Positions 1 to 64,000 of a stretch of 64,000 nt of DNA are shown one piece after another. Under the pieces are notes generated by a model. The model was not told the DNA's origin. It saw only the letters and a program-made list of their open reading frames with translations, and made no database searches. The translations under genes and the position numbers were made by a program. The first letter of the stretch is position 1, and each line of letters begins with the position of its first letter. Location of the stretch: the NCBI GenBank assembly GCA_019358855.1, contig JAHHII010000002.1, positions 124,690 through 188,689 of the forward strand. The letters are read 5' to 3'. This DNA is from Timaviella obliquedivisa GSE-PSE-MK23-08B (lineage in GTDB: Bacteria > Cyanobacteriota > Cyanobacteriia > Elainellales > Elainellaceae).

Positions 1-397
1 GTCCAATCGTTTCCCTTGCCGACGACCTGCCGCCGCCTTGCCAGTTACGAATACCATACTTGGCATCATAGGTTGCATCAGCATGGGAAGGACGATACTT
101 CTGCGCCATTTCATCGTAGTCCTGGGATCGTGCGTCTTTGTTACGCACTAAGATGGCGATCGGTGTTCCAGTTGTTTTTCCAGCAAACACACCCGAAAGT
201 ATCTCGCAGGTATCACTTTCGTTGCGAGGTGTCGTGATTTTGCTCTGACCTGGACGACGGCGATCGAGTTCAAACTGAATTTCTTCAGATGAGATTTCTA
301 GTAGTGGTGGGCAACCATCAATGACAACCCCAACCCCGCCACCATGGGATTCACCAAAGGTGGTAATGCGAAAAAGATGACCAAAAGTATTGCCCAT
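1..397 (-). CDS. aroC: chorismate synthase, N-terminal part (3' end lies beyond the window edge)
   Basis: Reverse-strand translation from the ATG at 395-397 reads [31 protein letters not shown]...[31 protein letters not shown], the conserved chorismate synthase N-terminus. The ORF is open at the window edge, so it is absent from the supplied track. Confidence 0.9.
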
Positions 398-400
398 AGT

Positions 401-448
401 GCTGCCTGCTACATATCTTGCAAGATTTTGATTTTAGCAGGTGGCAGC
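401..448 (-). terminator. imperfect long hairpin between the bactofilin stop and the aroC start (terminator or processing site)
   Basis: GCTGCCTGCTA (401-411) pairs with TAGCAGGTGGCAGC (435-448) with a 2-nt bulge. The inner palindrome ATCTTG/CAAGAT lies at 415-426. There is no clear U-tract. Confidence 0.3.
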
Positions 449-483
449 AGTTCCCAAGACTCTTCTAAAACGACAAACATATC

Positions 484-900
484 CTAGTTGCGAACGCTAT
501 CTTCCTGTCCCATCAGTTCAGGAAAACGTGTGCTTGCTGTAGGCAAGGCTCGCATTTCGTCTAAGGCAGTGTCAATATGTCCTGAGTAGCAAGCACCTAT
601 TTGAATATCTAGAGATTGAGCCGTTACATCACCTTCTAAGCGAGCGGTTTTGCTGAGGGTCAGTCGTCCCTCTGCGACTACTCTTGCTTTTACGACTCCA
701 TGAATAATTAAGTTATGGGCTTTCAGTTCTGCGCCTTCAATTAATCCAGTTTGCGAGAGTTCCATATCTCCTTTGACATGAACTGTGCCATGCACAACGC
801 CATCTACCCGCAGATCTCCTTCTACGTTCAAGTTTCCCTGAATTTCACTCGTCGCATTGAGGTACGTCAACGATGAACTGGTTTTCTTTCGCCCAAACAT
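484..900 (-). CDS. bactofilin-family polymer-forming cytoskeletal protein (DUF583/CcmA-like)
   Basis: The ORF track protein from the internal Met reads MFGRKKTSSSLTYLNATSEIQGNLNVEGDLRVDGVVHGTVHVKGDMEL...GRLTLSKTARLEGDV, the repetitive beta-helix pattern typical of bactofilins. I chose the ATG at 898-900 as the start. The upstream extension to 1050 does not look protein-like. Confidence 0.7.
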   Translation of the reverse strand: MFGRKKTSSSLTYLNATSEIQGNLNVEGDLRVDGVVHGTVHVKGDMELSQTGLIEGAELKAHNLIIHGVVKARVVAEGRLTLSKTARLEGDVTAQSLDIQIGACYSGHIDTALDEMRALPTASTRFPELMGQEDSVRN

Positions 901-1135
901 CTTGTTGTCCTGCTGAGTGATGTAAGTTTTCAGTTTAATGTGGCACATTGTATGCACCGATCGCCATGGAGAGGTTTGAAGGCTTTTTCGTGTCTTTGAA
1001 GACTCTAAAGTTATGAGTACGGAGACAGGAATAGCGCGATCGTCGCTCAATGAAGTCTTTCAGCTAAAGTGTCACCTCATTCTTCTCAGTGCAGACTGCA
1101 TTACTTTTTTTACATTTCCTCGTTTATTCCAAAGC

Positions 1136-1168
1136 AAAAAAACGCTCTCCATTTGGAGAGCGTTTTTC
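1136..1168 (-). terminator. rho-independent terminator downstream of psbA
   Basis: AAAAACGCTCTCC-ATTT-GGAGAGCGTTTTT forms a perfect 13-bp stem flanked by A/T runs on both sides. It lies 24 nt after the psbA stop. Confidence 0.8.
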
Positions 1169-1191
1169 TAAAACCTTAAGTTCTTAAGAAA

Positions 1192-2274
1192 CTAACCCCC
1201 AATAACTGGAGCAGTCAAAGCCACAGGAGTAGCAGCACCTGCTGCTAAATCAAGCGGGAAGTTATGAGCATTCCGCTCGTGCATCACTTCCATTCCCAAG
1301 TTTGCCCGGTTCAGCACATCTGCCCAAGTATTCACGACACGACCTTGTGAGTCCAGAATAGACTGGTTGAAATTGAATCCGTTCAAGTTAAATGCCATCG
1401 TGCTAATGCCCAATGCTGTAAACCAAATCCCCACGACGGGCCAGGCACCTAACAAGAAGTGCAAGCTCCGCGAGTTGTTGAAGGAGGCATATTGAAAAAT
1501 CAACCGACCGAAGTAGCCATGAGCCGCAACGATGTTGTAGGTCTCCTCTTCTTGCCCAAACTTGTAACCATAGTTCAAAGATTCGGTTTCAGTCGTCTCG
1601 CGAACCAAGCTCGAAGTTACCAACGAGCCATGCATGGCGGAGAATAAAGCGCCACCAAATACACCAGCCACGCCCAACATATGAAAGGGGTGCATCAAAA
1701 TATTGTGCTCGGCTTGGAACACAAACATGAAGTTAAAGGTTCCAGAGATCCCCAAAGGCATCCCATCAGAGAATGAACCTTGACCAATGGGATAGATCAA
1801 CAACACGGAGGTTGCTGCCGCCACCGGGGCAGAATAGGCAACGCAAATCCAAGGACGCATCCCTAGACGGTAGGACAATTCCCACTGCCGACCCATGTAA
1901 GCAAAAATCCCAATGAGGAAGTGAAAAACGACCAATTGATAAGTACCACCGTTATACAACCACTCATCTAAGGAAGCGGCTTCCCAGATGGGATAAAAGT
2001 GCAACCCGATCGCATTAGAAGAAGGAATCACCGCCCCCGTTATGATATTGTTGCCATACAGCAACGAGCCAGCCACAGGCTCCCGAATTCCATCAATATC
2101 TACAGGTGGAGCTCCAATAAAAGCGATGATGAAACAGATGGTAGCGCTAAGAAGGCAGGGAATCATCAACACACCGAACCAACCAACATAAATGCGGTTA
2201 TCAGTGGAGGTAACCCAGTTGCAAAAACGATCCCATAACCCAGAGTCTTGCTGCTTTTGGAAAGTAGTTGTCAT
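1192..2274 (-). CDS. psbA: photosystem II reaction-centre protein D1
   Basis: The 360-aa protein runs [42 protein letters not shown]...[14 protein letters not shown] plus a 16-aa C-terminal extension. The Mn-cluster ligand region is intact. GRQWELS indicates Gln at position 130. Confidence 0.98.
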
Positions 2275-2619
2275 AATAATTGCTCTTTATTACGAAGAGA
2301 ATGACTCGAAGCAGATGTATTAATCAAGTTAAACTTGAAGTCAAACTTGACTATTTTCATACTATTAGGTTCATCTTTTTTTCCAAGGATTGCTCATTTT
2401 TTGTAACACTTGTTTACAAATTTATACAGACTTAAACTAACTCGTCTGGAGAGAAAAAATGCGAGGGATGAACAATAAATCTTTTGATAGAATTCAAAAT
2501 TATTATTCAGAGTGCAATCAGCAATCCTTTACTTTTTTAGACACGTGGTTTGGGTAATTAGTTTGGGGTAGTTAAAGGTATTAAGACTAACTGATATCCA
2601 GTAAAAGGAAATCTTCTTT

Positions 2620-2829
2620 ATGGAGAAAAAAGTCCGTATCAAAAAACTTAATCGCCAGGACGATATCAAGCGATCGTGGTCAGCAGTTTATCCATTAACA
2701 GAAGATTTTGAAGACAGCTTCCCAGAAGAATGGGATAAAGCAGCAACTGAACCCAATTTTGAAGAAAATACTCCTTCTCCGTGCATGTCCTCTCATAGTC
2801 AGTATGACGAAGATGATACGGCAAAGTAA
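2620..2829 (+). CDS. hypothetical small acidic protein
   Basis: The evidence is a 69-aa ORF only, with no recognisable motif. Confidence 0.25.
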   Translation: MEKKVRIKKLNRQDDIKRSWSAVYPLTEDFEDSFPEEWDKAATEPNFEENTPSPCMSSHSQYDEDDTAK

Positions 2830-2858
2830 AACTAGCAGCAGCCTACCGATCGCTACCC

Positions 2859-3770
2859 TCAGACCGACTGCATCTTCAGGGCTTTAAGGAGTAAACCAGT
2901 CACAGTCGCCGGGGTTTCCAGTTGAGGCAAAACTCCAGCATTGGCGATCGTCCAAACCCACTTCACTGCCTCCGAAAGTTTCGCCAATCGTTCCCCAGTT
3001 TCTACCGTTCCAAAGCGCGATGCCTCACTCCAAACTATTGCGGTTGGCACTGTTAACTGAGACATATAAAGCGATAAATCGAAGCAAAGATCGCCCCGGA
3101 GCGAAGCTAATGCCGCATATGCAGCGTTTGGCTGTTGGGCAGAAGCCAAGTAAGCCTCAACCGTTTCCTGCGTCAGGCGCGATCGATCAGCAAACAAAAA
3201 CTGCTCCAAAAAATTCCGTACCGCGATCTCATTCGCTGCACCCAAAGCATAAATCACTTGGTCAACTCCCGGAATCCCGGCAATCTGTGCCGCCACGTTA
3301 CGCCCATAATCCGCTCCAAAGTCAGCATATCCAGCCGGAGAAACCAGGAAGAGCATTTTGAACAAATCAGGACGTTGGATCGCTAAACGGATTGTAATCC
3401 CTGCCGTAAGGGACGAGGCAACAACAGGCACAGGGCTGCCAATTGCTTCAAGCATTTCGGTCAGAATGGTGAAGTAATCTTCAACCCGATACGTTCTAAC
3501 AGGATGGGCAGATTGTCCCCAACCAATTAGATCAGGAGCAATAACACAATAGCGCGGAGCAAACGCCGGATAAACCTTTGACCATTCGTAAGCAGAGGAA
3601 CCGCCGCCTAGACTATGGAGGAAAACGAGAGGAGGGAATTCGTCATGATTAAATGGGCTTGATGAATTGAGAGTGCGCCATGGAGAGGCGATCGGCGTAT
3701 AGTAAGCCATCGCGCCCAGTGAAGTCTTAATCACTTTCTGCCCAAATCCTGGGGGTTGAAATTGCAACAT
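2859..3770 (-). CDS. alpha/beta-hydrolase-fold protein, apparently lacking the catalytic Asp and His
   Basis: PLVFLHSLGGGSSAYEW (oxyanion region) and VVASSLTAG (nucleophile elbow with Ser retained) fit the fold. The usual GxxD and GH positions read WSEASRF and NAGVLPQLETP. Confidence 0.75.
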   Translation of the reverse strand: MLQFQPPGFGQKVIKTSLGAMAYYTPIASPWRTLNSSSPFNHDEFPPLVFLHSLGGGSSAYEWSKVYPAFAPRYCVIAPDLIGWGQSAHPVRTYRVEDYFTILTEMLEAIGSPVPVVASSLTAGITIRLAIQRPDLFKMLFLVSPAGYADFGADYGRNVAAQIAGIPGVDQVIYALGAANEIAVRNFLEQFLFADRSRLTQETVEAYLASAQQPNAAYAALASLRGDLCFDLSLYMSQLTVPTAIVWSEASRFGTVETGERLAKLSEAVKWVWTIANAGVLPQLETPATVTGLLLKALKMQSV

Positions 3771-3823
3771 AAATTAGAAGATATAACTTTTGCAGAAACT
3801 TTTTATAAAGCCCAGTCAAAAGG

Positions 3824-4561
3824 CTAAAGCATCCAGTCTAAACCAATGCTGACTCGGCTACCTTTATGCTGAAGAGCGTTTTGTCGCTGAAGATCAGTAG
3901 AGAGGCGCAAATTATGAGTCAGGGCATAACCGAAGGTTAGAGTCGTTAATCCAACTTCTTCAGTCTTAGAAGCAGGGTTGAGCCAGCTTTGGGTCAAGGC
4001 AATGTCGGCTGCGCCAGTCCGAGAGAGTTGTAGTTGGATACGCAAGCCTAAGTTAACGCCATCAACACTATAGTGTTCGCTCTCTAACGATCGATATCCT
4101 ATAACAGGAGCCACGTTCACCGAGCTTCCTAAAGGCAAGGCATAATACCGTAGTTCAGAGCCGTAAGATTCTCTTGGTTCATTAAATGCAGCTTGGTAAT
4201 CGGCGCTTAGCGTGAGATGAGATTTAGGTACAAATATATCTTCAATGCCTAAGTAGATGCCTGCTTCATTGCTAGAGGGAAAAGAAGAATAGCCAACTCG
4301 TATCCTAGTTCGGAAACTGGGATCGTTACGAATTTCGGAGAGAACATTGGGAATTTCTTCAGTCCAACGTTGAAGGAGAGGGCTATTTTCGAGAATTTGG
4401 GGATCTAATTCAAGTTGGTCAGCAGTAGGGCGAAACGAGTTAGTCAGATGAGGCTGTGCAGGAGAGTTAGACTGTGCAGGAGAGTTAGACTGTGCAGAAG
4501 CTGCGATCGCCATGCCACAAACTAAGCTAGTCCCTAAAAACCCAACCCAAAGATACTTCAT
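3824..4561 (-). CDS. hypothetical secreted or outer-membrane protein
   Basis: The N-terminal signal peptide MKYLWVGFLGTSLVCGMAIAASA is followed by an SNSPAQ repeat. The rest has an alternating beta-strand-like pattern. Confidence 0.55.
   Translation of the reverse strand: MKYLWVGFLGTSLVCGMAIAASAQSNSPAQSNSPAQPHLTNSFRPTADQLELDPQILENSPLLQRWTEEIPNVLSEIRNDPSFRTRIRVGYSSFPSSNEAGIYLGIEDIFVPKSHLTLSADYQAAFNEPRESYGSELRYYALPLGSSVNVAPVIGYRSLESEHYSVDGVNLGLRIQLQLSRTGAADIALTQSWLNPASKTEEVGLTTLTFGYALTHNLRLSTDLQRQNALQHKGSRVSIGLDWML
4454..4497. repeat. 18-bp in-frame tandem repeat, about 2.4 copies
   Basis: CTGTGCAGGAGAGTTAGA is repeated exactly at 4454-4471 and 4472-4489, followed by a partial third copy. It encodes SNSPAQ units just after the signal peptide. 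Confidence 0.9.
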
Positions 4562-4901
4562 GCCTCAACCCGCTCTTAGCAAAGATACGAGGCAATGGTA
4601 ACAGGGTTACTCCCCCATCTGCTCTATTACTGCCCCTATACGACTGATAAGTTTTTGCCCGTGGCTGGGTCAAAAATATAAAGATGATTCAGGTCAAGCT
4701 GAAGCGGTAAGCGATCGCCTACCTTTGGTTGAAATGCAGGCAACATTTGAATCATTTAAAACTGTAGCCTTGCCCTGATTCCCGCCAAATACTACAGTTC
4801 GCACATCGGTCTACTTCCCTTAACTCTGAAGATACAAGACCTGTGGATCAAGTCTTCCGCAAGGCTGCTCTGTCAACTTGAATTCAGCAACGCCGCCTAA
4901 T

Positions 4902-5540
4902 TTACAAAGACTTTTTACGCTTGTTCCAATGCCGCACAACCCAAACCCCAAAGGCAAGTACTAAGAAAACCGCGATCGCCTTAGAAACAGGACTTAGGTA
5001 TTGATCGACCAGATGATAGTCCAGCTTTTGAATCCCTAACCAATAGCCAATGCCCGTCAACAAGCTCACCCAGCCCAACGTGCCAATGGTGGAATAAATC
5101 AAAAACTGCGCCATCGGCATATTGCTAAAACCCGCAGGCAACGACACTAAGGTACGAATTACTGGCACAAGGCGACCGAAGAGGACAGCTTTTTTGCCGT
5201 GCCTGTGAAACCAGCGCTGAGTTTTGTCAAGTTCTTCAATGGAAATGCCGATCCATCTGCCATGCTTAGCAATCCAGCATTTCAGGCGAGTTTCACCCAT
5301 TACCTTGCCCAAGTAGTACCAGGGGAACGCACCCAAGACGGTGCCGAGAACTCCAGCGATGATGGCAGGGGCGATCGCCAACACGCCATCAGGCTGCGCT
5401 GCGGTATACCCGGCTAAAGGCATAATTAACTCCGAAGGAATCGGCGGAAACAGATTTTCCATAAACATCAAAAAGGCAATTCCCACGTAGCCCAGAGAGT
5501 TCATGGTCTCAATGACCCATTTTGCCATCCATTCAGACAT
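4902..5540 (-). CDS. DedA-family membrane protein
   Basis: MSEWMAKWVIETMNSLGYVGIAFLMFMENLFPPIPSELIMPLAGY is the DedA/SNARE-associated signature. The start is set at the ATG at 5538-5540. Confidence 0.85.
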   Translation of the reverse strand: MSEWMAKWVIETMNSLGYVGIAFLMFMENLFPPIPSELIMPLAGYTAAQPDGVLAIAPAIIAGVLGTVLGAFPWYYLGKVMGETRLKCWIAKHGRWIGISIEELDKTQRWFHRHGKKAVLFGRLVPVIRTLVSLPAGFSNMPMAQFLIYSTIGTLGWVSLLTGIGYWLGIQKLDYHLVDQYLSPVSKAIAVFLVLAFGVWVVRHWNKRKKSL

Positions 5541-5687
5541 CGATTTGTTCCTCGTTGTGCAAAAGCAAGTGTTAGGAGAAACTGAATCTATCAGGCGAAC
5601 GGGCAACAGATTTTCCATTGCCCGCTGCTGATTTTAGATTTTGAACTTTCAATTAATCCTTAATCAATCTAGAACCCAAAAATTGCT

Positions 5688-7001
<1,314 letters not shown>

Positions 7002-7184
7002 TCAGCTTATCAGAAGCTTTAAGTTACCCTTGATTCCATCCATTCTGTTTAGGAGGCAATCCTCTAAAGGCAGAAAATCTTTATATTCGGGCACAAACTT
7101 TTCAAATGTTAACCTTAACAGTCGTTTTTTTGTGTCAAGTCTTTTTGAACCTACTGGAATTTTGCGGATAGGTTCATGAATTTA

Positions 7185-8465
7185 TTATGTTTGTTCACCA
7201 TACCAACGGGTTTGAGGAACTTCTGTGGAGGCAAGCAGCTTACCACGAGAAATTACGTAACGAACGGGGGCGCGACGACGAATAGCATCAAAGCGATCGC
7301 TCGCCTCTAGCACAATTAAATTCGCGGGTTTCCCCACAGCAATGCCATACTGGTCTTCTAAATGCAGAGTTTTTGCACCCTGCCAGGTCACCATGTTGTA
7401 GCAAGCATCAATCTCGGCGCTGCCCGTCATTTGTCCGACATGTACCAGCATTGAGGCAACATCCAGCATATTTCCAGTGCCCAGTGAGTACCAGGGGTCG
7501 AGGATGCAATCATTCCCCAGGCTAACGTTCATGCCTTGCTGACAAAGTTCTTTAACACGGGTTAAGCCTCGCCGCTTAGGATAGGTGTCGGTGCGTCCTT
7601 GCAGCGTGATGTTGATGAGAGGATTGCAGACGAAGTTGATTTGCGTGCGTTGCAAAAAGCCCAGAAGCTTGTAGGCGTACGCATTGTTGTAAGAGCCAAA
7701 AGCGGTAGTGTGGCTGGCAGTCACTCGTGAACCCATATCGGTACGAATGGCACAGGCAGTCATGACTTCTAGAAAGCGAGAGTTGTCATCGTCAATTTCG
7801 TCGCAGTGAATGTCGATCAGGCGATCGTATCTTTCTGCCCAATCAAAGATGCGATGAACAGATTTAACACCATCTTCACGAGTTAGCTCATAGTGAGGAA
7901 TACCGCCAATTACATCCACACCACGGGCGATCGCCTCTTCCATTAAGCTTTCGTTCTTGCCACCACCATTTTTATCTCCGCCATAAATTCCATCTTGCGG
8001 AAAGGCGACAATTTGCAGCGTCATCCAATCCTTAACCGCTTCCCGAACTTCCAGCAATGCCTCAAGCGCAACTAAATTGGCTTCACTAACATCAACATGG
8101 CTACGGACAAATAAAACGCCTTGAATAGCTTGTTGCTTCAGAGTTTCGATCGCGCGACTCTTAACATCTTCGAGGGAAAGATTTTGCTTGCGTTCTCGCC
8201 AAATTTCAATGCCCTCAAACAGTGTGCCACTTTGATTCCATCGGGGCTGTCCAGCAGTTAGAGCAGAGTCAAGATGAATATGGGACTCCACAAAGGGAGG
8301 ACTGACGAGTTGCTCTTGCAGGTCTATCTCTTGTTGAGCCAGAACAGGAATGTGAGGCGATATTTCGGCGATCGCCCCGCCCTGAATTGCAATATCAACA
8401 GGGGCGATCGTGCCATCACTACCCAGCAAGCGACCATTACGGAGCAGCAAGTCGTAAGAAGTCAT
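7185..8465 (-). CDS. codA: cytosine deaminase (amidohydrolase superfamily)
   Basis: It is collinear with E. coli CodA as I recall it: PPFVESHIHLDSALTAGQPRWNQSGTLFEGIEIW, LIDIHCDEIDD, RVTASHTTA, TYPKRRGLTRVKEL. Confidence 0.88.
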   Translation of the reverse strand: MTSYDLLLRNGRLLGSDGTIAPVDIAIQGGAIAEISPHIPVLAQQEIDLQEQLVSPPFVESHIHLDSALTAGQPRWNQSGTLFEGIEIWRERKQNLSLEDVKSRAIETLKQQAIQGVLFVRSHVDVSEANLVALEALLEVREAVKDWMTLQIVAFPQDGIYGGDKNGGGKNESLMEEAIARGVDVIGGIPHYELTREDGVKSVHRIFDWAERYDRLIDIHCDEIDDDNSRFLEVMTACAIRTDMGSRVTASHTTAFGSYNNAYAYKLLGFLQRTQINFVCNPLINITLQGRTDTYPKRRGLTRVKELCQQGMNVSLGNDCILDPWYSLGTGNMLDVASMLVHVGQMTGSAEIDACYNMVTWQGAKTLHLEDQYGIAVGKPANLIVLEASDRFDAIRRRAPVRYVISRGKLLASTEVPQTRWYGEQT

Positions 8466-9085
8466 AGGCGTTAATATCTTTTATTTCTGGACTTTGCCTG
8501 TAGCGATAGACACCGAGTTTTGAGAAATTCTCAAAAATTCCTGTACTAATCTATGTTGGATGCAGCAATTGTCAATAGAATAAGAAATGAGTATGGGAAT
8601 AGACGAGATTCTTATGCCCATTTTAAGCGTTGCCAGTCAACTCAGATCGAGTTAGCTCAATGTTTGTCGATACAATTCCTTGTCTGCGCCGGTGCTTTGT
8701 CAGAGATGTGATGGATTTCTATACAATCCTGAAGTCACTCTCCTTGAATGTAAAGCGAAGCACCGACTCGTTGAGGATGATCTCTGGTTACAACTAAACC
8801 TGTTGTTAATACCCCGGAAGCGATTTTCTTAAGTTTCACAAGAGAACTTTTAGACTGAGCATTCTGAGGCATGAACGATTTAAAATTTGTCCTGTCTGTA
8901 CACCTTGAATACCAAGGGTAAAGGCGGCTCAAATAAGCAACGGGCTAGGTTTCGCGGATCGTTTCGCTCCGTTAAGTTAGAGCAGAATCAATCTCAGAGA
9001 ATGTCCTTGCATAAGCTGAATGGTAGCTTGAGGATAGGCGACATTGACAAGGAGTCATACCCAATTATTAAGGATCAGTCGCTAC

Positions 9086-11491
9086 ATGGAATTTACGATC
9101 GCAGCCTTACTAACTAACTTCACAGATGACAAGTTAGTTGCGCCTAAAGCCCTTGAAAAAAAGCTGAATTGCAAAGATGATGAAGCCCTTCGCAAGTTGC
9201 AAATTGCCCTAGATGCACTGGAACGAATTGGCATTTTAGTGAAAGAACGAGGCAAATATCGCCGCATTGCCGAAGAAGATGTGGTCGAAGGAAAACTTCG
9301 CTGTTCGAGTAAAGGCTTTTGCTTTGCCATTCAAGATGTGGAAGGTTCAGAAGATATCTACATCCGCGAAAGTCATTTGAATACGGCATGGAATAGCGAT
9401 CGCGTCCTCGTTAAAGTCACCAAAGAAGGCACCCGTCGCCGCAGCCCCGAAGGAGAAGTGCGGCTAATTTTAGATCGCTCCAATGCCTCCGTCCTTGCCA
9501 GAGTCAAACAAATCGAAGACAGCTACCGCGCCACACCCTTAGACGATCGCCTGCTTTTTGAAGTCGAACTGCAAGCCAACGGGGTCGATTTGCAAGAAGC
9601 TGTAGACCAGCTTGCCCATGTCGAAATTCTCCGCTACCCGCTAGGGTCTTATCTGCCCATTGGTCGAGTCGCGCAGCTTTTAGGCAGCGATGCCAGAGCC
9701 GCCTCCGAGTTTGATATTGTCTGTTGCAAACACGACTTGCCCCGACATTTTTCCGAAGAAGTTCTAGCCGAAGCCGAAGCCCTACCTGTCAAAATGCGTC
9801 GAGGTGATTTAAAGAATCGCCTGGACTTGCGCAAGATTCCGACCATCACCATTGATGGTCCCGCTACGCCCACAGGTCCCGCGATCGACGATGCCCTTAC
9901 CTTAGAAAAAACCCCAACCGGATGGCGACTCGGCGTGCATATCGCTGATGTTTCCTCCTTCATTCCGACTAACTCAGCTCTGGATCTCGAAGCCCGCAAG
10001 CGAGGTAATTCCATTTACCTGGGCGAAACCGTCTTGCCCATGCTGCCCGATGCCGTGCATCGTTCCTGTTCTTTAGCGGTAGGACAAGATCGACTAGCGG
10101 TATCAGTCCTGTTTGACTTAGATACGGATGGCAACGTCACTGAGTTTCGGATTGAACCCACGGTGATTCAGGTCGATCATCGGTTGGATTATCAGCAGGC
10201 GCAAGCCATCTTGCAGCGCCATGCGTCCTCCGAAGCCGAATCGATGATTGCTCCAGCATATCCCTTGCCTACCCTTGATCAGCTTCAAGAGTTTGAACCT
10301 ATTTTTGAAACGTTAGATCAACTGTTTACTCTCAGCCAGTCAGTTCGGGCACAGCGTCTAGAGCGGGGAGCTTTTGACTTGAACCTGCCTGAAAAAGTGT
10401 TTCCTGATGAGGCAAACCCTGAACTCAGCAAGTTCCTTTCTACCAAGTTTCAATATGACGATGAGGGCGCGCTGGGCGCAATGGTGGTATCAGTCTTCCT
10501 CCCTGCCCGCTCCATTGTGACCGAGCTATTGTTGCTGGCAAACCAGGCGATCGCTTCTCACTTGGTCGATCTACAAGTTCCTGCCATCTACCGAGTTCAC
10601 CGCAGCCCCGATCCTAGCGATGTGCAAGAACTGCTGAAGCTGATCAGCAATATGGAAATCGATTCGCACTTGGAGCAAGAAGACGAAGTTCATCCCCGCG
10701 ACTATCAAAGGCTGGTGGGGCATTTTGCCGAGTCAAAAACCGAGAAAGTGTTGACCTATCTGCTCCTCTCCACCTTCAAGCCCGCCGTTTACAGCACTAC
10801 ACCCGGTGCCCACTTTGGCTTGGCGCTGAACGATGGCTATACTCATTTCACTTCTCCCCTCCGCCGCTATCCCGATCTCCTGATTCACCGATCGCTTCAT
10901 GCCATCTTTGAGTTTGGACGCGATCGCCGCACCACTCGCTCTAAGGAAGCCGTCGATTTGCGCAGCAGTAGTTGTCATGGGCAAATTGGCTGGAACGTTC
11001 TTCCCACCGAAATTTACAACGAGTTGGAGGAACAAATTTTGCCCATTGTCGTTCACCTGACCGAACGCGAGAAACTAGCGCAAGAAGCCGAATCTGACCT
11101 AGAAGGTCTAAAAAAAGCCGATTTCATGCAGCAGCACACAGGCAATACTTTTCATGGATTGATTACGGGCGTTCAGTCCTACGGTTTTTTCGTCGAAATT
11201 GAGGAACTGCTGGTAGAAGGACTAGTGCATGTTAGCTCGTTGAAAGACGACTGGTATGAATATCGATCGCGGCAGCAAAAGCTAGTTGGGCGGAAGAACC
11301 GCAAGCAGTACAAACTGGGCGATCGGGTTGAAGTTCAAGTTAAGAGCGTTGATTACTACCGTCAGCAAATTGACTTAGTGGCAGTTGGCGGCGGCAGTGA
11401 AGCGCTGGAGGATGAAGAACCTTACGAACCTAGCACCCCTGAAGAAGCCTTAGCAGACACGAACGGTCGAGATGGAGAACCTTATGATTAA
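9086..11491 (+). CDS. rnr: ribonuclease R / RNase II-family exoribonuclease
   Basis: The RNB catalytic region (IDGPATPTGPAIDDAL, HFGLALNDGYTHFTSPLRRYPDL) and a C-terminal S1 domain (FHGLITGVQSYGFFVEIEE) are present. The start is taken at the ATG at 9086. Confidence 0.9.
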   Translation: MEFTIAALLTNFTDDKLVAPKALEKKLNCKDDEALRKLQIALDALERIGILVKERGKYRRIAEEDVVEGKLRCSSKGFCFAIQDVEGSEDIYIRESHLNTAWNSDRVLVKVTKEGTRRRSPEGEVRLILDRSNASVLARVKQIEDSYRATPLDDRLLFEVELQANGVDLQEAVDQLAHVEILRYPLGSYLPIGRVAQLLGSDARAASEFDIVCCKHDLPRHFSEEVLAEAEALPVKMRRGDLKNRLDLRKIPTITIDGPATPTGPAIDDALTLEKTPTGWRLGVHIADVSSFIPTNSALDLEARKRGNSIYLGETVLPMLPDAVHRSCSLAVGQDRLAVSVLFDLDTDGNVTEFRIEPTVIQVDHRLDYQQAQAILQRHASSEAESMIAPAYPLPTLDQLQEFEPIFETLDQLFTLSQSVRAQRLERGAFDLNLPEKVFPDEANPELSKFLSTKFQYDDEGALGAMVVSVFLPARSIVTELLLLANQAIASHLVDLQVPAIYRVHRSPDPSDVQELLKLISNMEIDSHLEQEDEVHPRDYQRLVGHFAESKTEKVLTYLLLSTFKPAVYSTTPGAHFGLALNDGYTHFTSPLRRYPDLLIHRSLHAIFEFGRDRRTTRSKEAVDLRSSSCHGQIGWNVLPTEIYNELEEQILPIVVHLTEREKLAQEAESDLEGLKKADFMQQHTGNTFHGLITGVQSYGFFVEIEELLVEGLVHVSSLKDDWYEYRSRQQKLVGRKNRKQYKLGDRVEVQVKSVDYYRQQIDLVAVGGGSEALEDEEPYEPSTPEEALADTNGRDGEPYD

Positions 11492-11515
11492 GAAGTATTC
11501 TTTCTTAATCTCTTC

Positions 11516-12139
11516 GTGTCTTCAACTGCGTCTCGTCCTCTCATTCTCGGCATCACTGGAGCCTCTGGCTTAATCTATGCTGTTCGTGCCCTTAAGTTTC
11601 TGCTAGCCGCTGATCAGACGATCGAACTTGTCGCTTCCAAATCTACCTACATGGTTTGGCAAGCCGAAAAAGATATCCGAATGCCTTTGGAGGCGGCACA
11701 GCAAGAACAATTTTGGCGGCAGCAAGCCGGAGTAGAAACAGGGGGTAAGCTGCGTTGCCATCCTTGGGGAGACGTGGGTGCAAATATTGCCAGTGGCTCT
11801 TTCCGGACACAGGGCATGGTTATCATGCCTTGCAGCATGAGTACGGTGGGGAAACTAGCAGCGGGCTTAAGTTCTGACCTGCTAGAACGGGCAGCCGATG
11901 TTCAGCTTAAAGAAGGACGAAAGTTAGTTATTGTCCCCCGCGAAACGCCATTCAGCTTGATTCATCTGCGAAATCTTACAACTTTGGCAGAAGCTGGCGC
12001 GAGGATCGTTCCGGCGATCCCAGCCTGGTATCATAATCCTCAGACGATCGAAGACTTGGTTGATTTTGTGGTGGCGCGAGCGCTTGACCAGGTAGACCTT
12101 GATTGTGTGCCGTTGAAGCGCTGGGAAGGACATTTGTAA
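11516..12139 (+). CDS. ubiX: flavin prenyltransferase UbiX
   Basis: RPLILGITGASGLIYAVRALKFL, MVIMPCSMSTVGKLAAGL and LVIVPRETPFS match the family. The start codon is GTG. Confidence 0.88.
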   Translation: MSSTASRPLILGITGASGLIYAVRALKFLLAADQTIELVASKSTYMVWQAEKDIRMPLEAAQQEQFWRQQAGVETGGKLRCHPWGDVGANIASGSFRTQGMVIMPCSMSTVGKLAAGLSSDLLERAADVQLKEGRKLVIVPRETPFSLIHLRNLTTLAEAGARIVPAIPAWYHNPQTIEDLVDFVVARALDQVDLDCVPLKRWEGHL

Positions 12140-12180
12140 AATAGGGTCGTATCGCGTTGTATTCCAAGGGAGGTTTGCTA

Positions 12181-12999
12181 ATGGCGATCGCACGGTTATT
12201 TTTACCGCTCTTGATCTTAGCTGGGTTGGCGCTCTTTGCCTTACAAAATTGGTCGCCCGTCTTGCCAATCGTAGTCGCAGGGCTGAATACTCAGGCTTTA
12301 CCTCTAGCCCTCTGGATGCTGACCGCGATCGCGGCTGGAGCCACTACCACTATTGCTGTTTCTAGCCTATTTAGCTTGTCCCGGTTTACTGCTGTTCGTC
12401 GTTCCAACAAGCAGCGTCCGTCCGCGTCACCCAGCCGCCCCGAGACAGAAAGCCGCCCTTGGGTTGCCGCTTGGACAAAACGGAATGAAGCCCGAGCCAA
12501 TCCGCCTAGCACTGCAAAAACTCGTATTCAAGACGACTGGGAGAATCGACAAACCCGCGAAGAATGGGACGACTGGGAGGAAGACTCACCTGCACCAGCC
12601 TCTAGCGCATCGTTTAGTTCAGCAGGTGTGCCCCCTGATGTCCACGATCGCTCAGACGAAGACTGGGATAACTGGGAGGGTTACACCGAAGCCGATCGCG
12701 TTAGCGGTACTCCTCGTCCCCCTGTCCGCACAGACTTTGAAGTGAGGCAAGCGCCTGTTGCCCAAAAGCAGTCAGGTTCTCTCTACTCTGTGAGTTATGA
12801 AAGGGCGGAGACTGATCCTCAGCGTCCAAATGAGGTTTATGATGCTGACTACCGAGTCATCGTACCCCCTCTTTCATCCGAGCCTGCTCCAGCGATTTCA
12901 CCAGAGGATGAAGATTGGGGCTTTGATGACGACGATATTCCTCAAGAACCGCGCGACTCTCGCGGTGGCGGCAAAGCCGATCGCCCTAGAAATACATAA
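12181..12999 (+). CDS. membrane protein with an N-terminal LapA-like two-helix domain and a disordered Trp/acid-rich tail
   Basis: MAIARLFLPLLILAGLALFALQNWSPVLPIVVAG plus a second TM helix form the N-terminus. The tail is Pro/Ser/Asp/Glu-rich with repeated DW/EW motifs. Confidence 0.55.
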   Translation: MAIARLFLPLLILAGLALFALQNWSPVLPIVVAGLNTQALPLALWMLTAIAAGATTTIAVSSLFSLSRFTAVRRSNKQRPSASPSRPETESRPWVAAWTKRNEARANPPSTAKTRIQDDWENRQTREEWDDWEEDSPAPASSASFSSAGVPPDVHDRSDEDWDNWEGYTEADRVSGTPRPPVRTDFEVRQAPVAQKQSGSLYSVSYERAETDPQRPNEVYDADYRVIVPPLSSEPAPAISPEDEDWGFDDDDIPQEPRDSRGGGKADRPRNT

Positions 13000-13002
13000 C
13001 CC

Positions 13003-13449
13003 ATGGAAACCAGCAGCTTTTTGATTTGGTTCATTGTCATTGGAATCGTGACGGTCATTGGTTTAGGCAGCATGATCCAAGCCTACTCTGGCTCTGGTAG
13101 CCTTGCCGTTTTATTTACTGAACCGATCGTGCCCAATCCTTTGCCTACCCTTAATACTGATGCTGCTGCCCAGTTTCAGCAAGGCTGCGAAGCTTATAGG
13201 CAAGGAAAGTATCAACAGGCAAGCGATCGCTTTAGCCAAGCTGCCCAACTTGACAAAACCTTTGCCGAAGCATTTCACAATCTGGGTTTAGTGACTGCCA
13301 ACCTTCGCCAAGACAACCATGCCGCCCAACATTTGCTGCTGGCAGGAGAGCGCTATTTAGAACAAGGCAATGCAGCCGGGTACGAGCAAGTGAAGCAATC
13401 TCTAGGACTGTTGAAGGCAAGAAAACTAGCTAAAGAAGCCGCAGCCTAG
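13003..13449 (+). CDS. small membrane-anchored TPR-like protein
   Basis: An N-terminal TM helix is followed by QGCEAYRQGKYQQASDRFSQAAQLDKTFAEAFHNLGLV, a TPR consensus pattern. Confidence 0.55.
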   Translation: METSSFLIWFIVIGIVTVIGLGSMIQAYSGSGSLAVLFTEPIVPNPLPTLNTDAAAQFQQGCEAYRQGKYQQASDRFSQAAQLDKTFAEAFHNLGLVTANLRQDNHAAQHLLLAGERYLEQGNAAGYEQVKQSLGLLKARKLAKEAAA

Positions 13450-13499
13450 GGCGTGTTTTAAACCTGGCTAGAGTACTTCTCTACCGATGCCCAGTTACT

Positions 13500-14177
13500 C
13501 TACCGATGTCCAGTCACAATGTAGGCAACACGCTTACCAATATTGGTGGCATGGTCTGCCATTCGCTCTAAATGACGGATCACTAGCACCAGCAACACGA
13601 TGGGTTCGATGGTGCCTTTAACATCAGTTTGTCCTGCCAAATGGTTATAAAGCGTTTCATAGTCCGAATCAACCGCATCATCCTTAATTTTAAGATCAAG
13701 ACCGGACTCAGCATCCAGGTTAGAAAGAGACACTAGACCCATCGCCAGCATTGCCCGACAGCGATCGAGCATCGTCTGCACCTGCTCCATACAGGCTGGA
13801 ACTGGATAGGGGAAAAGCTTAATGGCTATTTCTCCTAAGTCTTCCGCATAGTCGCCAATGCGCTCCAAATCTCGAACCAGTTGCATGAGCGCACTTAAGA
13901 GCCGTAAGTCTTGGGTAACCGGAGACTGGAGCGCTAATAAATTAATACAGTCCAGTTCGATTTGACGATACATGCGATCGATTTGTTTGTCTTGCAGATA
14001 AATCTGCTGAGCTGCCGCCAGATCACGTTCAAATAATGCCTTGCGAGACAACCAGCAAGAATTTTCTACTAACGCGCCCATCCGCAGTACATCTTTTTGT
14101 ACTCGTCTTAGCTGACGTTCAAACTGAACACGAGTGGGTCTAGCACTGTCCAATGGTTCAAGCTCCCACATAATCAA
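13500..14177 (-). CDS. phoU: phosphate-uptake regulator PhoU
   Basis: Two PhoU repeats are present, with the ERIGDYAED and ERMADHATNIG motifs. Confidence 0.9.
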   Translation of the reverse strand: MIMWELEPLDSARPTRVQFERQLRRVQKDVLRMGALVENSCWLSRKALFERDLAAAQQIYLQDKQIDRMYRQIELDCINLLALQSPVTQDLRLLSALMQLVRDLERIGDYAEDLGEIAIKLFPYPVPACMEQVQTMLDRCRAMLAMGLVSLSNLDAESGLDLKIKDDAVDSDYETLYNHLAGQTDVKGTIEPIVLLVLVIRHLERMADHATNIGKRVAYIVTGHR

Positions 14178-14571
14178 GAAGAAGGGGTAGTAGCCCTTAG
14201 AAAAATCAATAAGTCAGACGAATTTAGTTAATAGTTTGACTAATTTGCCTAAATAGTCTCATTATCTAAAAACTTTCAGAAACGTCCTTCCGATAGAATT
14301 TTGTAATATATTCATCATTTTTATACATTTCACTATACATAGGAGGGGTAAAGGTAACGTTAAAGCCTGAAATGCCAGCTAATACCTTATCGACAGAAAC
14401 AATGTTTGAAAGTATGGAATGTAACGAATCTCTGACTTTCTCTGTTACATCATGTGACAAACAAGTCCAGGCTGTACCAATTTAGTCGACATTAATGAAA
14501 ACTATTGCCAATTTTTCCTCTTACAGGGCAATTGAGCATATTATTGTCTACGAGATCAGGAGCTTTCAACA

Positions 14572-14667
14572 ATGACTTTATCAGACACTCAAATCTACGT
14601 TGCGTTGGTGGTTGCCCTTATTCCTGCTGTTTTAGCGTTCCGGTTATCAACCGAACTTTATAAGTAG
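14572..14667 (+). CDS. psaM: photosystem I subunit XII (PsaM), 31 aa
   Basis: This ORF is not in the supplied track because it is under 60 aa. Translation gives MTLSDTQIYVALVVALIPAVLAFRLSTELYK, matching the conserved PsaM sequence. A strong hairpin follows. Confidence 0.85.
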   Translation: MTLSDTQIYVALVVALIPAVLAFRLSTELYK

Positions 14668-14678
14668 GATGATTTTTT

Positions 14679-14717
14679 AACCTTACCTCTACTTCATAAG
14701 ACTAGAGGTAAGGTTAA
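14679..14717 (+). terminator. hairpin terminator after psaM
   Basis: AACCTTACCTCTA pairs perfectly with TAGAGGTAAGGTT (13 bp). It begins about 12 nt after the psaM stop. Confidence 0.6.
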
Positions 14718-14828
14718 ATCTAGCTAGGCTCTTTCAAAAAAGGGCATCATTTGGTTGATATCCTCAAGGACTCAGTAAGGTCAGGGTGTCGGGTCAGTTA
14801 AGTATTTTCACGGATTTCGCAGCAGGCT

Positions 14829-15359
14829 TTGTCAGCCAAAATCTTCACCATCATGAATGCACTCCAACCCCATAGACATCCCTCTCCCCCCGCACAACTG
14901 CCTCGCCGTCGAGTCTCTAAGCGCATCCGTCGTCAAAAATCTCACCTCCCCCATCGCGCGATCGCCACGGAGGTAACGACAAAGCTCGGAGTTAATCTCT
15001 TACTATCATTGATTGCCGTGACTGCGTTAGTTAAGCTTCTGCCCTATAACCTGTCGCAACAAAACAGCTTCAAAGAGCTTCAGGCAAAGATAGCTGAGAC
15101 AGAGAGCCGAGTCGATCGCCTCCAGGCAAATTTTAATCATCACTTTGACCCCAAGCAAGCGCGATCGGTAATGCAGCAAGAAAGCACCCGGATTGAGCCA
15201 GGGCAACACCAAATTGTTTGGACAACCCCTCAACATGCCACCGCTCAGCAGCCTACAGAAAGAACTGAGGGAAATCTACCGCTTGCTCAAACCCAGCCAA
15301 CAGAGACTCGTATCCCCAATGCAGAGGCTGCATACCGAGAAACCCCCTCATTCCGGTAG
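14829..15359 (+). CDS. hypothetical membrane protein with a coiled coil (FtsB/DivIC-like topology)
   Basis: It has a basic N-terminus, one TM helix (LGVNLLLSLIAVTALVKLL) and a coiled coil (ELQAKIAETESRVDRLQANF). Both start and true end are uncertain. Confidence 0.45.
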   Translation: MSAKIFTIMNALQPHRHPSPPAQLPRRRVSKRIRRQKSHLPHRAIATEVTTKLGVNLLLSLIAVTALVKLLPYNLSQQNSFKELQAKIAETESRVDRLQANFNHHFDPKQARSVMQQESTRIEPGQHQIVWTTPQHATAQQPTERTEGNLPLAQTQPTETRIPNAEAAYRETPSFR

Positions 15360-15362
15360 CAA

Positions 15363-15637
15363 TATGCCATTTTGCGCCGTGTCACTATTATTGGCGAAGC
15401 GACTAAACATTGGCGAAGCGACCAAAAGCCTCTCACAGGATTTTAGAAATTAGCACCCTAATATTCTGTAGAGAAAAACTTCTGGAATGCGTAATGTCAT
15501 CACCCATGAATACAACGAAGTTGAGCTTGGAAGTTGATCTTGATGAAGTGTGGATCGTCAATGCAAATCTAACCCAGCTATTGAATTATATTGAGCCTTT
15601 GGTTTTACTTAAAGATGATGAAATGCGCAACGGTTGA
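15363..15637 (+). pseudogene. 5'-truncated, frameshifted remnant of a HepT/DUF86 toxin gene
   Basis: Three frames together read AILRRVTIIGEATK / IGEATKSLSQDFRN*HPNIL*RKTSGMRNVITHEYNEVELG / EVDLDEVWIVNANLTQLLNYIEPL, which covers the DUF86 RNxxxHxY motif region. The frames are broken by 19-bp and 13-bp tandem duplications and by two in-frame TAG codons. Confidence 0.6.
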
Positions 15638-15658
15638 AATCAGACAAAGGTTGGTTCT

Positions 15659-16402
15659 TTAGATGTGGCTAGTACGGAAAGTGACGTTCGTTCCTTCGTT
15701 AGATTGTTCTAGAACCAATAGTGGCGTTGGCTTTGCCTTCTGATCCCAGTGCATAGAAGCAATTCGTCCTTGAATCGTAGGCTGCCAGTTCGCATCGGCG
15801 TTCTGGCTCATGTACTTTTGCATACATTCTAAAATTTGGCTGATGGTTGCAGAAGTTGGCTGTGTTGGGATTTTGGTCAGCTTAATTTGGATTCTGAACA
15901 ATACTCTTTTAGAGCCTTTAGGTGAATTTGGCGGCTCATACACAACATCAAAAATTTCATCCACAGGACGAGGAGCGCTACTCACTCCTACTAAGCCCTG
16001 TTCAGCTTGGGAGGGTCGCAGCGCCACCGAGATTTTCTCTTTAATACGAATCTTGATCTGGTTCACCATGGCAAAGTGAAACTGTTCTTCTTCCATTCGC
16101 ATTCGCAAGTAGTCTAAGTTAAAATCCCGCGAGTGAATGAGATCGGGGTTTTTCTCCATCTTGCTAATGGTATCAAGCGCCAGCTTTAGCTTTTTCTGAA
16201 ACTCTTGATTTTTAAATTCTTCAAACCTTTTTTGCTTTTTCAGTTGGCTAATTTTAACCTTAGTAAATAGGGCTAATCCAACAAGCCCTACAGCCAAGGC
16301 ACCTGAAGTAAACATCCAAACTGGAGGATGGGCAGATTGAGGGGACGCTGCGGTTTGAGCTAACTTGGTTTGGGCTAGAAGGAGTGGGGCTGACATACGC
16401 AT
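15659..16402 (-). CDS. hypothetical membrane-anchored protein
   Basis: The 247-aa ORF has one TM helix (WMFTSGALAVGLVGLALF) followed by a Lys-rich coiled segment. Confidence 0.5.
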   Translation of the reverse strand: MRMSAPLLLAQTKLAQTAASPQSAHPPVWMFTSGALAVGLVGLALFTKVKISQLKKQKRFEEFKNQEFQKKLKLALDTISKMEKNPDLIHSRDFNLDYLRMRMEEEQFHFAMVNQIKIRIKEKISVALRPSQAEQGLVGVSSAPRPVDEIFDVVYEPPNSPKGSKRVLFRIQIKLTKIPTQPTSATISQILECMQKYMSQNADANWQPTIQGRIASMHWDQKAKPTPLLVLEQSNEGTNVTFRTSHI

Positions 16403-16512
16403 CTCATGCCAAGAATTTGACTATGTTAATCAGTCTGATTATTCAATTAGTTTTAAGATGCCCAGCAACTCTTCAATCACACCATGCTTTTACAATTCCA
16501 TGCTTCTGCAAT

Positions 16513-18180
16513 TTACCTAGTCCACCTTGCCCGATATCCTCTGGCATCAATGTGGCAAAGTTCGGGATATTCAACATAGCGACCTAATCCCCCTGTCCAC
16601 CAAGGATCTAAAGCCCGATAAAGTTGGTCACCTGAAAGCCCATCACAGTAAAAGTCGATCGCATCGCCGGCAATATGGCGACTGAGAGATACGCCTCCTA
16701 CTTCGCGGTTAATGTCGGGTGGACGATACCAACTGGTGACGCGGAACGGACGATTAATGCGATCGCGCCCTTGCTGCGCCAATTTTGCAATCCGGACGAT
16801 CGCATCCACCGTTTCTAAATTGGGCGGCATACGGGTACCGCCATGGGTTGCTTCTGCCCAAGTAAAACTGCCATTGACAACGATTGAGGCGTGCATTTGC
16901 AAATTGTCGGGTGTCCAGCGGCTAGGGCGAGGCGGCAAGGACAAAGGTTCGGGGCGAGGCGAGGCATCGGGAGAGTCGCGGCGAGCGCCTTCCATGCGGC
17001 GCAAATCGTCGAGGAGAGACTGAATGCATTTGTCGCGAGTCTCTAAACCACGCCAAAGCTGAACTAATCGGATCAGGGCTTCGCGCTGCGGTTCGGTTTC
17101 ACGGTACTGGGTCGGCAACCGCTTCAGAAAGTTGAGCAATTCTCGATCAAGCTGGGCAGCAGCATTGGCAAGTGAGCCAGGATTAGGGTTGCTAGAAGAC
17201 AGGACTTGAGGATCAATTCCTAGTTCTTTTAGAGCAGTGCTGCGGGAGTCGAAACCGCGCCAGAGCCGGAACCCCTCAGTGATGGCGTTGCGCTGGTCGC
17301 CTTTGCCTTGAAAGTACTGGGGAATGCGCTGAATAAATGCAATCAGGGCTGAGTCGATGATTTTGATATTGGTTTCAGCAGAAGTGTTATCGCCTAGGGA
17401 GGCGATCGCCTCTGCCCGCGAATCGAGTCGTCGCCAAAGCTGGGTCAGCCGTAACAATGCTTCTCGCTGGTGCGGATAGCCTGCGTAGAACGGTGAAATT
17501 TGAATGATGAATTGTACCAAAGAGCGATCGAGCCCTGATTCATCTAGATTGGCAAGGCTTGAGTCGGTTTCGCTTAGCTGGAGGATAGAAGCGATCGCTG
17601 CCGTCCGAGTCTCTAACTTGCGCCAAAGCCGCACTGCCTCTAAAAGAGCATCCCGTTGATAGGCAAGGTTAATAAAATATTGAGGAATTCGCTCTGCAAA
17701 TGTGATTAATGCCTTATCGAGAAACGCTAAATTTTGAGGCAATTGGTCTGCCTTAAAATCGGCATTGATATCACTGATATACGCCTGCACAAGCATCTGC
17801 CCATCCACCGATTCTAACTGCGCCGCCGCCGGGTCGCTGGCAGCTGGGTTAAACCCCTTAGCTATTGTTTGAATAAAGCGATCGGTATAGCGTCCTTGCT
17901 CAGGACTCCAGAGATCTTCACCCTTCCAGCCCTGCGCCGTCAGTTTATCAGTCATACTGCGAACGGTATTAGCGGCAAATTGCACCTGTCCAGGGAAAGT
18001 GTTCACTTGGTCAGGCGTAATACGATTGGCAGGCGCAATTCCTAAACCCACCTCACCATCGCTGAGTAAAGGATGGCGATGAACTGCATAAAGTGCTGCT
18101 AGAACGGACTTATGGATACCTGCCCGCTCTGATTCACCGAGGTAGAAGTAATTGCGTTGGTCTGCATTCAATCCCGTCAT
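16513..18180 (-). CDS. peptidase M15A-family (D-Ala-D-Ala carboxypeptidase-like) protein with a repeat-containing N-terminal region
   Basis: The C-terminus reads FTWAEATHGG...SRHIAGDAIDFY...CHIDAR, an H-x-D...H zinc-site pattern. The N-terminal part holds four repeats of about 60 aa. Confidence 0.75.
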   Translation of the reverse strand: MTGLNADQRNYFYLGESERAGIHKSVLAALYAVHRHPLLSDGEVGLGIAPANRITPDQVNTFPGQVQFAANTVRSMTDKLTAQGWKGEDLWSPEQGRYTDRFIQTIAKGFNPAASDPAAAQLESVDGQMLVQAYISDINADFKADQLPQNLAFLDKALITFAERIPQYFINLAYQRDALLEAVRLWRKLETRTAAIASILQLSETDSSLANLDESGLDRSLVQFIIQISPFYAGYPHQREALLRLTQLWRRLDSRAEAIASLGDNTSAETNIKIIDSALIAFIQRIPQYFQGKGDQRNAITEGFRLWRGFDSRSTALKELGIDPQVLSSSNPNPGSLANAAAQLDRELLNFLKRLPTQYRETEPQREALIRLVQLWRGLETRDKCIQSLLDDLRRMEGARRDSPDASPRPEPLSLPPRPSRWTPDNLQMHASIVVNGSFTWAEATHGGTRMPPNLETVDAIVRIAKLAQQGRDRINRPFRVTSWYRPPDINREVGGVSLSRHIAGDAIDFYCDGLSGDQLYRALDPWWTGGLGRYVEYPELCHIDARGYRARWTR

Positions 18181-18275
18181 GGCTGAATCTTGCTAAATTT
18201 CTAAGATGCTGATAAATGGTAAGTGAATTTATCAGTTTGGCGGTCAAGTTTGTGAAAATTATCAACGAATTCCCC

Positions 18276-19028
18276 ATGCTCCTTCCTCTGCCCTTAACAT
18301 TTCCACAAGTCCGCCTTGTTGCTACTGACGTAGACGGCACATTGACCCAGAACAGTAAGTTTACGTCGGCGCTCCTTATCGCACTCAATGATTTGGCAGC
18401 CGCAGGAATACCTGTGTTGCTGACAACCGGGCGATCGGCAGGTTGGGTGAATGGATTAGCAGAGTATTTGCCTGTTGTGGGAGCGATCGCCGAAAACGGA
18501 GCCATATTCTACAAGGGTCAACATAGTGAGCTTCTGGTGCCTATCACGGATCTTGTTGCCCATCGACAAGCCCTCGCTAAAACCTTTGCAAGTTTGCAAG
18601 CCGCCTTTCCTCAAATTCACGAGTCCTCAGACAATCGTTTTCGGATGACCGACTGGACATTTGATGTCAAAGGGTTAAGCGTTGCAGAGTTGAAGGAATT
18701 AAGCGATCGCGCTCATGACCAAGGTTGGGGTTTTACCTACAGCACTGTACAGTGTCATATTCGGTTAATGCAACAAGACAAAGCAAATGGGTTAGAGCAG
18801 GTTTTGCAGCGATATTTTCCTGAATTGACAAAGGAGGAAGTCGTCACAATTGGCGATAGTCCCAATGATGAGAGCTTATTCAATGGCGATCGCTTTCCTG
18901 TTTCAGTGGGAGTGGCGAACATTCGGCACTACATTGATCAAATTAAATACAAGCCTAGATTTGTGACTCAAGCAGCCGAAGCAGAAGGTTTTTGTGAACT
19001 AGCTCGATTGCTGATCGAGCAGTCTTGA
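18276..19028 (+). CDS. HAD-IIB family hydrolase (Cof / sugar-phosphatase-like)
   Basis: LVATDVDGTLT (motif I), LLTTGRS (motif II) and IGDSPNDESLF (motif IV) are present. The start is taken at the ATG at 18276. Confidence 0.8.
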   Translation: MLLPLPLTFPQVRLVATDVDGTLTQNSKFTSALLIALNDLAAAGIPVLLTTGRSAGWVNGLAEYLPVVGAIAENGAIFYKGQHSELLVPITDLVAHRQALAKTFASLQAAFPQIHESSDNRFRMTDWTFDVKGLSVAELKELSDRAHDQGWGFTYSTVQCHIRLMQQDKANGLEQVLQRYFPELTKEEVVTIGDSPNDESLFNGDRFPVSVGVANIRHYIDQIKYKPRFVTQAAEAEGFCELARLLIEQS

Positions 19029-19505
19029 TTAACGCCTTAGCAGTTAAATTACGATAGAAATTAGAACTTTGCTGAATAGGGAAATAGCATAACTACGGAG
19101 TTCAACGCACTGCTGCCCGTTTCGCATGGCGACAAAGCGCAGGTATGAATCGTCGGGACACGGGAGCAGGTGATGCATTTAACGAACGAGTTTTACGTCA
19201 AAAAGATCGCCAGCGACCCTTGCGGTGTCTGCGAAGCAGCGCGCCTCCACTTCATGTCCATCATGCACCGTTTGCCAGCGGCAAGTACATGAGTGTTTTA
19301 GTACGATAGGACAGCGTTTCAGGAGCGATCGCATTCTATGTCGTCGCTCTTGCAAAAGCGATTACGCACTCTACCCTGCCATTGTGAGTGCTTAACCTGC
19401 TAATTGCGCGTCCTACACTGCCATTGGAACCTAAGACAATCGGATTGCGACTCCAGGCATTGCCTTTGTCCTGCTGACGATTACAATTGTCAACCGATGC
19501 AATGC

Positions 19506-19589
19506 AAATGTGACTCGATACAACGCGAATGTGACTGGATACAATGCGAATGTGACTCGATACAACGCGAATGTGACTGGATACAATGC
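19506..19589. repeat. 21-bp tandem repeat x4 (alternating variants, i.e. 42 bp x2)
   Basis: The units are AAATGTGACTCGATACAACGC, GAATGTGACTGGATACAATGC, GAATGTGACTCGATACAACGC and GAATGTGACTGGATACAATGC. Confidence 0.95.
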
Positions 19590-19819
19590 GATCGCGGGGC
19601 AGTTCCTTGTAAGCATTAGGCGTTGCTAAACAAGAAATGAGAGCAAATCATACTTGAACTCAGCGACACCGAATTTAGCTCTTCTACTTTCTTAGGGAAA
19701 GGGCTAGGGATTAGGCTTAGTTAACTGCGCAGCCAGAGAAACCTCTCCCCATACCCCTCTCCTAAAGGAAAGAGGCTTTGAAGGGGTTCATATTCCACAG
19801 TTTAATAAAGTAAAGTCCT

Positions 19820-21319
19820 CTATTGGCGATCGAGGTGCGTCAAAATTGGAGTTAAATCAAGGTGTTGCTTGACTTCATCTGCCAAAGAATCCAGCATTGC
19901 CTCCCGCTGCTCACGATAGTTAGAAATACCCGTGGGTAATGACTTTAAGCCCCGTTGCTGACGCAGACGGTTAAGCCACGCCCGCCGCCAAGGGCCATTA
20001 TCAAAAATGCCGTGTAAATAGGTGCCCCAAACCGATTGAGTGATATCAACTACGCCTAAGTTAGGGTCATCAAATAACGGCTTGTAAGCGACTCCTCCTA
20101 CCTCAGATTCGGTATCTATCAGATGACTCCGACCCTGGTGAATCTCGTAGCCTGTGACGGGTAAACCTGCCTGCGGGTAATTAGAAGTCACCACTCGCTG
20201 CCGCGCGACTTTTTGCCCAGTAATAATTGTTTTAAGAGGGACTAAGCCCAGACCTTTGTAGCGTCCTTCCTGTCCCTCCACGCCTTCTGGGTCAGCCAAC
20301 ATTCTGCCCATCATTTGGAAGCCGCCGCAAATCCCCAGAACAGTGCCACCCGCCGCCGCATAATTTTGGATAGCTTCTGCCATTCCAGTGCGCTGCATGG
20401 CAATCAGGTCGGCGATCGTGGTTTTTGAGCCAGGCAAAATTACAGCATCGGGATAGCCCAGCGAATCTTTGAGGCTGATGTACTTCACGGTGACACTGGG
20501 TTCAGACTCTAGGGGGTCAAAATCGGTGAAGTTAGAGATGCGAGGAAACCGCACCACCGAGATCGAGATTTCGCTGTTGGAATGAGAAGCATTGCGATCG
20601 ACCAATGACAGCGAATCTTCAGCCGGAAAAGCCTGATCCATCCAAGGAATAACACCCACAACCGGAATGCCCGTCCGCTCTTGGAGCCAATCAATGCCCG
20701 ATTGCAAAATCGACTGTTGCCCCCGAAACTTATTAATAATGATCCCCTTCACAAGCGATCGCTCCTCCGGATCTAGCAGTTCTAGGGTACCGACCACGTG
20801 GGCAAACGCCCCGCCCCGCTCAATATCTACCACCAGTATCGTGGGTGCATTAAGATACCGGGCAATGCGCATATTGGTCAGGTCACGGTGCTTCAGATTA
20901 ATTTCAGCAGGGCTGCCTGCACCTTCACAAATCACCAGATCGAACTCTTCACTTAACCGCTGGAGAGATTCTTCGATCGCCTGCCAACCCACATCAAAAA
21001 ACTGTTCATAGTATTCTGCTGCCCCAACTCGCCCAGCAACCCGACCCTTTAAAATCACCTGAGAGGTCATGTCGCCTTGAGGCTTTAGCAAAATTGGATT
21101 CATTTCTACACGGGGTGTCACTCCAGCCGCCCATGCTTGCACCGCTTGAGCATGACCAATTTCGCCTCCAGTAGAGGTGACGTAGGAATTAAGCGCCATG
21201 TTTTGTCCCTTAAAAGGGGTGACTCGCCATCCCTGCCGACTTAAGATTCGGCATAATGCCGCAGTCAGAAGCGACTTCCCAGCATGGGATGTAGTTCCGA
21301 CAACCATGATGGCTTTCAT
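19820..21319 (-). CDS. cobQ: cobyric acid synthase
   Basis: MKAIMVVGTTSHAGKSLLTAALCRIL (P-loop-like region) is followed by a C-terminal glutamine amidotransferase domain (GICGGFQMMG). Confidence 0.94.
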   Translation of the reverse strand: MKAIMVVGTTSHAGKSLLTAALCRILSRQGWRVTPFKGQNMALNSYVTSTGGEIGHAQAVQAWAAGVTPRVEMNPILLKPQGDMTSQVILKGRVAGRVGAAEYYEQFFDVGWQAIEESLQRLSEEFDLVICEGAGSPAEINLKHRDLTNMRIARYLNAPTILVVDIERGGAFAHVVGTLELLDPEERSLVKGIIINKFRGQQSILQSGIDWLQERTGIPVVGVIPWMDQAFPAEDSLSLVDRNASHSNSEISISVVRFPRISNFTDFDPLESEPSVTVKYISLKDSLGYPDAVILPGSKTTIADLIAMQRTGMAEAIQNYAAAGGTVLGICGGFQMMGRMLADPEGVEGQEGRYKGLGLVPLKTIITGQKVARQRVVTSNYPQAGLPVTGYEIHQGRSHLIDTESEVGGVAYKPLFDDPNLGVVDITQSVWGTYLHGIFDNGPWRRAWLNRLRQQRGLKSLPTGISNYREQREAMLDSLADEVKQHLDLTPILTHLDRQ

Positions 21320-21355
21320 TCAAGACCTCCAGGAACATTACTTAATCCAACTCAG

Positions 21356-21772
21356 CTAAATCCAGCTAGGGACGCGGAGCCAACGACTCAAGGCATTATA
21401 TAAGCGATCGCCCAAAGATGGGGCAGGCAAGGATTTTCCCAGATTTTGCCATTTTTCGACTATTTGATGTCCTAAAGGAGTCAACCTAAAACTATCGGTC
21501 AGCCCTTGCCCATCAACTTCCCGCCGCAATAAACCCACCTGAATCAACCAAAGCAACTCGGTTTCTACCACAAGTTCTGCAACAGCACGGCGAGTATAGC
21601 CATTCCCCCAGCCTACTTTTCCAGCGATCGCCCTCAACTCCACACTCTTCCACCGCATCGTATTAAACAATGCCAATTGAAAAGGAGCACACCGCACTGC
21701 CCGCTCTGCCCGTTTAATCGTTTTAGGAGAGTATTGAATCGGCAAGGTGTAACCAAATTGAGATGAAGCCAT
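21356..21772 (-). CDS. hypothetical protein, probably co-transcribed with cobQ
   Basis: The 138-aa ORF ends 36 nt upstream of the cobQ start. No motif was recognised. Confidence 0.5.
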   Translation of the reverse strand: MASSQFGYTLPIQYSPKTIKRAERAVRCAPFQLALFNTMRWKSVELRAIAGKVGWGNGYTRRAVAELVVETELLWLIQVGLLRREVDGQGLTDSFRLTPLGHQIVEKWQNLGKSLPAPSLGDRLYNALSRWLRVPSWI

Positions 21773-21927
21773 AGAGAAATCCGCAAGAACTAGAAACCCG
21801 TAAAAACTCGTAGCGATAAGGCGATTATGACCGAAACCCCAAAATTTATCTATCGCTTATCTGATCATGTTGCCCTAGGCTAGAGGGAATCTATCGATTT
21901 ATGCAACATTGGGATAAAGATTCTGTG

Positions 21928-22362
21928 ATGAAAGACGAAGCGTTTGGCATTGTGCCAATTTTTGTAGAAAAAACGAGTGAATCAACTGAGATACAATTTT
22001 TGCTGATTCGCCATTGGGCAGGGCATTGGGGCTTTCCGAAGGGGCACGCCGAACCGGGAGAAACGGCGATCGCCACTGCTTGCCGTGAGTTGGCAGAAGA
22101 AACAGGCATTCAGTCATGTGAAGTGCTAAATGATACTTCTTTTATTGAGCAGTACAGGTTTAAAAAAGATGATCAACTGATAAAGAAAACAGTGACCTAC
22201 TTTTTGGGCATCGTTCAATCTAAAGCCGTCACTTGCCAAGAACAAGAAATCCAAGATTACACCTGGGTTAACTTTGATACTGCGCTAACAACCATTACTT
22301 TCGATCAAGCTAGGCGCATCTTGCAACGTGTTCAAGACTATTTGCAGGCTCATCCCTTATAG
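21928..22362 (+). CDS. NUDIX hydrolase
   Basis: The Nudix box GFPKGHAEPGETAIATACRELAEETGI is present. The start may instead be at 21901. Confidence 0.85.
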   Translation: MKDEAFGIVPIFVEKTSESTEIQFLLIRHWAGHWGFPKGHAEPGETAIATACRELAEETGIQSCEVLNDTSFIEQYRFKKDDQLIKKTVTYFLGIVQSKAVTCQEQEIQDYTWVNFDTALTTITFDQARRILQRVQDYLQAHPL

Positions 22363-22608
22363 CTCTGGTTAATCCTCATCAAAACTTTATATTTCATCCT
22401 GAGACTGGCGATCGAGCTTCTGTAAAAATCATTCGTTTTGAAACTATTCTCAGAAGCTCGGTGATGCAAGTGCTTCAGTCCAACAAGAAATGCATCTAAA
22501 GATACTTCCGTCAAGCAACTAGGTTGTGTAGATTAAGTTATATTACAACTGTTCAACAAGCCTTCCTTTATAGAGTGGGCTTCGATCCTTTCGAGTGAGG
22601 AAATTTCT

Positions 22609-23145
22609 GTGACCCCATCCCTGCAAGCTTCAACTCTGGAACAAGTCATTGCCCAATTCTTTGAACGTTCTGTCGGTCAGTGGCACTCCGATCGCCGCTA
22701 CTACACCTTGCCAGATGGAGACACCAAGGAAATGGTCAGCTTCATTACTATTCGTTTTCTGCATCAAGGCTGTGACTCACTCCGCCACTTGGCGCAACTC
22801 CACGAGTTAGCCGACGAAAGCATCATGACTTGTGGCACAGAAGTTACCTGGGACAGCAAAGATTCGGTTTCGGGGCAAAAGCAATCTCAGGGATCAACGC
22901 TATTTGGTGTCTCAAGTGACTTGCTATATCGCGATCGCGGCTTTGCCACCACCAAGCCCATCACAGCAAAGTACACCATGGCAAATCCTGAAACGCTTGC
23001 TCTCCGTACTGAATACAAAGGCTCAGTGTTTGAAGAAGAAGTCAGGCTAGTGGGGCAGAACTATCGCACCCGCCAAACCATCATTTCCCGCGCTGGAGAA
23101 CAACAGATGATTGGGCAATATTTAGAAAAACGCATCAATGACTGA
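22609..23145 (+). CDS. phycobiliprotein chromophore lyase, CpcS/CpeS family
   Basis: FFERSVGQWHSDRRYYTL, TEVTWDS, LYRDRGF and the C-terminal NYRTRQTIISRAGE are collinear with CpcS as I recall it. The start codon is GTG. Confidence 0.7.
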   Translation: MTPSLQASTLEQVIAQFFERSVGQWHSDRRYYTLPDGDTKEMVSFITIRFLHQGCDSLRHLAQLHELADESIMTCGTEVTWDSKDSVSGQKQSQGSTLFGVSSDLLYRDRGFATTKPITAKYTMANPETLALRTEYKGSVFEEEVRLVGQNYRTRQTIISRAGEQQMIGQYLEKRIND

Positions 23146-23380
23146 ATTAAAGTAGCTTGAAAAGTAGTCAGAGCGTCAGGCACCCACAGGGGCAAAGTAG
23201 CTAGTAAAAAACTCTTAACCGTTAGAGAAGTTTTTGCTAACACTTTGCCTTCGCTTTTGTTACATTTTGCTGAATCGGTTCCAATCCGTTATAGGCTAGA
23301 TTCAGGTTGAGGCAGTCTACCTAATACGACCTCACTTTGCAGTCATTTTTTAATCCCTTCTTGATTAATTTATTTAGATT

Positions 23381-24415
23381 ATGGTGAAGTCACCCATTCG
23401 CGAAACCAAGCCCTTCAATGCTGTTCCTCCGACCGATTCGCGTGAGCGTGTTAGTGAATTTTTGAAGGGTTTACAAGATGAGATTTGTCAGGGGTTAGAG
23501 CGCCTTGACGGGCAAAAAACTTTTCAAGAAGAAAGCTGGACTCGAGAAGATGGGGGCGGTGGGCGATCGCGCGTTCTTAAAGCAGGCAAAGTTTTTGAAC
23601 AAGGTGGAGTAAACTTTTCCGAAGTTTGGGGCAAAGATTTACCTCCCTCCATTTTGGTACAACGCCCCGAGGCTGCGGGTCATGGGTTCTACGCTACTGG
23701 CACATCAATGGTGCTTCATCCTCAAAATCCCTACATTCCCACAGTTCACCTTAATTATCGCTACTTTGAGGCTGGGCCTGTTTGGTGGTTTGGTGGCGGC
23801 ATTGACCTCACGCCCTACTATCCCTTTACAGAAGATGTAGTACATTTTCACCAAACCTTGAAGGATGCTTGCGATCGCCACAATCCCAATTACTACAACA
23901 CCTTCAAGCCCTGGTGCGATGAATATTTCTACCTCAAGCATCGCCAAGAAACCCGTGGCGTTGGCGGTATTTTCTTCGACTATCAAGATGGTGCTCCCTC
24001 CAAGCTTTATCGGGGTCCCGATGCTACAGGTTCTGCCGCCTATAGTGATGCGATCGGTGAGCAACCGCCGCGCACCTGGGAGGAAATATTTGCCTTTGTT
24101 AAAGACTGCGGGCGATCGTTCTTGCCAGCCTACGTGCCAATTGCAGAACGTCGGCAAGGTCAAGAATGGGGCGATCGTCAGCGCGACTTCCAACTCTACC
24201 GTCGGGGGCGCTACGTCGAGTTCAACCTCATCTATGACCGGGGCACCATTTTTGGACTCCAGACTAACGGGCGCACTGAGTCTATTCTGATGTCTCTGCC
24301 ACCCTTAGTTCGGTGGGAATATTGCTACCAGCCCCAGCCCAATACGCCCGAAGCACAGCTTTATGAAACCTTTCTGAAGCCGCAAAATTGGCTAGGCGAG
24401 CCAGCGATTACTTAA
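23381..24415 (+). CDS. hemF: oxygen-dependent coproporphyrinogen III oxidase
   Basis: [55 protein letters not shown] and [17 protein letters not shown] match the family. Confidence 0.95.
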
Positions 24416-24626
24416 TCAAATCCGAAAAATCTACAAAAGAGTTGGGAGGGTGAACTAAAATTTACTCTCTTAACTCTTTTTAATGTTAAAAGTTAAAACT
24501 CTACCTGTAGAGAGAACAAACCCTACCTTGGGCAATCTAAGTATGTTCAATTGGCTTTATTTTTGCGGCAGCGCTGAGAATGAAGTGCGCCTATTTATTC
24601 GGTCGTAAAGAGAGGTAATATTCCAA

Positions 24627-24986
24627 ATGGAGCAAACAATTCACGCAGCGCCAGGCGGCAAAACCGTCATCGTCCTCACTCCCAGCGGACGGCTTGACAT
24701 CACCACCGCTTGGCAGTTCCGCCTCAAATTACAAGAATGCATTAACAAAGTGAGCTCTCACATTGTTGTGAATCTGGGGCAAGTCAATTTTATTGACAGT
24801 TCTGGTTTAACGTCACTTGTTGCCGGAATGCGAGATGCAGACAAAGTAAACGGTAGCTTTAGCCTTTGTGATGTGCATCCAGAAGCCAAACTTGTTTTTG
24901 AAGTTACCATGATGGACTCAGTATTTAAAATCTTTGAAACTGAAGCAGAGGCTCTAGAAGGTTCTGTCCACCCTGTTGCCACTTAA
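24627..24986 (+). CDS. STAS-domain anti-sigma-factor antagonist (SpoIIAA-like)
   Basis: VIVLTPSGRLDITTAWQFRLKL...VNFIDSSGLTSLVAG contains the phosphorylatable Ser context DSSGL. Confidence 0.85.
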   Translation: MEQTIHAAPGGKTVIVLTPSGRLDITTAWQFRLKLQECINKVSSHIVVNLGQVNFIDSSGLTSLVAGMRDADKVNGSFSLCDVHPEAKLVFEVTMMDSVFKIFETEAEALEGSVHPVAT

Positions 24987-25057
24987 CAAGCTGACCGCAA
25001 AATACTCATTCTCTACACTCAAATTACAAAATTAGCTTCATATCCTAAGAGGTAAGG

Positions 25058-26071
25058 ATGCAATCCTTTGGCATTTATACTCTGGCGAACGATCCTGTCC
25101 TCGATCAGCTCATTGCACTTCTCAACAGCATTGAAGTAAATGTTGGCGCCCAGATTCCAGTTTGCATCATTCCTTACGACGATCGCCTCACCCAAGTTAG
25201 ACAAGAAATTGCCGAGCGTCCTCACGTTAGCTTGTTTAATAATTCCGCTGCCATTCATCGCTGGGAAACCTTTGCCCAAGAAGTCTGGGCAGCCCATCCC
25301 CAGGGCAGCCGAAAAAGCTCAGCCTCACTTGTAAAAGTGAGAAAACATGCCCAGCGCCGATATGCTGCGTTCGACGGTGAATTTGAAAAGTTTGTTGTCT
25401 ACGATGCAGACTGTCTGGCAATGAAGCCTTTAGACAAGGTTTTTGCAAAACTGGATCATCACGATTTTGTCTTTGACGATTGGGAACATGCAAAGCCCGA
25501 ATCAGCAGCGGCACTTATGTTTCCGCCAATTGAACAAGCAATGCAGCTAACAGCCGCAGAGATTCAGACTCAAATTCATTGCTCTAGCTTTTTTGGCTCC
25601 AAGCGCGGCTTGTTTGATTCACACAAATTATCAGAACTTAAGCAAAAGCTGGTCGAGCAACAGGAAGTCAATTGGATCAATGGGATTGCTGAGGCATTTC
25701 TATTTAGCTACCTGACCCTGCGAGGAGAATACTCTCTGTTTAACTTTACCCTCAGCCCCGACAGCCAAGACCGAACAGGCAACTGTGCCGACGCTGACCG
25801 CTTTGTTGAAAAAGATCAAATTCTCTATAATGCCGATGGCTTAAAGCCGATTCACCGTATTCACTATATGAATTATGGAGCAGAGAAATTTGCGCGTTTG
25901 GCACAGGGAGAAAATGTCGGAATGCGATATCAGGAGATGTTTCTGCTTTACCGTTTTCTAAAAAATCCTCATCAAACTCCTATTCTTAGCTCTCCTAGCT
26001 TTTGGACTCAAGTCTACCGAGCGTCTCGCACCTTGACCAACAAGATCAGCCGGAAAATCAGCCGTCCTTAA
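25058..26071 (+). CDS. hypothetical protein, possibly a GT-A-like nucleotide-sugar transferase
   Basis: The N-terminus reads FGIYTLANDPVLDQLIALLNSIE...IPYDD, with a later YDADCL (DxD-like) motif. The assignment is by resemblance only. Confidence 0.35.
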   Translation: MQSFGIYTLANDPVLDQLIALLNSIEVNVGAQIPVCIIPYDDRLTQVRQEIAERPHVSLFNNSAAIHRWETFAQEVWAAHPQGSRKSSASLVKVRKHAQRRYAAFDGEFEKFVVYDADCLAMKPLDKVFAKLDHHDFVFDDWEHAKPESAAALMFPPIEQAMQLTAAEIQTQIHCSSFFGSKRGLFDSHKLSELKQKLVEQQEVNWINGIAEAFLFSYLTLRGEYSLFNFTLSPDSQDRTGNCADADRFVEKDQILYNADGLKPIHRIHYMNYGAEKFARLAQGENVGMRYQEMFLLYRFLKNPHQTPILSSPSFWTQVYRASRTLTNKISRKISRP

Positions 26072-26089
26072 TCTTAGGTTTGATTTGTC

Positions 26090-26971
26090 ATGAGTTATTT
26101 TCAGCATTTCCTCATTACTCGGATGAATGTTGATTGGGATGTGTTGAAACTGCGATCGCCCCAAGAGCGCAACAGTCTCGAGTTCTTGAACCATCGATTC
26201 AATATTTTTGAAAAAACTTGCTATCCCGCTATTAAGGCTCAAACGAACCCAAACTTTATTTGGCTCATTCTGTTTGATGTCGGTTTGCCAGAAGAATTTA
26301 GAGAGCGCGTAGCGAAGTATGAGCCTACTCTTAAAATTACTCCGGTCTACATTGACAGCAAAGAGACGTTCTTAATGATGCTCAGAAGTGCAATTACTGC
26401 TCATCTTTTACCTAGCACCAATCATTTAATTACCACCAACATTGACAGCGATGATATCCTGTCTAACAATTTTGTTGCAGCAACACAGCAGCAATTTAGA
26501 GAGCAAGACTTTGAATTTATCAATTTCCCCTTTGGATACCTCTACCGCTTTCAGGAACAAAGGCTTTATTTGCGAGAATGGCTGACCTCTCCTTGCCATA
26601 CTCTCATTGAACAGCGGCAGAATTTTCAAACGGCATTAACCTATCCTCACCACGAAGTTGCCAGCAACAAAACTCGCCAGGTCATTACCTGCCCGATGTG
26701 GTTGATGACGGTTCATGGTGAGAATCTCAGAACTCAGTTTGATGTGAGCGCTGCCTGGCAACCGATCGCTCGATTAAATAATAACTTTTGCTCAGAAATT
26801 GATTTTCCGAAGCAGAACTGGGCTAAAACGCTGAGGGAGACATTTAGAGAAGTCCTCGATGTTCTCTCTAGCCGAAAGATCTGGGATAATTTACAGGTTA
26901 AAGCCAGAAAAATCACGAACATTTTGTTTCCTCCATTGATTCGCGGTCTAAGGAAGCTGAGATATCGCTAA
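26090..26971 (+). CDS. putative glycosyltransferase (resembles the putative rhamnosyl-transferase family)
   Basis: FQHFLITRMNV at the N-terminus and NIDSDDIL (DxD) support the call. It lies 18 nt after the preceding gene. Confidence 0.4.
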   Translation: MSYFQHFLITRMNVDWDVLKLRSPQERNSLEFLNHRFNIFEKTCYPAIKAQTNPNFIWLILFDVGLPEEFRERVAKYEPTLKITPVYIDSKETFLMMLRSAITAHLLPSTNHLITTNIDSDDILSNNFVAATQQQFREQDFEFINFPFGYLYRFQEQRLYLREWLTSPCHTLIEQRQNFQTALTYPHHEVASNKTRQVITCPMWLMTVHGENLRTQFDVSAAWQPIARLNNNFCSEIDFPKQNWAKTLRETFREVLDVLSSRKIWDNLQVKARKITNILFPPLIRGLRKLRYR

Positions 26972-27050
26972 AACAATCTGCAAATTCTGGTCAACCGAGT
27001 CTTACTTCACCTACGCTTTAGGAAAGTGGAACCGTTTTCAAGAATTTTGT

Positions 27051-29447
27051 ATGCCAGTCATCCCTCAAAAGCCTACCCCTGCTGATTTATCTTTGCCAAC
27101 TCTGCTCGAAACCTACACGTTAGAGGTGGGCGGCATGAAGTGTGGTGGATGTGTGCGAGCTGTAGAAAACCAACTTACCCAGCAGCCGGGAGTGATGACT
27201 GCCACTGTAAATTTGGTTACAGAAGTTGCAATGGTGGAATGTCTGCCAGGAGCCGTTGACCCTGAAATATTGGCGCAAAAGCTGACGGAAGTCGGCTTCC
27301 CGACTCAATCACGGCATCAGGAAATAGAGACTAACACGGGCATTAGTCCTGCTGAACGACAACGGCTAGAAACTCGGCGGCAAGTGAGCCAAGCCGCGAT
27401 CGCCATCTTGCTCCTCGTTCTTTCTGCCCTGGGTCACTTAGAGCATTTTGGCATTCTGATTCCGGGACTCAGCAATATTTGGTTTCACTTTGGGCTAGCG
27501 ACTGTAGCGCTCTTATTTCCAGGGCGATCGCTCCTGATAGATGGTTGGAACGGTCTGCGCCACAATATTCCCAATATGAATACCTTAGTCGGATTGGGCA
27601 CTCTCACTGCCTACAGCGCTAGCACGATCGCCTTGTTCGTTCCGGCTCTGGGCTGGGAGTGTTTTTTTGACGAACCTGTCATGCTGGTCGGCTTTATTTT
27701 ACTAGGACGCACCTTAGAGCAACAAGCGCGCGGTAGGGCAGCAGCAGCGTTTCAGTCCCTCATGGCATTGCAGCCTACGGTTGCTCGATTGGTGAAAGAT
27801 ACGAAGGGAGCCACCACCTCTGTAGAAATTCCAGCAGCACGGGTCAAGCTGGGAGAATGGTTGCAAGTGTTGCCAGGAGAAAAGATTCCGGTAGATGGGG
27901 AAGTCGTGACCGGACAGACTACCGTGGATGAGTCTATGCTGACGGGTGAGGCATTGCCTGTGCTGAAGCAAGCAGGAGAGGCTGTGACGGCTGGTAGTTT
28001 GAATTTATCTGGGGCAGTCGTATTAAAAGCCACGCGAATTGGACGAAATACAACGTTGGCAAAAATTATTGCTTTAGTTGAGGCGGCTCAGACCCGCAAA
28101 GCGCCCATTCAAAAGTTGGCAGATACGATCGCCGGATACTTTACCTATGGTGTCATGGCGATCGCTGTGCTCACATTTCTGTTCTGGTACTTTGTTGGCG
28201 CACCCCTTTGGGCAGACCAAATTTTTGCAGGGCAAAGTGGGCTGATGAGTGGGCATATGAATGGGCACATGGTAATGCATTCCAACCCGCTTATTCCGGT
28301 CAATCTAGTGCCGTCGCCCCTTCTTCTTAGTCTTAAATTAGCGATCGCCACCCTCGTCATTGCTTGCCCTTGCGCCCTCGGATTGGCAACTCCGACCGCC
28401 ATTCTAGTCGGCTCTAGCATTGGTGCAGAGCGAGGATTACTAATTCGGGGTGGAGATATTCTTGAGAAAGTTCATCAGATTGATACATTGGTTTTTGACA
28501 AGACGGGGACGTTGACAATGGGAAACCCAAAGGTTACAGATTGTCTGTCCTTTAACCCCGAACTTTCGCCAACAGACCTGCTTCAACTAGCAGCTACAGT
28601 TGAGAGCGGCACCCAGCATCCTCTAGCCAGAGCTATTCAAAAACAGGCAGAAGGTTTGGCGCTACTGTCTGCTCAAAACTTTCTGACCGAACCCGGATTA
28701 GGCGTTTCGGCAATGATCGAGGGGCGTTTGGTGGTTTTGGGCACTCAGGACTGGTTGCGACAACACGACATTCAGGTTGATTTGTTAAAAACTCAAGTAG
28801 AGGCAGCAGGAGCGATCGGGAAAACAGTCATTTATGTGGGTGTAAATGGACAGTTAGCTGGATTAATTGCTGTGCAAGATACGCTGCGAACCGATGCTCA
28901 GCAGACTGTTACAGAACTGCGAAAAATGGGATTGCGGGTTATGCTGCTGACGGGTGATCAGCAGGCTGCGGCTGAGGCGATCGCCTTGCCTTTAGGTTTT
29001 ACCGCTGCCGATGTTTTGGCAAACGTTCAACCTGCTGGCAAAGCCGCTGCGATCGCTCAGCTTCAGGCAAAGGGGCGACAGGTAGCCATGATTGGCGATG
29101 GTATTAATGATGCTCCGGCATTGGCACAAGCAGAAGTGGGGATTGCCATGCACTCTGGAACAGATGTAGCGACAGAAACGGCAGGAATTGTATTGATGCG
29201 CGATCGCCTCAGCGATGTAGTAGAGTCGATTCGGCTGAGCCGCGCAACCTTTAACAAAGTCCGCCAAAATCTCTTTTGGGCATTTGCCTATAACGCTTGT
29301 GGCATTCCGATCGCGGCAGGCGTTCTGTTGCCTGCTTTCGGCATCTCCCTCAGCCCTGCTACTGCTGGCGCACTAATGGCGTTTAGTTCGGTCAGTGTAG
29401 TCACCAATTCTCTACTGCTTCGCCGCCAGTTCCCTAGCTGTCTATAG
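27051..29447 (+). CDS. copper-translocating P1B-type ATPase
   Basis: An N-terminal HMA domain (GMKCGGCVRAVE), the CPC motif in the TM helix (ACPCALGLATP), and DKTGTLT, TGD and GDGINDAPAL are all present. Confidence 0.93.
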   Translation: MPVIPQKPTPADLSLPTLLETYTLEVGGMKCGGCVRAVENQLTQQPGVMTATVNLVTEVAMVECLPGAVDPEILAQKLTEVGFPTQSRHQEIETNTGISPAERQRLETRRQVSQAAIAILLLVLSALGHLEHFGILIPGLSNIWFHFGLATVALLFPGRSLLIDGWNGLRHNIPNMNTLVGLGTLTAYSASTIALFVPALGWECFFDEPVMLVGFILLGRTLEQQARGRAAAAFQSLMALQPTVARLVKDTKGATTSVEIPAARVKLGEWLQVLPGEKIPVDGEVVTGQTTVDESMLTGEALPVLKQAGEAVTAGSLNLSGAVVLKATRIGRNTTLAKIIALVEAAQTRKAPIQKLADTIAGYFTYGVMAIAVLTFLFWYFVGAPLWADQIFAGQSGLMSGHMNGHMVMHSNPLIPVNLVPSPLLLSLKLAIATLVIACPCALGLATPTAILVGSSIGAERGLLIRGGDILEKVHQIDTLVFDKTGTLTMGNPKVTDCLSFNPELSPTDLLQLAATVESGTQHPLARAIQKQAEGLALLSAQNFLTEPGLGVSAMIEGRLVVLGTQDWLRQHDIQVDLLKTQVEAAGAIGKTVIYVGVNGQLAGLIAVQDTLRTDAQQTVTELRKMGLRVMLLTGDQQAAAEAIALPLGFTAADVLANVQPAGKAAAIAQLQAKGRQVAMIGDGINDAPALAQAEVGIAMHSGTDVATETAGIVLMRDRLSDVVESIRLSRATFNKVRQNLFWAFAYNACGIPIAAGVLLPAFGISLSPATAGALMAFSSVSVVTNSLLLRRQFPSCL

Positions 29448-29470
29448 GGTTTTCTAGGTGCAAGCAAAAG

Positions 29471-29499
29471 CAAAGGCGACCTGTTCAGGTCGCCTTTGC
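29471..29499. terminator. hairpin between convergent genes (candidate bidirectional terminator)
   Basis: CAAAGGCGACC-TGTTCA-GGTCGCCTTTG forms an 11-bp perfect stem. Confidence 0.5.
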
Positions 29500-29560
29500 C
29501 AATCTATATTATGAGCCAATTATGAGTCAGGCTGATGGAGGTCAGGCTGCTGCTCGTGAC

Positions 29561-30067
29561 CTACCAGAGCGCAGGAACAGGAGCACTTCTGCCGCCGCCA
29601 TTGCTGTTGCCATTGTTGCGACTGCCGCTATCACTGTTGACAGGCGATCGGCTGAAAGGTGAAGAGAATGCGGGAGGAATAGGTTCTTCAGTAGGCACAA
29701 TGGGAGCCGTTAGCACCGAACTTTGATAAGGATTTTCTAGATCAGGAGTACGAATGAGCGGATCGTTACTCACTTGCTGAGCCAAAGCATCTTCATAAAG
29801 ACGATTTACGGCTCTACCATCAGCAGCAATTTCATTTTCGGGGAAAGGGCCGAGAAACCAGGTCAAGTTGTTTGGCACTTGACGATTACGGTAAAAGTTT
29901 TCGCTATTGCGGAAATAGGCATCTTCAACTGCCTGAGGAAGAGTTCGGACTGCTTCAGCAGAAGGTTGCACGGCTGGCTGAGCATTGGCAATAGTGGCAC
30001 TGCCAATCAAAACAATGGGGGTGGCGATCGCCATTAAGCTCAATACGCCCATAAACCTAACGCCCAT
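29561..30067 (-). CDS. hypothetical secreted protein
   Basis: It has a signal peptide (GVLSLMAIATPIVLIGSATIANA) and a Gly/Asn/Ser-rich C-terminus. Confidence 0.5.
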   Translation of the reverse strand: MGVRFMGVLSLMAIATPIVLIGSATIANAQPAVQPSAEAVRTLPQAVEDAYFRNSENFYRNRQVPNNLTWFLGPFPENEIAADGRAVNRLYEDALAQQVSNDPLIRTPDLENPYQSSVLTAPIVPTEEPIPPAFSSPFSRSPVNSDSGSRNNGNSNGGGRSAPVPALW

Positions 30068-30320
30068 AAATACTTCTCCTCACGCAATTGTTTCAACCGT
30101 TTTAGGCTTAATATCGGTTCTAAGCTTCATTCCAGAGTGCCCAAAATCTTCGACTTCTTTCCCAAGCCTTTGTTTTTAGAGTTCTGATGAATCAGCTTCA
30201 ATCCATCATAAAGTCTATGATTGGGAGTGGCACAAAAGCTATAAAAATTTGCTCAAGCATTGACTTTTCTGCTCTCAAGCCTAACGCCTGCCAATTAGTG
30301 ACTTAATAATCTTTCTGTTT

Positions 30321-30926
30321 ATGCATCATTCAACCTCTGTTCCCCTGGCTATCACTGCTGACTTGCCCACACTGCGCCAGCATTTGCTGGATTTGTTTTG
30401 CGAAGTCGCTTATCAAGAAGGCGATTTTGTTTTGTCTTCGGGGCAACCCAGCACATACTACATCAACAGCAAGCAAGTGACTCTGCATTCCTGGGGTGGG
30501 GCGGGCGTAGGACGGATTTTATTATCTTTATTGCCAGTCGATACAACCGCCGTCGCAGGGCTAACGTTAGGAGCCGATCCCATGGTGACAGCAGCTAGCG
30601 TTGTTGCAGCCTATGAGGGGCGATCGCTCACGCCGCTGATTGTTCGTAAAGAAGCAAAAGGGCACGGCACGCAAGCATATATTGAGGGTCCAACGCTGCC
30701 CCCCAAAACGAATGTTGCAGTTTTAGAAGACGTAGTGACCACAGGGCAATCTGCTCTAAAGGCGGTGGAAAGGCTCCGGCAAGCAGGCTATGAAGTCACT
30801 CAGATTCTTGCACTGGTCGATCGCCACCAAGGAGGCGCAGAGCTTTATCACCAGGAAGGACTAGCTTTTCAAACCGTTTTCTCAATTAAAGATTTGCAAA
30901 TCCGCTGGGCAGAGTTGCATCCGTAG
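30321..30926 (+). CDS. pyrE: orotate phosphoribosyltransferase
   Basis: GDFVLSSGQPSTYYIN and the PRPP-binding loop VAVLEDVVTTGQS are present. Confidence 0.9.
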   Translation: MHHSTSVPLAITADLPTLRQHLLDLFCEVAYQEGDFVLSSGQPSTYYINSKQVTLHSWGGAGVGRILLSLLPVDTTAVAGLTLGADPMVTAASVVAAYEGRSLTPLIVRKEAKGHGTQAYIEGPTLPPKTNVAVLEDVVTTGQSALKAVERLRQAGYEVTQILALVDRHQGGAELYHQEGLAFQTVFSIKDLQIRWAELHP

Positions 30927-30958
30927 CCAAATTTCTGTAGCCAAATTATCGGGCTAGA

Positions 30959-31870
30959 TCACAACAACGACTCAATCATCTGGTTGGCTTGAGATTCATA
31001 GCTGCCACCAAAAAGGTTGAAGTGATTGAGGACATGGTAAAGATTGTAGAGAATTCGCCGCTGCGGATAGCCCGCCAGGAGAGGAAAGGCTTCATTGTAG
31101 GCGCTGTAGAAGTTGGCAGGAAAACTGCCAAAAAGCTGGGTCATAGCAATATCAACCTCGCGATCGCCAAAATAAGCCGCCGGGTCAAAAATTACGGCTT
31201 CTCCCTGCCGAGTCACAGCAGCATTACCCGACCATAAATCACCATGCACTAATGAAGGCTGGGGTTCATGCCCAGCCAAAATTTCGGGCAGTGCCGCTAG
31301 CAACTTTTCCGCCTGCGGAAACCGTCCCCCTTTGCGGCGAGACAGGTGGAACTGATAGCCCAAACGATGCTCAGTAAAAAACTCTAGCCAGCTTGTCTTC
31401 CACGAATTAATCTGTGGCGTGGAACCAATAGTGTTGGACTGCTCCCAGCCAAAGCCTTGAGAATGAGTCACCCGATGTAAGGCTGCCAAATTTTGCCCCA
31501 TTTCCTCCCAGGCTTGATGATCGCCATAACCCAGGTCAAGCCATTCCAACACAATGTAAGCAGTCCCATCAACAGTGCCCCAGCAAATGGGATGTGGCAC
31601 GCGAATCGATTTCGCAGCTGCTATTTGGCTCAGGGCTAATGCCTCGGCTTCAAACATAGCAACGCGGCTTGCCTGATTAATCTTGACGAAATAAGCCAAA
31701 GTAGAAGCATCTGAGCGATCGCGGTTCGGAGCAGAGTCAGACAGTGCATAAGCCTGGTTGATGCTGCCGCCACCCACGGGGCGACGATGGTTGCCTTGAA
31801 AGTTTTGCCCAGTGACCTGCCGAATATTGGCTGTAATTTGATCCCACATTTCAGCTTCAAACCTTCTCAA
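30959..31870 (-). CDS. fructosamine/ketosamine kinase-family protein
   Basis: GGGSINQAYAL, LVHGDLWSGNAA and FDPAAYFGDREVDIAMT match the family. Confidence 0.87.
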   Translation of the reverse strand: MRRFEAEMWDQITANIRQVTGQNFQGNHRRPVGGGSINQAYALSDSAPNRDRSDASTLAYFVKINQASRVAMFEAEALALSQIAAAKSIRVPHPICWGTVDGTAYIVLEWLDLGYGDHQAWEEMGQNLAALHRVTHSQGFGWEQSNTIGSTPQINSWKTSWLEFFTEHRLGYQFHLSRRKGGRFPQAEKLLAALPEILAGHEPQPSLVHGDLWSGNAAVTRQGEAVIFDPAAYFGDREVDIAMTQLFGSFPANFYSAYNEAFPLLAGYPQRRILYNLYHVLNHFNLFGGSYESQANQMIESLL

Positions 31871-31904
31871 CTCAAAGTTTTAGAACTAGGTCAAGACTTG
31901 GGCA

Positions 31905-33200
31905 CTAAGGCTTCATGATGACAACCCGATAAGCTTCTGACGAAAGATACTGCTGAACGGCTGCTTGAACATCTTCGGCAGTAACCGACTGGATTAATGC
32001 CGGATAGTTAAAAGCAGGCACCAAGTCGCCCATAATGGCTTGGTAGTAGCCATACAGCCCCGCCCGATCGCTCGGCGTTTCGTTACCAAACACAAAGCGG
32101 TTGGCAACTAAAGTCCCTACCCGATGAATTTCGTTGGCGGTTACTAGCTCGGTCTGCAAAGTCCGCATCTGTTGGGCGATCGCAGCTTCTACCGCCGCCA
32201 GGTTTTCTGTAGGCAACTGGGCAGAAATATAAAATAAGCCTTGGCTAATGTAAGTCATATTGCTGACCGAAACGCTAGTTACTAAGCGCCGCTCTTCCCG
32301 TAAATCCTTAATCAAGCGTGCGGTTCTTCCCCTTGCCAAAACAGAAGACAGAACGTCCAGCGCGTAGGTTTGAGGCAGATCGGTCATCCCAGGAACGCGC
32401 CACATCATGACCAAGCGCGCTTGCTGCAAAGTTGGGTCAGTATATTCGTCGCGAGTAATAGTTGTGAAAGGCGCTTCGGGGCTAGAGTCAGGAACTTCAG
32501 GAATGTAAGCTGCTATCTTCTTAGGCTGGGGGGCTTGAGAGGCAGAAAAGCTTTCAGCCACAATATCAATGAGCTGATTCACTGGCAAGTTGCCCACAGC
32601 AACCGCAGTCATAGATTGAGGACGATACCAAGTTGCGTGAAAATCTCTCATTTGCTGAGGCTTAAGATTTTCTACGACTGCTGCTGGACCTAAAACGGGG
32701 CGACGGTAAGGCAAGCGTTCAAACCCAGCTTCCATAGAACGGTAAAAGGTACGCCGCCGAGGATTATCTTCAGACCGCCGAATTTCTTCTAATACAACCA
32801 AGCGTTCCCGCTCGAAGGCTTCATCTGGAATGGCAGCATTAAGCAGAACTTCGATTTGATAGGGCGCTAAGGCTGCAAAATCTTGCGGCGCTGTAGTGAT
32901 GTAGTAGTGCGTATAATCCTGGCTGGTAGCGGCGTTTGTGACTGCTCCGCGCTGCTCGATGATCCGCTCAAACTCACCACTCTGCAAGCGATCGGTGCCC
33001 TTAAAAATCATGTGCTCTAAAAAGTGAGCCATCCCATTAATATCATCAGACTCAACCGCCGAACCCACTCCTAGCCAGATATTGAGATTCACAGCATCGA
33101 CGGGCACTTGTTCAGCCACAATGGTAAGACCGTTGGGCAAGCGATGGATCGTAGGAGCGTTAAGGGAAGGAGAAGTAGATTCGAGCAGGGTTAAAGTCAT
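31905..33200 (-). CDS. M16-family (pitrilysin/insulinase) zinc peptidase
   Basis: The inverted zinc motif GMAHFLEHMIFKGT (HxxEH) is present and the length fits two M16 domains. Confidence 0.9.
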   Translation of the reverse strand: MTLTLLESTSPSLNAPTIHRLPNGLTIVAEQVPVDAVNLNIWLGVGSAVESDDINGMAHFLEHMIFKGTDRLQSGEFERIIEQRGAVTNAATSQDYTHYYITTAPQDFAALAPYQIEVLLNAAIPDEAFERERLVVLEEIRRSEDNPRRRTFYRSMEAGFERLPYRRPVLGPAAVVENLKPQQMRDFHATWYRPQSMTAVAVGNLPVNQLIDIVAESFSASQAPQPKKIAAYIPEVPDSSPEAPFTTITRDEYTDPTLQQARLVMMWRVPGMTDLPQTYALDVLSSVLARGRTARLIKDLREERRLVTSVSVSNMTYISQGLFYISAQLPTENLAAVEAAIAQQMRTLQTELVTANEIHRVGTLVANRFVFGNETPSDRAGLYGYYQAIMGDLVPAFNYPALIQSVTAEDVQAAVQQYLSSEAYRVVIMKP

Positions 33201-33398
33201 TATTTATCTATGGTTATGGTTCGACCAGCGGTATCTTTATTTATCTTAATCGTTGAAGTGAAAACAGAGGAAGCACAGTTGCCAACCTTATAAACAGTTC
33301 GAGAAGTGTCTACTCAAAATCGAGTAGGGTTCTGTCCTTTAGTAACCTTTTTTAGCGAGGGTCTAAAGGATGATTTAGGGATTGGTGTGGGGTACGGA

Positions 33399-35093
33399 AT
33401 GACAAATTTAATTATGTCTCTTTTGGCAGGCCTTACCGGACAAGTCAGAATGAGTTTTGTTCGCAAGACGCGCCAGGTAGAGGCAGTTCAGGAGAAGTTT
33501 TTGTTGACGCTTTTGAAGGCGCATCAACATACGGCGCTGGGGCAAGAATATGGATTGGCAGAAATTAAAACGGTGGAGCAATTTCGTCAACGTGTCCCAA
33601 TTGTGCCTTATAGCAGCTATGAGCCTTACATTGAGCGGATTGTGCAGGGGGAAGCGAATGTTCTGACTCCTGACCCAGTTATTTACTTGAACCTAACCAG
33701 TGGCTCGACGGGTAAGCAAAAGCTGATTCCGGTCACGAAGCGATCGCGCCGTTCACTAGGGCTAGCCAATCAAGCCAGTATTGGCTTTGTCATGGAAGCG
33801 TTACGACACAGAAATTTACCGATCGGCAAGATGCTGTTAACTAGTTCTGTGCAGTTACTAGGACGAACCAAATCAGGCATTGAGTACGGCCCAGTCAGTG
33901 TGGGTAGTTTGCGCATGAGTAGCGGGTTTCAGCGCCAGGTGTTTGCCCACCCCTATGAAGCGTTCTTGCCGGCAGACAGTTTAACTCGGCACTATGTCTG
34001 TCTTTTATTTTCTCTGCGAAATCGTCAGATGGGGGTGATTGGTGCAAATTTTCCTATTTTGGCATTGCGCCTATGTGACTACTTAGAGAGTAATGCCGAA
34101 GATCTGATCCACGACTTAGAAACCGGGACGATCGCCCCTTGGCTAAAACTTGAGCCTCAGCTTCGCATCAGGCTAGAACGGCTGTGGTCGGCGGCTCCCC
34201 GTCGAGCAGCAGAACTGCGGCAAATCCTCAAAACCGAGGGACGCTTAATGCCCAAAACGGTTTGGAAAAATCTCTCCCTTGTGATTACGGCAAGAGGAGG
34301 TACCTCCGACTTTTACTTTGAGCGCTTTCCAGAATATTTTGGTGATACCCCTATTTTTGGCGGAATCTATGCTTCAGCCGAAGCCACATTTGGCGTTTAC
34401 CATGATTTGAACCAGGATGGAGCGATATTGGCGATCGAAAGTGGCTTCTTTGAGTTCATTGCCGAAGACCAATGGACAGTAGATCAGCCTCAAACGCTAC
34501 TGCCTCACCAACTAATACCTGGCAAACACTATCGTGCCTTAGTGACTAACTACAACGGGCTGTATCGTTACGATATTGGCGATGTGGTAGAGGTCGTCGG
34601 TTTTTATGAGCAGACACCGCTGATTGTGTTTCGTCATCGGGTTGGGGGCTTACTCTCTTCAACGACCGAAAAAACGACCGAATTTCATGTCACTCAGGTG
34701 ATGCAGCAATTACAACAAGACTTTAATTTACCGCTAGAAAATTTTTGTGTGACTCTCTCTGAACGAGAAGTTCCTGCCCATTATTGGGTCAATATCGAAC
34801 TCATCCCAGGGCATCACTTGCAAGACCCCACAGCATTCTTAACCCAGTTCGATCGCCAGTTAAAAGCCATTCATACTTCCTACGAAGTTAAACGTCGTGA
34901 CCAGGTACCCCCACCGCGTCTACGAATTTTTGCTCCAGGCAGTTTTGCCATGATTCGGCAGCAAATGATTCAACGTGGTATTCCCGAGTCTCAGCTTAAG
35001 TTTCCGCATATTAGCGAGGATCGGCAGCTTTTGGCAGGACTCAGGGTTGAGCAAGAAATTAGAATGGAAGAAGAGATGGTCATGGAACGTTAG
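33399..35093 (+). CDS. GH3-family acyl-acid amido synthetase-like protein, paralogue 1
   Basis: YSSYEPYIERIVQGEANVLTPDPVIYLNLTSGSTGKQKLIPVT and YRYDIGDVVEVVGFYEQTPLIVFRHR match GH3. The start is taken at the ATG at 33399. Confidence 0.85.
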   Translation: MTNLIMSLLAGLTGQVRMSFVRKTRQVEAVQEKFLLTLLKAHQHTALGQEYGLAEIKTVEQFRQRVPIVPYSSYEPYIERIVQGEANVLTPDPVIYLNLTSGSTGKQKLIPVTKRSRRSLGLANQASIGFVMEALRHRNLPIGKMLLTSSVQLLGRTKSGIEYGPVSVGSLRMSSGFQRQVFAHPYEAFLPADSLTRHYVCLLFSLRNRQMGVIGANFPILALRLCDYLESNAEDLIHDLETGTIAPWLKLEPQLRIRLERLWSAAPRRAAELRQILKTEGRLMPKTVWKNLSLVITARGGTSDFYFERFPEYFGDTPIFGGIYASAEATFGVYHDLNQDGAILAIESGFFEFIAEDQWTVDQPQTLLPHQLIPGKHYRALVTNYNGLYRYDIGDVVEVVGFYEQTPLIVFRHRVGGLLSSTTEKTTEFHVTQVMQQLQQDFNLPLENFCVTLSEREVPAHYWVNIELIPGHHLQDPTAFLTQFDRQLKAIHTSYEVKRRDQVPPPRLRIFAPGSFAMIRQQMIQRGIPESQLKFPHISEDRQLLAGLRVEQEIRMEEEMVMER

Positions 35094-35186
35094 CAAGGTT
35101 GACCACTTTACAAAGTGTCTGAGCGCCAGGATGAGAAGGGAACTGAATCACCCATAATCCTGGGTGCTGAAAAGAAAAGAATATCA

Positions 35187-36878
35187 ATGGCGAATTTATT
35201 GATTTCTCTGATTGCTGCCTATGCGGCACAAGCTAAGGCGCGGTTTGTCAAAAAAACTCTGCACGTAGAAGCTGTTCAAGAACATTTTCTGCAAGGGCTT
35301 TTACAAGCGCATCAGGCGACGGCATTAGGGAATCAGTGGCAATTAAAAGAAATTAGAACGGTCGAGCAGTTCCGCGATCGCATCCCCGTTTTGCCCTACA
35401 GCAGCTATGAACCGTATACCGACCGCATTGCCCAAGGCGAAGCCAATGTTCTCACCGCCGATCGAGTGAACTATATTAATCTCACTAGCGGCTCTACAGG
35501 CAAGAAAAAGCAAGTTCCCGTAACTCAGCAGTTTCAGCGCACCCTGCGGCGGGCAGATATAGCAGCCATGGGATTTATGTTTGAAGGATTGCAGCGTCGC
35601 CAACTGAAGTTGGGCAAATCTCTTTTAACAAACTCCATTATTTCGCAAGGGCACACGAGTGGCGGCATTGAGTACGGTCCAGTCAGCGTAGGTAGCCTTC
35701 GCCAGGGCAGGTTACTGTTTGAAAAGTTTTTGGCACCGCCCTATGCTGCCCTGAAAATTGCTGACACCCTAGCGCGGCACTATGTGTGTTTGCTATTTGC
35801 TCTACGCGATCCTCAAATGCGGGGCATTACTGCAAATTTTCCAATGTTGCTCCTGCGAACCTGTTGCTATCTAGAACAGTATGCAGAAGCATTGCTTGAA
35901 GACTTGCGGCGCGGAACGATCGCTCCCTGGCTTCTCCTAGAACCTCAACTTCGGGCTCAGTTAGAGCGACATTGGACACCTGCGCCCCAGCGGGCAGCAG
36001 AACTTCGCGCTGTCTTACAAACCGAAGGCAAACTAACGCCCCAATTGGCATGGGCTGAACTGTCTTACACTGTCACGGCTAGAGGCGGCACGTCTAACTT
36101 CTACTTCGATCGGTTTCCAGAATATTTGGGCGACACTCCTAGCTTTGGCGGCGTTTATGGGTCAGCCGAAGCCACGTTTGGCATCTATCCAGATTTTGAC
36201 CAAGATGGCTCTATTTTGGCGATCGAGAGTGGCTTTTACGAATTTGTACCGCCCGATCAATGGCAAGTCGAGCATCCCCAAACGCTGCTGCCCTGCGAAG
36301 TTAAGATTGGACAGCGCTACCGAATTTTACTCACCAGCTACAGCGGCTTTTATCGGTATAACATTGGTGATGTGGTTGAGGTTGTGGGGTTCTTTGAGCA
36401 AGCTCCCTTGATTGTTTTTCGCCATCGTCAGGGAGGATTATTGTCTTCAACCACCGAAAAGACCACAGAGTTTCATGCGACGCAAGCCATGCAAGCACTC
36501 CAGCAAGAATTTAACGTGAGGTTGGAAGATTTTTGCATTACGTTGTCTGAGGCTGAATGTCCAGCGCGGTACATAGTCAACGTGGAACTGGCATTCGGAC
36601 AAACCTTAGATCATCCTGCTAAATTTTTGGAGCGGTTTGAATATTGGATGGGCGAGTTCAATCATCTTTACACGATGGCGCGGCAAGGGCAGGTGCCTCC
36701 CGCCTCCCTCAGGATTTTGGCTCCCGGTAGTTTTGCCCGAGTGCGACAGCGACAGGTCGATCGCGGCATGTTTGATTCGCAGCTTAAGTTTCCGCACATC
36801 AGCGAAGACCGAGGCTTTTTAGCAGACTTTGGAGTATTGCAGGAAGTCGTCGGCGCAATGGACATTTCAGTGATTTGA
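35187..36878 (+). CDS. GH3-family acyl-acid amido synthetase-like protein, paralogue 2
   Basis: It is collinear with paralogue 1: YSSYEPYTDRIAQGEANVLTADRVNYINLTSGSTGKKKQVPVT and YRYNIGDVVEVVGFFEQAPLIVFRHR. The start is taken at the ATG at 35187. Confidence 0.85.
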   Translation: MANLLISLIAAYAAQAKARFVKKTLHVEAVQEHFLQGLLQAHQATALGNQWQLKEIRTVEQFRDRIPVLPYSSYEPYTDRIAQGEANVLTADRVNYINLTSGSTGKKKQVPVTQQFQRTLRRADIAAMGFMFEGLQRRQLKLGKSLLTNSIISQGHTSGGIEYGPVSVGSLRQGRLLFEKFLAPPYAALKIADTLARHYVCLLFALRDPQMRGITANFPMLLLRTCCYLEQYAEALLEDLRRGTIAPWLLLEPQLRAQLERHWTPAPQRAAELRAVLQTEGKLTPQLAWAELSYTVTARGGTSNFYFDRFPEYLGDTPSFGGVYGSAEATFGIYPDFDQDGSILAIESGFYEFVPPDQWQVEHPQTLLPCEVKIGQRYRILLTSYSGFYRYNIGDVVEVVGFFEQAPLIVFRHRQGGLLSSTTEKTTEFHATQAMQALQQEFNVRLEDFCITLSEAECPARYIVNVELAFGQTLDHPAKFLERFEYWMGEFNHLYTMARQGQVPPASLRILAPGSFARVRQRQVDRGMFDSQLKFPHISEDRGFLADFGVLQEVVGAMDISVI

Positions 36879-36939
36879 TCAACGGCTCGGCTCATTCCTG
36901 TTACCTATCCTAAAGACAAAAAACGAGAATGAGTTGTTT

Positions 36940-38370
36940 TTAAGATGGAACCTTTTGATTTTGGTAAAGAACTTTGAAGCGGGCTTGTTGAATTTTATGA
37001 TCGACAATGGGGGCAGGGTAGTTGCACCGATCGCGATCGCTCTGTGGAATCATGCCTGTTACCAGCATCTCCGTGTCCAGACTTCGTAATTCTGGCAACC
37101 ACTGCCGAATATATTCAGCCTCAGCATCAAACTTTTGAGCTTGGCTAGCCGGATTAAAAATTCGCAAAGGCTTTGGATCCATACCGCTAGAAGCACTCCA
37201 TTGCCAGCCGCCGTTATTAGCAGATAAGTCCCAATCCACTAGCTTTTGCATAAAGTATTTCTCACCTAGACGAAAATCTAAGATTAAATCTTTGGTCATA
37301 AAGCTAGCCACAATCATCCGACAACGATTGTGCATCCAGCCAATTTCATTCATTTGGCGCATAGCTGCATCCACAATTGGGTAGCCCGTCATACCATCGC
37401 ACCATGCTTGAAAATGGTCAGGATTTCCTTCCCAGGGAAACGTTTTGAGAGGCAACCGATAAGCGCCCTCTGCCAGTTCTGGGAAAAAGTACATGACGTG
37501 CTGATAGAACTCGCGCCAAGCCAATTCTTGATGCCAGATTTGAACATTGGCGCGAGTTTCGTCACTCCGAGCCTCTTCATAGATTGCCCTGGAAGTTGCC
37601 CAGACGGTGCGGATGCCGATGGTGCCAAACTTGAGGGCAGCACTGAGCCGTGATGTGCCAGCAATGGCAGGAAAGTCACGCTGTTCGCGGTACTCGTAAA
37701 TTGCGCGATCGCAAAATCTATCCAAGCATTCTTGTGCAGCTTGTGCACCCGGATGTAAGGGGAGTTCATTGTCCCATCCAAGCCCTAAATCATGGGCAGA
37801 AGGAAGGGCGATCGCGCCTACTGTTTTAGCGACCTGTTGTTCGGCATCACTTAACCCTTCAGCATTTTGCAACGATTCAACGGGTTGCGCTTTGGGTCGA
37901 GCTATCCAGTTCCGCCAAAAGGGCGTATAGACCGTGTAAGCCTGTCCTGTCCCCGTCATGACCTCTTTGGGCGCGTGCAGTAGCTGATCCCAATACGTCT
38001 CAACTTCAATGCCCGCCTCGCGCAGGGCAGCCGCAACCGTGCGATCGCGATCGCGTGAGTAAGGCTCTACATCTTTATTCCACACCACTGCCTTTGCACC
38101 TAGCGCTGTTGCTATTGCAGGCAAAACTTCAGTTGGCAACCCTTGAAAGATCAAAAGCTGAGTGCCTGCTTGCAAATAGTTCTCTTGCAGTTCACGTAGG
38201 CTGCCAATCAGATAAGTTGCTCTAGCAGGCGCAACATCTCGTTGCAAAATGCCGGGATCAAGACAAAAGACTCCAGCTACCTTAGAACTTCTGCTACGAG
38301 CAGAGTTTAGGGCGATGTTATCTGCAATACGCAGATCCCGACGATGCCAATGTAATATCAGGTCAGCCAT
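36940..38370 (-). CDS. phr: deoxyribodipyrimidine (CPD) photolyase
   Basis: LILHWHRRDLRIADNIAL at the N-terminus and the FAD-binding region GWMHNRCRMIVASF...DWDLSANNGGWQW are present. Confidence 0.93.
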   Translation of the reverse strand: MADLILHWHRRDLRIADNIALNSARSRSSKVAGVFCLDPGILQRDVAPARATYLIGSLRELQENYLQAGTQLLIFQGLPTEVLPAIATALGAKAVVWNKDVEPYSRDRDRTVAAALREAGIEVETYWDQLLHAPKEVMTGTGQAYTVYTPFWRNWIARPKAQPVESLQNAEGLSDAEQQVAKTVGAIALPSAHDLGLGWDNELPLHPGAQAAQECLDRFCDRAIYEYREQRDFPAIAGTSRLSAALKFGTIGIRTVWATSRAIYEEARSDETRANVQIWHQELAWREFYQHVMYFFPELAEGAYRLPLKTFPWEGNPDHFQAWCDGMTGYPIVDAAMRQMNEIGWMHNRCRMIVASFMTKDLILDFRLGEKYFMQKLVDWDLSANNGGWQWSASSGMDPKPLRIFNPASQAQKFDAEAEYIRQWLPELRSLDTEMLVTGMIPQSDRDRCNYPAPIVDHKIQQARFKVLYQNQKVPS

Positions 38371-39046
38371 AGGTTTAATCTACTCCAACAACCTCTCTGT
38401 CAGGATAGAAGGTTCTGAAGGTTCTTGCATATGAATGAACTGTAAAAATTCAAGATAGCCCTTGTGTTAGCAATTTTTAGCTAAAAAGGCTCAAAGAATT
38501 ACGACTAAAGCTACGACTGTAAGACACTTAAGAGAACAATACTACTAACGTATTTCGTTAATTGAGTATTGAGCGAATCGAGTTAGGCAGTGAACGCATT
38601 GAGCAACTTACTTAAGAACGATTTTCAACATAATTCCTATCTGTCGTACTCCTTAAGGCAGATAGTTCTTAACCTGTTGCGCGGAACACGCGCTGATCCT
38701 CTACATTAGAGCTCTATATTAGAAAATATTGGCTAGGGAATCTTAAGCGTATACGGTCCACCTTGATAAGAGCGTTCTCAGTATCTTTACGCAAAGCTCA
38801 CGATTGAAATCAGGTTTGACAAAGACTTAGTGAAGGTTCTAGCGCAGCAATTTCGGATTGTGTAATCTGATACTTAACGTGTTTTCAACGAAATTAAGTG
38901 ACGAGAGGCTACAGGCGGCGACTTTGACTTTTTTGGCAGGGATTGCGAGCCTGCATTTATGAATACTCTTTATCTTTTAAAGTTTTACCGAGTTCGACAG
39001 TTCAGCACCGCTCGGAGTTTACCCCTTAAGAAGGACGCACAAAATC

Positions 39047-40288
39047 ATGGTATTCATTCCTCCTAAAAACGTATCTCACAGTAACGGCAGAGTGTTGGGT
39101 TCCAACTTAGCAACGATGCCATTACCTCAGGTTTCTGGTGAAAGCCAATTGACTATTCCCTTCAATAAGGTTCTAACCAGCAATTTAGAGTTGGAATATA
39201 TCCGTGAAGCAATTACCAGTGGGCGAACTTCTGGGGATGGTCAATTCACTAAGTTGTGCAAAACTTGGTTAGAGCAGAAAACTAGCTGTGAAAGCGCACT
39301 GATTACTCACTCTTGCACTGCTGCTCTAGAGATGGCAGCGATCCTGGCAGATATTCAGCCCGGAGATGAGGTGATTATGCCCTCTTACACTTTCGTTTCG
39401 ACTGCCAATGCTTTTGTGTTGCGGGGTGCTGTTCCTGTCTTCGTCGATATTCGTCCAGATACTTTCAATATAGATGAGTCGAAAATTGCAGCCGCGATTA
39501 CCGCAAAGACCAAAGCGATCGCCCCAGTTCACTATGCTGGGGTGAGTTGTGAGATGGATACTATTAAAGCGATCGCCGATGCTCACAATCTCCTAATTAT
39601 CGAAGACGCAGCCCAAGCCATTTCCACCCAGTACAAAGGCAAGCCTGTAGGCAGCATGGGTCACATGTCTGCCCTCAGTTTCCACGAAACGAAAAACATT
39701 GTTTCTGGCGAGGGCGGCGCGCTGTTGATTAATGATCCTCGGCTTTTAGAACGAGCCGAAGTCATCCGTGAAAAAGGCACTAATCGCAGCAAATTTTTCC
39801 GGGGTGAAGTCGATAAGTACACCTGGGTTGATGTAGGTTCATCTTACCTACCCAGCGATATCATTGCAGCATTTCTGTGGGCGCAGTTGGAGCAATCTGA
39901 CTACATCTTGCAGCGTCGCATCGAAGTCTGGAACTATTACCACGAAAAGTTTATAGACTTAGAAGCACTAGGACTCGTTCGCCGTCCGAGGGTTCCAGAT
40001 CATTGCCAACATAACGGTCACATCTATTCCTTGTTGGTCAAAGACCTTGCAACACGCACTGCCCTGATGTCTGACCTCAAGAGCAAAGGCATTCAATCGA
40101 CCTTCCACTATGTGCCGCTTCATAGTTCTCCAGCAGGACTGAAGTACGGTCGCGCAGTAGACAACTTAGACGTGACAAATCGGATCAGCGAATGCTTGGT
40201 CAGGTTGCCCTTAGGTTCGGGAATGACTCACTTAGAAGCAGAGTATGTCAGCAATGCAGTGATTGAATTCATGACTCAGACTCGGTAG
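39047..40288 (+). CDS. dTDP-4-amino-4,6-dideoxy-sugar aminotransferase (WecE/DegT family)
   Basis: It is collinear with E. coli WecE as I recall it: IPFNKV..., GDEVIMPSYTFVSTANAFVLRGA, SFHETKN (PLP Lys), REKGTNRS. The start could instead be the ATG at 39116. Confidence 0.88.
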   Translation: MVFIPPKNVSHSNGRVLGSNLATMPLPQVSGESQLTIPFNKVLTSNLELEYIREAITSGRTSGDGQFTKLCKTWLEQKTSCESALITHSCTAALEMAAILADIQPGDEVIMPSYTFVSTANAFVLRGAVPVFVDIRPDTFNIDESKIAAAITAKTKAIAPVHYAGVSCEMDTIKAIADAHNLLIIEDAAQAISTQYKGKPVGSMGHMSALSFHETKNIVSGEGGALLINDPRLLERAEVIREKGTNRSKFFRGEVDKYTWVDVGSSYLPSDIIAAFLWAQLEQSDYILQRRIEVWNYYHEKFIDLEALGLVRRPRVPDHCQHNGHIYSLLVKDLATRTALMSDLKSKGIQSTFHYVPLHSSPAGLKYGRAVDNLDVTNRISECLVRLPLGSGMTHLEAEYVSNAVIEFMTQTR

Positions 40289-40380
40289 AATCGACTTAGG
40301 ATTTTTCCGGTCATTGTTTTTAGTTGTTTGCTTTTTGCTCACTGGCTTTTGACTGATTTTAAGTCAGTATTCTGTGGCGG

Positions 40381-40437
40381 CAAAGCCTGTGGATGAAGAT
40401 TTTGGGACTAAGACCCAGATCTAAGACACAGGCTTTG
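40381..40437. terminator. hairpin between convergent genes
   Basis: CAAAGCCTGTG (40381-40391) pairs with CACAGGCTTTG (40427-40437). The hairpin is followed by TTATTT. Confidence 0.4.
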
Positions 40438-40498
40438 TTATTTGCATTATTTTGCTCAAACGTTAGAGGTTAGAGAGTATCGATTGATTTGGCGATCG

Positions 40499-41128
40499 CT
40501 ATCTTTTTTCTAAAGAATCTGTAAAAATTGCCCCTTCTTCCACCAAGCTCACTTTCACTTCATTTGATAATCCTGGATTATCGCAAAAGATAGTCTGGGC
40601 AGCATTGACCCGACTGAGGTTTGTTTCGCTGAGGCAAGTTTCTCCCAGGTCTGCACCGCGCAAATCTGCCATACTGAGGTCTGCCATACTGAGGTCTGCC
40701 ATACTCAAATCAGCACCTCGCAAGTCTGCGTCACGCAAGTCAACGCCTCTGAGGTTAGCGCCCCGTAAGTCTGCGCCCCGCAAATCTACTCTCCGTAAAT
40801 GGGCAAGGCTGAGATCGGCACCCCGCAAGTCTGTTCCGGTCAAATCGGCACCCATTAACTGAGTGCCTACTAAATAACTGTTGACGAGGCTGGCACCATT
40901 GAGATTGGCTTTGCTGAGGTCGGCTTGCCGCAAATCTGCCTCTACAAAATCAAGTCCTATTAGCTTGGCCCCCACAAGTTTGACACCCACCAAGTCGATC
41001 CCGATATTTTGATTTAACCTTCTCCACTCATTCCAGCTATGAGGCTCTTTAATCAAACGGTTCAGTTGTTCAGCTTTAGTTTGGGCAGCAAGTTGTTTCG
41101 CTAATTCTTGAACATTCGACTGGTTCAC
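40499..41128 (-). CDS. pentapeptide-repeat protein
   Basis: It carries a long run of A(D/N)LxG units, including ADLRGADLRGANLRGVDLRDADLRGADLSMADLSMADLSMADLRGADL. Confidence 0.9.
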   Translation of the reverse strand: MNQSNVQELAKQLAAQTKAEQLNRLIKEPHSWNEWRRLNQNIGIDLVGVKLVGAKLIGLDFVEADLRQADLSKANLNGASLVNSYLVGTQLMGADLTGTDLRGADLSLAHLRRVDLRGADLRGANLRGVDLRDADLRGADLSMADLSMADLSMADLRGADLGETCLSETNLSRVNAAQTIFCDNPGLSNEVKVSLVEEGAIFTDSLEKR

Positions 41129-42152
41129 AATGTATTTCCCCTAACGAGTTGATAAAAGACCGATTGCCCCCGTAGCGAGGAATAAAGGAGCCACGTCAGA
41201 TCTAGAAGTTTATTTCGGGCTTCAAGGTTAGCTCCACCATTTCCTTACTGATGCTCTGCCACAAATAGCTCTCACGAGTCTTCTCATCTTATCGCGATTA
41301 ATTATCGTGGTGGTTAATGTTGAGCCAGCCCACAAAACCAACATCTAAAGGCAAAAGTTCTAAAGAGATTAGAAAAAACTTTGAAAATTATCGAACTGTG
41401 GAAACAGCACCTAGGTTGGTTTCTTGCCTGAGTTTTTCTTACAAGAATAAAACTTTTTATCTATGGCTACCCTATGATTCATGTTAATTAGTTCTTGAGC
41501 ACTAGGTAGTCAATATCCACATGCGCAAAGTGTGTTTCTTTACTAAGTGGCGTTACTTAAACTCTTGATATGTACTTATATACACTCAAGAATTAGAAAA
41601 AGTTTAGAAAGACATCTTTACATCTGTCAGGAGCCGTACTTAAGATTGAGAGGACAGTTAAGCTTCCCTTATGCTCTTTCAGCAAATCTACACGAACCCA
41701 CAACGGTCATCTACAGGAAATCTGGTACTGTGAAGTCTATCAAGATTGATGTTACATTGGTTACTTTGACTTTACGGTTAAAGTAACTGAAACGATCGCA
41801 AAATCTACCAGGGGCTAGGGTTACTACCAGAAGTAGAAAAGGGTGTCAGTAATTTTACTTGTCTCAGGTGCAGTTGTTTTATAACAAAGACTTTCATCGC
41901 CAGGTATAAAGTCTGCGATTTGATTGGGGTGCATTTACGTTCGAGTCTTGGAGAGCCAAGTGAGTTAGGAAGCGATCGCTCCTCTGTTTTAGAATATTTC
42001 TATTGTGGAGAGCAAAAGTCTGCCGTTTCGCTATCTCTGTGCCCATTTCAGGGGGTAGGGTTTTTCCAAATCCTTTGATAGACAGCGATATCATGCTGCT
42101 TATTAGGCTAGGTACTCTCTGCACATCTCATCATAAATTGCAAATCAATCCC

Positions 42153-43202
42153 ATGAATATTACGAGCAGCTACGAGTCCTCCCAAAAGTTGCAGCCGTCT
42201 AGCCTGCTGGAACAGTTAGCAACCCGGCAATTAACTGGATGCTTTCGAGTGGCAAGTGAAAAGGTATCTTGGACAGTTTATCTGAACCAAGGCAATCTCA
42301 TCTACGCATCTAGTTCCCTTGAGCCATTTGGGCGGCTCGATCGCCAGCTTAGACGGTTGAGTATTCGCATTCCTAACTTGGTCAGTGCTGTGCGAGTGCA
42401 AGTGCGGCTTCTCTTTGAGAATCCTGCTGACGAAAAGACTCAAAATAACGACTACCGCGCCATTTGTTGGTTAGTTGAGCAACATCACCTCAGCCCTGAT
42501 CAAGCCGCTGTGCTAGTCGAAGAACTCTCGAAGGAAACCCTAGAGGCATTTTTGCAAGTGCAGGAAGGCAGCTACGAATTTATCGAGCGGGATCAACTCA
42601 GTGAGTTTCCGCACTTCTGTCGATTGAACTTAGTAAGCCTGGTGGAGCAGTGTCAGAACCAAGCCCGTCGTCATCAGGCGTTAGGGCAAGGGTTTGCAGC
42701 CTCAGAACGAGTGAGCATCCCTCGGCAGAGCGCCTACTTGCACAATGGCGATCGCTTCAAAACTGAGCCTTCCGCCCGTGAGCGAACCTTTAGCCCCTTC
42801 GGCGCAGAGGTGACTCCGATCGCCTCTCCTGAGCAAGTTACTCATACCATTGCTTGCATTGATGACAGCCCGACCGTGCTTAATGCTATCCATTCTTTCC
42901 TGAATGACAAGGGCATTGGCGTAATCATGATCAATGATCCTGTGAAAGCCTTGATGCAGATTATTCGGAGCAAACCTGACTTAATTTTGTTAGATGTCAC
43001 AATGCCTAACTTAGATGGCTATGAGCTATGTTCTCTGGTGCGTAAACATCCGGCATTCAAAAATACGCCTGTGGTCATGGTCACCAGCAACTCGGGCTTT
43101 ATCGATCGAGCCAAGGCAAGACTAGTCGGCGCATCGGGCTATTTGACCAAGCCCTTTACCCAGCCTGATTTAGTCAAGATGGTGTTCAAACACTTGAGCT
43201 AG
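42153..43202 (+). CDS. PatA-type response regulator (N-terminal PATAN/DUF4388-like domain plus C-terminal receiver), PixG/PilG-like
   Basis: The C-terminal REC domain reads IACIDDSPTVL...LILLDVTMPNLDGYELC...YLTKPF. The N-terminal LTGCFRVASEKVSWTVYLNQGNLIYASS is typical of PATAN domains. It is the first gene of the chemosensory operon. Confidence 0.8.
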   Translation: MNITSSYESSQKLQPSSLLEQLATRQLTGCFRVASEKVSWTVYLNQGNLIYASSSLEPFGRLDRQLRRLSIRIPNLVSAVRVQVRLLFENPADEKTQNNDYRAICWLVEQHHLSPDQAAVLVEELSKETLEAFLQVQEGSYEFIERDQLSEFPHFCRLNLVSLVEQCQNQARRHQALGQGFAASERVSIPRQSAYLHNGDRFKTEPSARERTFSPFGAEVTPIASPEQVTHTIACIDDSPTVLNAIHSFLNDKGIGVIMINDPVKALMQIIRSKPDLILLDVTMPNLDGYELCSLVRKHPAFKNTPVVMVTSNSGFIDRAKARLVGASGYLTKPFTQPDLVKMVFKHLS

Positions 43203-43250
43203 CGATCGGTCATTATCAATCGCAGTTAAACCAACTCCAGGCTGATTACC

Positions 43251-43637
43251 GTGAACGAGGACAAACGAAATTTCATGGGTACGATTTTACTAGTTGAAGA
43301 CACACCTTCTGAAATGGAGCTCATTAGCCACTACCTCCGAGAGAGTGGCTACAGCGTTATTTCAGCCCAGACTGCCAAAGAGGCGCTTGCCAAAGCCGTC
43401 GAACAACGTCCTGATGCTGTTGTCACCGATGTCGTCATGCCTGGAATGAGCGGATTTGAGCTATGCCGCAGCTTAAAAAAACATCCCATGACTGAGAAAG
43501 TTCCTATTGTGATTTGCTCTTCTAAAAATTTAGAAATCGATCGCCTCTGGGGTATGAAACAAGGTGCAGATGCTTACATCACTAAACCCTTCACCCGTGA
43601 ACAGTTGGTGCGTGCCGTCAAATCTGTTACAGGCTAA
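43251..43637 (+). CDS. CheY-like single-domain response regulator
   Basis: ILLVEDTPSEMELI...VVTDVVMPGMSGFELC...YITKPF matches a receiver domain. The start is the GTG at 43251 or the ATG at 43275. Confidence 0.9.
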   Translation: MNEDKRNFMGTILLVEDTPSEMELISHYLRESGYSVISAQTAKEALAKAVEQRPDAVVTDVVMPGMSGFELCRSLKKHPMTEKVPIVICSSKNLEIDRLWGMKQGADAYITKPFTREQLVRAVKSVTG

Positions 43638-43642
43638 ACTCT

Positions 43643-44161
43643 ATGAACTCCTCCGCCCTGGCTCTGCCCACCCGCTCAACTAAATCTTCGGGCGACCCTT
43701 ATCTTAAGTTTCAGTTGGGTCGCCAAACGCCAGCGGTATTTTCTATGCGTCATGTGCAAGAAGCGCTGATTTTGCCGACTCGGCGACTCACCCCCATGCC
43801 AAATATGCCTGCCCCCATCCTAGGGCTGACTAATCGCCGTAGCCGTATCTCTTGGGTGGTTGATTTGCCGCAGCTTTTGGGCTTACCTGCCCTTGATTCT
43901 AATACCCAGCAACATACTTTAATTCTGGTGCAGGTTGGCGTAATCTCTATTAGTTTTGCAGTTCAGCAAGTAGAGGGCATTACGCGGCTTCAACCCGAAG
44001 ATATTCAGTCTCCTCAGGGGCAAGTCACTTTAGGTCTGGTGCCCTACTTGCGAGGGTGTATTTTGCAGCAGCAAGGACACAAGCAAGAAGTTTTACTGAT
44101 TCTAGACCCAGAGGCGATCGCTCAATCTGCGCTTCTACAAGGGAACACTCCTGTCAGTTAA
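43643..44161 (+). CDS. CheW-like coupling protein
   Basis: YLKFQLGRQTPAVFSMRHVQEALILP...ILGLTNRRSRISWVVDL fits a CheW fold. Confidence 0.85.
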   Translation: MNSSALALPTRSTKSSGDPYLKFQLGRQTPAVFSMRHVQEALILPTRRLTPMPNMPAPILGLTNRRSRISWVVDLPQLLGLPALDSNTQQHTLILVQVGVISISFAVQQVEGITRLQPEDIQSPQGQVTLGLVPYLRGCILQQQGHKQEVLLILDPEAIAQSALLQGNTPVS

Positions 44162-44260
44162 TCCTCTCATTCGTTGGTTGCTTCTTCGACTCATCCGCTC
44201 CTCTACTCTCCCTAAGTCCCGTCTACCCTTAATCCACCTTTGCGCTACGAGGCGTTTTCA

Positions 44261-47224
44261 ATGACCATTCAACCCCGTCAAGCCAAAAAATATGAGCGGA
44301 ACTCAGAAGAGTCTCTAGCCATTTCTGCCGATGATACCGTCCAATCCAACGGCAAAAATCCGCCAAACTTGCAATATCAAGAAGGTTCAGATTCTTCTAA
44401 AACCCAGTCCTCCGGGCTGAAGTGGTTCTATCAATTGCCCATCCGCCGCAAGCAACTCTTAGCGCTGCTGACTTCCGAGGCTCTGTCGGTTTTGGGACTC
44501 GTCGGCGTTGGCTCGTGGCTGATTATTGTGGGCGGACGTACTCAACTGGCAAACCAAGCGAAAGCTGAGGTGAATGTTTCTAGAATTACTTACAATACTC
44601 GTATTGATCAGATGGGCTTTGGCTTCCGAGGACAAGCAGAAAACCCTATTATATTAAATGCTGCCAAGGAAGCCGCCGCAGGTCGGGGAGTTTCTCCGGA
44701 GTCGCGTCAACAGGTCAGAAGTACTTTGGCAAACGAGGTTACCGCTCGCAACATTGAATATGCAACGCTAGTCGGAACCGATCTAAAAATTATTGCTAAC
44801 GCTAATGCCGATCGCACCGGAGAACGCTTTGACCCCAATGGCTTAGTTTCTGCCGTCCTGACCAACTCTAACCCCATTAAGGTCAGCACCATTGTTAGCT
44901 TGGCAGAATTGCAAAAGGAATCTCCGCCATCAGCAGCAGGTTTAGCCAATCAAGATGCCTTGATTCGCTATGTCATTACTCCTGTTCGCAACCCAGAAAC
45001 CCAGACGGTTGTGGGTGTGTTGGTAGCAGGCGATGTCGTTAAACAGCCCGTGGTGAAAGATACTCTAGAAGCCTTGAGGGATGGGTACAGCGCTGTTTAC
45101 CAACGTACTCCTTCAGGTGACTTTGCCTTAGCCACTAGCCTAGATTTAGGTAGCTTGAGCAATATAGAGCAAGCCCGAACCAACGTTAAGCTTTCGGACA
45201 ATCGCATTTTACAGCAAGCAGCAGCAGCATTAAAGCCCCAGCAAGAGGTTGGAGACTCTGTGGTGCAGCGAGTCGATATTAATGGACAAACCTACACAGT
45301 AGCGGCTGAAGCCATTGCTGATGCTAAAGGACAACCGATCGCTATCTTAGTGCGGGGTACGCCCGAAGTTGCATTAAACAATATGTTGCAGAATAGCTTA
45401 GCATTGCAGTTCGGCATCGCATCTTTGGCACTATTGGGCGACATTTTGCTGGCAGGGTTGCTGGGTCGCTCCATTGCTAACCCAATCGAAAATTTGCGAC
45501 GGGTGACTCAAAGATTTAGTGGCGGCGATCGCCATGCCCGTGCCGAAGTATTTGCCCATGATGAAGTCGGTGAACTCGCTGTATCCTTCAACAATCTGGC
45601 AGAGAACGTAAGCATCTCGGAAAAGCGGCTGCAAAACCAAGCCTCCGATCAGCAACAAGAAGCTGAACGAGCGACACTACTGGCTGATCTGACAGGTCGA
45701 ATGCGGCAGCACAGCGATCGGGATGAAATTTTTGCAGTCGTTGCGCCAGAAGTGCGACAAACCTTGGCTGCCGATCGTGTGATTGTTTATCTTCTTGATG
45801 CCAATGGCTCTGGAACAGTGGTTGCAGAATCGGTGGAACCAGGCTACCCGATCGCTCTGAACGCCAAAATTACCGATCCCTGCTTCCTAGAAAGCTACCT
45901 CGACAAATACCGCAAAGGTCGCGTTAAAGCCACAGAAGACATTAGCAACGCTGGCTTAACCGAATGCCATCTGCGCCAACTCGAACCCTTTTTGGTCAAA
46001 GCCAACTTGGTCGTCCCCATTCTGATGCGAGAGGAGTTAGTAGGATTACTGGTTACTCATCAATGCTCAGCGCCCCGCGTTTGGGAAGAGTCAGACATCA
46101 ACTTCTGCCGTCAAGTTTCGGTACAGCTTGGTTTTGCCCTAGAACAAGCAGACTTGTTTAACCAGCGGGAAACAGCGCGTCGGGAAACAGAGTTATTGTC
46201 TGAGGATCGGCGATCGCAGAAAGAAGAACTTCAGCTTCAGCTAATTGACCTGCTGAGTGAAGTAGAAGGCGCATCGCACGGCGACTTGACTGTTCGGGCA
46301 GAAGTTACCGCTGGCGAAATTGGAACTGTTGCCGACTTTTTCAACTCCATTATTGAAAGCTTGCGGCAAATTGTTACCCAGGTGAAGCAGTCGGCAGTTC
46401 AGGTAAGCGCGTCGCTTGGTGAAAACGAAGATGCTGTCCGTCGTCTTTCTGAAGACGCTTTGCAACAAGCCGAAGAAACGACCCGAACCCTGGATACTGT
46501 TGAACAAATGACTCAATCGATCCAGCGGGTTGCAGACAGCGCCCAACAAGCAGCGAAAGTTGCCCGTACTGCCTCAGAAACGGCGGAGTTGGGCGGCGAT
46601 GCCATGGATTTGACTGTGCAGAATATTCTGGGTTTACGAGAAACAGTCGGCGAAACGGCGAAGAAGGTGAAGCGTTTGGGCGAATCGTCTCAGCAAATTT
46701 CTAAAGTGGTTTCGCTCATCAACCAAATTGCAATGCAAACGAACCTCCTGGCAATTAATGCAGGGATTGAGGCGGCTCGGGCGGGAGAAGAGGGGCAAGG
46801 TTTTGCAGTGGTGGCAGAAGAAGTTGGAGAGCTAGCCGCGCGATCGGCAGCCGCTACTCAAGAAATTGAGAAAATCGTCGATATCATCCAACGGGAAACC
46901 AACCAAGTGGTAGAAGCGATGGAACAAAGCACCGCTCAAGTCGTCGAAGGAACTCACCGCGTTGAGGATGCGAAAAAGAGCCTGACGCAAATTGTGGAAG
47001 TGTCCCGCCAAATTGATGTGCTGGTGCAATCCATCTCTGAGGCGACAGTCTCGCAGGTTCAAACCTCTGCCTCGGTTTCTAAGCTCATGAAAGAAGTGGC
47101 GCAAGTTTCTGAGCGCACTTCTGACTCTTCCCGTCAGGTTTCTGCTGCCCTTCGTCAAACCGTAAAAATTGCCCAGGGTTTACAAGACTCGGTAGGGACA
47201 TTTGAGGTTGGAGAAGAAAGATGA
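44261..47224 (+). CDS. methyl-accepting chemotaxis protein with HAMP and a DXCF-type cyanobacteriochrome GAF domain (PixJ-like photoreceptor)
   Basis: Two TM helices flank a roughly 300-aa extracytoplasmic domain. It also has HAMP ([17 protein letters not shown]), a GAF with DPCF (D codon at 45875) and ECH (Cys codon at 45965), and an MA domain ([35 protein letters not shown]). Confidence 0.9.
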
Positions 47225-47307
47225 CTTTTCTATCGCCAGACTTTAGCCTGCTAGTCTGAAGCTAGACAGCCTTTACACAGCCAATATATCCTTTATTCAC
47301 AAGAGCC

Positions 47308-50300
47308 ATGTCACAGGATAGGGAACTCGAAATTAGGCTTCAGTTTCTCGATGAGGCTCAGGAATACCTAGCCACGTTGGAGTCTGCGGTGATGGGTTTG
47401 TCGAACAGCGGTGTTGATGTCGATCGCATCAATGCGGCATTACGAGCAGCGCACTCTATTAAGGGCGGCGCAGGTATGATGGGTTACGACATTTTGAGTC
47501 ATCTGGCGCATCGGTTGGAAGACTCGTTTAAGGTCTTGAAAATTCAGCGCCAAACCATTGAAATTGACGCAGCCCTGGAAGGCTTGTTGCTCTCTGGGGT
47601 TGATTGTTTAAATCAAGTCATTGAAGGCGATCGCCAAAACATTCCCCCAGATCCCGACTGGCTTGGCGATGCCGCCGCTCCTATTTTTGAACAACTCTAC
47701 GAACGCCTGGGCGAGCCGCAAGCTGAAGATGCCAGTTCTATGCTGGCACCCGAAGATGGACAAGATGTTCTGCGGCTGTTGTTTGAAACTGAAGTAGACG
47801 GATGCTTACAGCGTTTAGAATCAGTTTTAGAATCTCGTGATCCTTGCCTGCGCGAAGAAGTGGAAATCTTGGCGCAAGAACTGGGCGGATTAGGCGAAAT
47901 GCTTCAGCTACAGCCGTTTATTCGACTCTGCGAATCTGTGACCGATCACTTAGTGGCGGCTCCCGAACAAGTCGAAGAAATTGCCGAACTGGCATTGGCA
48001 GCTTGGCGGCGATCGCAGGCTCTTGTTTTGACCGAGCATTTAGACACCCTGCCCACTGCCATTAAAGCCAGCTTTGCTGTTGCGCCTCGCCCCATTGCTG
48101 CCCCTATAGAAGAATCTGCTGCCGTCAATTGGATCGATTTTGAAGAAACAGAAGAACCTGTTTTTGATTCGGTGGACGCAGCCGTTGAAACACATCATGA
48201 GTCTACATTTAATCTACAGACCCAGGCAGAAGAGTATTCTGAACAAATCCATGAATCCGCTCGTGAACGCATTGATGAACAAGTTAGTGAACCGATCGCC
48301 AAAAAGATAGACCTCGCAGATACGGTGAATGCTGCTACTGTGCTTCAGCCTCATACAAGCCGCCGCCGCCGAATCCCAGATTTACAGATTACAGAAGTCG
48401 TTCCTGATTTGCCCCAACACGCCTCTACAGAATCGCCAGAAAGTACCGTGCGAGTGCCAAGTAAGCAGCTTGATCAACTCAACGATTTATTCGGCGAGTT
48501 AACGATTGAACGCAACGCCCTCGATCTCCACTTGGGGCGGCTACATAGCCTGGTTCAAGCCTTAAGCCATCGTGTGCAAATTCTCGATCAATCCAATGTG
48601 TTGCTGCGCGATTCTTACGATACCGTGGCACCTAACCAGAATCTTGAGATGCCAGCGACCCAAAGCAACGGCAAAACCAGAGCCTCGGACAACCGATTGC
48701 CCTCAGATGAGTATTTGCAAAACGCGATGGCTCAGTTGCAAGACCTGCAAGGTAAGCCGTTTGATGCACTGGAAATGGATCGCTACAGCAATCTTCATTT
48801 GCTCTCTCAAGAAGTGATGGAAACGATCGTTCAGATCCAAGAAGTGACGACGGATATTGAACTGAGCTTAGATGATTCTGAGCAAACGGCTCGCAATCTC
48901 AACAAAACCTCCAGGCAACTCCAGAACAAACTGACCAAACTGCGAATGCGCCCTTTATCAGACGTACTCGATCGCTTCCCTAGAGCGCTCCGCGAACTAT
49001 CTTTGCAACACGGTAAACCCGTTCAGCTTAAAGTCGGCGGTGGCAATACCCTTGTCGATCGTAATATTCTAGAAGCGTTAAATGATCCCTTAATGCATAT
49101 TCTCCGGAATGCTTTTGATCATGGCATTGAAGCGGCAGAAACACGCGCTGCCCAAGGTAAACCGGAAGAAGGTTTGATTGAAATTTGCGCCGCACACCGC
49201 AATAATCGTACCGTTATTACCGTCCGAGATGATGGCGGCGGGATTCCCCTTAACAAGGTGCGCGCCAAAGCTCGACAGATGGGTTTGGATGAAGTTTTGC
49301 TGGCAGCCGCCAGTGAAGAAGATCTGCTGTCACTCATTTTTGAACCCGGATTTAGTACCTCAGATCAAGTCACGGCTTTGTCAGGGCGCGGCGTGGGAAT
49401 GGATGTCGTGCGCGATCGCCTCAAGCAAATTCAAGGCGAAATCACCGTTGCCACCGAGCCTGGAAAGGGTACCACCTTTACCTTATCGGTACCCTTTACC
49501 CTCACCGTTAGCCGCGTTTTAATTGCCGAAAGTAACCGAATGCTGCTGGCATTCCCCATCGACCTGATCGAAGAAATGGTGCTGCTGCCCGCCGAGCAAG
49601 TCATGCTGATGGCAGGCAGCGAAGTGTTTAACTGGGAAGGTCTGGTTGTGCAGCTAATTCGCCTGGCAGAATGGCTAGAGTTTAACTGTCCGCGTCAACT
49701 GGATGGCATGGAAGCCGCAGCTTCGGTCAATGTGCCAACTGTGTTGATGTTGAATCAGGGTAACCAAGTGGTGGGGCTAGAAATCGATCGCTCTTGGGGT
49801 GAACAAGAAGTCGCGATTCGCAAGGTTGAGGGGCTGCTGTCCATGCCACCCGGCTTTTCCAACTGCACCATTCTAGGCGATGGGCGCATTGTTCCCTTAG
49901 TCGATATCTCAGAACTGCTCCGTTGGATTGCTAGCTCCGAGCGTGCCCGTGTCGATTCCAGCCCAGCCCGTTCTCACTTACCGCCTGCCTCTAGCCCTAG
50001 ACCGTCCGTGGTGCATGGCGATCGCCACCCGACTATTCTTGTGGTCGATGATTCTATCAACGTCCGCCGCTTCTTGGCACTCACCTTAGAAAAAGCAGGG
50101 TATCAGGTGGCGCAAGCCAAAGATGGACAAGATGCGCTAGATAAACTGTCGGCAGGCTTAACCGTCCAGGCGATCGTCTGTGACATTGAAATGCCTCGCC
50201 TGGATGGATTTGGCTTTTTAGCCCGCTTCAAAGCCGACTCCACCTTCGAGCAAATCCCAGTCACGATGTTGACCTCCCGCAGTGGTGAAAAACATCGGCA

Positions 50301-50394
50301 GCTAGCCATGAGTTTAGGTGCAACTGCTTACTTCTCTAAGCCCTACAATGAGCAAGCGTTGCTCCAAACTTTGAAGCAACTGATTGCGGTATAG
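47308..50394 (+). CDS. hybrid CheA-type histidine kinase with a C-terminal receiver domain
   Basis: It has HPt (ALRAAHSIKGGAGMMGY), HATPase (NAFDHGIE...DDGGGI...GRGVGMDVV), a CheW-like P5 domain, and REC (ILVVDDSINVRRFL...DIEMPRLDGFGF...YFSKPY). Confidence 0.93.
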   Translation: MSQDRELEIRLQFLDEAQEYLATLESAVMGLSNSGVDVDRINAALRAAHSIKGGAGMMGYDILSHLAHRLEDSFKVLKIQRQTIEIDAALEGLLLSGVDCLNQVIEGDRQNIPPDPDWLGDAAAPIFEQLYERLGEPQAEDASSMLAPEDGQDVLRLLFETEVDGCLQRLESVLESRDPCLREEVEILAQELGGLGEMLQLQPFIRLCESVTDHLVAAPEQVEEIAELALAAWRRSQALVLTEHLDTLPTAIKASFAVAPRPIAAPIEESAAVNWIDFEETEEPVFDSVDAAVETHHESTFNLQTQAEEYSEQIHESARERIDEQVSEPIAKKIDLADTVNAATVLQPHTSRRRRIPDLQITEVVPDLPQHASTESPESTVRVPSKQLDQLNDLFGELTIERNALDLHLGRLHSLVQALSHRVQILDQSNVLLRDSYDTVAPNQNLEMPATQSNGKTRASDNRLPSDEYLQNAMAQLQDLQGKPFDALEMDRYSNLHLLSQEVMETIVQIQEVTTDIELSLDDSEQTARNLNKTSRQLQNKLTKLRMRPLSDVLDRFPRALRELSLQHGKPVQLKVGGGNTLVDRNILEALNDPLMHILRNAFDHGIEAAETRAAQGKPEEGLIEICAAHRNNRTVITVRDDGGGIPLNKVRAKARQMGLDEVLLAAASEEDLLSLIFEPGFSTSDQVTALSGRGVGMDVVRDRLKQIQGEITVATEPGKGTTFTLSVPFTLTVSRVLIAESNRMLLAFPIDLIEEMVLLPAEQVMLMAGSEVFNWEGLVVQLIRLAEWLEFNCPRQLDGMEAAASVNVPTVLMLNQGNQVVGLEIDRSWGEQEVAIRKVEGLLSMPPGFSNCTILGDGRIVPLVDISELLRWIASSERARVDSSPARSHLPPASSPRPSVVHGDRHPTILVVDDSINVRRFLALTLEKAGYQVAQAKDGQDALDKLSAGLTVQAIVCDIEMPRLDGFGFLARFKADSTFEQIPVTMLTSRSGEKHRQLAMSLGATAYFSKPYNEQALLQTLKQLIAV

Positions 50395-50406
50395 GAGCAT
50401 TCTTCC

Positions 50407-51033
50407 ATGTCTCGAATCTCTCAACGGCTTACCAATCGGCGGGCTGAACCTCTCCAGAAGCTGATTGTCTTTCAGATTCGTCATGAGTGGTTTGCCGTTC
50501 TTATTCAATTTGCCCACAAAGTAGTTCCTTTGGGCTTAGTCTATGGCGCACCTCAAGGTGGCATCAATCTCACCCATTATCAAGATCGTGAGGTTCCCGT
50601 GATTGATATTGAGCGGCGGGTATTTAGTAACGTGATCAATTTATCGTTACCGTCTGCGTTAACTGAGGCAAGTCATTCGCCTAAACAAGCCTCTCCTCAA
50701 GCAGTTCTAGAAAGCCAGCGCCACCTTATGCTTGTGGAAGATGCGCAGGGTTCCTTAGTTGGAATTCCTATGAATTCACCGCCCCTACTACGGCGAGTTC
50801 CAAAATCTGCGTTCTCACCTGTTCCTGCAATTTATTTAGCGGAAGGCAATATTCGGTGCATCAGCGCACTCATTACCGTATCTGAGAGTGAGCCACCGTT
50901 CTTCTTGTTGAACCTTGACCAGGTGTTGCAACAGGGGGCGATCGCTCCGACACACCAGCCAGGGAACGCATCAAGAGACTTACCTGAGGGCGCACCCCGA
51001 TCGCTGCAACAGAGTGCTGACAACAATTGTTGA
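50407..51033 (+). CDS. second CheW-like domain protein
   Basis: LIVFQIRHEWFAVLIQFAHKVVPL...GINLTHYQDREVPVIDIERRVF fits the CheW pattern. It starts 12 nt after the cheA stop. Confidence 0.6.
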   Translation: MSRISQRLTNRRAEPLQKLIVFQIRHEWFAVLIQFAHKVVPLGLVYGAPQGGINLTHYQDREVPVIDIERRVFSNVINLSLPSALTEASHSPKQASPQAVLESQRHLMLVEDAQGSLVGIPMNSPPLLRRVPKSAFSPVPAIYLAEGNIRCISALITVSESEPPFFLLNLDQVLQQGAIAPTHQPGNASRDLPEGAPRSLQQSADNNC

Positions 51034-51071
51034 TAGCCTTAGCGTTCCCTGATCATTTAATTGAGAGGTAT

Positions 51072-51338
51072 TTAGTTAAGGGGATGATGTTCACTCAAGA
51101 GCTTTTCGACGCGGGCTTCATCAACGCGGGCAGTGAGCCTGCGGGCTTCGTGAGTATCTCGCGTTGTTTTTGAGATGCTAATGGTAGAACCCACCGTGAA
51201 AGCTAAACCCATAGCAAGATACCCTTTAATCCAACCATCTACTGGCAAATAGGTAATGCCGATCGCGGTCGCTGAAATTGAAACTATAAAGGAAGCCCAA
51301 GCTTGGATAATCCAGGCAGCGCTGTGAGCTTGGGGCAT
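51072..51338 (-). CDS. YiaA/YiaB-family small inner-membrane protein
   Basis: Two helices are present, AAWIIQAWASFIVSISATAIGITYLP and GYLAMGLAFTVGSTISISK, followed by TTRDTHEA. Confidence 0.65.
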   Translation of the reverse strand: MPQAHSAAWIIQAWASFIVSISATAIGITYLPVDGWIKGYLAMGLAFTVGSTISISKTTRDTHEARRLTARVDEARVEKLLSEHHPLN

Positions 51339-51714
51339 AGAATGTTCTCGATTGATCATTATTTCTGGCTCCAGTAAAATTAGTTCTTCCTAACCATAGA
51401 TCGCAGGAATTTAAGGGTGCTTTCCAGTAGACAGTTGTTAGGTTTGGTTAAAGTATTGAGCAGGAGCGAAGAGGGTCAGAACGACGAGATGACTAGATTT
51501 GTATTCTTTAAAGACAATACTTTGTCTATTGACTGTTGAGCCGTGCCCACGAAAGCCTGTGCCAATTTGAACAAGCTGGCACAGGGAGCGATGATGGCAA
51601 AGGACTGTTGGCATGACTCAATGCAGGTAAGATGCCTGCCCTAGGTTTTCACCATAATTCCAGAAGAGTCATATTTTTGATGCATTGCTGTATGAACTTT
51701 GCTGTTAACGATCG

Positions 51715-52209
51715 CTAACTCGCTGTGAATTTTAAGGCGACACCGTTCATGCAATAGCGATCGCCTGTAGGTTCAGGGCCATCGTTAAAGACGTGTCCTA
51801 AATGCCCGCCACACCGATGGCAATGAACTTCAGTGCGAGTGGTAAAAAATGATTGATCGACCGATGTTTCGATCGCGCCTTTAATGGGTGCATAAAAGCT
51901 GGGCCAGCCTGTGCCGCTATCGAATTTTGTCTCGGAGGTGAATACGGGCAAAGCACAGGCGGCACAGCTATAGGTGCCTTTGTTGAATTCGTGATCGAGG
52001 GGACTGGTGCCCGATCGCTCGGTGCCTTTTTGGCGCAGTACGTGAAACTGCTCTGGTGTTAAAGTCTTTCGCCATTCGACTTCGGTTTTGGTGACTTCAA
52101 AGGTTTCTAAGGGGGCGGCGATCGCGTCTCGTTTCCAGGGCAAGTAGCGAAATAATGCAGCGATGCCAATTAAGGCGGCACCAGATTGGAGAAAGTAGCG
52201 TTTTTTCAT
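51715..52209 (-). CDS. msrB: peptide-methionine (R)-S-oxide reductase with an export signal
   Basis: CAACALPVF, GWPSFY and HCHRCGGHLGHVFNDGP (SelR motifs) are present. The N-terminus MKKRYFLQSGAALIGIAALF looks like a signal peptide. Confidence 0.9.
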   Translation of the reverse strand: MKKRYFLQSGAALIGIAALFRYLPWKRDAIAAPLETFEVTKTEVEWRKTLTPEQFHVLRQKGTERSGTSPLDHEFNKGTYSCAACALPVFTSETKFDSGTGWPSFYAPIKGAIETSVDQSFFTTRTEVHCHRCGGHLGHVFNDGPEPTGDRYCMNGVALKFTAS

Positions 52210-52282
52210 GGGTAGAGAGTTGGGTGAGGCCCTTAAGGGATCTGCGTGAAAACATAACACCAGTGAGATGCATTAACTTTTA

Positions 52283-52357
52283 GCCCCCTAAATTTCCCAT
52301 TCTGGGGGACTTTGAAAAGTTCGGAAGTCTTGCCCCAGAATGGGGGATTTAGGGGGC
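52283..52357. repeat. palindromic repeat unit (cargo-less hairpin copy of the arms flanking the DUF559 gene)
   Basis: GCCCCCTAAATTTCCCATTCTGGGG (52283-52307) faces CCCCAGAATGGGGGATTTAGGGGGC (52333-52357) with 2 mismatches. The 25-nt spacer is itself partly palindromic (GACTT...AAGTC). Confidence 0.85.
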
Positions 52358-52771
52358 GGTTTGGGACATTATTTAATTGTAACTCCTTAAACAGTATGAG
52401 CGATCGCCCTGAATGTTGCCTGATAGAAAGCTGAGAATTGGCTTCTGCTAATGCTTGTGTAATAATCTTTGTTCCATTTGTTACAGGGGTCGTCCCATTT
52501 ATAAAAATGCTTGTAACCGATGTAGCATTCTTACAACAGAATCTTATCGATAGGATGGCATTAATCAGGTTTGTCAAAGCCTTTGTAACCAATGGGCAAG
52601 GGTTTCTTATGAGCGAGTAGACCTTTTTAGATGGTGGAGCGACCTATTCAATATAAGTACGGAGAAAAGCGGGAAATCTCTGTAAAAAAGATACAATCTC
52701 CTCGGAATTACGGTACTCGGAGCAGGGCTTGCTTGACTACAGTGGGTAGACTGTCATGTAGGAGAGGGCTG

Positions 52772-53200
52772 ATGCCACGCCGGAAAAGAAATTCTCAGGT
52801 TATTGAAAAAGCACAACGCCGATTAGAGTCTTTGCGATCGGTTGATCCATTCTTAAATTTTGGCAACAATCTATCGGTGTCAACTTACACGGAATACATT
52901 GAACAAGGACAACAAGCGATCGCCAAATACAATACGCTGTTGTCGATGGTGGATGAGGCGCAGCAGGATTTAGAAGCGTTGGAGCAACAGATCGCAGACG
53001 TTTCTACGCGGTTGTTGCAAAGCGTGGGCGCACGCTATGGCAAACAAAGTGTGGAATACATGAAGGCAGGGGGAAGACCGCAGTCTTCTAAGCGCAAAAC
53101 GGCGATCGCTTCGTCTACACCCTTGCCTGTCCCGCTATCAACTTCATTGGCTTCAGAAGCCAATGGTTTGGGGCAGAATGGAGTAACTGCTAGAGCTTAA
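52772..53200 (+). CDS. hypothetical protein
   Basis: The ATG at 52772 is preceded by GGAGAG. The 142-aa product has a basic N-terminus (MPRRKRNSQ), a coiled-coil middle and a Ser/Pro-rich tail. Confidence 0.45.
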   Translation: MPRRKRNSQVIEKAQRRLESLRSVDPFLNFGNNLSVSTYTEYIEQGQQAIAKYNTLLSMVDEAQQDLEALEQQIADVSTRLLQSVGARYGKQSVEYMKAGGRPQSSKRKTAIASSTPLPVPLSTSLASEANGLGQNGVTARA

Positions 53201-53309
53201 TTCGGCGTTGCTGAATTAAGGGACGAAAAGAAAAGTTTGCTCTCACCCTAGCCCTCTCCTTGGGGGCTACCATATACACATAAATCTCTGGATATGCTTC
53301 AGTCTTTTT

Positions 53310-53810
53310 CGCCCCCTAAATCCCCCATTCTGGGGGACTTTGAGCAGGAAGATTACAAATGAGTGTGGGCAAACTCTAGTCGTTATCTTCGCTCCATTAA
53401 CTGCATGGATTCTCACCGTATTCGGGGCACTACTCCTAATATAATTGCTGCGGCTCGACAACTTCGACAGCATCTTACTCCGGCTGAAAAGATGCTGTGG
53501 GAAGCCTTAAGAAAACGCCAGATCAAAGGCTTAAAGTTTCGCTGTCAGCATCCAGTTGAGTCTTTTATTGTCGATTTTTATTGTCCACAGCACCGACTTG
53601 TGATTGAAGTGGATGGTGGTATTCATGATCAGCAAGTCGAGTATGATGCTACTCGAACTGAAAGACTCCATCACCTGGGTTATCGAGTAATGCGATTTCG
53701 CAACCGAGAAGTCATCTCAAACTTAAGTCAAGTGCTTCAGCAGATTGCTGAGGCGATCGAGTTTTAGTTCTGCTGCTCAAAGTCCCCCAGAATGGGGGAT
53801 TTAGGGGGCG
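53310..53810. mobile_element. candidate palindrome-bounded cassette: DUF559 endonuclease gene between perfect 38-bp inverted repeats
   Basis: 53310-53347 (CGCCCCCTAAATCCCCCATTCTGGGGGACTTTGAGCAG) is the exact reverse complement of 53773-53810. Mobility is inferred, not shown. Confidence 0.45.
53405..53767 (+). CDS. DUF559 (Vsr/restriction-endonuclease-like fold) domain protein
   Basis: ARQLRQHLTPAEKMLWEALRKRQIKGLKFRCQHPVESFIVDFYCPQHRLVIEVDGGIHD...RTERLHHLGYRVMRFRNREV matches the DUF559 pattern. An alternative GTG start is at 53363. Confidence 0.8.
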   Translation: MDSHRIRGTTPNIIAAARQLRQHLTPAEKMLWEALRKRQIKGLKFRCQHPVESFIVDFYCPQHRLVIEVDGGIHDQQVEYDATRTERLHHLGYRVMRFRNREVISNLSQVLQQIAEAIEF

Positions 53811-54145
53811 GTTCGCTAGGGACTTTGCTAGATTTGATCACTCGTGGGTGCACAATAGCCTAAAGGAGAGGGACAAGAGATCTGGTGCCCTTCTCCCTGG
53901 AGAAAAGGGCGGGGGATAAGGGCAAATTCATCTCTTCTATTCAGCAACGCCCTTAATTCTTTCTTGCTTCGACTTCATTAATCACATAAAAACCAGGTTT
54001 TAGCCTACAAAGACCAGATTTCAGCTTAGGAATCTGGTCTTTATTTGTATTGATCAGAGTATTTACCGAGAAGTGATTTGTATGGGCTGGGCACTTTATA
54101 TGACAAGTCATTTCCTTCCCATCCTCCTAATTAGGTTATTCACTT

Positions 54146-57100
54146 ATGTCTGCGATCGCCCCTGTTAAGTCTCTTGTTTTTATCGATGCCGCTGTCGTTG
54201 ATTACCAAAGTTTGATTGATGGTTTAGTGCCTGGAACTGAGGCGATCGTGCTTGACCCTGCTCAGGATGGGGTTGAGCAAATGACAGCAACGCTGGCGAA
54301 TCGGAGCGACATTCAAAGCGTGCATATTGTCTCGCACGGCAGTTCGGGAAGTCTACAACTGGGGGCGGCAACGCTGAATGGGGAGTCGATCGATCGCTAT
54401 CAAGCACAGCTACAAGGGTGGCGATCGGCGTTGACCGAGGATGCAGATATCTTGCTGTATGGTTGCAACGTCGCTGCTGGAGATACTGGAGCAGCATTTA
54501 TTCAGCAGGTACGACAATTAACAAGGGCTGAAATTGCAGCTTCTGCTCAACCGACAGGCAACCCTGCACTAGGTGGTGACTGGGAATTAGAAATTACAAC
54601 AAAGTCCATGCTGATGCCCCAGGCTTTTTTGCCTGAGGTGCTAGAAGCTTATCCATTTGTGCTGGCACCTCCTGAACTAAGTGGAAATGATAGGGCTGCT
54701 ATTCTAGGTGCTCCTGGTGATCCAGCATGGCTCACTGATGTTGTTAACAAGGTTCAAGCCACAGGACTCTTTAGCTTGGTAGATTCATTCAAGGTGGGAG
54801 GAACGGGGGCTGTCACCCCAACGTTGGCACAGTTGCAAAACTATGGCAGTATTTTGGTCTTCAGTGATACTGGTTTTCAAAACGCAACCCTACTAGGAGA
54901 TACGCTAGCAAACTATGTAGACTCAGGCAGGGGGGTTGTGGTTAGCACCTTTGCTTTAGGGGGTGGTGCTACCTTGGGCGGACGATGGAATACCGGAGGC
55001 TATAGCCCGGTTGTAATTGGCGGTTCATCAACTGGGACAGCCACTCTAGGTACCATATTTAATCCCGCTCACCCCATTGTGCAAGGTGTCTCCAGTTTTA
55101 GCGGGGGTACAAGTAGTTATCGCGCCACTGGGACAGCAAATCCGAGTGCGACAGTGGTTGCGAATTGGAGTGACAACAGACTACTTGCAGTCGATTTGCA
55201 AACCTTTAATGGTGGAATTGTGGGGTTAAATTTTTACCCGCCTTCATCAACTGTAAGAGGAGATTTTTGGAATGCTGCAACCCAAGGTGCCTTGCTCATG
55301 GGGAATGCTCTTGAGTATATAGGAGGTTCAGCGGTAAGGAGCACTGCAACAGAAGATGCGGTTAGTTACAACATTAATTTGCTTGCCAATGCAACAGACC
55401 CTGACGGAGATCCCTTAAATGTCAGTAACCTGATCCTTGCAAGTGGCAATGCTACGGGTGTAACTGTCATTGGCAACGATTTAAGCGTTAGCCCTAGCGC
55501 CTACAACTTCCTGAGCAGTGGTCAAAGCGAAATTATTAACTATAGCTACAACATCATTGATGGCAATGGTGGCAGTATTGCTCAAACTGCCAAAATTACC
55601 ATAACTGGTCTTAACGATGCTCCTGTTTTAACAGGTAGTGCAACGCTGACAGCCATTGATGAAGACGTTTTAGATGTAGCAAATACGGGCACAAAAGTTT
55701 CGGCTTTAATTAACGGACTGATTACCGACGTAGATGGTGATCCGAAAGCGATCGCCATTACAGGCGTAGACAACACCAAGGGCGTTTGGCAATATTCTAC
55801 CGATGGCGGCGCTATTTGGACAAACTTTAGCGCAACCCCCTCTGATGGTACGGCAACTGTCCTGGGTGCTACCTCCTTCTACCAAGCAAGTTTGGGCACT
55901 GCTCCGACTGCTCAAGGGCAATTATCATTCACCAATCTCAACCCTGTTACGCCTGCCCAACTGGGAACGCAAACCTTTGACAGCAGCGGTACCATCCTGA
56001 ACACCGATGTTGATAGCAATATCTATGCTGGCTACAGTAACTTCTCCGGTGCGACTCCGGTTAATCCGCCCTTGCCCAAGCTCGATAACGTAGAGGGTTA
56101 CAGCGTCTCCTTTAACCTACAACTGTTGACGGAATCTCACACCAACTCCAACCGGGCTGGGTTCAGCATCATTGTAGTCAGCAACGACAAAACTAAGGCG
56201 ATCGAACTGGGCTTCCAAGATGGCAACATCTTTGCCCAAAAAGATGCTGGGTTTACAGCGGATGAGAGCGTGACATTCAACACCAAGCAATCCATCGATT
56301 ATCGCTTAGAGGTGTTGGGCAATAGCTACACCCTGTTTGCTAACAACGCTCCCATTCTGACCGGAGCTTTACGCGATTACTCTGCCTTTAGTGGCGCGAT
56401 CGATCCCTACGAAACCCCAAACTTCATCTTTTTAGGCGATGATTCCACCTCTGCCCAGGGCAGCTTTAACCTCAGCCAAGTGGTTGTGCAAACAGATAAC
56501 CGAGTGCGCTTTGTACCAAACGCCAATGAGAACGGAAACTCTACGATTAACTTTAGAGCTTGGGATACAACAGATGGTGCGAGTGCAGGGGCGATCGTTG
56601 ACGCTTCTGTGAACGGAGGCATTAACGCCTATAGTGCTGTCGCTGAAACCGCAACGATCGCCGTCACTGCGGTCAACGATGCTCCCACCATCAGCGGTAC
56701 TCCAGCCGTCACGATCGCTGAAGACAGCCTCTACAGCTTCATTCCTAGTGCGATCGATGTTGATTTAGGCGATTCGCTCACTTTCTCCATCACCAACCAA
56801 CCGACTTGGGCAAGCTTCAATTCTGCCACTGGGGAACTAAGCGGCACACCTATCAATGGCGATGTGGGCACAACCACTGGCATCATCATCAGTGTGAGCG
56901 ATGGTATTGCCCCACCTGTTGATCTGCCAGCATTTGACTTAGCTGTCACAAACACCAACGATGCTCCGACGATCAGTGGTACTCCTGCTGTCACGATCGC
57001 CGAAGATAGCCCTTATAGCTTTATTCCTACTGCGATCGATGTTGATTTAGGCGATACCCTGACCTTCTCCATCGTCAACAAGCCATCTTGGGCAACTTTT

Positions 57101-59698
57101 AACCCTGCCACTGGAGAACTGAGCGGCACACCTATTAATGGCGATGTCGGCACGACCAACGGCATCATCATTAGCGTCAGTGATGGCATTGCTGCACCCG
57201 TTGATCTGCCAGCATTTAACTTAGCGGTCACGAACACCAACGATGCTCCCACCATCAGCGGTACTCCAGCCGTCACGATCGCCGAAGATAGTTCTTATAG
57301 CTTTATTCCTACTGCGATCGATATTGACTCAGGCGATACCCTGACCTTCTCCATCGTCAACAAGCCATCTTGGGCAACTTTTAATCCTGCCACTGGAGAA
57401 CTGAGCGGCACACCTATTAATGGCGATGTCGGCACGACCAACGGCATCATCATTAGTGTCAGTGATGGCATTGCTGCACCTGTTGACCTCCCGGCATTTA
57501 ACCTGGCTGTAACTAACACCAACGATGCTCCGACGATCAGCGGTACTCCAGCAGTAACGATCGCCGAAGATAGTCCTTACAGCTTTATTCCCACAGCTAC
57601 CGATGTTGATTTAGGCGATACGCTCGCCTTCTCCATCGTCAACAAACCGACCTGGGCAACTTTTAACTCTACCACTGGAGAACTGAGCGGCACACCCGTT
57701 AATGGCAATGTTGGCACGACCACTGGCATCATTATCAGCGTTAGCGATGGCACTACTACAGTCGCTCTATCACCATTCGATCTTGGCGTGACCAACGTCA
57801 ACGATGCGCCAACAGTAACGACTGCGATCGTCGATCAAGCTGCTACCGAAGATACTCTTTTCACTTTTGCAGTTCCTCCCAACTCCTTTACTGACATTGA
57901 TGCAGGTGATACCCTTACCTACACTGCCACTCAATCAGACAATGCTCCACTACCTCTTTGGCTCACCTTTAACGCAACCAACCAAACTTTCAGCGGCACG
58001 CCCGCCAATGGTGATATCGGTAACTTCGACATTAAAGTAACGGCTAAAGATAGCGCAAATGCTACGGTCGAAGATATCTTTAGCCTCACCGTTAATAGCG
58101 TTAATGATGCTCCCACCCTCGACAATCCGATCGCCGATCAACCTGCAACTGAAGATACTCTCTTTACCTTCGCAGTTCCTACCAACACCTTTAGTGATGT
58201 TGATACAGGCGATATTCTCACCTACACCGCCACCCAAGCAGACGACACTCCGCTACCCAGTTGGCTCACCTTCAATGCAACCACCCAAACCTTCAGCGGT
58301 ACACCGCTCAATGCCCAAGTCGGCAGCTTAAACGTCAAAGTAAAAGCCACAGATACAGGGCTTTTAACGGCTGAAGATAGCTTTACGATGACGATCGCCA
58401 ACACCAACGACACGCCAACCGTAACGAACGCGATCGCCGATCAATCTGCAACCGAAGACATACCTTTTACCTTCACTCTTCCTACCAACACCTTTACCGA
58501 TGTCGATGCAGGCGACAGCCTTACCTACACCGCTACCCTTGCCAACAGTTCTCCACTCCCAACCTGGCTTGCTTTTAACCCCATCAGCCGCACCTTCAGC
58601 GGCACTCCCCGCAACGCCAACGTTGGCAACCTCGACCTCAAAGTCAAAGTTACAGACAAAGCAGGTGCAATAGCTGAAGATATCTTTGTGGTCAAAGTTG
58701 CCAATGTCAACCAACCCCCAGGGGTTGGCACCCCCATTACTCCTGTCCCTCAACAGGTCACAGCGACCCAAGCCTTCACCCTCAAAATTCCTACAGGCGC
58801 ATTTACCGACCCCGATGCAGGCGACAGCCTCACCTTCTCCGCCAGCCTAGAGAGCGGTGCGCCCCTTCCCCCGTGGCTGGTATTCGACGCTAAAGCCGCA
58901 TCATTTAGTGGTATTCCTGACTTCCCATCAGTCGGTAATTTGTCTCTGAAAGTCAATGCCACTGATGCTCAAGGGTCAAGAACAAGCCAGCTAGTAAGGT
59001 TTACGATCGCCAATCCCACTGGTATTACAGGCATATCGACTGCGTTAATTGACTTTTCGGGTGGCAAAAAAGGCGTTACTCGCAAAGCCAAGAAAGGGCA
59101 GCTTCTACGCGGCACTCACCGGAGCGACATTTTGAGAGGAACTAAGGGGAACGATCGCATCAACAGCGGCAGACGCAGCGATAGTCACGGCAAAGACAAG
59201 CTCTACGGCTTCAATGGCAACGATCGCCTTAAAGCAGGCGGCGGCAATGACTATGTAGATGGCGGTCAGGGCAATGACTTTCTGAAAGGTGGTAGAGGGC
59301 GTGATCTGCTGCTGGGAGGTGAAGGCAATGACAGAATTTTAGGAGGTGATGGCGACGATATTCTCGTGGGCGGTAGCGGGGCTGATATTCTGGCGGGCGG
59401 TAATGGTCGAGATATATTTGCCTTTGCGAATATCAATGAAGGGAAAGATGCGATCGTCGATTTCAGTCCTACTGAAGATTTAATTGATCTCCGCAGCCTC
59501 TTTGCCCAACCTCAATTTGCCGGAGCAACGCCGTACGTCCGCTACCTCAAATATGTGCAGATGACTCAAGTCGGAACCAGCACCGAAATCAAAATTGATG
59601 CGGATGGCAGCGGCGTAGGCAATACATTCACCACTCTGGCAACCTTAAACAACATTGGGATAGGGGCAATGGGTTCTCGCAACTTTGTCATTAGCTAA
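54146..59698 (+). CDS. giant secreted repeat protein: N-terminal DUF4347, cadherin-like/putative-Ig repeats, C-terminal RTX calcium-binding repeats (likely a type I secretion substrate)
   Basis: The N-terminus reads LVFIDAAVVDYQSLIDGL...VHIVSHGSSGSLQLG...LLYGCNVAAGDTGAAFI...GGDWELE. At least nine NDAP-delimited repeats of about 94-101 aa follow. The C-terminal nonapeptides include GGGNDYVDGGQGNDFLKGGRGRDLLLGGEGNDRILGGDGDDILVGGSGADILAGGNGRD. Confidence 0.9.
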   Translation: MSAIAPVKSLVFIDAAVVDYQSLIDGLVPGTEAIVLDPAQDGVEQMTATLANRSDIQSVHIVSHGSSGSLQLGAATLNGESIDRYQAQLQGWRSALTEDADILLYGCNVAAGDTGAAFIQQVRQLTRAEIAASAQPTGNPALGGDWELEITTKSMLMPQAFLPEVLEAYPFVLAPPELSGNDRAAILGAPGDPAWLTDVVNKVQATGLFSLVDSFKVGGTGAVTPTLAQLQNYGSILVFSDTGFQNATLLGDTLANYVDSGRGVVVSTFALGGGATLGGRWNTGGYSPVVIGGSSTGTATLGTIFNPAHPIVQGVSSFSGGTSSYRATGTANPSATVVANWSDNRLLAVDLQTFNGGIVGLNFYPPSSTVRGDFWNAATQGALLMGNALEYIGGSAVRSTATEDAVSYNINLLANATDPDGDPLNVSNLILASGNATGVTVIGNDLSVSPSAYNFLSSGQSEIINYSYNIIDGNGGSIAQTAKITITGLNDAPVLTGSATLTAIDEDVLDVANTGTKVSALINGLITDVDGDPKAIAITGVDNTKGVWQYSTDGGAIWTNFSATPSDGTATVLGATSFYQASLGTAPTAQGQLSFTNLNPVTPAQLGTQTFDSSGTILNTDVDSNIYAGYSNFSGATPVNPPLPKLDNVEGYSVSFNLQLLTESHTNSNRAGFSIIVVSNDKTKAIELGFQDGNIFAQKDAGFTADESVTFNTKQSIDYRLEVLGNSYTLFANNAPILTGALRDYSAFSGAIDPYETPNFIFLGDDSTSAQGSFNLSQVVVQTDNRVRFVPNANENGNSTINFRAWDTTDGASAGAIVDASVNGGINAYSAVAETATIAVTAVNDAPTISGTPAVTIAEDSLYSFIPSAIDVDLGDSLTFSITNQPTWASFNSATGELSGTPINGDVGTTTGIIISVSDGIAPPVDLPAFDLAVTNTNDAPTISGTPAVTIAEDSPYSFIPTAIDVDLGDTLTFSIVNKPSWATFNPATGELSGTPINGDVGTTNGIIISVSDGIAAPVDLPAFNLAVTNTNDAPTISGTPAVTIAEDSSYSFIPTAIDIDSGDTLTFSIVNKPSWATFNPATGELSGTPINGDVGTTNGIIISVSDGIAAPVDLPAFNLAVTNTNDAPTISGTPAVTIAEDSPYSFIPTATDVDLGDTLAFSIVNKPTWATFNSTTGELSGTPVNGNVGTTTGIIISVSDGTTTVALSPFDLGVTNVNDAPTVTTAIVDQAATEDTLFTFAVPPNSFTDIDAGDTLTYTATQSDNAPLPLWLTFNATNQTFSGTPANGDIGNFDIKVTAKDSANATVEDIFSLTVNSVNDAPTLDNPIADQPATEDTLFTFAVPTNTFSDVDTGDILTYTATQADDTPLPSWLTFNATTQTFSGTPLNAQVGSLNVKVKATDTGLLTAEDSFTMTIANTNDTPTVTNAIADQSATEDIPFTFTLPTNTFTDVDAGDSLTYTATLANSSPLPTWLAFNPISRTFSGTPRNANVGNLDLKVKVTDKAGAIAEDIFVVKVANVNQPPGVGTPITPVPQQVTATQAFTLKIPTGAFTDPDAGDSLTFSASLESGAPLPPWLVFDAKAASFSGIPDFPSVGNLSLKVNATDAQGSRTSQLVRFTIANPTGITGISTALIDFSGGKKGVTRKAKKGQLLRGTHRSDILRGTKGNDRINSGRRSDSHGKDKLYGFNGNDRLKAGGGNDYVDGGQGNDFLKGGRGRDLLLGGEGNDRILGGDGDDILVGGSGADILAGGNGRDIFAFANINEGKDAIVDFSPTEDLIDLRSLFAQPQFAGATPYVRYLKYVQMTQVGTSTEIKIDADGSGVGNTFTTLATLNNIGIGAMGSRNFVIS
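56675..57802 (+). repeat. four tandem 282-bp (94-aa) near-identical repeats inside the giant gene
   Basis: Repeat starts (AAC GAT GCT CC., encoding NDAP) lie at 56675, 56957, 57239 and 57521. Repeats 2 and 3 differ at 3 of 94 residues. Confidence 0.95.
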
Positions 59699-59733
59699 TC
59701 CTTAGTCCATTCAAAACACACGATGTTCAAGCA

Positions 59734-59782
59734 CATTCTGTAGAATGAATCATAGAATTAGTTCAGTTCATTCTACAGAGTG
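59734..59782 (+). terminator. hairpin after the giant gene, 14 nt upstream of the mnmA start (terminator or regulatory)
   Basis: CATTCTGTAGAATGAA (59734-59749) pairs with TTCATTCTACAGAGTG (59767-59782) at 15 of 16 positions, with a 17-nt loop. There is no U-tract. Confidence 0.35.
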
Positions 59783-59795
59783 TCTTCAAAGGTTC

Positions 59796-60842
59796 ATGAA
59801 CAAGGTTGTTGTTGGTCTTTCAGGCGGGGTCGATAGCTCGGTGGCAGCGGCAACGCTCCATCGTCAGGGCTATGAAGTGGTGGGGCTAACCCTTTGGCTG
59901 ATGAAGGGCAAAGGGCAATGCTGCTCTGATGGCATGGTTGATGCTGCTCGCCTCTGCGAAGAACTAGCAATTCCCCATCATGTCGTTGACAGCCGCGAGG
60001 TATTTCAAAAATATATCGTCGATTATTTGGTTAAAGGCTACGGGGCAGGCATTACGCCGCTGCCTTGTTCGCAGTGCAACAAAACCGTCAAATTTACGCC
60101 CATGCTTCACTACGCTCGTCAAGAGCTAGGCATTGAGCAAATCGCCACAGGGCACTATGCGCGAGTGAACTACGACCCAGAAAGCGATCGCCACCAATTG
60201 CTTCGGGCGATCGATCGCACCAAAGACCAATCCTACTTTCTCTACGACCTCAATCAAGACGTGTTAGCGAACGTCGTTTTTCCTTTAGGCGAACAAACCA
60301 AAGTCGAAACGCGCCAAATGGCAACGGAGTTTGGGTTGCACACTGCCGAAAAACCTGAAAGCCAAGACTTATGCCTAATCGAAGCCCACGGCTCCATGCA
60401 AATTTTTTTAGATAAATACCTGGCTCCTAAAACCGGAGACATCATCGACCCGGCTGGAATCGTTCTGGGACAGCATGAGGGCATTCACCATTACACCATT
60501 GGGCAACGCAAAGGCATTGGCATTGCCGCCGCCCATCCGCTGTATGTAATTGGTATTGATGCAGCTAAAAATCAGGTCATTGTAGGCGATCGCCACCACG
60601 CGCAAAACCCCGATTGCACCGTTAAGCAAATTAACTGGGTGTCGATGTCAGAACCAACCGCGCCCATTCATGCCGAAGTCCAAATCCGCTACCGATCGCC
60701 GGCTGTTGGGGCAACGATTGTACCGTTAGAGGGCGATCGGGCAAAAGTTGTGTTTGATGAACCCCAATTCAGCGTTACTCCAGGACAAGCAGCCGTTTGG
60801 TACAACGGCGATATTTTGCTGGGTGGCGGCGTTATTGAATAA
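59796..60842 (+). CDS. mnmA: tRNA 2-thiouridine(34) synthase
   Basis: [18 protein letters not shown] (PP-loop), [13 protein letters not shown] and DQSYFL are present. The start is taken at the ATG at 59796. Confidence 0.93.
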
Positions 60843-60883
60843 GGATGGTCTGATCAGTCTTGTAACAAAGTCACCTCCACAAT

Positions 60884-61030
60884 TCAGAAATTCAGACCAA
60901 TATCATTGCCCAAAACGGTATCCACACAGGTAGCGCAAAAGGTGCATTCATAAGTACAGATCCGTGCCTCAACCGAGTCCAGCGACAACGCTCTGTTGCA
61001 ATGCTCACAGGTTGGTCTGATCTCGAGCAT
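60884..61030 (-). pseudogene. DUF1272-type zinc-ribbon gene truncated by an 8-bp tandem duplication
   Basis: This ORF is not in the track because it is 48 aa. It reads MLEIRPTCEHCNRALSLDSVEARICTYECTFCATCVDTVLGNDIGLNF*. The expected continuation NCGGDFVTRLIRP lies in another frame just after the exact duplication AATTCAGA/AATTCAGA at 60881-60896. Confidence 0.5.
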
Positions 61031-61168
61031 ATTTCTACTACTTGTGACGGCTAACGGTTCGCTTCACCCGCCGCTAGTAACCCTTTCGTTCTCACCTGCT
61101 ACCTCTATACGGTCGGTGTGCAAAGGGATTATTTACCGCGCGCTCTACATCACCAAAGCATTACCTGC

Positions 61169-62641
61169 CTAAATACTTTTATTCCAGTATTCTAAACCAG
61201 TCAAAATTATGTTTTCTAGCCACTGCTTAAATCGCTCCACCAAATTCTCTTCATCATCTGCATAGGAAAATTGAAACGGAGAATCAGCTAGAGACTGAAT
61301 ATCGCTAATGTTACGTTCTCCCTCTTCAGCATCGTCTCTATGATAAGCACAGGCAGTACACACAAGCAGTCCTCGATATTCATGTCCAAGAGCGTGAAAC
61401 GAAATAAGAAGTGTTGTTGATGTTTCTACATTAATAACTAATTGAATCCAGGTATGATAGTTCCGAAGATTAGCAAAATAACCTAATTGTTTAGCTGTCT
61501 CTACAATTTGGTAGCGATGATAATAAGAGCGGGGATCGCCAACAGTAGCAGAAATCGTAAAAACTTGTGCGTCGCTTACAAAATTTTGAATAGATAATTT
61601 AATTTCATCAGCAACATCCTGTAATCGGCTAGAAGCTATATCAAATAAGTTTGTGGCAAAACTTTCAGCCTTCTTACACCGCTCTTGAATAGATGCTGAC
61701 TGGTTTTGTCTCAATTTATCGGCAATAGAGGAAATGATAACCTGAGTTCGCCGTGCCTCTGATAGAACCTGCTCTGATAGACCAAGGCTTCTCAGAAAAG
61801 CCTGCTTTTGGCTTTTTGCAAAGAGGTTAATTAAATCTGATAAACTACCTTGACCTGCTGCTTCTAGGGCTGCAATATAAACTGCTCGGTCATCGCGAGT
61901 GAGAACCAAAGGAAACCAGCTAGATTGAATGAAAACTAAACTAGCTAAACAACGAGCGACACGACCGTTACCATCCTGAAATGGGTGAATTTGAGTAAAC
62001 CGATGATGCAATTATGCTGATTCGATTTCAGGAGGAATTTTTTGGTCGCAATGCTGATGATGTAGCTCAATCAATGTATCCATTTCAGACGAAACTTGTT
62101 CAGGAGGACAGTACTCATGAACAGTACCATCTGATCTTAGAGGATTGTTAGGTTGACGTTTCCAGTCACCTTTAATCAAAGAGACGCGGAATATCTTTTC
62201 TGTAAGTGGGTCTAGTGCTTCTGTGCTGTCCTGGCTCTGAGTTAGAAGCTGATGTAACTGCTTTATATAAGAGGTTGATAGTGTTCTTTGTCCACCTACA
62301 AAATCGAATAATCCTTCAATTGCGGCTTCTTGATCCTTAATCAGCGAAACTACTTGTCTGATAGGGCGATCTGTCGCTCCATGGGGGATCAATGCCTCCT
62401 TGATCCCTTGTTCAATCAATAAACGAGTAATACCACGATCGATCGTGTACAAACGCTCAATGATTCCAGTTTCAATAGCTATTTCTCTGCGTAGCTTCTC
62501 ATTGAAAGACTGAAACTCTCCAGATTGACGTAAACGATCTGCTTGCTCATACCAGACAGTTACTAGAGGCGGCAACTCATAACTTGCCAAATCTTTCCAA
62601 TTTGACGGTAAATCTGCTATCGGTCGCCACAACATAAACAT
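61169..62641 (-). pseudogene. Fic-family (AMPylase-type) gene interrupted by one in-frame TAA
   Basis: The two track ORFs, 62012-62641 and 61169-62011, are contiguous in the same frame. The sequence reads ...PPEIESA-TAA-LHHRFTQIHPFQDGNGRVAR, so the stop (62012-62014) sits nine codons before the HPFx(D/E)GNGR active-site motif. Confidence 0.65.
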
Positions 62642-63102
62642 TTTTTCGTACTGGCTCTTAAGTTAGTTTAGCACTTACTGTTTTCGCAGCACCTTCAAGT
62701 TCGCTATGTTCCAATGTTCAAGCATCTATGCCCTAACAGACCCACACTCAACAATGCCTCACCCATGACTAAGCGGCACAACTTCTTTTCAGAGAGAAAC
62801 TTTCTGTACACCATCCTAAATTGGGTGGATAGCAAGAAACTTTCCTTATATTGTGGTTCGTCCATATCATGTAGAGCGAAAGAAGCTTTCCGCATATTTT
62901 GAGATTTGGTCAAGCTGTCTACGATCGCCCCCCGCTCCTCAGACTTTGATTGCTGCACTCAATTCTTGATGCGATCGCTCTGGGCAAACCAATCACAGGC
63001 TTTTCCTGATCGACACAATAGGATATTCTGAAGGATTGATTACTGAAGGGCTAACGGCAAATTTTTCCTATTTGTTGCCATTACTATAAAGAGAGAATTA
63101 TT

Positions 63103-64000
63103 TTGAGTCAACACCCGGACAATATTGCTCCCCACGGTGGGCAACTGATCAATCGGTTCGCCAGCCCTACCCAACAGCAAGAGTTCCTCAGCAAAGCCGA
63201 CCATCTCCCCAGGGTTCAGCTTGACGAGCGAGCTTTTTCAGATTTAGTCCTGATTGCGATCGGTGGATTTAGCCCTCTGACTGGGTTTATGGAACAGGCA
63301 GACTACGATCGCGTGGTCAAAGAGATGCACTTGGCGAACGGCTTGCCCTGGTCAATTCCGATCACGCTCTCAGTTACTGAAGAGATTGCTGCTCCCCTTC
63401 AAGAAGGCAGCTTAGTACGTTTAGATGACCTGAATGGACGATTTGTGGGTGTTCTAAATCTGACGCAGAAGTATCGCTACGATAAAACCCAAGAAGCCAT
63501 CAACGTTTATCGCACCGATGAAGAAAAACATCCCGGTGTAAAAGTCGTTTATAGCCAGGGTGCAGTCAACTTAGCAGGTGATGTTTGGTTGCTCCAGCGC
63601 GATCCTCATCCGCTCTTCCCGGCTTACCAAATTGATCCTGTTGCGTCTCGATCAATGTTCCGCGAGAAAGGTTGGAAAACAATCGTCGGATTCCAGACCC
63701 GTAACCCAATTCATCGCGCCCACGAATATATTCAAAAGTGTGCCTTAGAAACCGTTGATGGTCTGTTTCTCCATCCCTTAGTTGGCGCAACGAAGGAAGA
63801 CGATATTCCGGCTGATGTTCGGATGCGGTGCTATGAGATTTTGCTGGAGCATTACTATCCTAGCGATCGCGTCATTTTGGCAATTAACCCAGCCGCCATG
63901 CGCTACGCAGGACCCCGTGAAGCTATTTTCCATGCCCTTGTGCGGAAGAACTATGGGTGTACTCACTTCATTGTGGGGCGCGACCATGCAGGCGTAGGCG
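63103..64000 (+). CDS. sat: sulfate adenylyltransferase (ATP sulfurylase), N-terminal part (3' end beyond the window)
   Basis: Translation from the TTG at 63103 gives [18 protein letters not shown]...[15 protein letters not shown]...[17 protein letters not shown]. An in-frame TAA lies 21 nt upstream, and no ATG lies between that TAA and the TTG. Confidence 0.9.

What the first reader, a model, noticed from the sequence alone, without database searches (positions are those of the whole stretch)
53310..53810. DUF559 endonuclease gene boxed in by perfect 38-bp inverted repeats: a REPtron-like unit with a Vsr-fold nuclease
Seen: CGCCCCCTAAATCCCCCATTCTGGGGGACTTTGAGCAG at 53310-53347 is the exact reverse complement of 53773-53810. 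The left arm ends 15 nt before the GTG at 53363 (57 nt before the ATG at 53405). The right arm begins 5 nt after the TAG stop (53765-53767). The whole coding unit of a 121-134-aa DUF559 protein is therefore precisely enclosed. Established: DUF559 has the Vsr/type-II-restriction-endonuclease-like fold, and REP-associated tyrosine transposases (RAYTs) sit between inverted REP sequences (REPtrons). Inference: this may be an analogous selfish unit in which a DUF559 nuclease recognises or mobilises the palindromic repeat family that flanks it. Alternatively the arms could form a 38-bp stem in the transcript that controls its stability or translation. I do not know of a description of DUF559 genes as cargo of a palindromic repeat family.
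Basis: partly seen in the sequence, partly recalled or inferred. Interest (0 to 1): 0.75.

Follow-up and report, generated by a model that had tools for sequence, protein, structure and literature searches.

The report
Nuclease gene nested inside palindromic repeats
A small DNA-cutting enzyme gene (DUF559, Vsr-like) sits at the centre of a dispersed hairpin repeat, and this pairing recurs across bacterial phyla, so it may supply the enzyme partner never identified for the BoxC/triplex-motif repeats.

Summary
A perfect 38-bp inverted repeat (49 nt at 90%) encloses an intact 120-aa DUF559 gene.

The arms are not private to this gene. They belong to a dispersed cyanobacterial repeat, TCCCCC-loop-GGGGGA-TTT-AGGGGG. 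This has the same three-block design as BoxC/PIT/"intrastrand triplex" motifs. Most copies found were gene-less hairpin doublets or single arms; 5 of 117 sampled loci held the gene.

Nearly every cyanobacterial relative of the gene has the same arms, although synonymous sites are near saturation. Homology between copies at different loci stops exactly at the arms. The cassette is absent from the orthologous intergenic region of two relatives.

The cassette is the innermost layer of a nested structure. It lies inside a second palindrome, which lies in the loop of a BoxC hairpin. That hairpin belongs to a 748-bp element with 13-bp terminal repeats and an 8-bp target duplication.

Across 48 DUF559 loci from several phyla, 36 have three-block motifs on both sides, against 4 of 224 control ORFs. 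In enterobacteria, including E. coli ycjD, a BoxC pair sits at the gene's 3' end.

Best reading: a selfish nuclease-and-palindrome unit. Its mechanism, homing-like or RAYT-like, is untested. I found no prior description.

The parts
53310..53347 (.). Left arm of the perfect 38-bp inverted repeat, extending to 53358 at 90%. On the minus strand it reads as a three-block motif: TCCCCC-AGAAT-GGGGGA-TTT-AGGGGG.
   Evidence: Across 187 arms in the metagenome sample, the blocks are 0.94-1.0 conserved and the loops vary.
53773..53810 (.). Right arm, the exact reverse complement of the left arm. The extended arm starts at 53762 and overlaps the stop codon. It is a three-block motif on the plus strand.
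53405..53767 (+). DUF559 (Vsr-like PD-(D/E)XK) endonuclease gene, 120 aa plus stop. It contains the motif E68-V-D70-G-G-I-H74-D75.
   Evidence: Pfam E 1.7e-39. PDB 3HRL E 1.2e-21 and 3R3P (I-Bth0305I) E 6e-4. dN/dS is 0.11-0.28 against homologues. The protein is 46% identical to E. coli YcjD.
53348..53404 (+). Leader between the left arm and the ATG. It is poorly conserved except for the motif GGGCAnnCTnnAG (53367-53379). Its length of about 57-65 nt is constant across copies.
   Evidence: Alignment of 14 units. The motif is retained in register in gene-less doublets with ~100-nt loops.
53264..53309 (.). Left part of the level-1 palindromic insert (GGGCTACCATATACAC...), lying between the BoxC hairpin loop and the left arm.
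   Evidence: The equivalent inverted repeat is a perfect 20-mer in L057.
53811..53860 (.). Right part of the level-1 palindromic insert (...GTGCACAATAGCC).
53236..53259 (-). Left half of a split BoxC/triplex motif: TTTGCTCTCACCC-TAG-CCCTCTCC, blocks 3 and 2 as read on the minus strand. Its block-1 partner GGAGAGGG lies at 53865-53872, on the far side of the ~600-bp insert.
   Evidence: The empty form CCCTCTCC-CAAAA-GGAGAGGGG is seen in the orthologous locus L172.
53865..53926 (+). Right half of the split BoxC motif (GGAGAGGG) followed by a second complete three-block motif, CCCTTCTC-CCTGGA-GAAAAGGG-CGG-GGGATAAG. Together they form a tandem inverted BoxC pair.
   Evidence: The design matches the TMECO motifs listed in PMC4666352.
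53204..53216 (.). Left 13-bp terminal inverted repeat GGCGTTGCTGAAT of the 748-bp outermost element. It is preceded by the 8-bp target-site duplication CTTAATTC (53196-53203).
   Evidence: Homology with the L057 composite runs exactly from 53204 to 53951.
53939..53951 (.). Right 13-bp terminal inverted repeat ATTCAGCAACGCC. It is followed by the 8-bp duplication CTTAATTC (53952-53959).
   Evidence: The same terminal-repeat pair bounds 134-168-bp MITEs with 7-8-bp duplications in other loci.
52237..52387 (.). Gene-less relative: a ~150-bp MITE whose core, 52283-52357, is a hairpin doublet of the same arm family. As ssDNA the doublet folds at -29.5 kcal/mol (z -7.7). The MITE has its own terminal repeat (GGGATCTGCG.../...TAACTCC) and a 3-bp duplication TAA (52234-52236 and 52388-52390).

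Best explanation
The inverted repeat and the DUF559 gene form one genetic unit. A small Vsr/EDxHD-type endonuclease gene occupies the centre of one member of a dispersed family of palindromic three-block repeats: a C-block, its complementary G-block, and a mirror G-block. This is the design of the BoxC/PIT/intrastrand-triplex motifs.

**Shown here**
- The arms bound the unit.
- The unit occurs at many unrelated loci.
- It is absent from orthologous sites in two relatives.
- It can lie in either orientation.
- It has been exchanged between loci.
- It has no target-site duplication.
- The protein is under purifying selection.
- The same gene-plus-three-block-motif association recurs in Clostridia, Chloroflexota, CPR bacteria and Enterobacteriaceae.

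**Inferred mechanism, to which I commit at about 0.4**
1. The nuclease, acting as a dimer like its homologue I-Bth0305I, recognises the inverted arms. It may see them as a duplex palindrome or as an extruded hairpin.
2. It nicks or cuts near the centre of gene-less doublets.
3. Recombinational repair from a gene-bearing copy uses the ~33-nt arms as homology. This copies the cassette in, in either orientation, and keeps the arms homogeneous.

This is homing into a multi-copy palindromic target. At least the commonest class of gene-less doublets (start-to-start spacing 39 nt) is spread as the core of an ordinary MITE, by a transposase supplied in trans. Whether the other classes are MITE cores was not examined. 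The nuclease gene would thus ride inside MITEs as a hyper-parasite.

The other version is RAYT-like. In it, a low-copy gene acts in trans on its flanking repeat family. I rate that version only slightly lower.
For: **The unit and its family**
- The inverted repeat is perfect and far beyond chance.
- The same arms flank the gene in nearly all cyanobacterial relatives.
- dS between the window and L003 or L006 is 1.0-1.2, yet the 33-nt arms are 0-1 mismatch apart. dN/dS is 0.11-0.28.
- The arm is a dispersed repeat. Of these, 5 hold the gene. There are 45 doublets (inverted arm pairs less than 200 nt apart), with mirrored loop variants.

**Mobility and exchange**
- Homology between non-syntenic copies ends at the arms: L006/L007 are 94% identical over 5909-6406, and L021 and L134 match the window over 53311-53810.
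- The gene tree disagrees with synteny. L006-L007 are non-syntenic with dS 0.19, while L006-L009 are syntenic with dS 0.49.
- The element is inverted in place in L007 relative to L008 and L003.
- In the orthologous intergenic region, L172 and L177 lack the cassette, and L176 has a gene-less doublet there.
- Doublets with ~100-nt loops keep the leader motif and the gene's 3' end in register, so they are decayed cassettes.
- There is no target duplication at the arms.

**Across phyla**
- Three-block motifs lie on both sides of 36 of 48 DUF559 genes, and in the inverted configuration in 30 of 48. The figure for control ORFs in the same loci is 4 of 224.
- Motif density is 6.2 per kb near the genes and 0.34 per kb elsewhere.
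- The third block is the mirror of the second in 107 cases, against 20 direct-repeat and 16 wrong-side controls.
- Enterobacterial DUF559 genes sit at four different loci. In the three non-E. coli genera each carries an inverted BoxC pair at its 3' end. In E. coli, ycjD lies 168 nt from TMECO #9.

**The protein**
- It is homologous to a dimeric homing endonuclease that cuts a pseudopalindrome.
Against: - Nuclease activity and its target are untested.
- The gene copy number is low, apparently 1-2 per genome. E. coli has one ycjD for 23 BoxC motifs. Only about 4% of sampled arm loci carry the gene. An efficient homing element would be expected to fill its targets.
- In Phormidesmis the unit is retained at one syntenic locus across species. 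This looks like vertical, RAYT-like inheritance.
- In Enterobacteriaceae the gene lies beside the BoxC pair, not inside it.
- No shared loop sequence marks a fixed insertion point between gene-less and gene-bearing copies.
- The cyanobacterial loci are homologous elements, so they are not independent observations.
- My three-block scanner was designed after I had seen the pattern.
Confidence: 0.62

Rival explanations
1. REPIN/RAYT-like system. DUF559 is a low-copy, mostly vertically inherited enzyme that acts in trans on the three-block repeats flanking it. It generates, disperses or maintains them. The gene-bearing unit is the master copy and the doublets are its dependants.
For: - The gene is flanked by inverted copies of a dispersed family whose commonest paired form is a hairpin doublet.
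- Copy number is 1-2 genes per genome, against roughly 10-30 doublets per gene in the sampled assemblies.
- The unit is retained syntenically across Phormidesmis.
- The arm sequence changes with the DUF559 clade.
- E. coli has a single ycjD and 23 BoxC motifs, and the authors of the BoxC study found no mobility gene for them.
- It also accommodates the enterobacterial layout, with the gene beside the pair.
Against: - A 120-aa nuclease has no known strand-transfer or ligation activity.
- The 39-nt-spacing doublets are cores of MITEs with their own terminal repeats and a co-varying 3-bp target duplication. The BoxC pairs here lie inside MITEs with 8-bp duplications. At least these classes can therefore disperse without DUF559.
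- The gene tree is discordant with locus synteny.
Confidence: 0.3
2. Housekeeping Vsr-like mismatch-repair nuclease. The gene merely lies in a repeat-rich intergenic hotspot, and the flanking palindromes are unrelated to its function.
For: - DUF559 proteins are usually annotated as very-short-patch-repair endonucleases.
- A DUF559 protein, VsrA, is functionally linked to a cytosine methyltransferase in Caulobacter.
- The window's intergenic region is demonstrably a hotspot for palindromic elements.
Against: - Three-block motifs flank 75% of DUF559 genes on both sides, against 1.8% of control ORFs in the same loci.
- Homology between copies ends exactly at the arms.
- The gene sits at many unrelated loci and is absent from orthologous sites.
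- No methyltransferase gene is adjacent.
Confidence: 0.08
3. Cis-regulatory stem. The two arms pair in the transcript to form a 38-bp duplex that controls the stability or translation of the nuclease mRNA, for example as an RNase III site limiting a toxic nuclease.
For: - The long-range stem is predicted to form. The 716-nt composite folds at -138.5 kcal/mol with z -8.3, arms paired.
- The arms lie just outside the coding region in every copy.
Against: - The arms are a dispersed family that mostly occurs without the gene.
- About half of the gene-bearing copies have unmatched loop bases between their two arms.
- Promoter-like and terminator-like sites in the region were no more frequent than in shuffles.
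- This reading does not explain mobility or the cross-phylum three-block design. It may still be a secondary role.
Confidence: 0.1
4. Classical autonomous transposon. DUF559 is the transposase, the arms are its terminal inverted repeats, and the doublets are its internally deleted MITEs.
For: - Intermediate deletion derivatives exist: ~100-nt loops keep both ends of the cassette, and L050 and L015 carry truncated genes.
- The 748-bp composite carrying the gene has terminal repeats and an 8-bp duplication, and it occurs at a second locus.
Against: - There is no target duplication at the arms.
- The duplications belong to outer layers whose terminal repeats are different sequences, shared with gene-less MITE families.
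- The protein is a bare 120-aa nuclease domain.
Confidence: 0.07

Closest known systems
REPtrons / REPIN-RAYT systems (own knowledge: Nunvar 2010; Bertels & Rainey 2011)
   Same: An enzyme gene is flanked by inverted copies of a short palindromic repeat. That repeat is dispersed through the genome, largely as hairpin-forming doublets. The gene is low in copy number, and the repeat sequence differs between enzyme clades.
   Different: The enzyme is a Vsr-fold PD-(D/E)XK nuclease, not an HUH tyrosine transposase. The repeat is a three-block motif (hairpin plus mirror block), not a simple REP. Many of the gene-less doublets here are embedded in MITEs that have their own terminal repeats and target duplications.
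BoxC / PIT / intrastrand triplex motifs (TM, TMECO; Holder et al. 2015, PMC4666352)
   Same: The outer layer of the window element is a canonical tandem inverted BoxC pair. The 38-bp arms have the same block design (C-block, G-block, mirror G-block). E. coli TMECO #9 lies 168 nt from ycjD, a 46%-identical DUF559 gene.
   Different: BoxC/TM was described as an orphan repeat. [quoted passage not shown] Here a specific nuclease gene family is found next to or inside such motifs in several phyla. The arms use 5-6-nt C/G blocks rather than CCCTCTCCC/GGGAGAGGG/GGGTGAGGG.
EDxHD (Vsr-like) homing endonucleases, prototype I-Bth0305I (PMC3239194; PMC2677866)
   Same: The catalytic domains are homologous (3R3P, E 6e-4). 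I-Bth0305I is a dimer that cuts a pseudopalindromic site. The window gene lies at the centre of a palindrome, lacks a target duplication, and shows locus-to-locus exchange consistent with homing.
   Different: There is no intron or intein host, and no ~160-aa N-terminal DNA-binding region. The presumed target is a non-coding multi-copy repeat. Target occupancy is very low.
Vsr / VsrA very-short-patch repair nucleases (PMC12907096)
   Same: They share the same fold, and VsrA contains a DUF559 domain. VsrA can also be a solitary gene with no adjacent methyltransferase.
   Different: Nothing in the papers read here describes flanking palindromic repeats or mobility for Vsr. No methyltransferase is linked to the window gene.
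MITEs, and nested small dispersed repeats of cyanobacteria (own knowledge: Elhai et al. 2008, Genome Res)
   Same: Both outer layers and the gene-less doublets are MITE-like, with terminal repeats and 3-bp or 8-bp target duplications. Small palindromic modules are nested within one another's hairpin loops.
   Different: The innermost module carries a protein gene and has no target duplication. No transposase gene is present.

Membership tests
Pfam DUF559 / Vsr-like PD-(D/E)XK nucleases | Match to PF04480 above the gathering score. | tested here: met
   134.5 bits against a cut-off of 20.6, E 1.7e-39, covering profile positions 5-108 of 109.
Pfam DUF559 / Vsr-like PD-(D/E)XK nucleases | Homology to a solved DUF559 structure, and retention of the E-x-D...H-D acidic/histidine motif. 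| tested here: met
   3HRL at E 1.2e-21. IEVDGGIHD aligns with VEADGGQHA. The motif is kept in the 12 cyanobacterial homologues translated alongside the window gene.
Vsr very-short-patch repair | Genetic or functional link to a C5-cytosine methyltransferase, with T:G mismatch nicking. | tested here: not met
   Neighbouring genes are msrB, a 142-aa hypothetical protein and a giant DUF4347/cadherin-like protein. No methyltransferase is adjacent. Enzymatic activity is not testable with these tools.
EDxHD homing endonucleases (I-Bth0305I) | Catalytic-domain similarity. | tested here: met
   3R3P at E 6.2e-4 over residues 44-115. The match is weak.
EDxHD homing endonucleases (I-Bth0305I) | Residence in a group I intron or intein, or as a free-standing gene within a host gene; a long N-terminal DNA-binding region. 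| tested here: not met
   The gene is intergenic and lies inside a non-coding palindrome. The protein is only 120 aa. Compare PMC3239194.
EDxHD homing endonucleases (I-Bth0305I) | Cleavage of the empty allele, followed by copying of the gene into it. | not testable with these tools
   The evidence is only indirect: arm-bounded homology, a gene tree discordant with synteny, and empty orthologous sites.
REPtron / REPIN-RAYT | An HUH Y1 (IS200/IS605-like) transposase gene. | tested here: not met
   Only DUF559 and related nuclease profiles match.
REPtron / REPIN-RAYT | Gene flanked by inverted copies of a dispersed palindromic repeat that mostly occurs as gene-less doublets. | tested here: met
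   5 of 117 arm loci hold the gene, and 45 doublets (inverted arm pairs less than 200 nt apart) were found.
REPtron / REPIN-RAYT | Single-copy, vertically inherited gene; repeats that depend on it for spread. | tested here: inconclusive
   Only 1-2 loci per genome were found, and the unit is retained syntenically in Phormidesmis. Against this, the gene tree is discordant, and the 39-nt-spacing doublets lie inside MITEs with their own terminal repeats and duplications.
BoxC / PIT / intrastrand triplex motif | Three consecutive blocks: a pyrimidine block, its complement, and a mirror purine-rich block (A to T allowed). | tested here: met
   The arms read TCCCCC-AGAAT-GGGGGA-TTT-AGGGGG. The outer motifs are CCCTCTCC/GGAGAGGG/GGGTGAGAG and CCCTTCTC/GAAAAGGG/GGGATAAG. 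Control for the mirror rule: 107 against 20 and 16.
BoxC / PIT / intrastrand triplex motif | Actual formation of an intrastrand triplex. | not testable with these tools
   Only hairpin folding could be computed. Triplex formation was shown for the E. coli motif in PMC4666352.
MITE / insertion sequence | Terminal inverted repeats with a flanking target-site duplication. | tested here: met
   This holds for the outer 748-bp element (13-bp repeats, 8-bp CTTAATTC duplication) and for the MITE around the gene-less doublet (3-bp TAA). It does NOT hold for the arm-bounded cassette itself.
MITE / insertion sequence | A recognised (DDE, HUH or serine) transposase encoded in the autonomous form. | tested here: not met
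   DUF559 is the only ORF of 60 aa or more in the element with a family match. One 68-aa antisense ORF overlaps the left arm. The others are shorter antisense ORFs.

The most novel reading that the evidence does not exclude
DUF559 nucleases are the cognate enzymes of the BoxC/PIT/intrastrand-triplex class of three-block palindromic repeats across bacterial phyla. These repeats have lacked any associated enzyme since the 1990s. On this reading the nuclease recognises the folded or palindromic motif and its cuts drive three things:
- the copying of the gene;
- the homogenisation of the repeats;
- the genomic instability reported at BoxC/TM loci.

This would be a new class of nuclease-driven selfish repeat system that can nest inside MITEs.
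Probability: 0.4. Interest if true: 0.9.

Novelty: new variant of a known kind. Interest (0 to 1): 0.8.

Why it matters
[quoted passage not shown] They are associated with genome rearrangement. No enzyme, origin or spreading mechanism has been assigned to them (PMC4666352).

DUF559 is a very large protein family with almost no assigned function.

If the two belong together, three things follow:
- Both problems become directly testable in E. coli, using ycjD and the 23 TMECO sites.
- It would be, to my knowledge, the first repeat-and-enzyme partnership built on a Vsr-fold nuclease instead of a transposase.
- It would give a compact dimeric nuclease with a long, possibly structure-dependent recognition site.

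Even the minimal reading is new to the literature I could search. That reading is a nuclease gene that lives at the centre of palindromic MITE cores and moves between them without leaving target duplications.

Tried and rejected
- **Rfam.** A scan of 52000-54200 gave only sub-threshold matches to microRNA-precursor hairpin models. There is no known RNA family.
- **Promoters and terminators.** A scan found nothing beyond shuffle expectation. The arms lack a T-tract, so they are not intrinsic terminators.
- **Exact-protein look-ups.** The window's DUF559 protein and its 189-aa neighbour ORF are not on record. I reached orthologous loci through homologues of the neighbour instead.
- **Plasmids.** There were only three weak coding-region hits and no arm matches.
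- **Viral contigs.** Neither the arm nor a relative of the protein was found. A phage origin is rejected.
- **Target duplication at the arms.** None was found in 14 units.
- **Empty site in Phormidesmis-type loci.** All three syntenic genomes carry the unit. L126 shares only one flank, so it is not informative.
- **Fixed insertion point.** Comparing loops of gene-less doublets with the inner junctions of cassettes showed no shared sequence beyond TGA/TCA.
- **Apparent in-situ inversion of the window's gene-less doublet in L176.** I discounted this, because a palindrome aligns in both orientations.
- **Literature.** Nine full-text searches were run, covering DUF559, Vsr-like with homing, ycjD, the arm sequence itself, REPIN with VSP, boxC, and intrastrand triplex. 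None found a paper linking DUF559 to palindromic repeats.
- **Not run.** I did not run structure prediction, because homology to 3HRL already fixes the fold.
Full report
**1. The observation**

The 38-mer at 53310-53347 and its exact reverse complement at 53773-53810 are real. They are the only two matches in 64 kb even when 3 mismatches are allowed, and none is expected by chance. The repeat finder extends the arms to 49 nt at 90%, so the right arm overlaps the stop codon.

The enclosed ORF is DUF559 (Pfam E 1.7e-39). It is homologous to the solved DUF559 protein 3HRL (E 1e-21). It is more weakly homologous to the catalytic domain of the homing endonuclease I-Bth0305I (3R3P, E 6e-4). The true start is the ATG at 53405, giving 120 aa, because all close homologues start there.

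**2. The arms belong to a dispersed family**

A gene-less hairpin of the same sequence lies 1 kb upstream, at 52283-52357. As ssDNA it folds at -29.5 kcal/mol, z -7.7.

- Five hold a DUF559 gene between two arms.
- There are 45 doublets, meaning inverted arm pairs less than 200 nt apart. The commonest start-to-start spacings are 39 nt and 46-49 nt.
- The remaining loci show a single arm.

Within doublets, variants of the 5-nt loop are mirrored in the two arms: ATTTT/AAAAT, ATGCT/AGCAT, AATCT/AGATT. The C and G runs are the most conserved positions.

**3. From the gene's side the association is close to complete**

The gene's relatives in GTDB species representatives gave 53 loci. Nearly every cyanobacterial locus has GCCCCCTAAATCCCCCATTCTGGGGGACTTTGA in inverted orientation. 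The left copy lies about 60-95 nt before the ATG and the right copy about 15 nt after the stop. These loci come from Phormidesmis, Leptolyngbyales, Acaryochloris, Petrachloros and Pseudanabaenaceae. A Thermosynechococcaceae locus carries the same arms with a variant loop.

In the alignment of 14 units:
- the arms are nearly invariant;
- the leader barely aligns, apart from the motif GGGCAnnCTTGnAGAAG;
- the coding region is about 75% identical at the nucleotide level.

Synonymous divergence between the window and L003 or L006 is 1.0-1.2, yet the arms differ by 0-1 base. dN/dS is 0.11-0.28, so the protein is functional.

**4. The arm-bounded cassette behaves as a movable or convertible unit**

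- Non-syntenic copies are homologous exactly from arm to arm. L006 and L007 are 94% identical over 5909-6406. L021 and L134 match the window over 53311-53810.
- Gene relatedness contradicts synteny. L006 and L007 lie at different loci with dS 0.19. L006 and L009 lie at the same locus with dS 0.49.
- In L007 the element is inverted relative to flanks that are 95% identical to those of L008.
- No target-site duplication borders the arms.
- Doublets with ~100-nt loops keep the leader motif and the gene's 3' end at the same offsets from the arms. They are decayed cassettes. L015 and L050 carry truncated genes.

**5. Presence/absence at the window's own locus**

I used homologues of the upstream 142-aa protein (85-89% identical) to fetch orthologous loci. 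The gene order msrB, 142-aa gene, intergenic region, giant DUF4347 protein is conserved.

| Locus | Intergenic region |
|---|---|
| Window | 945 nt |
| L172 | about 400 nt; no arms, no DUF559 |
| L177 | about 480 nt; no arms, no DUF559 |

The details differ between relatives:
- L172 holds only a tandem inverted BoxC pair.
- L177 holds the same outer ends plus part of the next layer.
- L176 has a gene-less arm doublet there.
- L174 and L175, the closest relatives, match the window up to 8 nt before the left arm, where their contigs end.

The MAG that supplied L177 carries its own DUF559 unit on another contig (L021).

**6. A nested structure**

The cassette (level 2) lies inside a second palindrome, level 1, at 53264-53860. 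The inverted repeat of level 1 is GGGCTACC.T.TACAC, which is a perfect 20-mer in L057.

Level 1 sits in the loop of a BoxC hairpin. The window reads CCCTCTCC-TTGG[...]TAAA-GGAGAGGG. The empty form in L172 reads CCCTCTCC-CAAAA-GGAGAGGGG.

That BoxC pair belongs to level 0, a 748-bp element at 53204-53951. It has perfect 13-bp terminal repeats (GGCGTTGCTGAAT) and an 8-bp direct duplication, CTTAATTC. The same terminal repeats bound 134-168-bp MITEs with 7-8-bp duplications in many other loci. They also bound a second, 751-bp DUF559-bearing composite in L057, whose homology with the window runs exactly from 53204 to 53951.

The gene-less doublets with 39-nt spacing, including the window's, form the core of another MITE family. 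Its terminal repeat is GGGAGTTGCG.../...GCAACTCCC. Its 3-bp duplication is TAA or TTA on both sides of each copy. That class therefore spreads as an ordinary MITE, and DUF559 is not needed for this. I did not examine whether the other spacing classes and the single arms are also MITE cores.

The whole composite folds into nested long-range stems at -138.5 kcal/mol, z -8.3.

**7. The link to BoxC and triplex motifs**

The outer motif is the BoxC/PIT/"TM" repeat. It is CCCTCTCCC-loop-GGGAGAGGG-TTA-GGGTGAGGG, with 23 copies in E. coli K-12, and is reported in more than 260 genomes. [quoted passage not shown]

The 38-bp arm has the same design with shorter blocks: TCCCCC-AGAAT-GGGGGA-TTT-AGGGGG.

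DUF559 genes from other phyla are flanked by motifs of this design with different block sequences:

| Lineage | Blocks |
|---|---|
| Clostridia | CTCTCCC / GGGAGAG / GAGAGGG |
| Clostridia | CCTTCCTC / GAGGAAGG / GGAAGGAG |
| Clostridia | CTCCCTC / GAGGGAG / GAGGGAG |
| Magasanikbacteria | CTCCCCCT / AGGGGGAG / GAGGGGGT |
| Anaerolineae | full BoxC-type motifs directly flanking the gene |

The quantitative tests were these:
- Of 48 DUF559 genes with complete flanks, 36 have such motifs on both sides, and 30 have them in the inverted configuration. The figure for other ORFs in the same loci is 4 of 224.
- The third block is the mirror of the second far more often than it is a direct repeat or lies on the wrong side: 107 against 20 and 16.

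**8. Enterobacteria give an independent check**

YcjD is 46% identical to the window protein. TMECO #9 lies 168 nt from ycjD.

In Enterobacter asburiae, Phytobacter and Klebsiella quasipneumoniae, the DUF559 gene sits at three further loci. In each, an antisense BoxC motif overlaps the last codons, with the stop codon in the hairpin loop. A sense motif follows 10-190 nt downstream.

ycjD is a single-copy gene present in 3378 of 5426 complete E. coli genomes. It occupies the position of the eefRABCD operon (PMC12817139).

**9. Interpretation**

What is shown is a specific, recurrent physical association between DUF559 genes and three-block palindromic repeats. For the window's clade, what is also shown is an arm-bounded cassette that is polymorphic, exchangeable between loci and free of target duplications.

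That the nuclease recognises the motif is an inference. It rests on the association and on homology to a dimeric endonuclease that cuts a pseudopalindrome.

Two mechanisms fit:
- **Homing-like copying into gene-less doublets.** This is favoured by the central position of the gene, the arm-bounded homology, the occurrence in either orientation, the decayed cassettes, and the independent MITE-type spread of the 39-nt-spacing doublets.
- **RAYT-like action in trans.** This is favoured by the low gene copy number, syntenic retention in Phormidesmis, and the enterobacterial layout.

I commit to the first at about 0.4 and put the second at about 0.3.

A purely housekeeping Vsr role, an mRNA stem, and a classical transposon are each unlikely as the main explanation.

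**10. Novelty**

Nine full-text searches found no paper that connects DUF559 with palindromic repeats, BoxC or triplex motifs. The library lacks most subscription-journal papers, so this is not proof of absence.

**Caveats**
- The cyanobacterial loci are related elements, not independent samples.
- The three-block scanner was written after I had seen the pattern, although the control-ORF and mirror-rule controls are fair.
- Genome-wide copy numbers were not obtainable.

Noticed in passing
L171 (E. coli K-12 NC_000913 1351204-1351760): The last ~45 nt of ycjD are duplicated downstream, between a degenerate antisense BoxC motif at the stop codon and TMECO #9. ycjD plus BoxC occupies the slot where other phylogroups carry the eefRABCD efflux operon. 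ycjD is present in 62% of complete E. coli genomes, always as a single copy.
   Followed up: partly
L007 5848-6485 versus L008 5851-6484: The ~640-bp DUF559 element is inverted in place between two Phormidesmis-like genomes whose flanks are 95% identical. The BoxC pair at the window's orthologous site in L172 also aligns better in reverse orientation.
   Followed up: partly
L003 5336-5919 (Phormidesmis priestleyi ULC007): Four same-strand copies of the left arm lie 185 nt apart, immediately upstream of the DUF559 gene. The arm-containing segment has been duplicated in tandem.
   Followed up: no
L174, L175, L176, L180-L182: Short-read contigs end within a few bases of the arms or of the BoxC motif at the gene's 3' end. 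These repeats break assemblies, so DUF559 units are probably under-represented in draft genomes.
   Followed up: no
window 19475-19600: About six tandem copies of a 21-nt unit (GATACAATGCGAATGTGACTC) lie in an intergenic stretch.
   Followed up: no
window 54146-59698: A giant 1850-aa protein lies immediately downstream. Its orthologue in L172 carries DUF4347, cadherin-like and HemolysinCabind domains. The gene has internal 282-nt and 303-nt tandem repeats at 56674-58878.
   Followed up: no
window 40647-40940: A 24-nt motif (AGGTCTGCACCGCGCAAATCTGCC-like) recurs five times at spacings of 45-105 nt, inside the minus-strand ORF 40499-41128.
   Followed up: no
window, throughout (e.g. 53100-53107, 53754-53761, 52402-52409): The octamer GCGATCGC (HIP1) is very frequent, which marks the source as a cyanobacterium. 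The best relatives are Phormidesmis- and Leptolyngbyaceae-like. The source genome itself is not among the GTDB species representatives searched.
   Followed up: partly
L078 2109-2180, L097 4447-4519, L143 2905-2985, L010 6369-6398: In some doublets the 5-nt loop of the small hairpin is the same on both arms (ATTCT/ATTCT) instead of mirrored. The loop has flipped within one arm.
   Followed up: no
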